From positions 62,001-126,000 of the forward strand of contig MCFH01000037.1 of NCBI GenBank assembly GCA_002104945.1: a stretch of 64,000 bases of DNA, given 5' to 3'. Below are positions 1-64,000 of this stretch, piece after piece. Source of the stretch: Piromyces finnis finn. Taxonomy: Eukaryota; Fungi; Neocallimastigomycota. Position 1 is the stretch's first letter. Each line of letters starts with the position of its first letter. The position numbers were made by a program, and so were the translations under genes. A model generated the notes under the pieces. It made no database searches. It was given only the letters and a program-made list of their open reading frames with translations, and was not told the DNA's origin.

Positions 1-2
1 TC

Positions 3-1586
3 AACGAATTAAAAGGTCTTGGTCAAAGATATGGATTTGATATTTCTAAGCCAGCTACAAATGCTAAAGAAGCCATTCAATACACTTACTTTGGCTATCT
101 CGCTAGTGTTAAGGATCAAGATGGAGCAGCCATGTCTTTTGGCCGTGTTGATTGTTTCTTTGATGTATACATCGAAAATGATATGAAGAAAGGAATTTTG
201 ACGGAAGCAGAAGCTCAAGATTTAATCGATCAATTAATCATCAAACTTAGATTAGTTCGTCATTTACGTACTCCTGAATACAATGACTTATTTGCCGGTG
301 ATCCAACATGGGTTACCATGGTTGTTGGTGGTATGGGAATAGATGGAAGACCATTAGTTAGTAAAACTTCTTATCGTATTGTTAATACTCTCAGAACTCT
401 TGGAGCAGCTCCTGAACCAAATATCACCGTTTTATGGAATAATAAACTTCCAACATCTTTCAAAAATTTCTGTAACAAAATTTCAATTGATACTTCATCC
501 ATTCAATATGAAAATGATAATCTCATGAACGATATGTTTGGAGATGACTATGCAATTGCCTGTTGCGTTTCACAAATGAGAATTGGAAAAGATATGCAAT
601 TCTTCGGAGCTCGTTGCAACTTGGCCAAACTTTTACTTTATGCTTTCAATCATGGTTATGATGAAAGAACAGAAAAGCAAGTCGGACCAGATTTCGGAGA
701 TATCAAATTAAATGAAGATGGATCTGTTAATTTCGAATCAGCATGGGAAATTTATGATAAAGCAATGGATTGGATTGCATGTCTTTATGTCAACACCATG
801 AACACCATTCACTACTCTCATGATAGATATTGCTATGAAGCTGTTCAAATGGCATTACACGATACAAATGTTCATCGTTACATGGCATTTGGTATTGCAG
901 GTTTCTCTGTCATTGTTGATTCATTCTCAGCTATTAAGCATGCTAAAGTATTTCCAATTCGTAATCCTGAAACAGGATTAACTACCGACTTCAAAATTGA
1001 AGGCGATTTCCCCAAATTCGGAAATGATGATGATCGTGTTGATCAATTTGCCATTGAACTCCCTAAAATATTCCTTGGTAAATTAAAGAAATATCCAGCA
1101 TACAGAGGAGCAGAACATACATTATCTATTTTAACCATTACATCTAATGTTGTTTATGGTAAGAAGACAGGATCCACACCTGATGGACGTAAAAGTGGAG
1201 AAGCATTTGCACCAGGATGTAATCCAATGCATGGTCGTGAAACTAATGGCGCAGTAGCTTCACTCAATTCCGTTAGTAAAGTTGAATATGAATATTGTAA
1301 AGATGGTATTTCCAATACATTTACATTTGTTCCTACCGTGTTAGGTAAAATTGAAAACGAGCGTATTATTAATCTTACAGGATTATTAGATGGCTACTTT
1401 AGTCAAGGCGGATTCCACCTAAATGTTAATGTTTTAGTTCGTGAAACATTAGAAGATGCCATGATTCATCCCGAAAACTATCCAAACTTAACCATTCGTG
1501 TTTCAGGATATGCAGTTCACTTTATTCGTTTATCACCACAACAACAAAGAGAAGTTATTGCCAGAACTTTCCATGAAACTCTTTAA
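3..1586 (+). CDS. pflB: Pyruvate formate-lyase (formate C-acetyltransferase, glycyl radical enzyme), 5'-truncated by the window edge
   Basis: The frame is open from position 3 ([26 protein letters not shown]...), upstream of the ATG at 132. It carries the active-site Cys-Cys (YAIACCVS) and the C-terminal glycyl-radical motif (TIRVSGYAV). No introns in the visible 1.58 kb. Confidence 0.97.
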
Positions 1587-2085
1587 AAATAAATTTAATA
1601 TTTTTATTTTTTATTTTTTAAATATATACCAATATATATATATATATATACCAGTAATCTAATAATAATAATAGTTATTATTATTATTTGATTATTGTTT
1701 ACTTTTAAGGATATCTATTTATAAAATTTAAATTAATTAATGATAAAAATTTATAAATTTTTTGTAATAAAAAGAAAAAGTTATTTTCTAGTTGATAATC
1801 ATTATCATTAAATATGTAAATATTAAAACTATAAACATACGTCTATTTATAAACATTCAAATAAAAAAATTATTAAAAAATAAAAAGAATTTTTTATTAT
1901 ATTTTAAGTAATATTATAATTTATTTATTATTTATTTTTTTATATACACATTTATATGTAAATAGTTAATATTAAATACTGAATGTATTTTTTTAGTAGA
2001 TATTAATAATGTGTAATATTCATTATTAATTATATATATTATAATATATTTTAATATTTTTATTATAATTTATATTTTAATGATT

Positions 2086-3159
2086 TTATATAACTAAAGT
2101 GGCAATGTTCTTTGAATTATCGAATTTCCAACCTTTGCTCTTAGTGTTTTCAAAGGCCTTATACATATCAGTGTTTGTGAATTTTACAGTAAAAATAGCA
2201 GTTAAATCACCAGCTTTAACATTTCTGTATTTTGGATTGAAAGCGGTAATCCACCAGGCATCCTTACCCCAATTGTCCCATTGGTTAACAATTGTACCTT
2301 TAGTTTTGTGAGTTAAAGTTAAAGTCATTGGCATAGCAAGTGATTTTTTAACTTTCCAGTGTGAATTTTTGCTTGATCCACCGTAATAAATACCAAGTTC
2401 AGCACCAGCACCAAGATTAATATAGTCACCCTTCCAAGCCCAGAGTATATAATTTTCTCCATTGTAAGAGAACATTCCATTATTATTGTAATCCATACTA
2501 GTACCTAAATCAAATATGAAGTCGAAGAATTTATTGTATCCAAATTTAGATTGCCAGCAATCAAAGTCTGCATGATAAATGCCATTGCTATCTTTTTTCA
2601 TATCTAAAATCATGGCACCAAGTTTAGCAGTATCAATACCGAGTTTAACAGCAAAGTCATTAAGATTATGGATAATTGAAGAAACAGCAACTTCTACAAC
2701 ATCCTTTGCTTTATCTCCGACAGTGGAAGCAACATCTTTAACTCCATTTCCAACAGTAGAAGCAGCATTTTTAACACCATTTCCAACAGTGGAAGCAGCA
2801 CCTTTAACACCATTACCAACAGTAGAAGCAGCATCTTTAACACCATTACCAACAGTAGAAGCAGCATCTTTAACTCCATTTCCTACAGTGGAAGCAGCAT
2901 TTTTAACACCATTACCAACAGTGGAAGCAGCATCTTTGACTCCATTACCAACAGTGGAAGCAGCATTTTTAACTCCTTTTCCTACAGTAGAGGCTGCATT
3001 TTTAACCCCATTTCCAGCTTTAGAGACCGTTTTCTTTATTTTTTTTAAAATTCCTCTTTTTTCTATCTCAACAGAATTAGTTGGATAGGCATTAGCAACA
3101 TAGAGGTTAATGAAAATGCAAATAAATAAGAGTACTAAATGATGAGTGCGGAATTTCAT
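2086..3159 (-). CDS. Secreted pre-pro-protein (357 aa): signal peptide, KR site, nine 11-aa repeats, C-terminal domain homologous to the RHS C-terminal domain (DUF4474-like)
   Basis: Hydrophobic N-terminus ending VANA; EKR|G at aa 33-36; repeats GNGVKxAASTV at aa 49-147. The C-domain motifs YHADFDCWQ, WAWKGDYINLGAGAELGIY and WWITAFNP are shared with 6058-6807 and 11544-12224. The DUF4474 label is from recall of the WKGxY..GAE(I/L)GIY motif, not from a search. Confidence 0.88.
   Translation of the reverse strand: MKFRTHHLVLLFICIFINLYVANAYPTNSVEIEKRGILKKIKKTVSKAGNGVKNAASTVGKGVKNAASTVGNGVKDAASTVGNGVKNAASTVGNGVKDAASTVGNGVKDAASTVGNGVKGAASTVGNGVKNAASTVGNGVKDVASTVGDKAKDVVEVAVSSIIHNLNDFAVKLGIDTAKLGAMILDMKKDSNGIYHADFDCWQSKFGYNKFFDFIFDLGTSMDYNNNGMFSYNGENYILWAWKGDYINLGAGAELGIYYGGSSKNSHWKVKKSLAMPMTLTLTHKTKGTIVNQWDNWGKDAWWITAFNPKYRNVKAGDLTAIFTVKFTNTDMYKAFENTKSKGWKFDNSKNIATLVI
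2719..3015 (-). repeat. Coding 33-bp tandem repeat, 9 units (11-aa G[N/K]GVK[N/D/G][A/V]ASTV), followed by a degenerate 10th unit
   Basis: Read directly from the translation and DNA; units differ mostly at synonymous positions and at the N/D site. Confidence 0.95.
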
Positions 3160-3402
3160 TTTGAAACGAAACTAACGAATTTTTTTTTATAAACTTGTAT
3201 TTATTTATAATTTATTTATTTTTAAAAAAAAAGAAAGTAAAAAAAAGAGTTTATATATTTTTTTCTTTTTAATTTATCATATTTGTAATATATATTACAA
3301 ATAAGAAATAATATATATATTTAATTATTTTTTTTTTTAATTATAAAAAATAAAACATAAATTTTTTAATAAACTTTTTTTTTTTTTTTTTTGACTATAT
3401 TA

Positions 3403-3439
<37 letters not shown>

Positions 3440-6057
3440 ATAATTATTATTTTAAGCTTTTTATTTAATATTATAATTTGTTATAGCTTTCTTTATAATA
3501 TAGAAATAATATTTGTAAACATCTAATTCCATTATAACATATATTAATATTTTAATTATTATTATATTATCATTATTCTTGAATGTATGCAACTTAATTT
3601 AGGAACAAATTAATTTTTTAATTTTATAATAAAATCTATTAAATAGAATATTTATAATAAACATTAAATAACAAACACTGATACTTTCTTAATTTTATTA
3701 TATAAAAAACATTTATTTTTATATTAGATTAAATGATTTTCATTCTAAATAATTATTAATATTTACATATATTTACATATATATATTCTTTTATATATAT
3801 ACATGTGCTTTTTTTTATTAATATTATCTATTTCTATAACAAATAAAGTTATTTTTGAGTGATAAAACAATAATAATATTAATTATTTCCTATTTATGTT
3901 ATTAATAATTTTACAGAAAAAGTTTATTAAGCCATTATTTATAAAAAATGATAGATTTAACAATAAGAAATATTGTAATTGATTGATTGGTAAAAAATTA
4001 TATAAACTATATCTAAAAAAAAAATAAAAATTTGTTTAACAAAGAAAAATATAATATATAATATTAATGATTAATTAACCAGTTAACAAATAATAATGTT
4101 TTTGAAGTGGAATATTCTTTTTATAAACTTTTTTTTAATTAATTTTATTTATTTATTTTTTCTGCTATGAGAAATTTTTTATTTTGAAAGAATTAATGTT
4201 TTCATTTATATATATGTATTTTTTTTTTTTTTTTTTTTGTAACTTGAACACAAATAAGTATTGAAAAAGATGAGGAACAAAAGCTACAATTAAATTTTTA
4301 CTTATTAAGAAAAATTATTTATATATTTTCAAATATCATTTATAACATAATAACATGGTTACAAAAATTATATTAAAGGCTTATTAATTATTACATATGC
4401 CTTTTTGATATTTATATTAATATTTTTTTTAAAATTAAATTAAGAAAGAACCAATTACATTAGAGGCTTATCATTAAGTTGTATATTTATTTTATTTTGA
4501 ATATAATTATTTTTATTTTTTAAAACTAAAAATTATTATAATTATCTAGATAGTATTTAAAGAATTAATTTATTAATATTGTTTTCTTAGATTTATTTAT
4601 CATAATTACTATATATATAGTCTATTAATTGTTTTAATGTTTGAAAAACTATTAATGAAGAAAATAATAATTTTTTCTTATTTTTATTTTTAATTGGTAC
4701 ATAATTAATAATGAACAATTATAATTATTAATTTGATCATGGTCTTTTTTAACTTAATATTTTTTTTTTTTATAATGTTGGTTAAAATGGAGATCAATAT
4801 ATTAATATTTTAATTATTCTATGCTTTTTGGGGATTAAAGATTATTATTAAATGAGAAAAATATTAGAATTAAAATTGTTTTAAAGTGAAGCTTATGTGC
4901 ATAGTTAAATAAAATTATTAAAGAAAGTTGCACTATTTTTGAAAATCATATTAAAACATTAATTTATGATATTAAAATAATAAACTATATATAAAGTTAC
5001 TCTAATATTTCAATTATATAAAAATGGAAAGAATAACTTTTTTATTTTGTTATAAATTAATTCAAAATAAAACAAATTTTATTATGAAAAAATTTAGAAT
5101 ATTCTTTAGATTCTATTTTACAAGAATTAACATTAATTAATATTTTATATTTAATTATTATAAATGAAATAAACTTTTTTTAAATTACTTTTTTTTCTGA
5201 ATAAAAAATGTATCAGGAAATTTAAAATAATAATAAAAAATAAAATGTATAAATTAAAAATAAATTAATAATTGGATTAACAATTTTTAAAATAAAAAAA
5301 AATGTTCATTTTTATATATTAAGTAGAGAACCTATATCAATATTCATGTTCTATTGTACTTAGTCATCCTTATATTCAAAATCAAAATTGTTTTTTTTTT
5401 ATATTATCATATATACTTTTTTTTATTAAATATCAGCTTTATTAATTATTTTTATTATCCATAGAGTAATACTATTAAAAAGATTAGCTTCATTATTTTA
5501 TTTGAAAATTAATAAAAACTATATATATTTTAAATATTCTTATTATACTTATTTTATGAATAATTAATATAATATATAGATATATTAAATATTTTATTAT
5601 AATTAATGAGATCTTTTAAACCTTTTTTTTTAATATTTATCAGAAATTCAATAATCGTAATACACTTCATAATGAATTTTGATTATACCTCCAAAAGATA
5701 AAAGATTATATTTAATAATTATAATTTTTTATTTTTTTTATTATTTTATTATTTAATAAATAAATGTTTTTTTTTATTGAATAATTATTACATATATTTA
5801 TATACATATTGATTAATAAGTATGATTATATATAATTAATAAATATATAAATTGAATTTATATAATTTAATTTTTTTTAATAATATAATGTTTAAATATT
5901 AATATAGTTTTATGATAATATGATTATATTTATATGTTTTATATTTAATAATTTTTTTTATAATTTTATTATTATTTATTTTTATCCTTGTATAATATTA
6001 TATTAATAGAATATGTAGAGATATTTAATTCCCTTTATATCAATTCTATAAAATATC

Positions 6058-6807
6058 TTATAAAACTAAAGTAGCAGTACGAGTACTACTATTGAAACTC
6101 CATCCGTTTGGTCTTGTTTTTTCAAAAGCACTGTACATACCAGCATTAGTGAATTTAACAGTAAAGGTAGCAGTTAAATCATTGGCGTTAACATTCTTAT
6201 AATTTGGGTTAAAAGCAGTGATCCACCAAGAATCATTACCTCTGTTATTCCATTGATTAACAATAGTACCTTTAGTTCTGTGAGTTAAAGTTAAAGTCAT
6301 TGGCATAGCATGAGATGGTGCAGCCTTCCAATGAGAGCTTCTGTCTTTTCCACCCATGTAGATACCAAGTTCAGCACCAGCACCAAGGTTAACATAGTCA
6401 CCCTTCCAGGCCCAAAGAATGTAATTTTCCCCATTGTAAGAGAACATTCCATCATTATTGTAAGCCATACTTGTACCTAAATCAAACATATAATCATAGA
6501 AGTTGTTGTAACCAAAGTATTGTTGCCAGCAGTCAAAATCAGCATGATATACACCATTTTCATCTTTTTTCATGTTTAAGAAGAAAGCTCCATACTTGGC
6601 AGTATCGATACCTAATTTAACAGCAACATCATTTCCGGCATGAATAATATTATTAACACCATTAGAGATAGCATCTTTAACGTTATTCCAGAAACTATTC
6701 CAACCTCTTTTTTCAAGTTGGTTAGTGTAAGTTGGTGCAGCATTAGCAACAAAAATGTTAATGAAGCAAACAAATAAAGCAATTAATTGGTGAGTACTGA
6801 TTTTCAT
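6058..6807 (-). CDS. Secreted pre-pro-protein (249 aa), paralog of 2086-3159 without the repeats; free RHS-CT-like (DUF4474-like) domain
   Basis: Signal peptide MKISTHQLIALFVCFINIFVANA, then EKR|GWNSFW (KR at 6706-6711). Long near-identical blocks with paralog 1 (e.g. MPMTLTLTH.TKGTIVNQW). Intronless. Confidence 0.9.
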   Translation of the reverse strand: MKISTHQLIALFVCFINIFVANAAPTYTNQLEKRGWNSFWNNVKDAISNGVNNIIHAGNDVAVKLGIDTAKYGAFFLNMKKDENGVYHADFDCWQQYFGYNNFYDYMFDLGTSMAYNNDGMFSYNGENYILWAWKGDYVNLGAGAELGIYMGGKDRSSHWKAAPSHAMPMTLTLTHRTKGTIVNQWNNRGNDSWWITAFNPNYKNVNANDLTATFTVKFTNAGMYSAFEKTRPNGWSFNSSTRTATLVL

Positions 6808-9701
6808 TTTTGTTTGATTTAGTAATTACTTCAAGTAATTATTTTTTATTTTTTAATTTTTTATTTATTTAATTAAAAAGGTTGAAGGAATTTTTTCTTT
6901 AAATATTTTTTTTTAATATGGCTAATAACCTATTATAAAATATTAAATTATATATAAATTATATATTATAATATATGTATAATACACATTGTATATAAGG
7001 GATAAAAAGCATTATAATAGAATTTAATAAAAGTTTTTAATATATTTGTAACTATATATTAATTAAAATATTTTTAAGACATTTTATTAAAATTTCTTTA
7101 TTATTAAATTCATATTTATTATTTTTTTATAAAAAAGAGTAAAAATAAGTGTTAAAACTATAATAATAATACTCAATTTATTAATACAACAATACTAATT
7201 AATATGTTGAAAAGTATTATTAATTATATTTGTTTTTGTAATGAAACTTTAATTTATAATTTATTTTATATTAATCCTTTACAATTATTAATTTAATAGT
7301 AAGGAAAACTGATAAATTTAAATTACATTATACAGAATTATTAAATATAGAAATAAAATATACATCAATTATTATTTTGATTTATTATTAATTTTATTCT
7401 AATTATTATACATTGTATCAGTTTAATTATATTTAATATTTTTAAAAAATTTAAACATATTATTTTTTCATAAAATAAAAATTCCTTTTTTTAAAAAAAT
7501 AATTAATACAGTGAATAAAATAGAATAAAATATAAATAATATAAATTTAAATTTATAAAATTCATATGGCTTTTAAATGGTTTAAGAATATATTAAAAAA
7601 GTAAAAATAATAATAAATATAAAGCTTTAGTATTATATTTCATAGATTTAAATGATTAAGTATTTTCCAAATTTGACAAAATTAAAGCCATTGAGTAACA
7701 AAATTTTTATCAACCAAATATTACTTCTAACCAAATCATATATAATTTGTATAATTAGTTTTATTTTTTCAAGTAATACAAATACAAATATCAATATATT
7801 ATTATTAATAATAATCAAGTAATATCAATTATCAGTAGAACAATAACGATAATTAATATTACATTTTCTATTTCAAAAAAATTGATTTCATTAATCAAAA
7901 TCTTTTCTGAGTGACTAATAAATTAAAATATAATTATTTCGATTATAGAAACTTTTTTAAGAAAAATTGAAAAAAAAATATGTATATATTGAATCATTAT
8001 TATAATGATATTACAATTATAATATAATCATTCATTTTATTATATAATATTTAATATATATGTATTTTTTTTAATATATATATTCCCCATAAGAGTGTTA
8101 CTATTATGCTATTTATTTTAAAAGCGAAATATTAATAATTTTGATTTAATTATTATAAATAATTATTAATAACATACATATAAATATATAAGTGAAATAA
8201 TAAAAAATAAATAAATAAATAATAAATAAATTAACAATAATAATAACTATTTTATTATTTATTTAAATTTACGCATACTAATAATAAAAACAATGTAAAA
8301 GTGAAGCTAATTTATTAATTTATTACAAATCAACTGTTTTTTACAATATATGCTAATATTTTTTTTTTTTCGTTTTTGTTATTTTATCATTATTTACTAT
8401 TTCATTTAATACTTTCTTTCGTTTTTTATTTTAATATGTAAAAGTGCGTTAGTATATAGGCACTTTTCTATATTTATGCAATATCCATGATATCTATTTC
8501 ATGTATTTTTATTTATAATCTTTTTTTTTTTGATATTTTTTTTTTTTTTAAAAAGAAATTATTGGTAAAACAATTTTTTATCATTATTAACATAATTTTT
8601 ATTATTGTTATTTTAATTATTTTAATTAATATTTTTTATTAAAACAACAAAAAAAAATTAAATAAAAACTAAATAATAAATCTTAGAATATTCTAAACAT
8701 TCTATTTTGATGAATAAAATTTGGAATAATATTTTTTAATTATTTATAAAGAAATAAGCTTTTTTTTTTTATTATTAATTTTTCTTATAGCTCTAAAACT
8801 TAAACAAAATAGGATAATAAAGGAAAATAAGGTAAATTAAAAAATAAATAAAAAGTTGTTACAATAATAATTTAACTAATTATTAATTTTTATCTGCATT
8901 TCTATAATTTCTATATTATAATTATTGAAGAGTAAATAATGTTTTTTTTTTTTAAAAAAAGAGCAATTTTATAGGTTCTTAATTAATTTAAATAATCTTT
9001 TTTTTTTTGAGTAAAATAAAAAAATAAAATTTCTATTTGAATATATAAAATAATAAATAGTTTTTAATTTAATACGTCATTATATTTTAACAAATAAGAT
9101 ATATTTGAAATATAGAATTGTATTTTATGAATAATAAATATTTAACAATGTTAAATAAAATTAATTTTTAAATATTCCTTATCATAATACATTAAATACT
9201 TTTATTTTATTTTTATAAATAAATTTTATTTAACATGTAGAATAATAATTTTGTAAGGCAAACATGGATTAATTATATATTAAATATATAAATATTGTAA
9301 TTATTTATAATTATAATAATTAACTGTTACAAGTATTTTTTTTTTTTTTTTTTTTTTTTTGGTGGTTATGTACTTTTCTTTTTTTTAAGAACAATAGTAA
9401 TGTAGTAAATTTTAATATATTTATATATATTATATTATTATATTGTATTATTTAATGAGTAATTTAATATATGAAAATGATTGATTTTTGGCTTTGGTGA
9501 TAATACATATAAAAAAAGGTATAAAAGGGATAGAAAAAATATGTTTTTATTTAAATATTAAAACCGAAAAAAAAAAAAAGAAAAGAAAAGAAAGAAAAAT
9601 AAAAATAAAAGAAAAATAAAAATAAAAGAAAAAAAAAATAAAAAGTAAAAATAAATAATTAATTGAAATAAATAAAAAATAGAATATAAAAATATTAAGA
9701 A

Positions 9702-12224
9702 ATGCAATATTGCAATTTTTATACAGTAATATTTTTTATTATAAATTATATTACTTTTTCTGTTAAGGCTATAGATGACTTAAATAGTTATGATATAGCT
9801 CAAAATGTTAATGATTTATCCTATAATACAAAAGAAGAAATTAACCAAGATATCATTAATTCTTTAGAATCTAATAACTTTGTTGAATCTGTTGTTAATA
9901 CTACTACCTTTGAAGATGTTAATCTTTTGACTGATGTTAAAGAATTCGATAATGCTATTATCGTAAATGAATTCATGTATGAAAAAGATAAGGTTTATAG
10001 TTTTACCCACAATAACATCACTTACTCTTTTGAATATGAAGGAAACAATGTTATTAGAGTTAGCATTGGCGAAAAAACTTTTGTTGAAAATAGTTATGAT
10101 GGTAACATTATAACTTCAAGAAAATATGGAAATGGTGATGTTATTTCTTCTTTCTACGATAAAAATATTGGTAGATTGATTACTCAAAAAATAAATGATG
10201 TTGATTCTTACCAATGGACTTACAATGATAATGGATCTATTTCATCATTCATGGATTTAACTCTAAAGGATAAGATTGAATATATTTACAATGAAGCTGG
10301 TATTCTTTCTGAACAAGTTTCTACTTCTGGATTTGCTATTAGTTTTGATACAATTATTGATGATGGAATTGATACTGTAACCTACAAGTATGGTGAAGAA
10401 ATAAAGAGTAGAACTGTTAGCAACGATATTAAAACTATTTCCGATATTTCTGGTGATGGAGAAGAAACCAATTATTCTACCGAAATAATTGTTACTCATT
10501 TAATTTCTGATGATCAAGTTGTTACTAATAAAAATAATGATTTGATAGAATCCAAAACAATTTATAGTAATAATCAAAGTATCTTAAATACCGAATTTAC
10601 TTATGAAGATGAATTAATTAAAAAAGTTAAATATCAAGATGGTAAAACTATTCAATATTCCTATGATGAAAACTTCAAATTAATTGGAGTTTATAATGAT
10701 AATAAGTTAGTAAGTAGTTATAACTATGATCAACTTGGTCAATTAATAAGAGAAAACCATGCTGTCTTAGGAAAAAGTATTGTCTACAAATATGATAATA
10801 ATAGCAATATAATTTCTGCGGATTATTATGAATATAGTACCGGTGAATTATTAAATAAACTTTATTCTAAAGTATTTTCATATAAAAACATTGAATGGAC
10901 CGATGAATTAACAAATATTAATGGAGAAGAAATCCAATATGATCAATCAGGAAACCCACTTACCTACCGTAATAACATGACTCTTGAATGGAAGGCTAAA
11001 ACTGTTGTTTCAATGAAAAGTTCAGAATTCACTATTAATTATACTTATAATAACAATAATATTAGAACATCTAAAACTGTAAATGGTATTACTACTAAAT
11101 ACTATTTAGATGGAAATAAGATTATATTAGAAATTACAGAAGGTCAAAAAAAATGGTATATTTATGATGAAGAAAACAAAATTATTGGATTTATTTTCAA
11201 TGATAATACATATTACTTTGAAAAGAATATTCAAAATGATGTTACTCGTATCTTTAATAACAACGGAGAATATGTTAGTGAATATATTTACGATGCATGG
11301 GGTAATATTATTGGTATTTTAGGAGATGACACTATTGCCAGAGCCAATCCATTTAGATATCGTAGTTACTATCAAGATAATGAAACAGAACTCTATTATT
11401 TACAAGCTAGATATTACGATAGTTTTGTTGGTAGATTTATCAGTGCAGATATTTTCTTAGGAGCTAATGAAGGTGTTGATATCTATAATTTATTTGTCTA
11501 CTGTGGTAATGATCCAGTTAGTAGATATGATGAAACTGGTATGTCATGGAGTAGTTTCTGGAAGGCTGTTAAAAATGTTGTAAAGAAAGTAGTTTCCACT
11601 GTATTACATGTTGTTAATACTATTGCTGTTAAAATCGGTATTGATACTGCTGCTATTGGTGCTTTATTTTTAGATATGAAAAAAGTTAATGGGGTTTACC
11701 ATGCAAATTTTGATTGTTGGCAATCGCTTTTTGGATACACAAAATTCTATGATATTATATTTGATATTGGTACAAGTATGTTACCTAATACTGATGGTCG
11801 TTTTTCATATAATAATCAAAACTATATTTTATGGGCTTGGAAGGGTGATTATATCAATTTAGGAGCTGGTGCTGAACTTGGTATATATAAGGGTGGAACA
11901 AGTCTTGAATCATACTGGGCTGTCGATAAAAATTTAGCTATGCCAATGACTTTAAAGGTATGGAAAAATAGCAAACAAATTATAGATTGGACTGACACCC
12001 ATTGGTGGATCACAGGTTTTAATCCATCATATCTTAATAATGATGCTAAGAATTTAACTGTTCAATTCACTGTTCAATTTGATATTAAAAAGAATAGAAA
12101 TGACAAAAACATTGATGTAAACTTTAGTAATGGAATGTATTCCGCGTTCTGTGAATCTATAAGTTTATTAAAAACAAAATCATGGCAATGTAATGGAAAT
12201 AGAAAAGCTACTTTATCCTTTTAA
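9702..12224 (+). CDS. RHS/YD-repeat protein (840 aa) with N-terminal signal peptide, RHS-associated core and DUF4474-like C-terminal domain
   Basis: Signal-like N-terminus ending VKA; YD-type repeats (YSYDENFKL, YNYDQLGQL, YKYDNNSNI, YDQSGNP, YIYDAWGNI); core NPFRYRSYYQDNETELYYLQARYYDSFVGRFISAD...NLFVYCGNDPVSRYDETG (11346-11540). Intronless. Confidence 0.93.
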   Translation: MQYCNFYTVIFFIINYITFSVKAIDDLNSYDIAQNVNDLSYNTKEEINQDIINSLESNNFVESVVNTTTFEDVNLLTDVKEFDNAIIVNEFMYEKDKVYSFTHNNITYSFEYEGNNVIRVSIGEKTFVENSYDGNIITSRKYGNGDVISSFYDKNIGRLITQKINDVDSYQWTYNDNGSISSFMDLTLKDKIEYIYNEAGILSEQVSTSGFAISFDTIIDDGIDTVTYKYGEEIKSRTVSNDIKTISDISGDGEETNYSTEIIVTHLISDDQVVTNKNNDLIESKTIYSNNQSILNTEFTYEDELIKKVKYQDGKTIQYSYDENFKLIGVYNDNKLVSSYNYDQLGQLIRENHAVLGKSIVYKYDNNSNIISADYYEYSTGELLNKLYSKVFSYKNIEWTDELTNINGEEIQYDQSGNPLTYRNNMTLEWKAKTVVSMKSSEFTINYTYNNNNIRTSKTVNGITTKYYLDGNKIILEITEGQKKWYIYDEENKIIGFIFNDNTYYFEKNIQNDVTRIFNNNGEYVSEYIYDAWGNIIGILGDDTIARANPFRYRSYYQDNETELYYLQARYYDSFVGRFISADIFLGANEGVDIYNLFVYCGNDPVSRYDETGMSWSSFWKAVKNVVKKVVSTVLHVVNTIAVKIGIDTAAIGALFLDMKKVNGVYHANFDCWQSLFGYTKFYDIIFDIGTSMLPNTDGRFSYNNQNYILWAWKGDYINLGAGAELGIYKGGTSLESYWAVDKNLAMPMTLKVWKNSKQIIDWTDTHWWITGFNPSYLNNDAKNLTVQFTVQFDIKKNRNDKNIDVNFSNGMYSAFCESISLLKTKSWQCNGNRKATLSF

Positions 12225-13293
12225 AATTAATTAAAATATTATTTAGAATAATCATATAATATATATATATACATTGAAATCAAATTTTTAATTCATATTT
12301 AAAAAAATATATTTAACTATCAATAATATATATATTTCTAATATAACTTTATTTTTACTATTCTTATTATTAAATAGTACAAACCCATTATATTATTAAA
12401 TCTATTATTTTATTGTATATATATCATATATCATATTTATATATCATATATTCTTATATATTCTTGTATCATTTTATATTTTTAATAAATAATATAAAAT
12501 TTAAAAATTTAATAAAAATAATAATATTTTAAAAAAGAGAAATAAATAATGGTTACATTAATATTTTATACGTTGTATATTATATATATTTATAAAAGGG
12601 TAATGTTTATTGAAATAAAAATATTAATAATGAAAATAACGATTTTTTACTGTAAGTAATAATTTCAATAATCTATTACATCTTATTCCATGAAGCAAAG
12701 TATAATAAAATAATAAAAATTAGATTCATTATTTGATTTATGATTCTCAATTTTGAATTGAATAAGCTATTTAATTATTTATGAAAAATTTTATTAGAAT
12801 TCTATTATTAATATTTTTATTATTTAAATACCATAGCATGATTTTATTTATTTATATTATAGGGATAATTCTTGGTTTCTTATTTTAGATATTTTTTTTT
12901 ATTTTTTAATTCATATTATATTTTAATTTTAGATTTCTTTGTTTTTTTCCTTTAGAAACAGTATATGTATTTTTCCTTTAATTCTAATTAAATAAAATTG
13001 AATTTAATTGAACAACATTTTATTTTTTTTATACATATTTACTATAAACCATTATATCTGGTTTTTATGATATATATAGTTGTTAAATGAAATAAGCAAG
13101 AGGAATGTTACTTAGTAACAATATTATATATATATATATATATATATGCAAATGAATGAATTATTTTTTTAATAAGGCGATATTAACAATATTTATTATT
13201 TATATTAATATCATGTTTGTAATTAGTGTGATTATAATATACCTTTTAGAATGTTTTAAGTTTTATTATGGATTAATTTTGATAAAAGTGATT

Positions 13294-13932
13294 TCAGTTA
13301 ATGTCAAGTTTAAAGATCCAATTTTTTAGATTTTTATTATTATAGGTTAAAGTATCGTGGTGATATATTTCAAAACCATTCTTTTTATAAAAGAAAGTAT
13401 TTTTTTCAGAATTGGTAATCAAGGTAAGATGCTGACCTCCTCTTTTTTTAACAAAAGGAATAACACATTCATTAATCATACGACTACCAATGTTTTGACC
13501 GATACATTCTTTCATTACAGCAATACATTCTAAATTAAAACATGGATTAGTTTTAGCATATTCTAAACGAGGTGCGTTGCAATGATCCATCATATCTAAA
13601 AATCCAAAGGTATTTTTAAAACCACCATTAATTAATATTGATAGAGCACCATATAAAAAATATCTTGGTACACTTGGTTCTTTATGCTTTTCATCTTGTA
13701 TCATTGAAACACATATAATTTTATTATCACGTTCAGCAACCATAACAGTATCATTTGTCATTGCATCATAAAGTTGAACACTCATAATTGCCTTGTTAAA
13801 TTTTTGTTGTTTTTTTTCTGAACTTGTTTTCCATATTTGATAAACTGAATACTCTTTGAATGCACTATATACAACTTCAAGACATTCGTCAAAATCCTTT
13901 TTGGTTGCTACTCTATAACTAATATTACTCAT
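13294..13932 (-). CDS. GNAT-family N-acetyltransferase, intronless, bacterial-like
   Basis: N-terminal YRVATKKDFDE; motif A-like LECIAVMKECIGQNIGSRMI; motif B-like LITNSEKNTFFYKKNGF. Confidence 0.85.
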   Translation of the reverse strand: MSNISYRVATKKDFDECLEVVYSAFKEYSVYQIWKTSSEKKQQKFNKAIMSVQLYDAMTNDTVMVAERDNKIICVSMIQDEKHKEPSVPRYFLYGALSILINGGFKNTFGFLDMMDHCNAPRLEYAKTNPCFNLECIAVMKECIGQNIGSRMINECVIPFVKKRGGQHLTLITNSEKNTFFYKKNGFEIYHHDTLTYNNKNLKNWIFKLDIN

Positions 13933-14971
13933 ATTGATATTATTATTATTATTATTTTCAAAGAAATGAATAAAATCTTAAATTGAATTTCAATAATTAG
14001 TTTTTTTTTTTTTTTTTTTAGTAAATCAATAATATTTTATTATAGTTATTGCATTCTAAGTAAGGATTTTTTTTATAAAAAATACTAATTATACATGTAT
14101 TTTCTTTTATTTCTTTGTTTTTATTAATAAAAAAAAAAAAAAGTAATCTTTTAAATGTTTTATTTATATTCTAAAGAAATTTGTGTTAATAAAATTCTTT
14201 ATCTGTAATTAATATATTTAATATATCTTTTATTAATAAATATATATTAAAATTAATTTCAAGAATATACTAAATTAATTTTTTTTTTTTCAAATTTTCA
14301 TATGAATGTAAAAGATTACTTAAAACCAAATAATTTTATATTATATTACATGGATGTGAATAATATTTATATTTATATAACTAGCAATATAAAAATGATT
14401 ATTTATTTATTTAATTATGTGAATATGTATATATGAATACTAAACCACTATTTGAAAAAAAAAAAAGTAAAATAGTTTTCAATATAAATAATAAATAAAG
14501 TTTATTTCATTTCATTACCAAAAATTTTCACATTTATTGATTAAAGAATTTAGTTTTTATTATTTAATTAATAACTAAATAATAAATAATTTTATTTTAA
14601 ATAATTTTATGGGAAACTTTTATATATAATAATTTATTTCTAATTTTTAATTTTTTTTTATAAAGGAAATAAAAATGTAGTCTTCTATAAATGGAATATT
14701 TCATATAAAACATTCACAACAACAAAAAAAAAAAATATTAAAATTACTATCTTTTATATTAAATATTTTGTAAAAATAAAAAATGCAATCATTCTTGTAT
14801 CTTGTAAAATATCTCATAGGTATCATATGTATAAAATATTAATTGCTAATAAATACTTATATTAAATACTAAAAAAACTTATAAATAATACAATTATTAA
14901 AGTTGAAATATATGTTTCTTTAATTAATATAAATTTAAAAAAGTTATCATTTTTATTACTACTATTTTTCA

Positions 14972-15346
<375 letters not shown>

Positions 15347-16046
15347 GTTGTTATAAATATTTTTTTTTAAATTATTAAATGATGATTTTTTTCTTTTTAT
15401 TTTGTATTCCTTTAATAATTCATTTAATAGGAATAAAAAAAGAAAGTTAATTTAATATAAAATCATTGAAAATCAGTAATTTTTTTTTTTTTACAAAGTT
15501 AAAATAATAGTAAAAAATCAAAAAATTATAATTTAAACTTTAATATTTGTGTTTTTTAATTTAAAGCATTTTCAATTTAATAATTTAATAGGGAATTAGA
15601 AAAAATTTAATTAAAAATAAATTAAATCCCCATTAGTCAAAAGAAATTTTGTATTACGTGTAACATTTGCAAATATTAGTGTAACAGGTTCCAAAGGAAT
15701 AATATTATTCTTTTAAGTTTTTTATGAATATTGACCTGAACAAAAATCAAACTTTTTATAATTAATAAAGTATTTGAAAAGAAGATTTTTTTTTTATTAA
15801 ATTAAATTAATATAATTTTTATTAAATAAATATTTATTTTTTTAGATTTCTAATATATATTATTTATATAAATTTTTAAAAAACAAAAAATATTATATTA
15901 TTTATTATAATTTTTCTTTTTATTAAATATATGAAAAATAAATTAAATTATACCATGATAATTTATTTTAGCAAAAGTAATAATATTCATTTTATATGTC
16001 AATATTATAAATAAATATAAGGAAAATATTAGTTTTTACTATTATG

Positions 16047-16095
<49 letters not shown>

Positions 16096-16329
16096 TGAAT
16101 AATATATTTAAAAATTGTGATATATAAAGACAAGTTTATCTTTTTTATTTTTCATTTAATAATTATTACAAAAAAAATTATATAATTATCACTTCTAATT
16201 ATATTGTTATTATTATTAATATATTATTATATATTAATATTAAATAATTATATTCAATAATAGATTTTGACAAAAAAATAACCTCTTTTTTTTTTTTTGT
16301 AATTAGTTAAAGGCTCATATTAATAAAAA

Positions 16330-17279
16330 ATGAAAATTTTTAATTTTATTTTTTTATTTTCATTATTAGTAACTAGAATTCTAGCTGATAATGAATCATG
16401 CAGTATAGTTACCAAAAAATATGAAAAATGTATTGCTAGTTTTAACACTGTAGATTTTGATAGTATGTGTAATAATTATGCTACTGCAATGTGTCAAGAA
16501 TTGTTTAATAACCCAAGAAAAATTTTAAAGGATTGTGATAAAGAGTTTGTTGAAGAAACTTCTAAAGTATTTGTGGAAATGTCCAATACATTAAAATATA
16601 CTTGTGCTAGAGATGAATATGGTGAATATTGCCCACTTTCTATAATAATTCAAAGAACTCAAAGAGAACAATTTACCTCTTCTTCTGATGCATCTAAAAA
16701 TCTTTCAGATATATTTGATGGTTTAAAGAGTAGTTGCTCATCAAATAATTGTTTGAAAATATCTATTACTTATTTAGAATCTATTAAAAGCATGGCCTCA
16801 AAGAGTAATAATGTTTCCGAAGATGATATTAATGATATTAATTCGCTTCTTAACCATTTAAATAAATGCAAAACAATGGTAATAAGAGTGATATCTCATA
16901 TTCTGAAAGTATCAATCAAAAAGGTGATGATAATAAAGTACCTAGCTATGTTAGTGGAAATAATACAATTATAGAAAATCAAAATGACTCTTCTTCTAAT
17001 GCTTTTGATGAAAGTAATTCAAACCAAGTTATTATTGAAAGTCAAGATAATTTTAGTAATACTACTGAAAATGAAATTCCAAAGAATAATGTCAATTCAG
17101 TTCCAGTTGGTGATACAACTACAGGTTTTATATCTGACGATATTATGATATACGATCAGAACGGTAATGCTGTTGGTTCATCAAGTGGTTATGCTCAAAG
17201 TACAAGTGACAGTCAAATAAGATTTAAATTATCTTTTTCTATTATTATTTTAACTATCTTAGTTAATATAATATTTTAA
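16330..17279 (+). CDS. Secreted Cys-rich, Ser/Asn-rich, probably GPI-anchored surface protein split by a 1-nt frameshift near 16870-16873 (sequencing error or pseudogene)
   Basis: ORF1 has a signal peptide and Cys-rich domain (YTCARDEYGEYCP). Overlapping ORF2 gives an S/N-rich stalk and hydrophobic C-terminus (LSFSIIILTILVNIIF*). One extra A in the A4 run fuses them into about 316 aa. Confidence 0.7.
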
Positions 17280-18500
17280 ATTTAAAATTTTTAGAAAACT
17301 TTTATAGAATTACTATAATAATTATTAAAATATTAAGATATTAAATATAATATGATAAATAGAATTTTACTAATTATTATAGTTTTATATCTAATACAAT
17401 AGATACAACAAGAACTATTTAGATTTTTTTTTTTTTTTTTTTTGATATATAGACTTATTATTAATCCTAAAAATAATATTAATAGAATTAATTAATAGAA
17501 TAGAATACTATACTTAATATTATAGGATTAATAATATAAAAAAATTTAAATAGTCTTAATCTTTTCTCTTTCCCTAAAATGTAAATAAAACCTCATTGAT
17601 AATCATTAATTATTATGACATATACCTTAATAATAAAATGTCATTACTACAATCATATTTTAATAACCATTAATAAATAAAAAGAATATTAAAAATTAAA
17701 TTAATTATATAACAATACAATATTTATTTATATTAAAAATAAAAAGAATTATTTCATATAATTTTTTAATTATTAATTTAATCATTCATTTCACAAGATA
17801 TAAGGAAACTAATGACATCTTATTAATAAGAAATTAAATAATAAATGGGTAAAGTACAATTTTTCTTTTTGTGGATAGACATACTTTATATATAATTATA
17901 TTTCTAAGTAATCAAATTTATGTTAAAGATAAAAAATAATATTTCTAAATTAAAAAAAAATACACCTTTTATATTTTAGAAATAAGAAAAGATTATCTTT
18001 TTTTTTTTTTTTTAGTGTTAATATAATTTTAAGAATTATACATTCATCTACATCAATTTCATTTTTTTTAAAGTAATTGTTGTAAAATAAAAATTGGAGA
18101 CAACTGTAAATTTTTTCTGATTAAAGAACTTAAAATATATTTTTTTATTCCAAAAGAGTGCAAATGATAAAATTTATATATCTAAAAAAATCCATAATAA
18201 TAGTTAGTGTCCGTTTATTATTTTATTTTATTTTATTTATATAAACTATATTTATACATCATATAAAAAAAATAATAATTATTTATAGATTTAATTATGG
18301 TATATGAATTATAAATATTAGATATATAAAATTATTATTACTTTCAAAATTTTCATTTTTCATATATGAAAGACTTTTTTTTTTTAATAATATTTTTTAT
18401 TTCTATATAAATTTAGAATGTATCATTTTAACATTATGATAATATCTATTTCTATTTTTAATTAAACTTTAAATAATAATAATGAATAATAAAGATAAAT

Positions 18501-18538
<38 letters not shown>

Positions 18539-19801
18539 TGTTTATTTATTTATTTATTTTTATTATTATTTTTTTTTTTAATTTTATTTAATTTAGACTT
18601 TTTCTATTTACTTATGTATATATGACTATTGCTTTAATATTTTTTACTTTTTCTTATTAATTTTATAAAAAAAAAAAAGATATATGTTATTTATTTTTAT
18701 TTTTTTTTTTTTTTTGTATATTTTAAATGTATATACTATATATACATTATTTTTTTATTTTTAATATTATGTTTTGACGCTTTAACTTTTTTTTTTTTTG
18801 TATTGGGTTTTTCTATATATATATATATTATATTTTTTATAAATATTTGTTATATATATTATATTTTATATATTTTAGGTTTTTTGACTTCTTATTAAGA
18901 TTTTAATGAGTAATGATTACCAAATTATTTATTATTTTTATTTTTACTTGATAATACCCATTAAAAAATAATAATGAAAATTATAGTAAAAAAAAAAGTA
19001 TTAATTAGGAGATAATTCCTAATTTTTTGAGTTTTTTTTATTAAAAAATATATATATCTAACATACATTGCTTTTTAAAGTATTTAGAATATATATTAAA
19101 AAATTTTTTTTCTTTTTTTTTTCAAAATTTCTTTTACTATAATTAAAGATATTTTTTTTTTTCTTATAATATTTATAATTTGTTTAATTTTTTTTTTCCA
19201 TCATGATAACTTATCATGAAGTTGAAAATGTATATTTTTTTCATTATTGTATTTTTTTTTTTTTATAATTCATTAATTATTTATTACAATATTCATAAAA
19301 ATATTATAATAAATATAAAAATATTATAAATATTTAATTATTTAATTATTTTATTTATTAAAATATCTTAATTTAAAATATATAAATGAATAAAAAAAAA
19401 ATAAAAATTATTCTGCAATATATATATGTTTATGTTTTTTTTCTTGCTTAATGTTAAGACGATAAAATAATATATTGATGTTGGGATGATAGATGCTGTT
19501 ATAATATATAATAAATGAAAACAAAATATTTCATATTTAATTATTATTTCTTTTTTTTTTTTTTTTTAATATTATATTGTTATAAAGTTATATATAATGT
19601 ATAGAATTAATTATTAATTATATATATGAATAAGAAATAATAATATTGAGTAAATTAAAACTATAAAGTTAATTTGATGTATTTAGTTTGGTAGATAATA
19701 TTATTGTTGATTAGACTACTATTTCTATTTATTTATGCTTTAATTAGATATTTTGTTTTCTGATGTTTCTATTTTACTTATTTGTTATTATAATGTTTGT
19801 T

Positions 19802-21848
19802 TCACTTGCTGACTTCTGGATCAACAGAATCAACAGCTTCTTCAGGTACTTCTGGAATACAACATACTGGATCAAGAGGTGTTGGTGGAGGTGCTAAAGT
19901 AGATGGTATTTCAGATGTTGATGGTTTAATAGAAGTAGAAGCTTGTGGTTCTGTTGAAATAATTTCTTTTTTAACAAACTTAAAGAATCTTTTACCGTAT
20001 TGAGTTGGACTTACAGCTGATATATTTCTCTAAAAAATAAAATTATTTTTTAAATTAATAAAAATCAATCATATACTATTTATTTAACTTTTTCATTACC
20101 TGGAATAAGAAAATAGTTTTGAAGTAATGCTCAACAATTTTTTTAAAGTCCCATGGTGATAAATAATCAATAATACCCATATAATAGGCTTCATTTTGAA
20201 TAATATTATCTTCATTAGTTGAAATAAAACCACCATCATCTTTATTAAATATAGAGAAATCGTTGGCATTATCTTCTTTTATGCTTAATTATTTTTAAAT
20301 TTAAGATTTTATAAGGTTAATATGGGTTTAAAGTTATAATTTTTTTTATAAACACTTACATTTTTTCATCATCACTATCTGGTAGATATGTCATTCTACG
20401 TTCAAATACTGAGCTCTTTCTATTTATATTATTCTTAGATTTTACAGTAGCAAGTACAGCAGCGAAAGTAGATAAAAGTTTCATACGAATGTTTTCACTA
20501 TTACCCTTATTACGTAAGTGAATACCTACTAATAAACTATAATCCATTACGCCCATAACTTGCAAGAACTTTGAATCTTTTTCTAATTGCTCTAGCAAAA
20601 GATTACGCTTTTCTGGACCAAGAACTAAATGACGATTTTCATCAGTCCAATTAATATCTTTGAAAATAGTACGTGCATAATTTTTTTCTTCTTGTGGTGG
20701 TTCAACAAAACGTCCTTTTGTGGAACCCTTTAAATCGTACATTCTATGCATATCTTTGTTTGGTGGGTATACATTTCTATTTATTTTTTTTATACATTAT
20801 ATTTATTAGTAATCTTATTTTATATAACAAATATTTATTTTTTAATTAATACTTACTGCATAACAATAAAGTACATCTTATGACCATCAGCCTTTAAACG
20901 GTAAAGACCATATATACTCATTATTAAAGTGTTTGGATTAGCTTCTAAGTACTAATAATATTAAATATAGAATATTTACAAAATAAATATTATTGAAATT
21001 AGCATTGGTGTAATTTTAGATAATTTAAACTTTAAATTAATATGCATACTTTGTAATATTTATCTAAAACTTTAAAGAAATGACGATGTTCATTATAGTG
21101 AATTGTTTTAATTAAGTAACGATAATCTGGAGAAAAATAGAAGAAACTACCAGATTTACCAGGTGAAGAAAGTTCTAAAAGCATAAATTTATCACTAATA
21201 GATTTTATATAATCTTCACAGTTGATATTTGATAATTCTCTAATTTTCTTGAAAACACTAGGAGCATAATCTTTAAATTCAAAATCATACTTTTCTCCAT
21301 GTTTTAAAATATTACCAGAAGAATCAATATTTAATTTTTCACAATATTTATAATCAGCTGGTGCTAAAACTTGTGGAGCCTTTCTCTCGGCTTCGATAAC
21401 ACAAGTCTATTTAATTAATAAAATTATATAAATGAAATTTTTTCATTTAATATTTATAATTTTTACTAATCTATTTTCTTTTTTAATATTCTATTTATTT
21501 ACCTTAATACCAGTTAACATTCCAAAAACTAAAAAATAACTTTTATGATTTTCATCTACAACAACATTTGGTTTAAGTGGATGTGGAAGAGTTGATTGAC
21601 GTCTCAATACTTCCTTTTTACGCTGAGTTTCTGATTTTTGATTTCCATTATCTGGTTTTTCAGCTTTATTATATTATATATTTATTATTTTATAAAGAAA
21701 TGTTTATTATTTATTATTATATTTTTATTTATTCTTTTTTTGTTTTGATTTAATTTAAATTATTATTATTATTTATTTCTCTAAATATACCTTGGTAATT
21801 TTCATTATTATTGATTTCATCGTCAACTGGTACAATCACTGAAGACAT
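19802..21848 (-). CDS. MSS4: Phosphatidylinositol-4-phosphate 5-kinase (Mss4/PIP5K family), multi-exon
   Basis: Spliced translation gives FKDYAPSVF, LSSPGKSGSFFYFSPDYRYLIKT, MHRMYDLKGSTKGR, MDYSLLVGIH and ISAVSPTQYGKRF; GT-AG introns. Confidence 0.9.
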
Positions 21849-22236
21849 TTTTAATTTAATATATGATATAAATATTATAATTAAATGTGAATTTTATACT
21901 TGCAATATTTTTAATATTTAGTAACTTTTTTTTCTTTTATAAAATTTGTATTATATTTTTTTAATTATTAAAAATAATTATGAATAAAGTCTATCTTAAT
22001 AAGTAATTTTTAATTTATATTTTATTATGTATATGTATTTTTTTTTTTTTTAAATTATTGTAATAGTAAATAAAAAAGTTAAACTTTATTTTTATAAATA
22101 TTTTTTAAAAAGAATATTATTTCTCCTTCCAATAAGCAGTTTCTTGTATATAATAAAAGATAGAAGGAAAAATAATAATATATCCTTCAAAAGAACTAAT
22201 TTTTTTTTTTAGATTAATATTATTTTTTCGATTTCC

Positions 22237-22268
<32 letters not shown>

Positions 22269-23384
22269 ACTTGTCATAAATATTACATAATTTTTTTTAT
22301 TTTATTTTGCTATTATTATATTATAATAAATATAAATAACTATATGATTATCATATAATTTCATTTCAAATATATAGCAACAATATATTATTTTATATGA
22401 TAATACTATTTATATAATATAATATTTTAAATAAAGTTATTAATTATTATTATATTTTATATATTTTAGAATATATAATTTTTCATAATAGTATCCGATT
22501 TTTTCATCTATGCAGATATGGATTATTTTAATATTAAACCTTATATAATAATAGTTTGTTACCATTTTAATTTATGTTTTACTATTGATAATATTATAAT
22601 ATTATATTCGCTAATAGTAATAAAAGTTATAATTATTTTCCCTATTTCATTTTATCAATTACTATTATTTATTCATTATCAAATGTTGTAGTTTTTTTAA
22701 AATAATACCATTGAATTTATTAAAGAAAAAAAAAATGCATTTTAATATAATGGCTCTTTTATTATTGGAACGTACTAAAATTAAAAGGTCATATATATTA
22801 AAACATATTAGATTATTCTAATATATTAGAAAATAATATTGGTAATATATATATATAACTAAAAATTTCCAGCAATTATATTATTTTCATTAAATTAAAA
22901 TTTAACTAAAAGACTAAAAAAAATTTTTTATAAAAGTTTATTAATTAATAAATTTTTAATTTATGATGAAATATTCTATTTAAATAAAGCTGATTATATT
23001 AAAAAAGTTTTACATTTAAAATGTCAAAAACTTTGGATGATTTTACAATTTTATGTATTAATATTTTAAAGGAATGAATGAAAAATAAAAGATGATGCTT
23101 AAATATCAAAATAATTGTTTGATGATAAGAATATATATGATGGGATTATCAACAAACTTTAAACATGATAATAAAATATGTAAGAAAATGTATTTTCAAA
23201 TCAGATATAATGTTATTCTTTTATATGATCTTTTTTATCTATCATCTATTACAGTAAAATAAAATAATTTTAAAAAAAAATTTTCACAATTATACAACAA
23301 AATAATATTTTTATGGTAGTATTAAATAATAAATATATTTTGAAATAAAACAACAATTACAATAATACATAAAATGAGGAGTTA

Positions 23385-23388
<4 letters not shown>

Positions 23389-23416
<28 letters not shown>
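23389..23416. repeat. (CA)n microsatellite
   Basis: Run of about 14 CA units, read directly. Confidence 0.9.
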
Positions 23417-23691
23417 TTATCATCTTTGTGTTACTTTTATTACTTTTAAAATTGTTTACTATTTATTGTTTTTAATGTCAAATGTGGATAATTATAAATT
23501 GTTTTTAAAATTTTTATAATATTCTAACCAATAATAATATAAAAGTTATTATTTTAAATAGAAAATAATATGATAATCTAATTGGTTGAAATAATTCATT
23601 TTTTTATTTTTTTTAAATTTTTTTTTTTTTAAACTTTCCCTATAACTTATATATAGAAATCTGCTTTTTAAAATTGAAAATTCATGAAAAA

Positions 23692-24103
23692 ATGGCAGTA
23701 GGAATGAAAAATAATAAGAGACAAAATAGAAAGAGAAAAATTAATGATACTACACTCTTATCGGATTCTTTTAAAGAAGAGTTAAATAGTCGTGCAAATG
23801 GTAAATCGACTGAATATTTAATTACTAAAGTATCAAATGCTATCATTGGATTTAAAAAATTTGAAAGGAATATATAATTATTTAAGATAGAACAATAAAA
23901 ATCTTAAATTTTGAAGAAAATTATATATAATCTAATTATTATTTACAATATTTATAATATTTACCAATATTTACAATATTTATAGTTGATTTTAATTTTA
24001 AATTTCAAATATTTTTATAATTAAAAAATTTAAATTAAAAATCTTTTTCTTTTTTATATTCTAATTTTTAAACTACAACAAAAGCAACAAAATATTAATA
24101 TTT

Positions 24104-24138
<35 letters not shown>

Positions 24139-27100
24139 GATGTCAAATAATTTGAATTTTTTTTATTGATAATATTATTAAATATTTAAGTATTAAATGA
24201 ATAATTAAAAAATAATGAATGAGAATGCATTTATATTTAAGTAAATTAATAACATACAAAGATTTAATTTGAAATGGAATTTGAAGAAAATTAATGAAAA
24301 AAAAATATAAATTTTTGAACTATTAGATTTTTTTTATAAAATTATAATAAATTATTCTTTATAAAAAAACTATTTAAATGAAGAAATATTAATCAAATAT
24401 TATTTTTATTAATTAAAATATAATAAAGACGATAATGAATTAAATGAAAGATTTAATTTTAGATTCAATAAAAAAATTTTAAATAGAAAGAAGGACCGTA
24501 AGAAGGCAAGGGAATTAAAAAAGCAATTACAAAGGGAACATTCTTTAAGAAGAGTTAGTTTACAAATATATTTGTAATTTTATTTTTAAAAAATATTAAC
24601 AGTAAATAATATAAACATCTCTATTGTATTTTATAAATTTTAGAAACAATATTTACAGGGTGGAATAAATAATGACAAAAATGAAAAAGAACTAAATAAG
24701 AACAAGAATAAAAAAGTTAAAATAGATAAAGAAAATAATAAGAAGAATAAGTCAAAAGCAAATGAAAAGACTAAAGAGGAATTAGCTAAAGAGAGAGAAT
24801 CTCGTCAACTTAAAAAGTTTGCTGAAACCAATCCAGATCTTTATAGAAAATTACAAGAGGATCAATTAATTGAGTTAGATGGGGATAATACATTAGAATC
24901 TTTTGATCAAGGTTTTAAAGAAGATGATCGTATGATTAAACATTATGCTAAAAAATTGGGTATTAAAGATGAGCGTATTAATGAAGGAATTATTCCAGAT
25001 GCATTCAAAATGGATGGTCTTGACTGTAATGCTATCGAATTTGATATATGATATATTTATTAATTAAAACATTTATTTTAAATGATTCATTTTAATATTA
25101 TTAATTATTGATTAAATATATATTTTATATAATTATATAATTTCATTAATACTTTTAGATCTTATTGATGGTTTAAATGAATATAAATCAAGAAAAGTAA
25201 GTATATTGCAAATTATATTACAGTTTTCTTCTTTTATTTTTAAATAATATATAAGATATATTAACTTATTAAAAATTAAAAAAGAACAACAACTTCGATT
25301 ATAGTGCAAATATAGACAAAATTCCTGAAATAAAAGGCGTTGAAAAATTAGTTCCTGATGATGATGAACTTGAATTAATGAATTTTGATGATAATAATGG
25401 CGATATTGATGATGATATAATGGAAGAAATGAAAAGACTTGGTGCTGATTTACCGTCAGATGAAGAAGAAGATGATGATGGTATGTACGATTTAGAAGGA
25501 ATTGGCGATGATTTTAAATATGATGATGAGGAATTAAAAGAAGAAATAAATGAGGAAAATGAAGATATCGAAGAAGGAGATGAATGGAATGGAATTGATG
25601 AAGAAGAAGATGATGAAGTAAGCGAAAATAATGAAAAAACTGAGTCAGACTTAGAAGATGATGAAGAAGATGATGAAGAAGATGAAGAAGAGGATGAGGA
25701 AGAAGAAGAAGAAGAAGAAGAAGAGGATGATGATGAAGATGAAGGAGAAGGTGATAAAAAGACAGCAACTGAAGTTACTCCATCAGCAACACGTTAGTAC
25801 TTAGCAAATAAAATTATTTATGCATATTTTTAATCAAATTATAATAATAATTACATCTTAAAATTAATTTAATAGAAAAATATATTCCTCCACATTTAAG
25901 AAAACAACAAGCTTCTGAAAAGAGTGAAGAGTATATAAGATTGAAGAGAATTATTCAAGGTTTACTCAATAGGTATAATCAATTGCAATGATTTCTGGAA
26001 ATAAATCTTATTTATCTACTTTCTAATATATTAAAATCTTTATCATTTATTTTTATAAAATATTAGATTGAGTGATAATAATATAGAATCAATTGTAATG
26101 GAAATTGAGCAACATTATAGAAATAATAGTCGTCATGATGTTACAGAAATTATTATAGACTTAATATTAAATTATATTAGTGAAGGTGTTAATATGAATG
26201 AATCATTCATTCTTACTTATGCTGCCTTCCTTGCTGCTATTTATAATATTATTGGAATGGAAATTGGTATATATAAGCATTTAATATTTAACACACATAC
26301 ATAACAATTTAAAATCTGATTTTTAAACATTTTAATTATTAATATTAATAATAATCTAATATAAATTAATTTTATTTAAATAACAGGTGCTACATTTGTT
26401 CAAACAACGGTTGAAAAATTTAACAAACTCTATGATAATTATTTAATTAGTAATATTGATGCTGAAGAATCAGAGGATGCAATGGCTATTAGAAAAAAGT
26501 GCATAAATATAATTACATTCATTTCATATATTTATAATTTCCAAGTTGTATCATGCATTTTAGTATATGATATAATTAAACAATCTATTCACAATTTTTC
26601 CGAATTAGATGTTGAAGTATTATTAAAAATTGTTAAATGTTAGTAAAATGAAATTTGTTATATTTTATATATTATAAAGAATATATATATTTTAAAAAGA
26701 AATTATAAGAAAATTTTAATGTAATTTATTACTAATGATATTATTTATGGTATGAATGTATAGTATCTGGCAATCAACTCCGTTCTGATGATCCATTATC
26801 ATTAAAAGAAATTATTACTATGATCCAAGAATCCCCTAAGGTTAAAGATCCTAAGAAATTGAGTTTACGTACAAAATTCATGATTGAAGTTATTGTTGAT
26901 TTAAAAAATAATAAAATGAAGTCAAAAGTTATGAGTGATAACTCAACTGTTTCTGAATTTGATAAATTAAAAAAATTTATAGGAAATTTGATTAAGAAGA
27001 GAAAGGGTAATTATATTATTATTATTACTATAAGGATTTATTTTTAATGAAAGTAGAATTTTATTTAGTAAATAGTATCATCATTTTTATTATTATTAAA

Positions 27101-28043
27101 AAAAAAAAAAAAAAAGAAAAAGAAAAACAATATATGAAATTAACATAAATATATATATATATTTTTAATAATTACTATAGTTTATGGAAATGAAGCCCTT
27201 AGAGTTAGTATGGATGATATTAAGAATATAAAAATTAAAGGTAAATGGTGGCTCGTCGGTGCAGCTTGGTCAAATGATACATTTAGTGAAGAAAATATAA
27301 AGAAAATGAGAGGAGAAAATGATATTGCTACTCAAGAAAATGAACTTTTAGGTTTAGCTAAAAAGCAAAAAATGAATACCGAAATTAGAAAGAATATTTT
27401 TGTTACTATCATGGGTAGTGAAGATTGTGCAGATGCCTATGAAAAGTTATTACGTTTAAAGCTAAAGGATAAACAAGAACGTGAAATTATTCGTGTTTTA
27501 ACATATTGCTGTGGACAAGAAAAAGTATATAATCCATATTATGCTTTCATTGCTCAAAAACTTTGTTTCTATTCACATTCTCATAAAATTACCTTCCAAT
27601 TTGCATTGTGGGACTTCTTGAAAGAAACTATTAATACCTGTCCACTTCATAAATTATTAAACACAGGAAAACTTTATGCTCATTTAATTGCATGTAAATC
27701 ATTATCTATGTCAATTTTTAAAGTTGTTGATTTCACCAATCTTAGCTCTCCAAGATTACAATTATTCCTTAGAGTTGTTATTCTTAATACCCTTTTACGT
27801 ATTAATCAAGAACAAGATATACGTGAAGTTTTTGATCCAAGAAAATGGCAATCTAAAAAGAAGCAATCATTTGAACTTGATAGTAATATTTCTGGATTAG
27901 CAGATGGTATTAGTCTCTACAGTAGAAAATTCTTATTTACAGGATTAAATAATCATATAATTGAAATGGACAAGGTTCCCGAATTAAAGAAAAAATGTAA
28001 AATTTTACAAGAAGCTTTAAAGATTCGTAGTGTTATATTTTAG
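23692..28043 (+). CDS. SGD1: Nucleolar MIF4G and MA3 domain protein (Sgd1/NOM1), multi-exon, with acidic tract
   Basis: KYIPPHLRK then MIF4G start (RIIQGLLNRLSDNNIESI); MA3 region MNTEIRKNIFVTIMGSEDCADAYEKLLRL...EKVYNPYY; G(K)WWLVGAAW; long D/E tract at 25378-25797. The start at 23692 is tentative. Confidence 0.88.
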
Positions 28044-28466
28044 ATGATTATAATAATAATAGTAAAATAAAAAAAAAAAAAAAGTGAAATAATGACTAAA
28101 TTATTAAATAGATAGAATTAGAATATATTTAATTATTATTATTTGAAAAGTGATGTTTATTTATTTATTTTTTTTTATATGTAATATAAAAAATTACATA
28201 TAATAATTATTAATCGTAAAAACCTTTTAAATCATTTTTTTTATTATAAAATTTAATATTTGTAATAAAGATTTTATTTTTATATAAATTATTTTGTTAT
28301 TGATTAAGTAAAAATGTGTGTAATAAATTTATAAAACTAAAATATATTAATAATAAAATAGAAATATTGAATATTATTATAACTTTTTATAATATATAAA
28401 TAGTGAAAAATTAAATCTTTAAAAGGTATATAGATGATATTTTTATTACTAAAAATATATATTATA

Positions 28467-28575
28467 TTAAAATCTAGTCATATCAATCATGTACTTTTTA
28501 TAGATGGCCATTACTTTAATTACAAAAGCTTCAATATGGAAAATGGCTTTATTTCCCTTTTGTAAATTTGCTTCC

Positions 28576-28617
<42 letters not shown>

Positions 28618-30368
28618 ATGGGAAAAAAAAAAAAAAAAAAAAGAAAAAAATTTAAAGAAATTTATAATTATTTAATATATTATAGGTTAATTATTAATAT
28701 TTTAAAAGTTAAATAAACTCAAACAAATCAACATACATATTTAGCTGCTTCTTGGAAAATTCTTCCTTTTAGCTGGTTATCTACATTTTGAGCAAGTTCA
28801 AGAGCTAAAGTCTAATTAAAATTAATAATATATATTAATAAAATCGAACAATTTGTATATTTATATTATTATTAATAATTACTTTAATAATTAATGTTGG
28901 TGGAATACAATGGGCTATAAGTTCATAAAGTTTTCCTCTAACTTGTAAAGCTCTAATATTAAATGATATATTTATATATTTGCATTTCAATTAGATATTT
29001 TTTTTTTTTATTTTTAAAAAATTTTAAAATCTATGATTATAAAAAAATAATATATTTTCAAAAAAAAAAAAAAAAAAAAGAAAAAAAAATAAAAAACCTT
29101 TCAGGTGATTGTTCTTGAAGAATCATATTAGTTAAGTTTTTAATATATACTTCCCAATCTGGTAATACAACATTTTGATCTTCAGAAAATGGATATTGTT
29201 GAACACGAGCTGTTTCTAACATGAGAAGAGCTCTTCTTAAATTCCTGTTGGATTTATTAGCAATGGTATTGGCGAATTTTTGTGGTAATTTTATCCCTTC
29301 TTTACTAGCAACTTGATTTAATATATTTACAATCTTTTATTTATGTATATGTAATAGTTCAATATCATATTTAATTTTCAACTTTAAATATTTAATATAT
29401 TTTATATTACTTCATTTTCTTCCGGTGCTGAAATTCTTAATAATAAACAACGACTTTGAATTGGTGATATTATTTTACTTGTATTATCACAACATAAAAT
29501 TAATCTTAAATTTGATGAATATTTTTCCATAGTTCTACGAAGTGCATGTTGTGCATCTTTTGATAAGCGATCAGCTTCATTTAAAAGAACAACTAATATT
29601 CGAATTATAAATTATAATAATTTTTTAATGAAACAGATACATATTACAATTTATTATTACTATATAAGTAAAATTGTAGATAATTTTATCTTTATATATA
29701 TATATATTTTAAAAAAACTATTTTTGGACATAAAACTGATAATTTCTACCTTTGAATCTTTTTTGTGCATTTGAATCAATTTGTTGAGTTTGAGCAATTT
29801 CTTTAATGACATTTTGGATTATAACTCTATCTTGTGTAGTAACTTGTCTTTAATAAATATTAATTGGAAATAAATTATATTAATTATTAACAATCTTCTA
29901 TTTAATATTATAAATTATTATATATTTTTTTATCAGATTTGATAAATACCCTGGATTTAATTCAATATGATAATTACTAACAACTAAATTGAGATCTATT
30001 TTTTTACCTGAAGGTGTTTGATATTCTTTTTGGATAGTTTTCATCTTTTAAATGATTTCATTTTAATATTATTTAATTTTGTTAAATACTTTATTACTTT
30101 ATATTAAAAAAATAAAAACAAAACAAAACAAAAAAACAAAAAAAAAAAAATATATATATATATTTTTATATACCTTTTCTACACCACTACCAAAAAGTTC
30201 TTTTAAAACACAATTGATTCTTGTTTTTTTTCCTGCACCAGGTGGTCCGTAAAATATAATATGTGGAAAATCATTTAATTGCGTTAAAGCCTTAAGTTGC
30301 TTTGTTATATTTTCATGAAAATCGAGTTTATCTAATGATGTTGGTCTATATTTATCTACCCAAAGCAT
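28467..30368 (-). CDS. RFC5: Replication factor C subunit 5 (yeast Rfc5 / human RFC3), multi-exon
   Basis: MLWVDKYRP, Walker A variant YGPPGAGKKT, NRNLRRALLMLE, and C-terminal GNKAIFHIEAFV. Confidence 0.93.
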
Positions 30369-31345
30369 TGTTTTATGTTATTTTCAAACTGTTGAATGAA
30401 TAAATATTATATGAATAAATTATATAATAATAACAATAAAAATAATAAAAATGAATGATTAATACTAATTTGTATTTATAATTAATGAATCTTTAAAACA
30501 ATTATTTTTATTTTTTATTTCTTTTTTAATGAATTTCATGTTTGAAATTCAAATTTTTAATTGTAATATGAAAGAATTTTTTTAAATTTTGGAATTACAA
30601 CTTTCTTTTTCTTATATTATTAAATAATAATATAAAGTTTTTTTTTCATTATTTATTATTTTTATTATTTTATTTTATTTTTTTTTCTTTTTCGTTTATA
30701 ATTTTAATTTTTATGAGATTTTGATGTTTGAATGTATTGATTTTTCATTCATTCATATTATAAAATTTTGAATTATCTTAAATTTATATTATTAATAATT
30801 ATTATTATTGACATATTAATATAGTTGTATTTACTTTAAATATCCAAATTATAAAAAAAAAGTGTGTGATTTATATTTTTTTATAATAATTATAATAATT
30901 TAAATAGTTAATGGGTAAAAGACTTTGGTTATTTTTATATATATATAAAAGGAATAAAACTTTTTAAAAATATTTTTTTTAATAAAAATAGTATATTAAT
31001 TTTTTTTATAAATCTCTTTTTTTTTTTATTTTTTTTTTTTATTTTTATGTTGTACAAAATCTTATAGATATAAAAAAAGATGTTTAATTGAATAATTTTT
31101 TTAAATTTTTTATAATTTAGATTTTTATTAATACTTTTTATTTTTTACTATAAAAATATATCTTTACAGAAAATACATTAATATTAAAATAATAAAAAAA
31201 ATTATTTATTTATACGTTTAGTTTATGTTTGCATAATAATTTAAAATAAAAGTTTTTATGATAAATATTAAAAATTAAAATATTTAAAAATTTAAAATAG
31301 ATCTCGTAAAAGTAATTTAATTATATCTCATTCATTTATCTTGAT

Positions 31346-36861
<5,516 letters not shown>

Positions 36862-37688
36862 TTTGTTAATCTTTTTTTTATATATATTAATAATTAAATT
36901 TATCAATTAAAATTTTAAAGTAATAACAATTTCATGAAATTTACTTTTTATATAATTTGAAATTTATATATTGATATAATATGTTTCTTTTATGATTTTA
37001 ATTAATTATATCGGTATATAAATTTCACTTATAATTATTTTTTATTGCTATTTAATTATTAATAAAGAAAAATTAATTAACAATTAACAAATTTCAAAGA
37101 ATAAGTAAAGATAAAATGTTATAATATAGAATTTTAAAATTATTTTTCAATATACAATTATATATGTAATTTAATTAAAGCAATATATTAAATTGTATTT
37201 TACACCATCTTAATATATTTTGATTAATTTTTTACTATTAAAACCTAAATATTAATAATATTTCTAATCGTTTTGCTTCTTTACTTTTTTCTATTCCTTT
37301 TTATATATATATATATATATTTATCAATAAGAGAAATAATTAGGTCTTTTACTGAAAGAAATAAATATTAGTTAAATTAAATTAAATTAAATTTAATAAA
37401 TAAAGTTAAAGGAAAAATCAAAAAAAAAAAAAAAAGTCATTCATAATATCAATAATTTTTATATCAGAAAGGATTTAATGAAATCTTTAATGAAAAAATT
37501 ATTAAATTGCATCAATTCATAAAATAAAATCAATTAAATATAAAATGAATTAACTTAAAAATAATGAACAGTAATAGTCATATATAAATGAATAAAAAAT
37601 ATAAAATATAATTCACATCTTAAAAAATAATAAAAAAAAACATTTTTTAATTTAATTAAATTATTTAAAAAGCTATTTGTTTTTAAAA

Positions 37689-40600
37689 ATGAGTCAACAA
37701 CGTGCAAAAAGAATTTTATGGTCACCACACAAAAATATATCTCAATTTTTAGTTGGTGTACCAGATCTTAAACTTTATGATTACTATTCTTCAGTAAGTA
37801 AAAATATTTTGAATATAAATTTATTTAATAATTAATAATATTTCCCCCATATTAAATCATAAATATTCAATAATAAAATAAACTTATTATATTATTTTAT
37901 GTTCATATAATATTTAATTGTTTATTCCTTCATTAATAATAATTGTACAGTCAATTGATGGTATTCCTCAATGTCAATTAGTTGCTATTAATTCAGATAA
38001 TCAATTAATTAATAAGGTATTGATATAAGATATAAATTTCTATATTTATATACTTTAGTGTAAAGTACTATTAATTTTACCATTAGATATTATTTTGCTT
38101 TAATCTAATTATAATAATTATAATAATATAATTTGTGGCGTAAAATAATAAAAAGTGTTTTGCATGGTCACCAGATCCAGAGTATCAAAATGTTATAGCG
38201 GTGGGTCAGACAACAGGAAGAACATTGCTTATTCGTTTAAATGGATTTTCTTTATCTTCACTTCATAATACAGTTCCAAATCCAGCATATTTTTCGTCTT
38301 CTGGAAATTCTGGAAAAATTATTGGGGAATTTCAACCAACACACAGTAGAGCATGTAATATTGTAGCATTTTGTCCAGTAAATACAAATTTATTAGCTGC
38401 AGGTTTAGAAAAAGTCCGTAATGATCCTTGTCTTTATATTTGGGATGTTGAAACACAATTAAAAAGAAGTAAATTTTCAAATAATAATAGTAATGTGGAA
38501 GTTCGAATGGATGATTTCAAACCATTAAACCAGTTAAATAATATATATAATTTACAAAATGGAATCAATGGAATGCAAAACAATGAGAGATTAAATTTTG
38601 AAAAAAATAGTATTAACGGAAATATACCTCCACAAATGAATATGCCATATGAAAATCCTCAGGAATTTAAAAATATGTCACTTCCTATTAATAATATGAA
38701 TTATCAAAACATAAATTTAAATAATGGTTATAATATAGGAATGAATACTCAGCAAATACCTATTCAACAGCAAGCACATAATGTATCATTCAAAAATCAA
38801 AATATTAATCAAGTTTATAATACATCTACATCACCTCAAGCAATAAATGAAAAAGAAAACAGTAATATTTATATATTTATTTTATTTATCTTTTATTTAA
38901 TTTATCTATTAATATATATATAAATATATAATATTTACTACATATATTTTCAAACTCAATTATATATTGCTTTATATAAAGCTATCTATCATGACTCAAA
39001 TCCTATTATGTCACCAATTAAAGCATATAATACACAAAAGTATGTATTTTTATTATATTATTATTAAAATAAGTATATATAATTAAATAATCACAAATTA
39101 ACAAAAATAAAATAAAAAATATATGTAGTCCAAATCCATTAGCATTATATGGATCATCTGAAGCCGTTCAGTCAGCAGCATGGTTCCCAAGTGGTTCACC
39201 AAAAATTGCAGCAGGAATGGCTATGAAATATATTAGAATATATGATGTAAAAAGTAATTGATTTTTTTAATTATATATAACATTAATAGTTTATTTCATA
39301 TAGCTAATAAATAAATATACAATAATTAGGTAATGGCAGTAATGCACCAAGTATTATAATTTCAACCAAATCTGTTAATGGTGTTTGTGTTGATCCGTTT
39401 AATCATAATAGACTTGCTAGTTTTGGCGATGATGGAATAATAAAAATTTGGGATATTAGATATATTAATCATAACAATGATGCTATATCCTTTTACATAT
39501 ATATTCTTCTATTTATTTATTTTTAATTATTATATTATAAGTAAAATTTATGATTATTAAATTTTTTATCCTTAATCTAATAACACTTAATTAGCATTAA
39601 TAGTGAGTATAAACAAGGAATATCTCAAATTTTATGGTCACCTATTCGTTCAGGCTTTCTTGCAGCTTGTGGAAATAACTCTCAGTATTTAAATTTATGG
39701 AATATTCAAGAGGGGATTACAAAAGGATCAACGGGCTCATTGAATTTAAATTCTCAGTCTTTTAAATTTACAAATTCTCAGATATCTCTAAATAACAACG
39801 TAGATACATCACAAAATATTAATGAAGTTTCAAATAATACTGGAGAATCAGATAACAATGCTATGTATAAACCCGTAGCTAATAACTCAAATGCAGTTAA
39901 AAATTTAGAATCAGATACTAATTCAACTCAAAATAATGATGTAAATAATAAACATAACACCACTAATAATATACATAATAATTCCAATAACGCTAATATT
40001 GTAAAATCAAAATCTGAATCAACGAATATACCAATAATGTGGAAAATGAGACAAGGTAAATTAGGTTTAATAAAGTAATTATATTATTTATTATATATAT
40101 AATATAAAAATCAATATTAAGTTATCAATAATGTTAAATTCATAATCAATAATATAAAAAGCAAAATCAATTAGTTCTGGTGCAATTACAACATTTACTT
40201 GGATACCAATGTCATCAAATTCGACATCATGTTCACAACGAGTAATAGCTGTAGTAAAAGACTCAATTATTGAAGTATTAGATTTCAATGAATCATTTAA
40301 AATGAAATGGCACCCATTAGGAGGATTGACTTGCTCAAATAGTCACTCATTAACTATGTATGATACATCCTCAAAATCTGATATAAATGAAAATAATATT
40401 AAGAAATTAAATAGTCAACATATAGATGCTGTATTAAATCAACCAAGTAATATAAAAATACCACCAAATGCTATACCACCATTGCAACTGATGCAAAATG
40501 ATATTTCAGTAATTATGCGTGATAGAGCTATTGGTGGTTATTCTATGGATGTAAGTAATAATTAAAATATATATATATGGCAATTATCTTTTAACATTAT

Positions 40601-43164
40601 TTTTATTTAAATATTTAAATAGATTGAAAAAAATTTAAATATACCTGGATTAACTAATGAATTAATTGATTTATGGACATGGCTTAATGGTAATCATTCG
40701 TTAATTAATAATTAATGCTTTTTTATATTTATTTACTTTTTAATAAATTATTGATATTTATTATATATTATTATTTTTTTATAATTTGAAAATAATATAT
40801 TTTTATAGAGATAAAAATTTTATCATATAACGGAAAAACTATTTTAGATGGAAAAAATTACGCTTTAATGGGAATTTTATCTATAATTGATGAAAGAAAA
40901 GGTTTTTATATATAATTTGTATAGTCATTATATTATATATGAGTTATGATCAATCTTTTACTTATAATCTTGTATAATTATTTTAGAACCAAGTCAAAAA
41001 ATAAATATTAATCAATTAACTCAAAAGAACGATATGTCAAAAAGAAGAATGAGTAAATCATATGCAAATATTGTGTCCCAAAATATAAACAAACCTGATA
41101 ATAGACCATATATTGATCAAAATGAAATGATGTCTGAGCAAGAGAAAAAACAAATATATAAGCTTAATAGTAGTAATAATGAAATTAATCAAAATTATTT
41201 ATACCAAAATTATTCACCTAGTTTAGTAGGAAGAAATGAATACGATGAAACTGTTTCAACACCACAAGGAAAAGCATATAATTCAAATGCTATGCAAAAT
41301 ATGATAATAGATCAAAGTAATATTAATAGTCCAGCAAATTATAATTTAAATGAGCAACAACAACAAAGAATTATTCAATTATATCAAAATTCTGATCTTC
41401 CATTTCCAATTTATTATAGCCCAGAACGTCAATTAGCTCTTAAATTATGTGGCTGGGATTCAGGAACTGATCAATCTGAAGTGGAAGAAGCAATTCAAAG
41501 GTGATTTTTTTATATAAAAAATAAGCAAATGAATTAATAAAACTCATTATTATTTTTTTTTAAAAAAATATCAGTTTGGAAAGAGTTGGTGAATTTGAAA
41601 AGGCTGCAGGATGGGCAATTTTCCATTTATCAAGCTTAGAAAGAGCTATTAAAGCGTTAAATTCAAGTAATTATGAAAATCATAAATTGGTTGCAACTGC
41701 CTTAGCTGGTTTTACAAATAACAATAACAATAATAATAATAATGTATGGAAAGAATTATGTAAGTCTCTTAGTTTTGATTTGGTTGATCCATATTTAAGA
41801 TCAATATTCAGATTACTATCAAATCCATCTGGAAATGAAAAAGATTCTTGGAATATTATTTTGAATGAACCTGGTTTAAGTTTAAGTGATCGTGTAGCTA
41901 TTGCTTTGAGATTCTTAAATGATAATGATGTAAATATTAAAATATTTATATTTATAACCTTTTACTATTTTCAATGAAATATTTAAAAATAATGTTAATT
42001 TTATATTATTACTAACCTTCTTATTATTACAAATATAGTTAGATAATTATTTAAAAGATATAGCATCATTTTCAATAAATAATGGAAATTTAGAAGGTCT
42101 TTTATTAACTGGGTTAACACCATTAGGTATTGATCTTTTTGAGCAATATATCAATAAAACAGGTGATATCCAAACAACTTGCTTGGTCTTAAGTCAAGTT
42201 GTACCAAAAGTCTTTTCAAGTAACAAAGTTGTTGAATGGGTTGAAAAGTGATTATTCAATATATTTACATACTAAAAATAAATATTAATTTTTAAAAGAA
42301 ACATTAGATAATATATATTAATACTAAAATACTTTTTATTATAATAGTTACCGATTACTACTTGATCGTTGGCAATTATTTCATATTAGAGTCTATTTTG
42401 ATATCGCTCGTAGAAAAATTACAGATAGTATTGGCGACGAGCTTTCTAATCAATTAAATAATAAATTGACATTAAACAATCAATCTAATAGTAGTCCAAA
42501 TACTTATTTATCAACCATACCAATACCATCACAAATATATGTAAGGTGTAATTTTTGTAATCAATCTATTACCCACAATTTATTAAACTCATCTAAAACG
42601 AATGGACCTAATACTGTACCAGGAAATGCAAATGTTTTAGCAGCAACGACGCCAAATGGTACACCAGGAGCATCTAATAATTCTACTGTAGTTCCAAAAC
42701 AATATAAGGTAAATAAAATATATTAAAAATATATATTTTTTTATGTAGTATAATAATACTTCTTTATTTAAATATATCTATAGTCATCTGCATGTCCAAA
42801 TTGTAGAAAAGCATTACCACGTTGTTCATTATGTATGTTGCTAATGGGAACACCAATAGATACTATTCAAAATCAAAAGAAAGGAAATCATATTAATATT
42901 AGCGAATATGAAGGTATTACTATAAGTTACCAAAAAAAAATAAATAAATAACTTTAAAAATAGTTTATATATATACTTATAAAATTATATATTATAAAAA
43001 CTTTATATAACTAAAAAGATCCACAAAATAGCTTTAATTACTGGTTTACATGGTGTCAATCATGTTTTCATGGTGGTCATGCAATTCATATGATGGAATG
43101 GTTTGAAAATCATGATGAATGTCCTGTATCAAATTGTAACTGCAAATGTAAATTACTTGAATAA
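37689..43164 (+). CDS. MIOS: GATOR2/SEA complex WD40 protein Mio/Sea4, multi-exon
   Basis: N-terminal WD40s ([29 protein letters not shown]), [10 protein letters not shown], and C-terminal zinc motifs [14 protein letters not shown] and [19 protein letters not shown]...ECPV..CNCKC. Confidence 0.92.
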
Positions 43165-43934
43165 CTTACAAAAATAAATTTTATTCTTTGATAATTGTTA
43201 TATTTTTTTTTTTTATTTAAATAATATTTTTCAAAAAAAAAAAAATTCATAAAATAGAATATCAATAAATATTAAAGTAAATTTTGTATAAATATCTTTC
43301 AAATACCAAATGATTATTTAATAATGTTTTATTTATATATGTATTATATGTATTTAATAAATTTTGTATATATAAAATTTACTATATAATAAAATATATA
43401 TAAATAGTTAAATTATATTCATTTTTCTTTTATATAATATAAAGTTTGAATTTGTATCCAATAAATTCTGATTTTTTAAAGTAAATAATTTTATTTTATA
43501 TAAATGTTTTTTCATTTCAATAATGAATATTATAAGTAATAATAAAGATCATTGACGTTTTGAAAAATCATGGTATTAAGTTGACATAATTATGAGAATA
43601 TAGAATAATTAATAAAAATATAAGCCTGTATAATAAAATGAAATTGATAAATATTCTTTTCAGTAATTAAAATATTAATTATTATATTATATTAATTAAA
43701 AAAAACTACAATTCCTTAAATTATAATGATATTATAAAATGAATATCTTTATATTTCATATTATTTAAAAAAAAATAATAATAAAATAAAAATTTCCGTT
43801 TAAATTGTACCCAATTAATTATATTTGATTTTCACAAAACTTTATTAATTAGTATTATGTTTAGTAATATTGTTAATAAATGTAGATGTGTTATTTTTTA
43901 ATTTTAATATTAAATCGAAACTTTATAATAAAAA

Positions 43935-47108
<3,174 letters not shown>

Positions 47109-47453
47109 AGATTCATTGAAAAGAATAAATATAGTAAATATTATGTATTATAAAAAAATCATAAAAAATTTAAATAATTTTCAATTCAAATATTATAAAT
47201 TATTATAAATTATAAATAAAAAGAAAATAATAATAAAAGTATAAATATTACAAATAATATTCATTAAACCTTTATTTTTAGGTGTATTTAGAGTTTATTA
47301 TAACATAAATTAAATTTAAATAGATTATTATTAATTATTACTAATATTATTGATTTAAATATAAAAATTACATCTATTATAGTTGTTCTATTAATATGGA
47401 AAACTTTGATTGTAATTAAAAAACTAATAAAATAACCTTTATCATTAAATAAT

Positions 47454-50147
47454 TTAAAATTCTTTTAATATCAAAAGCATTTTTCCTATTCCAATTTCAG
47501 ATATATCAATTCTATTAAGAATTTTCTTTAATTCTTCTAATGCGTATATTTCTGCTTCACTTAATAAACTTTTATCCTTTTTAACATCATCTCTTTCAGA
47601 CTTTTCGATTAATTTGCTTAATTTTTCAATTTCAATCTTTCTTCTTTTCTTTAGGTTTATCAAAACCTTATAGCATTCACTAATTAATTGTTCCTCAGCC
47701 TTTACTATATCAGTATACCATAAGAAAGCTGATCTCATAGTATTTCTATCAACTGTTTTTGGAACTTCCTATATAATAATAATACAAAGGCATAATGATA
47801 CATGACATACGTATTAGTTTTATAAATATTATTATTCATTATTTCTTTAAAGATAAAAAATTGAATATATATATATTTAAAAAAAAAAAAAGAAAGAAAG
47901 AAAGAAAGAAAGAGAAAAAAAAAACTCATTCAATTACTTGTAAATATGCATATCCAGCATTTAATAATTCAAAAAGGCATTTACGTGCTTCAACGTGTGA
48001 TACTAAAGCTACCTTTGCAATCTTTTTGAAAAATAAAATAATTAAAGTTATAATTTGAAACAAATAAATAACAAATCTTTATTAAAATATACATACTTGT
48101 TTTTCATCGAATTTTCCTTTATCTAACAATATTTTCCAAAGTCTCATACTATTACTACCATATTTTTCCTTTATAGTATTACCAATTAAATCGATTTTCA
48201 TAAAATTATTAATCTCTTTAAAATGTACGAATTAGTTAAGGATTATTATAATTATATATATATAAAAGTAATATATTTATATATATGTAAAGGATATTTA
48301 AATAATAATCGCCATTTCCTCTTTCAATATCTTTAGTTAAGAATTTTACGGAATCTAATCTATATATTTCCAAATAATCAACAATTGGATTCTTTGAGCC
48401 TCCACCCTTAGAATAATCAATTTTTAATTTTATATCAGAAATTTTATATGATAATTGTGCTGATGAAAATGGACCTATTTAATACATTAAAAACATATAT
48501 AATCATAATAATTTAGTTTTGTTTTGAAATTATATATATATTCATAAATAGAATATTGATAATATTTATAATATTTAAAAATTTCTTTAATATTATTTAT
48601 ATAATATACCAGCAACTGAATTTCTTTTACAATCATTAAATTCTTCTGTGTAAATTTTTAAAATTTCTTTCATTAAATCAGCAGCAGATGGTGTTAATCT
48701 TTCTCTAACTAAACCAATGACACTCTAAATTTTATTTAAACATTGTTATATATAATATAAAATTGATAAAATTAGATATATATTGTTAATACCTCATTTC
48801 TACAATGAACCAATAATTTATTATAATTTAATCTTGATATTATGTTTTCCTAAAAAAGTATAAAAAAAAGTTTTATTAATACTTCATAATGAAAAATATT
48901 GCTTCGTATTTCTTCTACAATATTCTCTATATAACTTACATCAATATCATTAATAGAATTATAAACACTCTATAAAATACATATTTTTTTATAGAAAAAT
49001 ATTATATTAGTATAAATGTTAATGTATATATATTTAATTATTTAAAATATAAAATATATGCCTTTGATGGGTAATCATCATAATTTGAAATTGCTTTTCT
49101 TTTCTATTATATTGTTAAATATGTATTGCTATTAGCATTTTCTATTTAATATAAATACAATATATATAAATTTCAACTGCATATTATGTACCATTCCTGT
49201 TGCGACATTATTATCATATTCAGTTTCTGCTCTAACTGCTAATGATACACGGATTCTACTAACATCATTAGCTTTTAAAGATGCACCTAATTTAGAAACT
49301 TCAACATCTTCTTCAGCTAATAATTTATCAATCATTGAAATTGAATCTTCTGGTCGAACTGCAATTATAAATCCATTTGCAACCATATTACAAAAAGTGT
49401 TTTTTATCGCATCTTTATCTTTTTATATAAAATATTATTGTATTAATTAATTTAAAATTTAATTTCATAGAAACATTATTTTTGTTTTATTTTATATTTT
49501 AAATTTTAATATATAAATAAAATTTATACCTTCAACATATGTTAAAAGTGATGTTAAAGATAATCTTCCATGTAATAATAATAATTTTGCAATTTCTTCA
49601 CCCTTTTATATCCATTTCAATATAAGGAGAAAACGGTTTAAACATTTCAAAAATTTTAGTATATTAAATGATTATTTAATCATAATTTAATAATTATATA
49701 CTCTATTTTCAATTGAAATTTAATAGTTACATCAACTCCAAAAATATCTTTAATAGTTAATATGAATAATGGAAAATGAATTCTCATTAATACTTCATTA
49801 ACATCAACTGAATAATAATTTAATTGTGTTCTTGGTTTTTCTGCATATTTTACAATATTTTGTTGAATTAATATAAAAAGTGATTCTTCTACTTGACGTC
49901 TTGATAATTTTGTAATATTTATAATTTGACTTATCAATAAACGTCCCTTTGATATAAGGGCAGTATAAACTTTCTATAAAATATAAATTAAAAACCATGT
50001 ATTAATAATATGACATTCTTAATATTACTAAAATTAATAAAAATTAAAAAGTTAATTCAATTCAAAATGGTATTGAATTACCTCAACTATAGGACCAAAA
50101 TGATCCAATGTGATTTCTTTGGATAGTGAAATTTCTAATGAAGTCAT
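47454..50147 (-). CDS. RPC82: RNA polymerase III subunit C82/RPC3 (POLR3C), multi-exon
   Basis: DHFGPIVE N-terminus, LFILIQQNIV, EVLMRIHFP, AKVALVSHVEARKCLFELLNAGYAYLQ and EVPKTVDRNTMRSAFLWY. Confidence 0.85.
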
Positions 50148-51060
50148 TTAGAAAACTTTTTAAAAAAGGAATAAAAATAAATAAAAAGTTTAATTATTTT
50201 CAAATAAATATTAAAAAATTAGAATTTATTATTAAATTTCAATTTTTTAAATTTGAAATTCTATATTTTATAATTATATAAATAATATTATATGAAATTG
50301 TCTATCGAGATATTATTAATATAATTATTAAAAAGGAAATATATATAACAATATTGAAATTTAGAAAAAAAAAAAGAAAAAGAAAAAGAAAAAGAAAAAA
50401 GCTTTAACCTTTAACTTAATAATAAATTACTTACAATAAAATAGCTACTATTATTATCTTCAAAAGGTTGCATAAAAAAAAACTCAACCAAAAATCATCT
50501 ATTATTGGATAAATTTTGATAATTAATAGTAAAAAAAAAAAATAAATAAATAGATATAACTAAAAATTCAATACAATAATTAATATAACGTATACATATT
50601 AATGAAAAATTTTTAAATATTTTGAGTTAATATTAATTTCATTATTACATACTACATAATAAAAAAAAAATAATAAAACCTTTAATATGACATAATATTA
50701 CAAACTCTTATAATTAAATATTATATATTAAACTCAATAATATGGATATAAAATAAAAAAAAAAATTTTATTCGGTATTAACAATTTTAAAAAAGTTCAA
50801 AAAATGATTGGCTGGGATTGATCTTAATATATATATGTATAAATTTTTATATACTATTCATTTATTATATATGATAGTTTTCAATATAACTATCATATAT
50901 TTAAATATAAATGTAAAATATATGTGTCTCATATATTAATTGAAATATATTCAAAATTAAAAAGAGCTTATATAGAAGTAATGAAAAAGTGAAAAAAAAA
51001 TTTTCTTTTTTTCTTTACACTTTTTTATATATTTTTTAAATATAATTAGTAGATTAAAAA

Positions 51061-52202
<1,142 letters not shown>

Positions 52203-52947
52203 ATATCAAACATTTAAAAATAAACGAAGATATAAAAATAAGTAGAAATAGGAAGATTAATATAAAAATAATATTTTATTATTAATTAATAGATCTCCAA
52301 ACAGCAAGCTCTAAATTTATTGAAAAATAATAAAGAAAAAATGACTTATAAATCAAATATCAATATATAAATTTTCATATAAAATCACTAAACTAAAAAT
52401 ATCATACCATATAAATAAAAAATATATTACATATAAAAATTGGAAATGTGGAGTATTTTATAAATGCAATATTATTATTGATGAAAACGATAATAATAAA
52501 AGTAACAAATAATTTATAAAGATCAAATAAAAAATAATAAAAAATAGTTTTAAAAGAACTTGTTTTGCAGGATGGAATAAATTAAATTAAGGATATAATC
52601 ATTTTTTAATATTATAGAGAAGTTGAAATAATTAATAATTATAATAAATGAATTTGTTTTTTTATGAATAACTTCAATGGTTTATTTTTGGTTGTTATTT
52701 AAATTTATTTATTATAATAGATTTAAAAAATAATAATACAAAATACAAAAATGGTTTTTAAGTTTTTATCAAAATAAAAATAAAATTATTTACTTGCTTC
52801 ATTTTCAAAATTTCAAAAGGAAAAATTCGAGTTTTAAAACTCTTTAAGTTTGTCATTTTTTATATAGAGTAGTATAATTTTAATATGAATATATTAAATA
52901 TATATATATATATTTTTTAGTTTATTGAATATTGTAATTAGTGTTTA

Positions 52948-53640
52948 TTAATAATATTTTAAAGATGGTCGTCTTTGAAACTGGGTAATGTAATTTGACA
53001 AACTGGGAACTGTATATGGAGAAGATGGATTAACAGGTGGAGATTGATAATTATTTTGAATAACATATGTTGGTTTTTCATTTATTGTTTTGTTTTTAAT
53101 AATAATAGGTGAAGAAGATTTATTCGTATATCCATATTCAGAATTAAAAAGAGTTAGGGATGAGGAATTAGGATTAACATGAATATTGCGATGTTTATTG
53201 GAATTCAAAAAGCCATCAGCACTACAAGAACTTTTTAAAGATATAGTTGAAAAATTATGTTTTATAGTTGGAGTTTTTGGAGATGATCTAGGTGATTGAT
53301 ATGTAAAACTGTTACTGACATTATTATTATTACAATTTTGAATGAAATTAAAATTGTTCATATTCACTTCATTATAATAATTTCTATGGAAGGTAGTGTT
53401 TTGAGTAGATTCATGTAATGGGGAAGATTTATTTTGAAATTTAGAGTGATAATTATTATCATTTCTACTATCAAGTGATTTACAATTATATCTTGTACAT
53501 GATGAGTTAATTGATTTGACAGATGAATTCTCTTGTTCTATTTTAACACTATTTGAATGAATTGAATTATTTGTATTGAATACTCTATTAGATATAATTA
53601 TATTTGAATTATCAGTTTCTGAATTTTCATTGTTATCTTG

Positions 53641-53679
<39 letters not shown>

Positions 53680-54326
53680 GTAACTGTATTCACTAATACT
53701 ACTCTTACTAGTATTTAAAATTGAAGTTTGATATGAAGTATAATTATTTACACTTGGTTCCATATAAGGTGTAGATATTGTTCTAAAGAATGTAGTATTA
53801 TTTTCATAATTTGTAGAATCTAAATAATCTAAAATATATATATATATATTATATTAAATTGTTAATATTTGATGCTATAAAGTTATTTATTTAAAGTATT
53901 ATCATAAATAATAAGATAAAAGAATAATTTTTTTTAAAAAAAAAAAAAAAAAGAAAGAAAGAAAGAAAGAAAGAGTTCCACAAACCTTCATCATTTGCGC
54001 CTTCGATTGAAGATACTTTTTTTAAATTGGAAGATGAGATTTTTGGCTTAATGTGGACAGCTGAGGTTGACATATTTCTATAAATATTATTATTTATAGA
54101 ATTATTTCTTACTGTTTGATTCACACTATCTTTTGATTTTGTTAATGAATCATCATATGAATAAGATCTACTAGTACTTCCATAGTTGTAACTATTACTG
54201 TATGATAAAGAACTGTTAACTTTTGTAGTAGATGAGTTAGCTATGTTAGAAATTTCATTACAATTATTATTATCGTTATTTTCTATATTGTTATTTTTAC
54301 TATCTTCAATATTATTATTATTATTA

Positions 54327-54414
<88 letters not shown>

Positions 54415-56632
54415 TGTTGTTAATATTATTATTGTAGTTATTATTGGTGTTAAGATTATTATTATTATTTTCAGCTGATAAGGATCTAAAAACCTTTTTA
54501 TTTGAAAAATATTTTGAAAATTTATCAATATCACTGTTGTAGGCATTTTCAGTTGCTGTAATTTCAGACCCGGATGAATCTTCATCCATATCATCTGTAT
54601 TAATTGATTCATTTTGATATATGCTACTATTGTTTGTTTCATCATAGCTAGTATAACTATTAGAATTTGGATTGTTACATTCTTGCTCATTCTCATTTAT
54701 ATTATTATAATTAGAATAATAACTATTATTATATATAGAAGAATTCATATTTAAATTATCTAGAGTATTTATTTCAGTTTTATTTAATGAATAATTGTTA
54801 AAGTAATCATTATTATTAATAGAACCGCAATATGAATCAATATCTTCAATATTTTTATTTTTCATTCGAATATCATTTTGACGTTTAATAGCATCATAGT
54901 TAGAAGGGAAATTTATTTCTGAAAGTCTACTACTACCTTTTCGTTTAGCAATATCTTTACTATAATCATCAGTACCTGATATACATATCTTTGTTAATAA
55001 AGCTTTGTTTCTCAAAACAGATGCTTTTCGAGAAATACTTCTCAAATTATTAAGGAAGGTTTTTTTGCGTGTTAATACATTAGTAGATATAGAACCATTA
55101 ACGTTATTCTTACTTATAAAGTTTTGATTAAGAGAAACAGGACTTTTTATATAACTATACATATGAGGATGACATATACTAATTGGTAAGTTTAACGATA
55201 TATTTTTACTGCATATATCAGAATATTATAAAATATTTTTTTTTTTTTGTTAATTCTATGATAATAAATAATGAAAAGCGGTTCTTATTTTATTATTATA
55301 CTAAATATTTACCTAAATATTCCATTATTAAGAGATAGTGTTATATAATATTGAACTATAAATAAAGATGTATTTTTCATTGAAATATTATTTTCCTGAA
55401 GTATTGAATATAAAAAGTTATTATTATCATAATTTTATTTTTAATTAATAATATTTCATTATCTTTATCAATAATTTTTTCATATACATACAGGTATTGG
55501 TATTTGTAAAAAAATAGACTTTTCTTCAAATGGATTAAATACATATTGATTAGCTTTAAGATTAAGATCATATATTGAATTGACAATTAATTTATTATCT
55601 TTTTTAGTGACAGTACCGGGTATAATAATAGATCTAAATAAATTTACTTTTAACCCATTAAGCTTATATTTATAACAAAATACATAATTATTTAAAATTA
55701 ATTATTTAAAAAAAAACTATAAAATAAATTTTAAATTACTTCTAATATGATTTTCCAAAAGTTTATACCTTATGTTTTGAATCATTAGTTACATGAACCT
55801 CTATTTTTGCATTTTTACCTGAACAAAAATATGATTGTGATGCAATTCCTTCCAATCTAACAGATCCTCCACGGCTTAGTAGCAATTTTTTCTCTGTAGA
55901 AGCACGAACTGGAATTGTTGATACATTTTCTTGTCCAATATTTTCAATAACTAATACTTCTTTAGTAGTATATAATGAATCATAAACATTGTCCTGGTGA
56001 TATTGAATATTTCTTTTTTTTTATTATTAAAGCAATAAACCAAAAATAAAAAAGGTCAATTAATAAAATCTATATTTATTGTTATATTGAATTACAAATA
56101 TTTAAATTATTAAATAAATAAATACCCTGTTACTATATATTTAACATTAACATCATTATTTGATAAAGAAAAGGAACTTGGAGCATTTTGAGGTAATTTA
56201 AATGAAAAATTAAATAATGTTTGACCTTTAACTGCATTCCAAAACCCATCTATATCTGGTGGGCCTCTTACTGCAGATGAAGGTTTTATTCTTGGGCCCT
56301 GGAAAAATATTTTGGAAGAAAAAAATACCTTCGAAGCATTGGCCTTCTGAAAATTTATTTCTATTTATTAAATGATTGTAATATTATTTAATATTTATTG
56401 AATCAATATTATCGTCAATTATCAATATATATTATTTCTATATACAAAATATTTTTTTCTTATATATTTTACCTTCATATCCTGTCAATTCCACACAAAG
56501 TTCCCTTAATTTTAAATTTGATTCATTTTTAATATTAAGTTTTAATGTTCCCTTTAATATATCTCCAGTAAGAAAATAATCATTATCAAAATATATCGAT
56601 ATGTTTAAATTTGGATTTTCTTTAAATGACAT
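52948..56632 (-). CDS. Arrestin-like N-terminal domain protein with very long Asn/Ser-rich low-complexity tail, multi-exon
   Basis: First exons (YFLTGDILKGTLKL...LRELCVELTGYE; FSFKLPQNAPSSF...VKYIVTG) match the arrestin-N pattern. Exons at 53891-55162 and 52948-53763 are poly-N/poly-S rich. Confidence 0.65.
54310..54430 (-). repeat. Coding (AAT)n poly-Asn tract
   Basis: Direct reading within ORF 53891-55162. Confidence 0.9.
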
Positions 56633-58851
56633 TTTTTATGTTTATAGTATACTAATGTTAACTCTTTATATTTATTACTTTTTTTAAAGAATATATTTTT
56701 GAACTAATAAATATATATAAATTATATCCAGATTATAAAATAAATATAATAATACAATAATACAAAAAATGAAGAACTTTCATATAAAAATTAAAATAAA
56801 GAAAAAAATTTTTATTATATGAGTGTATTTGTAAGTTGAATATTAATATATCAAGCTATATTGCGTATTAATCAAATATTTTATTGTTTTAAATTAAGTC
56901 TTATAATATAATTATTATTTCTTGTTTGTTTGTTTGTTTGTTTTTATTTTTTGTTTTGTTTGTTTTTTTTTTTGTTTGTTTGTTTGTTTGTTTTATTTTT
57001 GTTTTTGTTTTATTTTATTTTATCCTAGCCTTAACTATATTTACTAATTAAAAAAATACATAAATACAAAATTAATATAGAAAAATCGGATACAGAAGAA
57101 AATAAAAAAAAAAAAAAAAGATATTTATTCTATGGTAATTATGAAAATATGTTAAGTTTTTATCTTTTTTAAAAAAAAAATAATTAATAACAAATTGCAA
57201 ATTAAAGTTTTGAAAATAATTTGCTTTAAACAATATTATAGTATATAATAATTACTAATTCTCATTTAAATTCTTATATCTTTCTATTATAATTCAAGTT
57301 ATTGTTTTAATAAAATATCAGCGCATTATTATAATAATTTTTTTTTCTATTATTTAAATAAATATATATTAGATTTATTTGTAAAAAAATTGTGATTTTC
57401 TTTAGACTTTTAAATGTTTATTGCTTTAAAAGTAAATTTAATCTTTCTTAAAAATATTTTTTGAAAATAATATAATACACTATCAATATTGTTTCTTAGT
57501 TAAATAATGTTTTTCATTAATATGAGCTTCCTTTAATATGTCTCTTAATATTACCATCCTGATACTAAACTTTTCATGAAAGTATTTTTTTTATTTATGA
57601 AAAATTAGATATTATATATTCTGATTATAATATGAATTTTATATGTTTTTGTCTGGTTTATTGCTTTGTTCTTTGTAAAATAAATGAAATTTGGTGAATA
57701 ATAAAATAAAATAAAAAAGTTTCAATTGTATAGTATCAGCATAAAATATAATAAGAATATTATTTAATACATAATAATGTAAAAAGCTACTTAAATAATA
57801 TTAAAAATTAATTTAAAAAAAAAAAATCAATTTTTAATTAAATTTAAAATTAAAAAATACTTTTAAATATTAATTCTAAAGGAATTTTAATTATAATTAA
57901 AGTTAATTAAATTTTAATATTTTTATATTAATATTATTGTGTATCTTATATATATTTTATATTAAATCTTAACATTAATTAATTTATAATGAATTCTTTC
58001 TTAATGTTATATATTTCATTATAATTATTAAATAACAATTACATCTTATTATAAAACTTATTTTAATGTAATAATTAAGTTATTAATTATTAAAAGTGTT
58101 TATTTGGATTTAATAAATAATATTATTTAATAATTATAATTAACATTACATATATAATTCATTTATATTTATTATATTTGAATTGTTGATTTATGAAAAA
58201 TTTTTTCAAAACTCTTTATAATTCTTGATTATAAAAAATTGAGTTTTTTTTGGAAAATAAATTATAAATACTGTATTAATATTTTCAATTGAAAATAGTA
58301 TATTGATTATTAAAATGAAGCTCATTTATAAAATTTTCTCTTTCAACTTTATAAAAGATAAACTTGAAGACTTATCAAGTTAAAATAAAAAATTATATAT
58401 AATAATAATAATAAGATTATATATAAACTTATATTTTATGTTAGAGAAAGAAACATCTCTTTTTTATGGAGAAAGCTTAAATATTAATAATTATGTAAAT
58501 TATAAATTAAAATTTAAGTAACTATACTACAGCAGTTTTTTTTTTTAATCAAATTGTATTGTTAAAGTAATAGCATTTTCCATAATAAAAATTGATTTAA
58601 AACACTATAAATTAATATAAACGAATTTTAAATGTAAAAAATTATTTGCCATTATTGATTATTTCTTTAATATGATTTATTATTATTTCAAACTTATTCA
58701 ACTATCAAATAGTTATTCTAATCCTTAGTAAGCTAAAAGATAAATTTTTTATTTTTAGCCAATAAAAACAGAAAAAAATATTAAATAAAAACTTAAAAAT
58801 TTACTTGAAAAATATGTATTAAAATTTGTTTTATTTTATTAAAACAATAAT

Positions 58852-59435
58852 ATGGGTAAACATTCTCATTCACATTCTCACAGAGATTATGATAAAAAAA
58901 GAAAAAGAAGAAGACATGGTCATAGTAAACATAAGAGAAGAGATAGTTCAAGTTCAAGTTCTTCAAGTGAAGGAGAAGAATTACAATGGACAGAAAAAAT
59001 TGTAGATACCAATTCTAAATTACAAACGACAGAAGGTTCAACCTATAAAGAAGCAATAGATAAACCTACAATCACAACAAATAGCATTAATACTAATGAA
59101 GAAACAACACATTTAAATACTGAAAATACTGAAATAAAACTTATTGGTCCTGTTATTAATTCAATAAATGTAATGAAATTTAATTCTTTATTATTTAGGA
59201 TATAATAATTAAATTATAATTAAATTAAAAATAATTACTATAATTAAATTTAGAGTAGTAATTCAAATGATACCCGTTCACTTTTAAATTCGGATACCTT
59301 TGAAAGTATTTTTTCAAATAATGTTAAAACAAAACAAGAATTGAGAGATGAAAAACGAAAAAGAGAGGAAGAAGATAGGGAAAAAAGAAGAGTAAAAAAA
59401 ATTATATTTATCAATTACATTTGAAATTTGAAATA

Positions 59436-59470
<35 letters not shown>

Positions 59471-62438
59471 TCTAGTTAATTTTATATTTCAAACATATAA
59501 AATATATTAGAATAACAACATTTTGGATGTAATTTTTTTTTAATTTGTAATTAATGATTATCATTATATAATTCTAATTTTATAACTTTATTAAAACAGT
59601 TGAATTTAGAATTAAATCCATATTTTAAGAATGGTGGAAAAGGTGTTCCTGAAGATGAAGAAGAAGAAAATAAACGTATTTTATTTAAATAATTTATATA
59701 TAAATAAAACAATAATAAATCTTAAAAAAATAAATATTTTTTATTAATATATATACATATAATACACACATATTTTTATAATTTTTAATTATGAAATTCT
59801 AATTGTGATTTTTGAATTTACAGCAAAAAAACCAAAATATACTATAGGTGATTCAGGTTCAAGATGGAGAATGATGAAGTTACGTAAAGTATATGAAATG
59901 GCAGAAGAAGAGGGAAAACCTGTTGAGGAAATTGCATTAATGAGATATGGTGCAAGTATAAAATTATGTTATTCAATAATATGTATAATAATTTCAAAAC
60001 ATTTAAATTTCAAAGAATTATCATTTTAATTATAATGAAATGATTATATATATATATATATATATATTAATTAAAATTTATAGTCATTAGAAGAATTTCA
60101 AGGTAATATATAATATAATATAAAAAACGGATAGCTATATTCAAGTTTATATATATATATATTTTGAGTAATGGTTTTCTATTCATATAAATACTCTATA
60201 AATCAAAAATTTAAAACTAATTTATTAAAAAATCATCTTTAGAGGCTGTTCATGAAAAGGAAATATTAGATCAAAGAAGAAGTGGAAAGTCATCCAATTC
60301 TGGAAATTCCCACCATCATTCTTCCTCAGCATATAATTCAACAGTCAAGACTGGAGGTGGTCATTTTAAGAAACCAATGGAGTATTTGGAAAAGGAAGAG
60401 AAAAATCCATCAGAGAAATCAGATTCTATTTCTCAGTCATCTCAGGATAAGAATTTATTATCAATTCCAATGACTACAATTCCAATACCATCTATGAATA
60501 GTAATGAAAAACCTGTATTAACTAAAAATCAATTAAACAAACTTAATTCAAAAATCATGAAAGCAAAACTGATGAATAGTGCTAATCTTAAAGAATTAGA
60601 AGAAGAATACGAACGGGAATTAAAAAGATTTGAGGAAGCTAAAAACAATAGTGAAACTAAAGTAAGTCAAGTTATAAGTCATTAGTATTATATATAAATA
60701 TATATTAATATTAATAGGTGAAAAATGCATACTAATATTGAATGAAAAACACTACGAAACTATTATTAAACCAATTAAAAATATAATAGCAAACTATTGT
60801 TTTACCACAGTTTAATAGTGAAGGTCGTTTACAAGATATTGGAAAAATTGACCCAAATGCTATTCAACAGTATAATAAAAAGAAACCAAAAAAAGAGGTA
60901 TTAATTAAAAAGAAAAAAGCATGTAATATTATAATAATAGAATTATTTATCTTAATCTCTACTAAAATAATAAATTTATAATACTTTTTTTTTTTAAAAA
61001 AAAAATAAAAGAAATTTGAAACTCATGATGAACAAGGAAATCGTATTCGTTACTATAAAAATGATGATAAATTAACATTACATGATCTTATGGTTCAAGA
61101 AAAGATGAGTAATAATAAAGATTTTGATAAAGAAATGGCTATGCGTATTTCTCGGGATGCTGTTTTTTCATCCGATTTAGATTACTTGGATGAAAATGCA
61201 GAAAGATTATCTAAAAGAAAAGAAAGAACCGAAGAACAAAAAAGAAAAGTTTCAATTAATGGTAATATTTTAATATTTATCAATAATTAATAGTAAAATT
61301 TAAATAGTAATTATGATTAAAAGGAGAAATTCAAGTTAATTGTGAAATTAATTGCTAAAATAAAATATAAAAATAATTATTGTTCTTTTCAAAAAAAAAA
61401 AAAAAAAAAAAAAACTAGATTATAAAAGGTATCAAGAAGCTTTGGATAAATGTTATTACTGCTATAATCAAGATAAAACACCATCCGTACCAGTAGTTTC
61501 ATTAGGAAATAAAGTTTATTTAGCATTACCAAACGTAATTGAAATGGTACCTGGCCATTGTCTTATTGTTCCTATGAATCACGTTTTAACTACATTAGAA
61601 TGTGAAGATGATGTATGGGACGAAATAAGGGTATGCATTAAAAGTATAATATGATTATATTAAAGTTTAATTAATAAGTTAATGTTTTATAAATTGATAT
61701 ATTATTTTTTTTTAAAAAAAATACTTTTTAAATAAATAAATTTAATATAGAATTTCATGAAATGTTTAATTCAAATGTTTGCAGAAGAAGATCGTGCAGT
61801 TATATTCATGGAAACTGTTATTAATCTTAGAAAGCAAAGACATACTGTTATTGAATGTATTCCTGTATCATATGATGATTATGATGATTCACCGGCATAT
61901 TTTAAGGATGCTATCCAAAAAGAAAGTGAAGAATGGTCCCAACATCGAAAAATTATTGATACTTCAAAAAATGGATTTAGAAGATCTATGGTTAAAGATT
62001 TACCATATTTCCATGTTTGGTTTGATCCAAATAAAGGGTAATTACAAGTATCTTTAAAAATATTATTATAATTTAAAAATATAATTATTATATATAAATA
62101 TATAAATAGATTACTGATATTTATTGCATTGTTTTATTATTAAAAAGACTTGGTCATGTTATAGAAAATGAAGAATTCCCTACTTGGTTCGGAAAGGTAT
62201 ATATATTTGTATATTTATATTAAATATTTATATTAATATATTATATTTTAATTATTATATATTATTTCGTTTATTTTAAATAATTTGAAATTTATAGGAA
62301 GTTATTGCTGGTATGATGGATTTACCAGCTAATCTTTGGAGAAGGCCAAAACATATTTCATCAAAACATAATAAAAGTAGAATAGAAGCTTTTAAAAAGA
62401 AATGGGATAAATACGATTGGACAAAGATGCTGGATTAA
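58852..62438 (+). CDS. CWF19L2: CWF19-like protein 2 (CwfJ C-terminal domains; spliceosome/lariat disassembly), multi-exon
   Basis: GDSGSRWRMMKLRKVYE, CYYC...VVSLGNKVYLALP...GHCLIVPMNH, HTVIECIP, WSQHRKIIDT, LPYFHVWF, and terminal WDKYDWTKMLD*. Confidence 0.9.
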
Positions 62439-62567
62439 AAATATTAATTTTTTTTATTAAACTAATTCAACTTATTTAAATAGTTATAAATTTTAGTTTT
62501 AATTTTAATAGTATATTTTATTATTTATTTTTTTTTTTTATATATATTTATTCATTTCAATATAGTT

Positions 62568-62599
<32 letters not shown>

Positions 62600-64000
62600 T
62601 ATAACAACTTAAAAAATAATTAATAAATAATTAAAATCATTTAAAAAATCGCTTATTTATATTTTTGTGTTATATGTATATGTAAATAACATACTTTTTA
62701 ATATATTTATAAAGTAATAATATAGAATTTAAATTATAAAAAAGATTTTTAATAATTAGTTTCAATATATTTTTAAAAATATAAAACCTTGAATAAAAAA
62801 TCAAATAAAGTTAATACTATAATAAATCATCAATGCAATATATATAATAAAAAAAATATAGTATACCAAATAATAAAAAAAAAACTTATTATTAGAAAGA
62901 ATGATAATCTAAAAGCAAATCAATTCTAAAGACAATAATATTTTATTGTTAAAAATTGTGTTATTCATCTTAATATTAAGAAATGTGCATCTTTTATTTA
63001 TTATTATTATTTTTTTTTTGAAAATAATAATATAACACTATATTATAAAAATTATAAAAATATCAGAAATATTTAATTTTATCTCCCTTTTTTTTTTTTT
63101 TTTTTACTTTATTTTGAAACTTTTTCAACAAACTAACACTAATTTTTGGAATCTTTTTCTAAGTATTCTTTTTTTTTTTATTATTCACAAAATGTATCTA
63201 CCATTTAATATTTACAAGCTAAATCTATATTTATTATTAATATTTTTGAATGCATTAACTAAAACATAATATAATATCATGATATACTATTACTTTAACT
63301 AAAACAATTTTTTTTTTTATTTATTTGTTTATATTCTATTTAATTTATTTTAAATTAAATTTCTTTTATATTTATTTAGCAATTTCCATTTAATAATATT
63401 TGTACTACCATAAATTTAAAAGATATTCATTAAGATTTATAAAAATTTTTTACAAAAATTTAAAGTTTGTATTTATAAAAATTAAATAATAAATATATAA
63501 TATTTAAATATTTATATAGATTATAAATTGATTTATTAATATATAAAATTAATATATAAAATATGTAAGATTAGAAAATTTTATATATACGTTTCATCCA
63601 TTTTTCAATTTTATTAATTATTCTTATAAATAAAGTTTAAAAGAATGTTTTCTATTTTTTTGTATATTTTTATTTATTTCATCCAATTCTCTCCTCTATT
63701 CAATTTGTATATTATCCATATATTTATATATATATTTTAAATAATATATACAATTATTTAACTTAGAAGTGACCATAATAAAAAGTAGTAAATAAACTAA
63801 AATATTTTTTCTTTTTTTAAAGTATTAATTATTGATAAAAAGTATTGTAAAAATAGTGGAAAAACCAATTTACAACTTCCACAATTAAAAAATCTAATAA
63901 TTTAAAGTTATACAAGATCTAGAAAATTCTTATTATCTTGAGGGCGCGAAATCGACTCCCAAAAAATAATAAGAATCTTTTCTAGGATCATCAGTAAGGA

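Follow-up and report, generated by a model that had tools for sequence, protein, structure and literature searches.

We propose that Piromyces finnis carries a domesticated bacterial polymorphic-toxin locus, in which an rhs gene of Clostridia origin stands beside two duplicates of its C-terminal tip (DUF4474) that are predicted to be secreted and released by Kex2, and that the products may be put to antibacterial use by acting on the bacterial envelope. Our estimate of the probability of this reading, taken as a whole, is roughly 0.6. The locus lies in a 64,000-nucleotide stretch of assembly GCA_002104945.1 (MCFH01000037.1:62001-126000), referred to here as the window, and its features are collected in Table 1. 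All three genes fall within 10 kb of one another, and across the 56-Mb genome there are three DUF4474 hits and one Rhs core hit, all of them at this locus. The initial annotation of the window had described three intronless genes, with the RHS gene and the nearer paralog divergently transcribed; each reading frame was found to be open without interruption at the expected position and strand, and 2.9 kb separate the divergent pair. The tandem repeat of the 357-aa paralog shows 87% matches in Tandem Repeats Finder, and similar repeats are present in orthologues.

Table 1. Features of the P. finnis toxin locus (positions counted from the first letter of the window)
Feature	Position	Strand	Basis
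RHS polymorphic-toxin gene, intronless, 840 aa	9702..12224	+	ORF call; Pfam and NCBIfam matches
Predicted eukaryotic signal peptide of RHS protein, aa 1-23, hydrophobic core, ending SVKA before ID	9702..9770	+	Translation
YD-repeat shell, aa about 80-529	9942..11288	+	AF2 model, Foldseek
Rhs-associated core, aa 530-614, with R570, D583 and D610; ends in DETGM	11289..11543	+	TIGR03696
C-terminal DUF4474 toxin domain (putative), aa 615-840	11544..12221	+	PF14751
Free DUF4474 paralog, 249 aa: signal peptide, pro-peptide, KR, toxin domain; secretion predicted	6058..6807	-	
Kex2-type dibasic site K33 R34 of 249-aa paralog	6706..6711	-	Read from sequence
Free DUF4474 paralog, 357 aa: signal peptide, KR, lysine-rich 11-aa repeats, toxin domain; secretion predicted	2086..3159	-	
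Kex2-type dibasic site K34 R35 of 357-aa paralog	3055..3060	-	Translation
33-nt tandem repeat, 9.1 copies, encoding the GNGVK(N/D)AASTV linker between pro-peptide and toxin domain	2716..3016	-	Tandem Repeats Finder

The 840-aa product matches the Rhs-associated core profile TIGR03696 (Rhs_assc_core) at aa 530-614 with 64.8 bits against a cut-off of 32.5, and it also matches RHS_repeat, PF05593 and TIGR01643. An AF2 model of the shell has a pLDDT of about 90 over aa 80-620 and resembles the shells of Rhs, teneurin and TcC proteins (Foldseek E 1e-27 to 1e-22). Across 30 RHS proteins R570 and D610 never vary, and D583 shows at least 90% conservation. What these residues do is deduced by analogy with Tc/Rhs proteins, for which they are named in PMC8455502. 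Self-cleavage is predicted after M614. The position of the DPxGL-type motif reads DETGM, as it does in bacterial carriers of DUF4474. The toxin domain directly follows the core, with PF14751 (DUF4474) matching at aa 663-812 (E 2e-18); the closest shells bear other tails, such as AHH. The best shell relatives are RHS proteins of gut and rumen Clostridia, including Ruminococcus flavefaciens, of 1060-1290 aa and 42-46% identity, and the N-terminal ~400 aa of the bacterial proteins, which hold TSP3 repeats, are absent from the fungal one. No second fungal RHS protein was found when 5.8 billion proteins were searched with the shell, a search that covered predicted proteins between 0.55 and 1.75 times as long as the query. 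The gene is known from P. finnis only and could therefore be a remnant in the course of being lost; the flanks of both DUF4474 genes in Piromyces sp. E2 are runs of N.

The two free proteins also pass the Pfam threshold for PF14751 (E 1e-15 and 2e-13), so that both profiles to which the initial annotation had pointed, TIGR03696 and PF14751, were found. The three proteins score 66.9, 57.9 and 50.7 bits against a gathering cut-off of 23, with matches that span profile positions 15-164 of 240 only. Homology of the RHS tail to both neighboring proteins, which had been read from shared motif blocks, is borne out by BLASTP far beyond chance: the tail is 51% identical to the 249-aa protein over the full length (E 4e-75) and 64% identical to the 357-aa protein (E 8e-70), and the two free copies share 74% identity (E 1e-108). 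The motif blocks themselves are real and contain residues that are conserved family-wide. All family-conserved residues are retained in the three fungal copies, including every polar one in the RHS tail, and they comprise a strictly conserved H/Q/D/K/D/N/E set amid many tryptophans and tyrosines.

The best relatives of the tail are likewise RHS tails of Clostridia, from metagenome-assembled genomes (up to 54% identity), and the bacterial, Firmicute-type origin put forward for the gene is therefore supported by shell and tail alike. In a tree against 45 bacterial sequences, the RHS tail and all 23 eukaryote-type free copies form a clade with support of 99/99, with the fungal RHS tail basal among the eukaryote sequences. 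The RHS tail and most eukaryote copies have in common a loop of 7 residues that measures 6 in every one of the 142 bacterial sequences. A second loop has 8 residues in the eukaryote copies vs. 5 in 103 of the 142 bacterial sequences, and the RHS tail remains bacterial-like in a third region. The putative Kex2 KR site of the 249-aa paralog falls in exact register with the predicted RHS self-cleavage site: the mature end after KR, G-W-N-S-F-W, aligns with S-W-S-S-F-W after the RHS cleavage site, and BLASTP aligns the mature part with the RHS tail from the second residue of each onward. Every fungal-type homologue carries an E[KR]R site, and orthologues were found in Piromyces sp. E2, Neocallimastix californiae and N. 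lanati. A gene-sized chromosome of a ciliate carries a DUF4474 module fused to a ciliate surface protein. The clade, the shared insertion and the register of the two predicted cleavage sites support the proposal that the payload was duplicated and rewired to the secretory pathway.

The free copies might instead not derive from the fungal RHS tail at all, if the RHS and free DUF4474 genes were acquired in two independent transfers, or if an rhs locus arrived as a block together with its orphan modules. Orphan tail modules do occur in bacterial rhs loci, Ciach et al. keep the two kinds of gene in separate clusters (360 and 64), and one subclade of free copies (P0011, P0013, P0015 and P0251) has the bacterial 6-residue loop. 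However, the orphan modules of bacteria normally bear different toxins, and separate arrival accords poorly with the 99/99 clade, with an insertion that the RHS tail shares with most free copies and none of the 142 bacterial sequences, and with the packing of the three genes into 10 kb. We therefore consider such an origin unlikely.

The initial annotation had allowed that the block might be a chimeric or contaminant assembly, as the absence of introns and the bacterial nearest relatives (outside anaerobic fungi and other rumen eukaryotes) could suggest. However, the contig spans 541 kb and contains the locus at 62-74 kb, the GC3 of the three genes (0.17-0.28) is close to that of their neighbors (0.12-0.22), and the intergenic DNA has 12-14% GC, typical of the neighbors, compared to 35-51% in bacterial loci. 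The proteins carry predicted eukaryotic signal peptides and Kex2 leaders, and orthologues occur in other fungal assemblies. Composition, contig size and the orthologues in two other anaerobic fungi exclude an artifact for practical purposes, and we give it a negligible chance. The genes are of bacterial origin and stably resident in the fungal genome.

The transfers have already been catalogued (Ciach et al. 2024, PMC11291939), though the identity of the genes had not been established. The supplement of that study lists the RHS gene of the window as ORX45938.1 (Cluster_360; matched on 840 aa and contig 541120), with the annotation 'SP, extr', and places ORX45937.1, ORX45935.1 and ORY14481.1 in Cluster_64. 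From the order of accessions, ORX45937.1 is probably the 249-aa paralog and ORX45935.1 the 357-aa paralog. Entries of both clusters are marked there as xenologs of bacterial origin, the donor being Clostridia. They appear as two unlinked clusters, in tables only, and the study is silent on toxin systems, shared ancestry, cleavage register and an immunity partner. Our literature searches found no paper mentioning DUF4474 or DUF5104, and none linking anaerobic fungi with RHS or polymorphic toxins.

We also examined what accompanies DUF4474 in bacteria. The family comprises about 1800 clusters at 50% identity, and its bacterial carriers are mainly RHS and PAAR-like toxin scaffolds (DUF4280), along with VWA, CBM_4_9 and dockerin proteins. 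Across about 50 bacterial loci, 46 of the 52 downstream ORFs are DUF5104 (confirmed by Pfam in 6/6 tested), nearly all with a lipoprotein signal and Cys. A model of the DUF4474-DUF5104 complex scored 0.83 vs. 0.01 for the best control, a level attained in 51 of 78 solved complexes and in 2 of 108 mismatched pairs; runs agreed in at least 64% of contacts, and the pLDDT of the partner was at least 86. The counted adjacency and the modeled binding support our proposal that the two are a toxin-immunity pair. No ORF directly follows the fungal RHS gene, and no DUF5104 was detected in the window or the genome by a search that found it in 2/2 bacterial control genomes. In the complex model, the loops that carry the eukaryote-specific insertions are set against DUF5104.

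These associations bear on whether the domain is a weapon. An extracellular module that binds or processes carbohydrate, of plant fiber or of the fungus's own wall, is compatible with a conserved core rich in Trp and Tyr that includes Asp and Glu, and a role on plant fiber would also fit the dockerin and CBM_4_9 fusions of bacteria; the C-terminal part is also modeled as a beta-sandwich with weak likeness to CBM56. However, toxin scaffolds dominate the carriers, a lipoprotein with modeled binding follows in 46/52 cases, and the fungal copies have neither a fungal dockerin (CBM10) nor a CAZyme domain, so that a carbohydrate role seems improbable.

The chemistry of the toxin was approached through its fold. 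An AF2 model of the mature 249-aa paralog has a pLDDT of 88.5, with residues 2-30 predicted to form a helix. Comparison with known structures gave a best Foldseek E of 0.065 in the PDB, which is not significant, and best Z scores of 6.1 (MspA rim) and 5.7 (velvet domain) among 48,161 chains in VIA-align, which are within noise, in searches that barely probed the N-terminal alpha/beta part (residues 30-80, with H54, C59, Q61 and D71). A sequence-profile search of the PDB for relatives yielded nothing, the ESM Atlas returned only DUF4474 clusters and, in a feature search without PF14751, no usable match, and a profile search of 1.84 billion representatives listed clear family members only, with no link to a known family. 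The idea of a Cys-His peptidase is weakened by C59, which is conserved in just 88% of the bacterial sequences and replaced by Gly in the Neocallimastix copy. The toxin could be a pore former or membrane disruptor rather than an enzyme, with the long N-terminal amphipathic helix and the lysine-rich repeats seeking the membrane; the predicted helix, the likeness to the MspA porin rim and the extracytoplasmic immunity protein are consistent with this. However, a Z of 6 is within noise, and conservation in the family peaks at the candidate membrane-inserting hairpin, as is typical of an active site. Judging from sequence, the conserved residue set favors an enzyme or ligand-binding site, and we regard a pore as doubtful.

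For the domestication that we propose, the donor would be a rumen or gut Clostridia of Ruminococcus/Oscillospiraceae type with a DUF4474-tipped rhs gene. After transfer, the gene would have shed some 400 N-terminal residues of the bacterial protein, along with the immunity gene downstream, and gained a eukaryotic signal peptide and fungal base composition. The tip would then have been copied as a stand-alone gene in which a signal peptide, a pro-peptide and a Kex2 site took the place of all that had preceded the self-cleavage point; processing in the Golgi would therefore be expected to release the same mature end as RHS autoproteolysis, and later duplications would have produced the several paralog lineages of Piromyces and Neocallimastix. 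Secretion and Kex2 processing are predicted from the leaders of the proteins. Four sequencing runs of guessed kind hold 0.45-0.54 of the words, and these may be RNA or poorly assembled DNA.

The toxin probably attacks the envelope of bacteria from the outside, because in bacteria it would be neutralized by a surface-anchored lipoprotein, DUF5104. The secreted fungal proteins could thus harm nearby Gram-positive bacteria without a delivery machine, and the fungus, having no target, would need no immunity gene and has none. We infer an antibacterial use in the fungus, strengthened by the lipoprotein partner of the bacterial loci. It is conceivable, though tentative, that a single stolen gene gave rise to a two-mode antibacterial system, with a shell-carried form for contact and diffusible Kex2-released copies, that the loop insertions provide an escape from the DUF5104 immunity of the donor bacteria, and that the module was then passed between rumen eukaryotes.

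Several known systems resemble parts of this locus. Bacterial Rhs/YD toxins with orphan tail-immunity arrays (a class described in Zhang et al. 2012, PMC3482391) share the YD shell, the Rhs core with its Arg/Asp/Asp, the toxin after the core and extra tails nearby. However, the fungal protein has a predicted eukaryotic signal peptide, the N-terminal region is lost and an immunity gene is lacking; the extra tails, silent orphans in bacteria, are complete genes whose products are predicted to be secreted and released at a Kex2 site. Tick Dae2 (bioRxiv 10.1101/2020.04.10.036376) is likewise a secreted interbacterial envelope toxin acquired by a eukaryote without its immunity protein, as we infer for the fungal side. 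The Dae proteins derive from T6SS amidase effectors and have known chemistry and demonstrated activity, whereas the fungal domain is known from sequence and models, and the fungal locus has also kept the delivery shell. Gall-midge rhs genes (PMC8455502) and teneurins are bacterial YD-shell proteins in eukaryotic genomes with their cleavage residues kept. However, the midge copies stem from Gammaproteobacteria associated with insects, or from phage, and their presumed targets are eukaryotic cells; teneurins have lost toxicity, and in neither case are free, secreted tips seen. The PoNi toxin-immunity gene that Neocallimastigomycota obtained from Ruminococcus (bioRxiv 10.1101/2020.10.15.341461) shares the recipient phylum, the kind of donor and the arena of conflict, but it is a defensive immunity gene, whereas the DUF4474 locus would supply the attacking side and lacks an immunity gene.

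Bacterial weapons have seldom passed into eukaryotes, and the intermediate steps have usually been lost. Here, a single 10-kb locus holds the ancestral form, a putative toxin behind an RHS shell, beside derived free toxins with a predicted Kex2 site at the same residue, and the route of domestication may therefore be read directly. The locus also suggests, for the first time, what two domains of unknown function may do: DUF4474 would be a toxin and DUF5104 its lipoprotein immunity partner. Finally, it suggests a possible and testable means by which anaerobic fungi may withstand competition from fiber-degrading Clostridia in the rumen.

Three uninterrupted ORFs lie within 2086-12224 of the window, which is strongly AT-rich (GC 10-30% in 2-kb bins). 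The initial annotation described an RHS gene accompanied by two free copies of its C-terminal domain, and this observation was correct in every respect checked. In the 840-aa RHS protein, the Rhs-associated core matches TIGR03696 over aa 530-614 (64.8 bits) and DUF4474 matches PF14751 over aa 663-812 (E 2e-18). By pairwise comparison, the RHS tail (the residues after M614) shares 51% identity with the 249-aa protein (E 4e-75) and 64% with the 357-aa protein (E 8e-70), and identity between the two free copies is 74%. The lysine-rich repeats of the 357-aa protein derive from a 33-nt tandem repeat in the DNA. These three genes hold the only DUF4474 matches in the P. finnis genome, and the RHS gene has its sole Rhs core.

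Features of the window and of other loci carrying DUF4474
Feature	Position	Strand	Description
RHS gene, 840 aa	9702-12224	+	Hydrophobic N-terminal leader, YD/RHS repeats, Rhs-associated core, C-terminal DUF4474
Free copy, 249 aa	6058-6807	-	Leader, short pro-peptide with KR end, DUF4474
Free copy, 357 aa	2086-3159	-	Leader, KR, lysine-rich 11-aa repeats (about nine), DUF4474
Eukaryote-specific loop insertions, RHS tail	11796-11816 and 11895-11918		Matching loops in free copies
GNAT acetyltransferase ORF, 212 aa	13294-13932	-	Intronless, 1 kb downstream of RHS gene
Long exon	132-1586	+	
Gut Clostridia locus L006	8001-9382		Conserved DUF4474-DUF5104 toxin-lipoprotein pair
Gut Clostridia locus L009	6001-7380		Same pair
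Gut Clostridia loci L011-L061			Same pair
L068 (JGI metagenome 3300011008)	1-2428		2.4-kb contig encoding protein P0252

Contamination or chimeric assembly of this locus is not a serious option, given the large contig, its base composition and the orthologues in other anaerobic fungi. The P. finnis genome comprises 56.5 Mb in 232 contigs, and the contig bearing the three genes (C164, of which the window is 62-126 kb) measures 541 kb. In the supplement of Ciach et al. 2024 (PMC11291939), ORX45938.1 is an 840-aa P. finnis protein with a signal peptide, encoded on a 541,120-bp contig; these values identify it as the RHS gene described here. GC3 is 0.17-0.28 in the three genes compared to 0.12-0.22 in adjacent ORFs, and flanking intergenic DNA has a GC content of 12-14%, versus 35-51% in bacterial loci bearing DUF4474. 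Orthologues of the free copies are present in Neocallimastix californiae and N. lanati (ORY14481.1) and, as two adjacent genes, in Piromyces sp. E2. Since runs of N surround both of the latter (locus L005, KZ150889), the E2 assembly cannot tell whether an RHS gene is present. The GNAT ORF has a GC3 similar to that of its neighbours. From our own reading of its translation, the long exon seems to encode the C-terminal part of a pyruvate formate-lyase which, if truly so, would suit a native anaerobic-fungus neighbourhood. In four runs of guessed kind (three studies, one organism), 0.45-0.54 of the words sampled from 6001-12000 were recovered, where the coding share is 0.51; AT-rich spacers tend to be lost from assemblies of DNA as well.

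With the YD/RHS shell (aa 1-620) as query, the relatives found were bacterial only. These are RHS proteins of 1060-1290 aa (42-46% identity) with N-terminal TSP3 repeats and assorted tails, Ruminococcus flavefaciens among them, and the fungal protein aligns only past their first ~400 residues. The AF2 shell model is confident across aa 80-620 and resembles the shells of Rhs, teneurin and TcC (E 1e-27 to 1e-22). R570 and D610 do not vary across 30 RHS proteins, and D583 is conserved in at least 90% of them; judged by spacing, the three correspond to the Arg/Asp/Asp set on which Tc and Rhs proteins depend to cleave off their C-terminus (PMC8455502). The family numbers 1799 clusters at 50% identity, and searches with the tail gave hundreds of bacterial matches (RHS tails and orphan tail modules, 45-57% identical). 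Among one-genome-per-species contigs the tail detected 57 loci, nearly all from gut or rumen Bacillota/Clostridia, and the best relative was in a sheep-omasum Clostridia MAG (54%).

In a tree of 69 sequences, a branch supported at 99/99 has the RHS tail together with all 23 free copies of eukaryote type on one side. Within this group the tail diverges first, and the free copies make up a clade (99/93). Rare length changes agree with the tree. After GTSM, the loop is 7 residues long in the RHS tail and in the majority of eukaryote copies, but 6 in 142/142 bacterial sequences. The loop after GIY is 8 residues long in the tail, 8-9 in the remaining eukaryote copies and 5 in 103 of the 142 bacterial sequences. 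The segment before WWIT still shows the commonest bacterial length, 14 residues, in the tail, while the free copies have 16 or 19. Therefore, the RHS tail looks like an intermediate. The sequence past M614 of the RHS protein (S-W-S-S-F-W) is in register with that past K33-R34 of the 249-aa protein (G-W-N-S-F-W) and with that past the DxxG[LMA] motif of bacterial tails (x-W-x-x-[IVF]-W), and an E[KR]R site is kept at the same place in all fungal-type homologues. This shared register indicates that the free genes arose when a secretion leader and a putative Kex2 site took the place of all sequence ahead of the RHS cleavage point. The bacterial relatives of shell and tail, the tree, the length changes and the cleavage register support the earlier proposal that a bacterial rhs gene was acquired and its payload duplicated and re-wired.

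A metagenomic contig of 282 kb carries a full rhs gene and, behind it, a series of orphan tails. Every tail has a small gene downstream, which for the DUF4474 orphan is a DUF5104 gene. At about 50 bacterial loci, 46 of the 52 ORFs that begin no further than a few dozen bases from the toxin stop were DUF5104-like, and Pfam confirmed DUF5104 in all six tested. Nearly all of the products open with a lipoprotein signal and Cys, including the first example, from a TTG start. Modelled as a complex, one toxin tail and its own mature DUF5104 scored 0.83 (best control, 0.01), a mark attained by 51/78 solved complexes and 2/108 mismatched pairs; runs had at least 64% of contacts in common, with partner pLDDT of at least 86. 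The model supports binding of the toxin tail by DUF5104. By analogy with other systems, an immunity protein anchored on the outside of the membrane suggests that the toxin acts on the envelope. The non-RHS carriers (PAAR-like DUF4280, VWA, CBM_4_9, dockerin) are likewise consistent with an exported toxin module. Among solved structures, DUF5104 is closest to 4r1k, an uncharacterised protein (E 1e-4), and no searchable paper mentions either DUF4474 or DUF5104.

The AF2 model of the mature 249-aa protein (pLDDT 88.5, pTM 0.84) combines a long helix at the N-terminus with a small alpha/beta part and a beta-sandwich, and no solved structure resembles it above noise. Over 170 sequences, Q61 and D71 are invariant and K101, E112, H54, N106 and D103 (D or N) nearly so. 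This polar set lies among invariant Trp, Tyr and Gly, and the conserved residues are all retained in the three fungal copies. An enzyme directed at the envelope, or a protein that binds a ligand tightly, seems more likely (probability about 0.5) than a pore former, which we consider rather unlikely. The idea of a Cys protease is weakened by C59, found in 88% of bacterial sequences and replaced by Gly in Neocallimastix.

Contig L068 carries CCCCAAT / ATTGGGG repeats at both ends, like a ciliate gene-sized chromosome. Its product P0252 is a membrane protein in which Ephrin_rec_like cysteine repeats are fused to DUF4474. P0252 and eight other AT-rich sequences are nested within the fungal clade, beside the 357-aa lineage, which suggests transfer between fungus and ciliate in the rumen.

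Transfer of these genes is already known from a public table, in which Ciach et al. 2024 (PMC11291939) place the RHS gene in Cluster_360 and the free copies in Cluster_64, treating them as unrelated transfers without discussing them. New here are the link between them, the change in how the toxin is released, the pairing of DUF4474 with the DUF5104 lipoprotein, and the proposed envelope target. DUF5104 was not found in the P. finnis genome by a search that was positive in both bacterial control genomes. The modelled toxin-immunity interface centres on the GTSM loop, with the GG after GIY also in contact, and the two insertion sites of the eukaryote copies coincide with toxin residues modelled against DUF5104. 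Insertions at these interface loops would fit an escape from bacterial immunity.

Follow-up and report, generated by a model that had tools for sequence, protein, structure and literature searches.

Three DUF4474 genes at a gut-fungal locus

The window analyzed here is the whole stretch of 64,000 nucleotides of Piromyces finnis DNA (contig MCFH01000037.1, positions 62,001 to 126,000), and all coordinates below refer to it. Three genes in the window encode proteins with a DUF4474 domain:

9702..12224, plus strand: RHS-DUF4474 gene, an intact, intronless ORF of 840 amino acids (Pfam RHS_repeat and DUF4474; NCBIfam Rhs_assc_core and YD_repeat_2x)
6058..6807, minus strand: paralog 2, a free, predicted secreted DUF4474 protein of 249 amino acids (ORF, Pfam)
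2086..3159, minus strand: paralog 1, a free, predicted secreted DUF4474 protein of 357 amino acids (ORF, Pfam)

A genome search found these three genes, all within 10 kb, to be the genome's only DUF4474 and RHS copies, with the RHS gene being the single RHS copy genome-wide. The three genes score 66.9, 57.9, and 50.7 bits against the Pfam DUF4474 profile (PF14751; gathering cut-off, 23 bits), and the matches cover profile positions 15-164 of 240. Although stop codons readily arise at a GC content as low as that of this genome (10-30%), the ORFs are intact. The host contig is fungal and 541 kb long, eukaryotic genes lie on either side of the locus, and orthologs are found in chromosomal contexts of Neocallimastix and Piromyces. 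Bacterial contamination was considered and rejected in view of the AT-rich fungal context, the size of the contig, and the eukaryotic neighbors. In four sequencing runs from three studies, 0.45 to 0.54 of the sampled words were present, while 0.52 of the stretch is coding; such a share would agree with both genes being transcribed. No paper was found on DUF4474 or on RHS genes in Neocallimastigomycota.

An RHS protein with a predicted self-cleavage site

The RHS protein consists of a leader, a shell, and a C-terminal domain:

9702..9770, plus strand: predicted eukaryotic signal peptide, residues 1-23 (...FSVKA↓IDD; read from sequence)
9921..11543, plus strand: YD-repeat shell and RHS-associated core, residues 74-614
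11448..11450, plus strand: Asp583, first putative autoprotease aspartate (GRFISAD), invariant in the alignment and equivalent to RhsA D1324 by motif
11529..11546, plus strand: D610-E-T-G-M614↓S615, second aspartate and predicted self-cleavage bond (end of TIGR03696; invariant D610 and G613)
11544..12221, plus strand: putative C-terminal toxin domain (DUF4474; RHS-CT), residues 615-840 (PF14751, E = 2.3e-18)

By eye, residues 1-23 have a hydrophobic core and small residues at positions -3 and -1. In bacterial relatives, the place of this signal peptide is taken by an N-terminal region of ~470 amino acids with TSP3 repeats. The fungal shell is collinear with residues 470-1004 of the bacterial protein P0248 (44% identity). 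The protein matches RHS_repeat (PF05593, E = 9e-9) as well as TIGR01643, and the AF2 model of the shell consists of beta-hairpins throughout (pLDDT 80-94), with strands across residues 90-580. Foldseek searches with the shell matched structures of Rhs, TcC, and teneurin (E ≤ 1e-17). At only ~540 amino acids, the shell is roughly as large as a TcC half-shell; the model of the full RHS protein is poorly packed (pTM 0.48), with pLDDT < 50 at residues 584-614. The RHS cage named in the preliminary description, a closed cocoon around the toxin, is accordingly a putative feature of the fungal protein. The nearest relatives of the fungal shell bear other toxin domains, e.g., AHH and Ntox35.

We placed the end of the RHS core at M614 because the full-length match to TIGR03696 (Rhs_assc_core), which spans residues 530-614 (76 of 76 positions, 64.8 bits; cut-off, 32.5), stops there. 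Across 41 aligned RHS homologs, D583 and D610, which occupy the two catalytic aspartate positions, do not vary, and neither does G613. Where DPxGL has its canonical Pro, the fungal protein has Glu; in this Bacillota subfamily, Pro is found in just 2 of 83. A preliminary description of the locus had assumed that RHS cores cut themselves one residue past the D-x-x-G motif. Experiments on RhsA and Rhs1, in which cleavage one residue past D-P-x-G was demonstrated (PMC8765631, PMC8636562), and the invariance of both aspartates bear this rule out. By homology, the fungal RHS protein should cut itself between M614 and S615. Its C-terminal domain begins with an amphipathic helix (helix moment z = 3.5).

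Free paralogs with pre-pro leaders

Both free paralogs have a signal peptide, as read from the sequence, and a pro-piece that ends in K-R:

6706..6807, minus strand: pre-pro leader of paralog 2 (signal peptide, residues 1-23; pro-piece APTYTNQLEKR, residues 24-34; K33-R34 at 6706-6711)
6061..6705, minus strand: predicted mature paralog 2, G35-L249 (N-terminal helix and beta-sandwich)
2716..3016, minus strand: 33-bp tandem array in paralog 1 (Tandem Repeats Finder, 9.1 copies, 87% matches)

Paralog 2 is ~51% identical to RHS-CT. The AF2 model of its mature chain (pLDDT 89, pTM 0.85) has the helix at mature-chain residues 2-30. The leader of paralog 1 is of the same type. Past its EKR↓G junction, the N-terminus is unlike that of paralog 2 and is followed by nine 11-residue repeats; the array encodes GNGVKNAASTV units and lengthens the N-terminal helical region. 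Paralog 1 also has weak Pfam matches to ApoLp-III and Senescence. An antisense ORF at 2579-3088 on the plus strand is a by-product of this repeat array. A search of this genome for the same pre-pro leader turned it up in no gene besides the two paralogs.

The predicted kexin site and the predicted self-cleavage bond share a register

The junctions read ...SRYDETGM614↓S615 WSSFWKAVKN in the RHS protein, ...TNQLEKR34↓G35 WNSFWNNVKD in paralog 2, and ...VEIEKR35↓G36 ILKKIKK in paralog 1. Local tblastn pairs residue 2 of RHS-CT (W616) with window position 6702, the W36 codon of paralog 2, and the two sequences are ungapped, with one residue before the Trp and 21 before the next conserved His. The preliminary description held that the Kex2 site of paralog 2 falls in the same register as the RHS bond, and that paralog 1 uses an EKR↓G junction, too. 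The first claim agrees with the strings and the W616/W36 alignment to the residue, and the second with the EIEKR35↓G36 junction.

Judged from the homologs, the register match between the RHS protein and paralog 2 is more than chance, because both the [L/I/V/M/F]-E-[K/R]-R site and the [S/F]-W start recur in them. In gut fungi (a set that includes Piromyces sp. E2 and Neocallimastix proteins in fungal genomic context), the site is kept in 12 of the 15 clusters of free homologs from Piromyces and Neocallimastix, with pro-pieces that are otherwise variable. In the 12 site-bearing clusters, P4 is always L, I, V, M, or F and P3 is Glu; the site is followed by G in 10 clusters and by G-W in 7. In RHS-DUF4474 proteins of bacteria (Bacillota), the junction is D-x-x-G-x↓[S/F]-W, and 123 of 134 (92%) have a Trp at P2'.

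The preliminary description also held that the mature N-terminus was kept, implying that a free N-terminus at this position matters for function. A kept N-terminus is true of the paralog 2 lineage, and a G-W start of 7 of 12 clusters, but not of paralog 1 or of the forms that start with N-I-F or N-F-I. P1'-P3' is GIL, NIF, or NFI in several fungal lineages, and the conserved His lies 21 residues in for paralog 2 and about 150 residues in for paralog 1. In some clusters, 11-mer repeats are inserted downstream, yet the G-W start is kept. In ciliate and Cys-rich fusion proteins, other domains precede the beta-sandwich core, and both the helix and a dibasic site are missing; in the ciliate fusions, no cleavage site of any kind is visible. 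That the exact N-terminus varies is shown by paralog 1, by the forms starting with N-I-F, and by the ciliate fusions. Together with the variable N-terminal lengths, paralog 1 and the ciliate fusions also argue against a strict need for a free N-terminus.

Kexin homologs are encoded in the genome: it has three P_proprotein loci, and one open frame combines Peptidase_S8 with P_proprotein. A hydrophobic P4 is a known preference of Kex2. Given the conserved site, the invariably hydrophobic P4, and the encoded Peptidase_S8 and P_proprotein proteins, the suggested kexin route is plausible, and a Golgi kexin could cleave the leader of the free paralogs after Arg. Kex2 substrates have been reviewed (PMC2515848), and Kex2-processed repeat proteins have been predicted in Neocallimastix and Piromyces (PMC7329392).

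Origin of the free forms

In a phylogenetic tree, bacterial and eukaryote-type sequences are split with support of 99/99, and the free eukaryotic forms together make up the sister group of fungal RHS-CT (97/87), with bacteria as the outgroup; a quick tree also supports this position of RHS-CT. Fungal RHS-CT and the free forms have in common the W-x-[S/T]-F-W motif and, at 51-52 residues, the spacing; 0 of 83 bacterial junctions show these features. Helix length is variable in bacteria, with spacings that range from 37 to 59. The sister position of RHS-CT and the shared motif and spacing support the direction that the preliminary description had given, from the RHS form to the free form. The tree pattern agrees with a single transfer and a later exchange of the leader.

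The RHS form was not found in the other gut-fungal genomes and metagenomes examined, and the case for its being ancestral is therefore made by the tree and by linkage. Searches for relics of an RHS shell near the free genes of this window, of Piromyces sp. E2, and of Neocallimastix found none. In a scan of JGI metagenomes for close RHS orthologs, the single relative found is 31% identical.

DUF5104 and the putative function of DUF4474

In all four bacterial loci examined, a DUF5104 gene lies directly downstream, and two of the three DUF5104 start sequences that were read have lipoprotein signals. From this pairing and these signals, we infer that the toxin's target is the cell envelope, approached from outside. 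Both "toxin" and "envelope target" are putative labels for DUF4474, taken from gene context. No cognate immunity gene lies directly downstream of the fungal RHS gene. DUF5104 was found neither in the fungal window nor genome-wide, the latter being a weak blank, with control genomes also being without the family.

DUF4474 had no match in a PDB sequence profile search or in Foldseek searches of the PDB. The best VIA wide match (Z = 6.1; velvet domain, MspA rim) was within the noise range, and the ESM Atlas returned DUF4474 clusters only. The N-terminal segments of DUF4474 are amphipathic by moment calculation and helical by AF2 prediction. More speculatively, and in our view rather improbably, DUF4474 might represent a novel toxin class directed at the envelope or the membrane, with a Trp-capped amphipathic N-terminal helix that has to be freed for activity. 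It would have been passed among rumen bacteria, gut fungi, and rumen ciliates, each of which would have equipped it with a release mechanism of its own (self-cleavage of RHS, cleavage by kexin, or fusion to carriers such as DNase II), and the fungus would secrete a working RHS-encapsulated toxin via the ER.

Proposed scenario and its alternatives

We hypothesize that a bacterial RHS-DUF4474 gene was taken up, that its payload was duplicated and given a fungal pre-pro leader, and that kexin cuts this leader at the equivalent bond to release an envelope-directed toxin; taken as a whole, this scenario is in our view moderately probable. An ancestor of the anaerobic gut fungi would have acquired a Bacillota-type RHS polymorphic-toxin gene with a DUF4474 payload. 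The RHS form would have persisted here, with a eukaryotic signal peptide in exchange for the bacterial N-terminal region and with both aspartates retained. Next door, the duplicated payload would have gained a signal peptide and a pro-piece of ~11 amino acids ending in hydrophobic-E-K/R-R. Golgi kexin would cut this leader after the Arg, which in alignment terms is the RHS self-cleavage bond. Either route would free a domain that starts with one small residue, usually followed by Trp, and continues with an amphipathic helix and then the beta-sandwich. The putative antibacterial toxin would most likely attack the envelope of the target cell at its outer face, because the bacterial cognate gene encodes a predicted exported DUF5104 lipoprotein. 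Such outer-face action would explain why plain secretion suffices for the fungus and why the immunity gene is missing.

The shared register could also be an inherited domain boundary only, with a real kexin site and no special role for the exact free N-terminus: the homology of a separated payload begins at the old bond, and any leader had to join there. We regard this reading as rather unlikely, though it deserves serious consideration. It would accommodate the great variation in N-terminal segments (21 versus about 150 residues to the His; GIL, NIF, and NFI starts), the ciliate and Cys-rich fusions whose beta-sandwich core has neither helix nor dibasic site, and the bacterial helix, whose length also varies (spacings of 37 to 59). 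Less expected from a boundary are the second-residue Trp in 92% of bacterial junctions and the G-W start in 7 of 12 fungal clusters, as is an extreme N-terminus that is kept while the helix grows internally, even with 11-mer repeats downstream.

That the free forms were never caged, the RHS gene and the free forms having arrived by separate transfers or a late RHS gene having had its CT converted by resident copies, appears improbable. All three genes lie linked in less than 10 kb, the derived motif and spacing shared by RHS-CT and the free forms occur in 0 of 83 bacterial junctions, and RHS-CT is basal in the eukaryotic clade, neither within bacteria nor within the free forms, where recent gene conversion would have put it. 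These observations outweigh, in our view, the absence of an RHS gene or relic near the free copies of the other gut-fungal genomes examined and the AHH and Ntox35 domains that the shell's nearest relatives carry instead. It is highly improbable that the K/R-R pair goes unprocessed and the pro-piece stays on the secreted proteins, that the genes are unexpressed, or that they are bacterial contaminants. The site, with its hydrophobic P4, is conserved amid variable pro-pieces; the ORFs have stayed intact at 10-30% GC on a 541-kb fungal contig with eukaryotic neighbors; orthologs lie in Neocallimastix and Piromyces chromosomes; and the word share of the four runs fits transcripts.

Comparison with known systems

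The fungal RHS protein resembles RhsA of Pseudomonas protegens, Rhs1 of Photorhabdus laumondii, and TcC of the Tc toxins in its YD repeats, its core ending in D-x-x-G-x, its two aspartates, and its variable C-terminal toxin starting right past the motif. Unlike bacterial RHS toxins, it is encoded by a fungal nuclear gene with no immunity gene following, has a eukaryotic signal peptide in place of the bacterial delivery domain and a shell of only ~540 amino acids, and lacks the Pro of DPxGL.

Teneurins, the animal descendants of bacterial YD toxins, are likewise a case of a YD/RHS toxin taken into a eukaryote. They have predicted furin-type sites near their C-terminal peptides, and their conserved C-terminal region is an uncleaved plug of the YD shell (PMC8765631, PMC8636562). 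Whereas teneurins retained their shell and turned into adhesion receptors, the fungal paralogs dropped the shell altogether and, unlike teneurins, have their predicted convertase site exactly at the old self-cleavage bond. A role as toxins, in contrast to teneurins, is likely for the fungal proteins.

Domesticated amidase effectors (dae) are interbacterial toxin domains in eukaryotes that gained a secretion signal and are used without the bacterial delivery machine or an immunity gene. Their ancestors are type VI amidase effectors, whose activity is known. Their presence in ticks and other eukaryotes was reportedly described by Chou et al. in Nature in 2015. Unlike in dae, a single fungal locus contains both the putative ancestral RHS form and its liberated counterparts, and the swap of release mechanism would therefore be directly visible.

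With alpha-factor, the K1 and K28 killer toxins, and KEP proteins, the free paralogs share a signal peptide, a short pro-piece with Lys-Arg or Arg-Arg at its end, and a hydrophobic P4. Unlike these Kex2-processed fungal proteins, they have a payload of bacterial origin and a single cleavage site rather than repeats. The leader had been called killer-toxin-style in the preliminary description. As an analogy of leader design the term is apt, but it does not extend to homology: Pfam, PDB-sequence, and fold searches gave no match to K1 or K28, or to anything except DUF4474.

One locus would thus hold both the "before" (RHS and autoprotease) and the "after" (pre-pro leader and kexin site) of a domesticated bacterial toxin. 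Because the two predicted release sites fall on one equivalent bond, the re-tooling of contact-dependent toxins into diffusible ones becomes directly testable. The putative exported lipoprotein immunity partner DUF5104 and the amphipathic N-terminus offer a first functional handle on DUF4474. The locus also points to an exchange of one toxin domain among rumen bacteria, fungi, and ciliates.

Host and genes of the locus

The host of the locus is an anaerobic gut fungus. The GC content of the window is 10-30%, many of its ORFs are low-complexity eukaryotic ones, and Piromyces sp. E2 and Neocallimastix supply the nearest named relatives of its proteins. It also carries part of a gene for pyruvate formate-lyase, an enzyme typical of hydrogenosome-bearing anaerobic fungi. 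The surrounding contig is 541 kb long, in a genome of 56.5 Mb and 232 contigs. Only three genes of this genome encode DUF4474 (Pfam PF14751, a putative toxin payload), and RHS is found in a single gene.

Genes of the locus (window positions)
132-1586, + strand: pyruvate formate-lyase, C-terminal part of the gene (fragment)
2086-3159, − strand: paralog 1, 357 aa, intronless, Pfam DUF4474
6058-6807, − strand: paralog 2, 249 aa, intronless, Pfam DUF4474
9702-12224, + strand: RHS protein, 840 aa, intronless, Pfam DUF4474

Four runs, all of one organism and drawn from three studies, contain 0.45-0.54 of the words sampled from a 0.52-coding stretch, a share compatible with, but no proof of, transcription of both genes. 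A 169-aa ORF on the + strand (2579-3088), running antisense to the 33-bp repeats of paralog 1, was rejected as a gene because it most likely arises from those repeats.

Predicted cleavage sites of the RHS protein and paralog 2 coincide

The preliminary description had placed the kexin (Kex2) site of the free paralog in the same register as the RHS autocleavage site, and the strings it quoted are all present in the sequence. The RHS-associated core model (NCBIfam) matches residues 530-614 of the RHS protein over the full model length, which places the end of the core at the Met of YDETG-M. Structures and mutants of bacterial RHS toxins support the rule it had relied on, that the C terminus is released by self-cleavage one residue past the Gly of DPxG (PMC8765631, PMC8636562). 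In RhsA of Pseudomonas protegens, D1346 lies within the motif and density ends after W1350; in Rhs1 of Photorhabdus laumondii, D1338 lies in DPLGL and the toxin begins at A1343; both proteins require two aspartates for self-cleavage (PMC8765631, PMC8636562). Three residues of the fungal protein, D583, D610, and G613, show no variation across 41 aligned RHS homologs. Given the core end, the published rule, and these invariant residues, we predict self-cleavage at M614|S615 in the RHS protein; the predicted kexin bond in paralog 2 is R34|G35. W616 of the former pairs with W36 of the latter in local tblastn, and in both predicted mature chains a single residue precedes the Trp and 21 residues precede the next conserved His. 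The two registers agree residue for residue.

Conservation of the junction among homologs

Bacterial RHS-DUF4474 proteins, carried by Bacillota of the rumen and gut (Ruminococcus, for example), have a D-x-x-G-x junction followed by [S/F]-W, with Trp as the second residue in 123 of 134. Few members of this subfamily have the canonical Pro (2/83), which makes DETGM normal for it. Among 15 clusters of gut-fungal free homologs with complete N termini, 12 show a signal peptide followed by a pro-piece of ~11 residues whose last four are [L/I/V/M/F]-E-[K/R]-R; Gly follows the site in 10 of these and G-W in 7. Since the pro-pieces are otherwise variable, the site is under constraint. Kex2 prefers a hydrophobic P4, which these sites provide. 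Such homologs occur in AT-rich fungal chromosomal surroundings in Piromyces sp. E2 (two genes in tandem), Neocallimastix californiae, and N. lanati. A proprotein-convertase P-domain is encoded at three loci of the genome, one of them an open frame combining Peptidase_S8 and P_proprotein. For Neocallimastix and Piromyces, repeat proteins processed by Kex2 have been predicted (PMC7329392). The paralogs themselves have the sequence features of kexin-processed pro-proteins.

The mature N terminus is kept in the paralog-2 lineage but not in paralog 1 or in forms that start with N-I-F. The related proposal that a free N terminus at this exact position may matter is only partly backed: many homologs retain a G-W or [S/F]-W start, including some with repeats inserted behind it, but paralog 1 and the N-I-F forms begin differently, and rumen ciliate fusion proteins are devoid of the helix.

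Payload, shell, and candidate immunity partner

In the AF2 model (pLDDT 89, pTM 0.85), mature paralog 2 combines a beta-sandwich with two helices, a long one at the N terminus and a short one. No convincing match to this model was found among solved folds or annotated families. All 10 fungal proteins tested are significantly amphipathic over their first 22 mature residues. In paralog 1 (a 33-bp array of 9.1 copies) and several relatives, the N-terminal region is lengthened by 11-residue repeats, which are typical of lipid-surface helices.

Residues 74-614 of the RHS protein, its shell, are collinear with bacterial proteins of ~1,100-1,200 aa (42-47% identity), whose N-terminal part of ~470 aa (TSP3 repeats) gives way in the fungus to ~70 residues, beginning with a signal-peptide-like segment. 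Because the shell is short and the full-length model packs poorly, with a pTM of 0.48 and low confidence at residues 584-614, a closed cage is only putative. In sequence features the gene is otherwise an RHS polymorphic toxin, apart from the absent immunity gene.

In all four bacterial loci read, a DUF5104 (PF17117) gene directly follows the RHS-DUF4474 gene, making DUF5104 a candidate immunity family for DUF4474.

DUF5104 genes in the four bacterial loci
L008: 6985-7566
L009: 5474-6025
L010: 6243-7217
L019: 5595-6119

Two of the three start sequences read have a lipoprotein signal ending in L-S-S-C. An exported immunity protein would imply a toxin acting outside the cytoplasm, for which secretion alone would suffice in the fungus; this could explain why no DUF5104 gene was found in the fungal window or genome. 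Cleavage, secretion, and activity of the RHS payload and paralogs are all predictions from sequence. Downstream of the RHS gene by 1 kb, on the opposite strand, is a 212-aa intronless ORF (13294-13932, −) with a weak GNAT-type match (Sat4 streptothricin acetyltransferase, E 2.5e−5, far below the cut-off). This gene, too, may have come from bacteria; it has no link to DUF5104.

Origin of the free forms

In a careful maximum-likelihood tree of the core domain (57 rows, leader and N-terminal helix left out), 32 bacterial RHS domains split from all eukaryote-type sequences (99/99), and the fungal RHS domain is sister to all free forms (97/87); a 131-row quick tree is in agreement. The motif W-x-[S/T]-F-W, found in none of 83 bacterial junctions, is common to the fungal RHS domain and the paralog-2 lineage. 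So is a cut-to-YHAxFDCW spacing of 51-52 residues, compared with mostly 41 or 48 at those junctions. Within this genome, the pre-pro leader is common to paralogs 1 and 2 only. The tree, the common motif and spacing, and the 10-kb linkage favor a single transfer of an RHS-DUF4474 gene into the fungal lineage. The RHS form would have been retained in the lineage of this genome, and the payload would later have been liberated and fitted with a new leader. The RHS form was not found in the other gut fungi whose genomes and metagenomes were searched.

Relation to known systems and other carriers of DUF4474

The leader had been called killer-toxin-style; its design is indeed alike, but the likeness goes no further. 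The closest precedents are domesticated amidase effectors and the teneurins, YD toxins taken into animals, with predicted furin sites near the teneurin C-terminal peptides. The novelty of this locus is that it holds the ancestral release device next to the derived one, with both predicted to use the same bond. We found no paper mentioning DUF4474 or RHS genes in Neocallimastigomycota. The reported transfer of a Ruminococcus immunity gene into this phylum (preprint 10.1101/2020.10.15.341461) is a precedent for such toxin-system gene traffic.

Three homologs of 870-950 aa (P0188, P0204, P0221), on contigs of 3-4 kb, have DNase II or Endonuclease_1 fused to a C-terminal DUF4474 core. One ENA metagenome contig (L013:1-4070) has back-to-back GGGGATT/CCCCAAT repeats, as at the telomeres of rumen ciliate mini-chromosomes. 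Because the fusions form one clade (100/98) nested inside the gut-fungal free forms, the tree suggests transfer between fungi and ciliates. A further eukaryote-type carrier is represented by two metagenomic proteins (P0143, P0151), which are membrane-anchored and Cys-rich, with Ephrin_rec_like, NCD3G, and VSP-like repeats and DUF4474 at the end. In a Bacillota cluster of 63 members (ESM Atlas), a type I dockerin is joined to DUF4474, indicating that, beyond RHS proteins, the domain is also displayed on cellulosome-type scaffolds.
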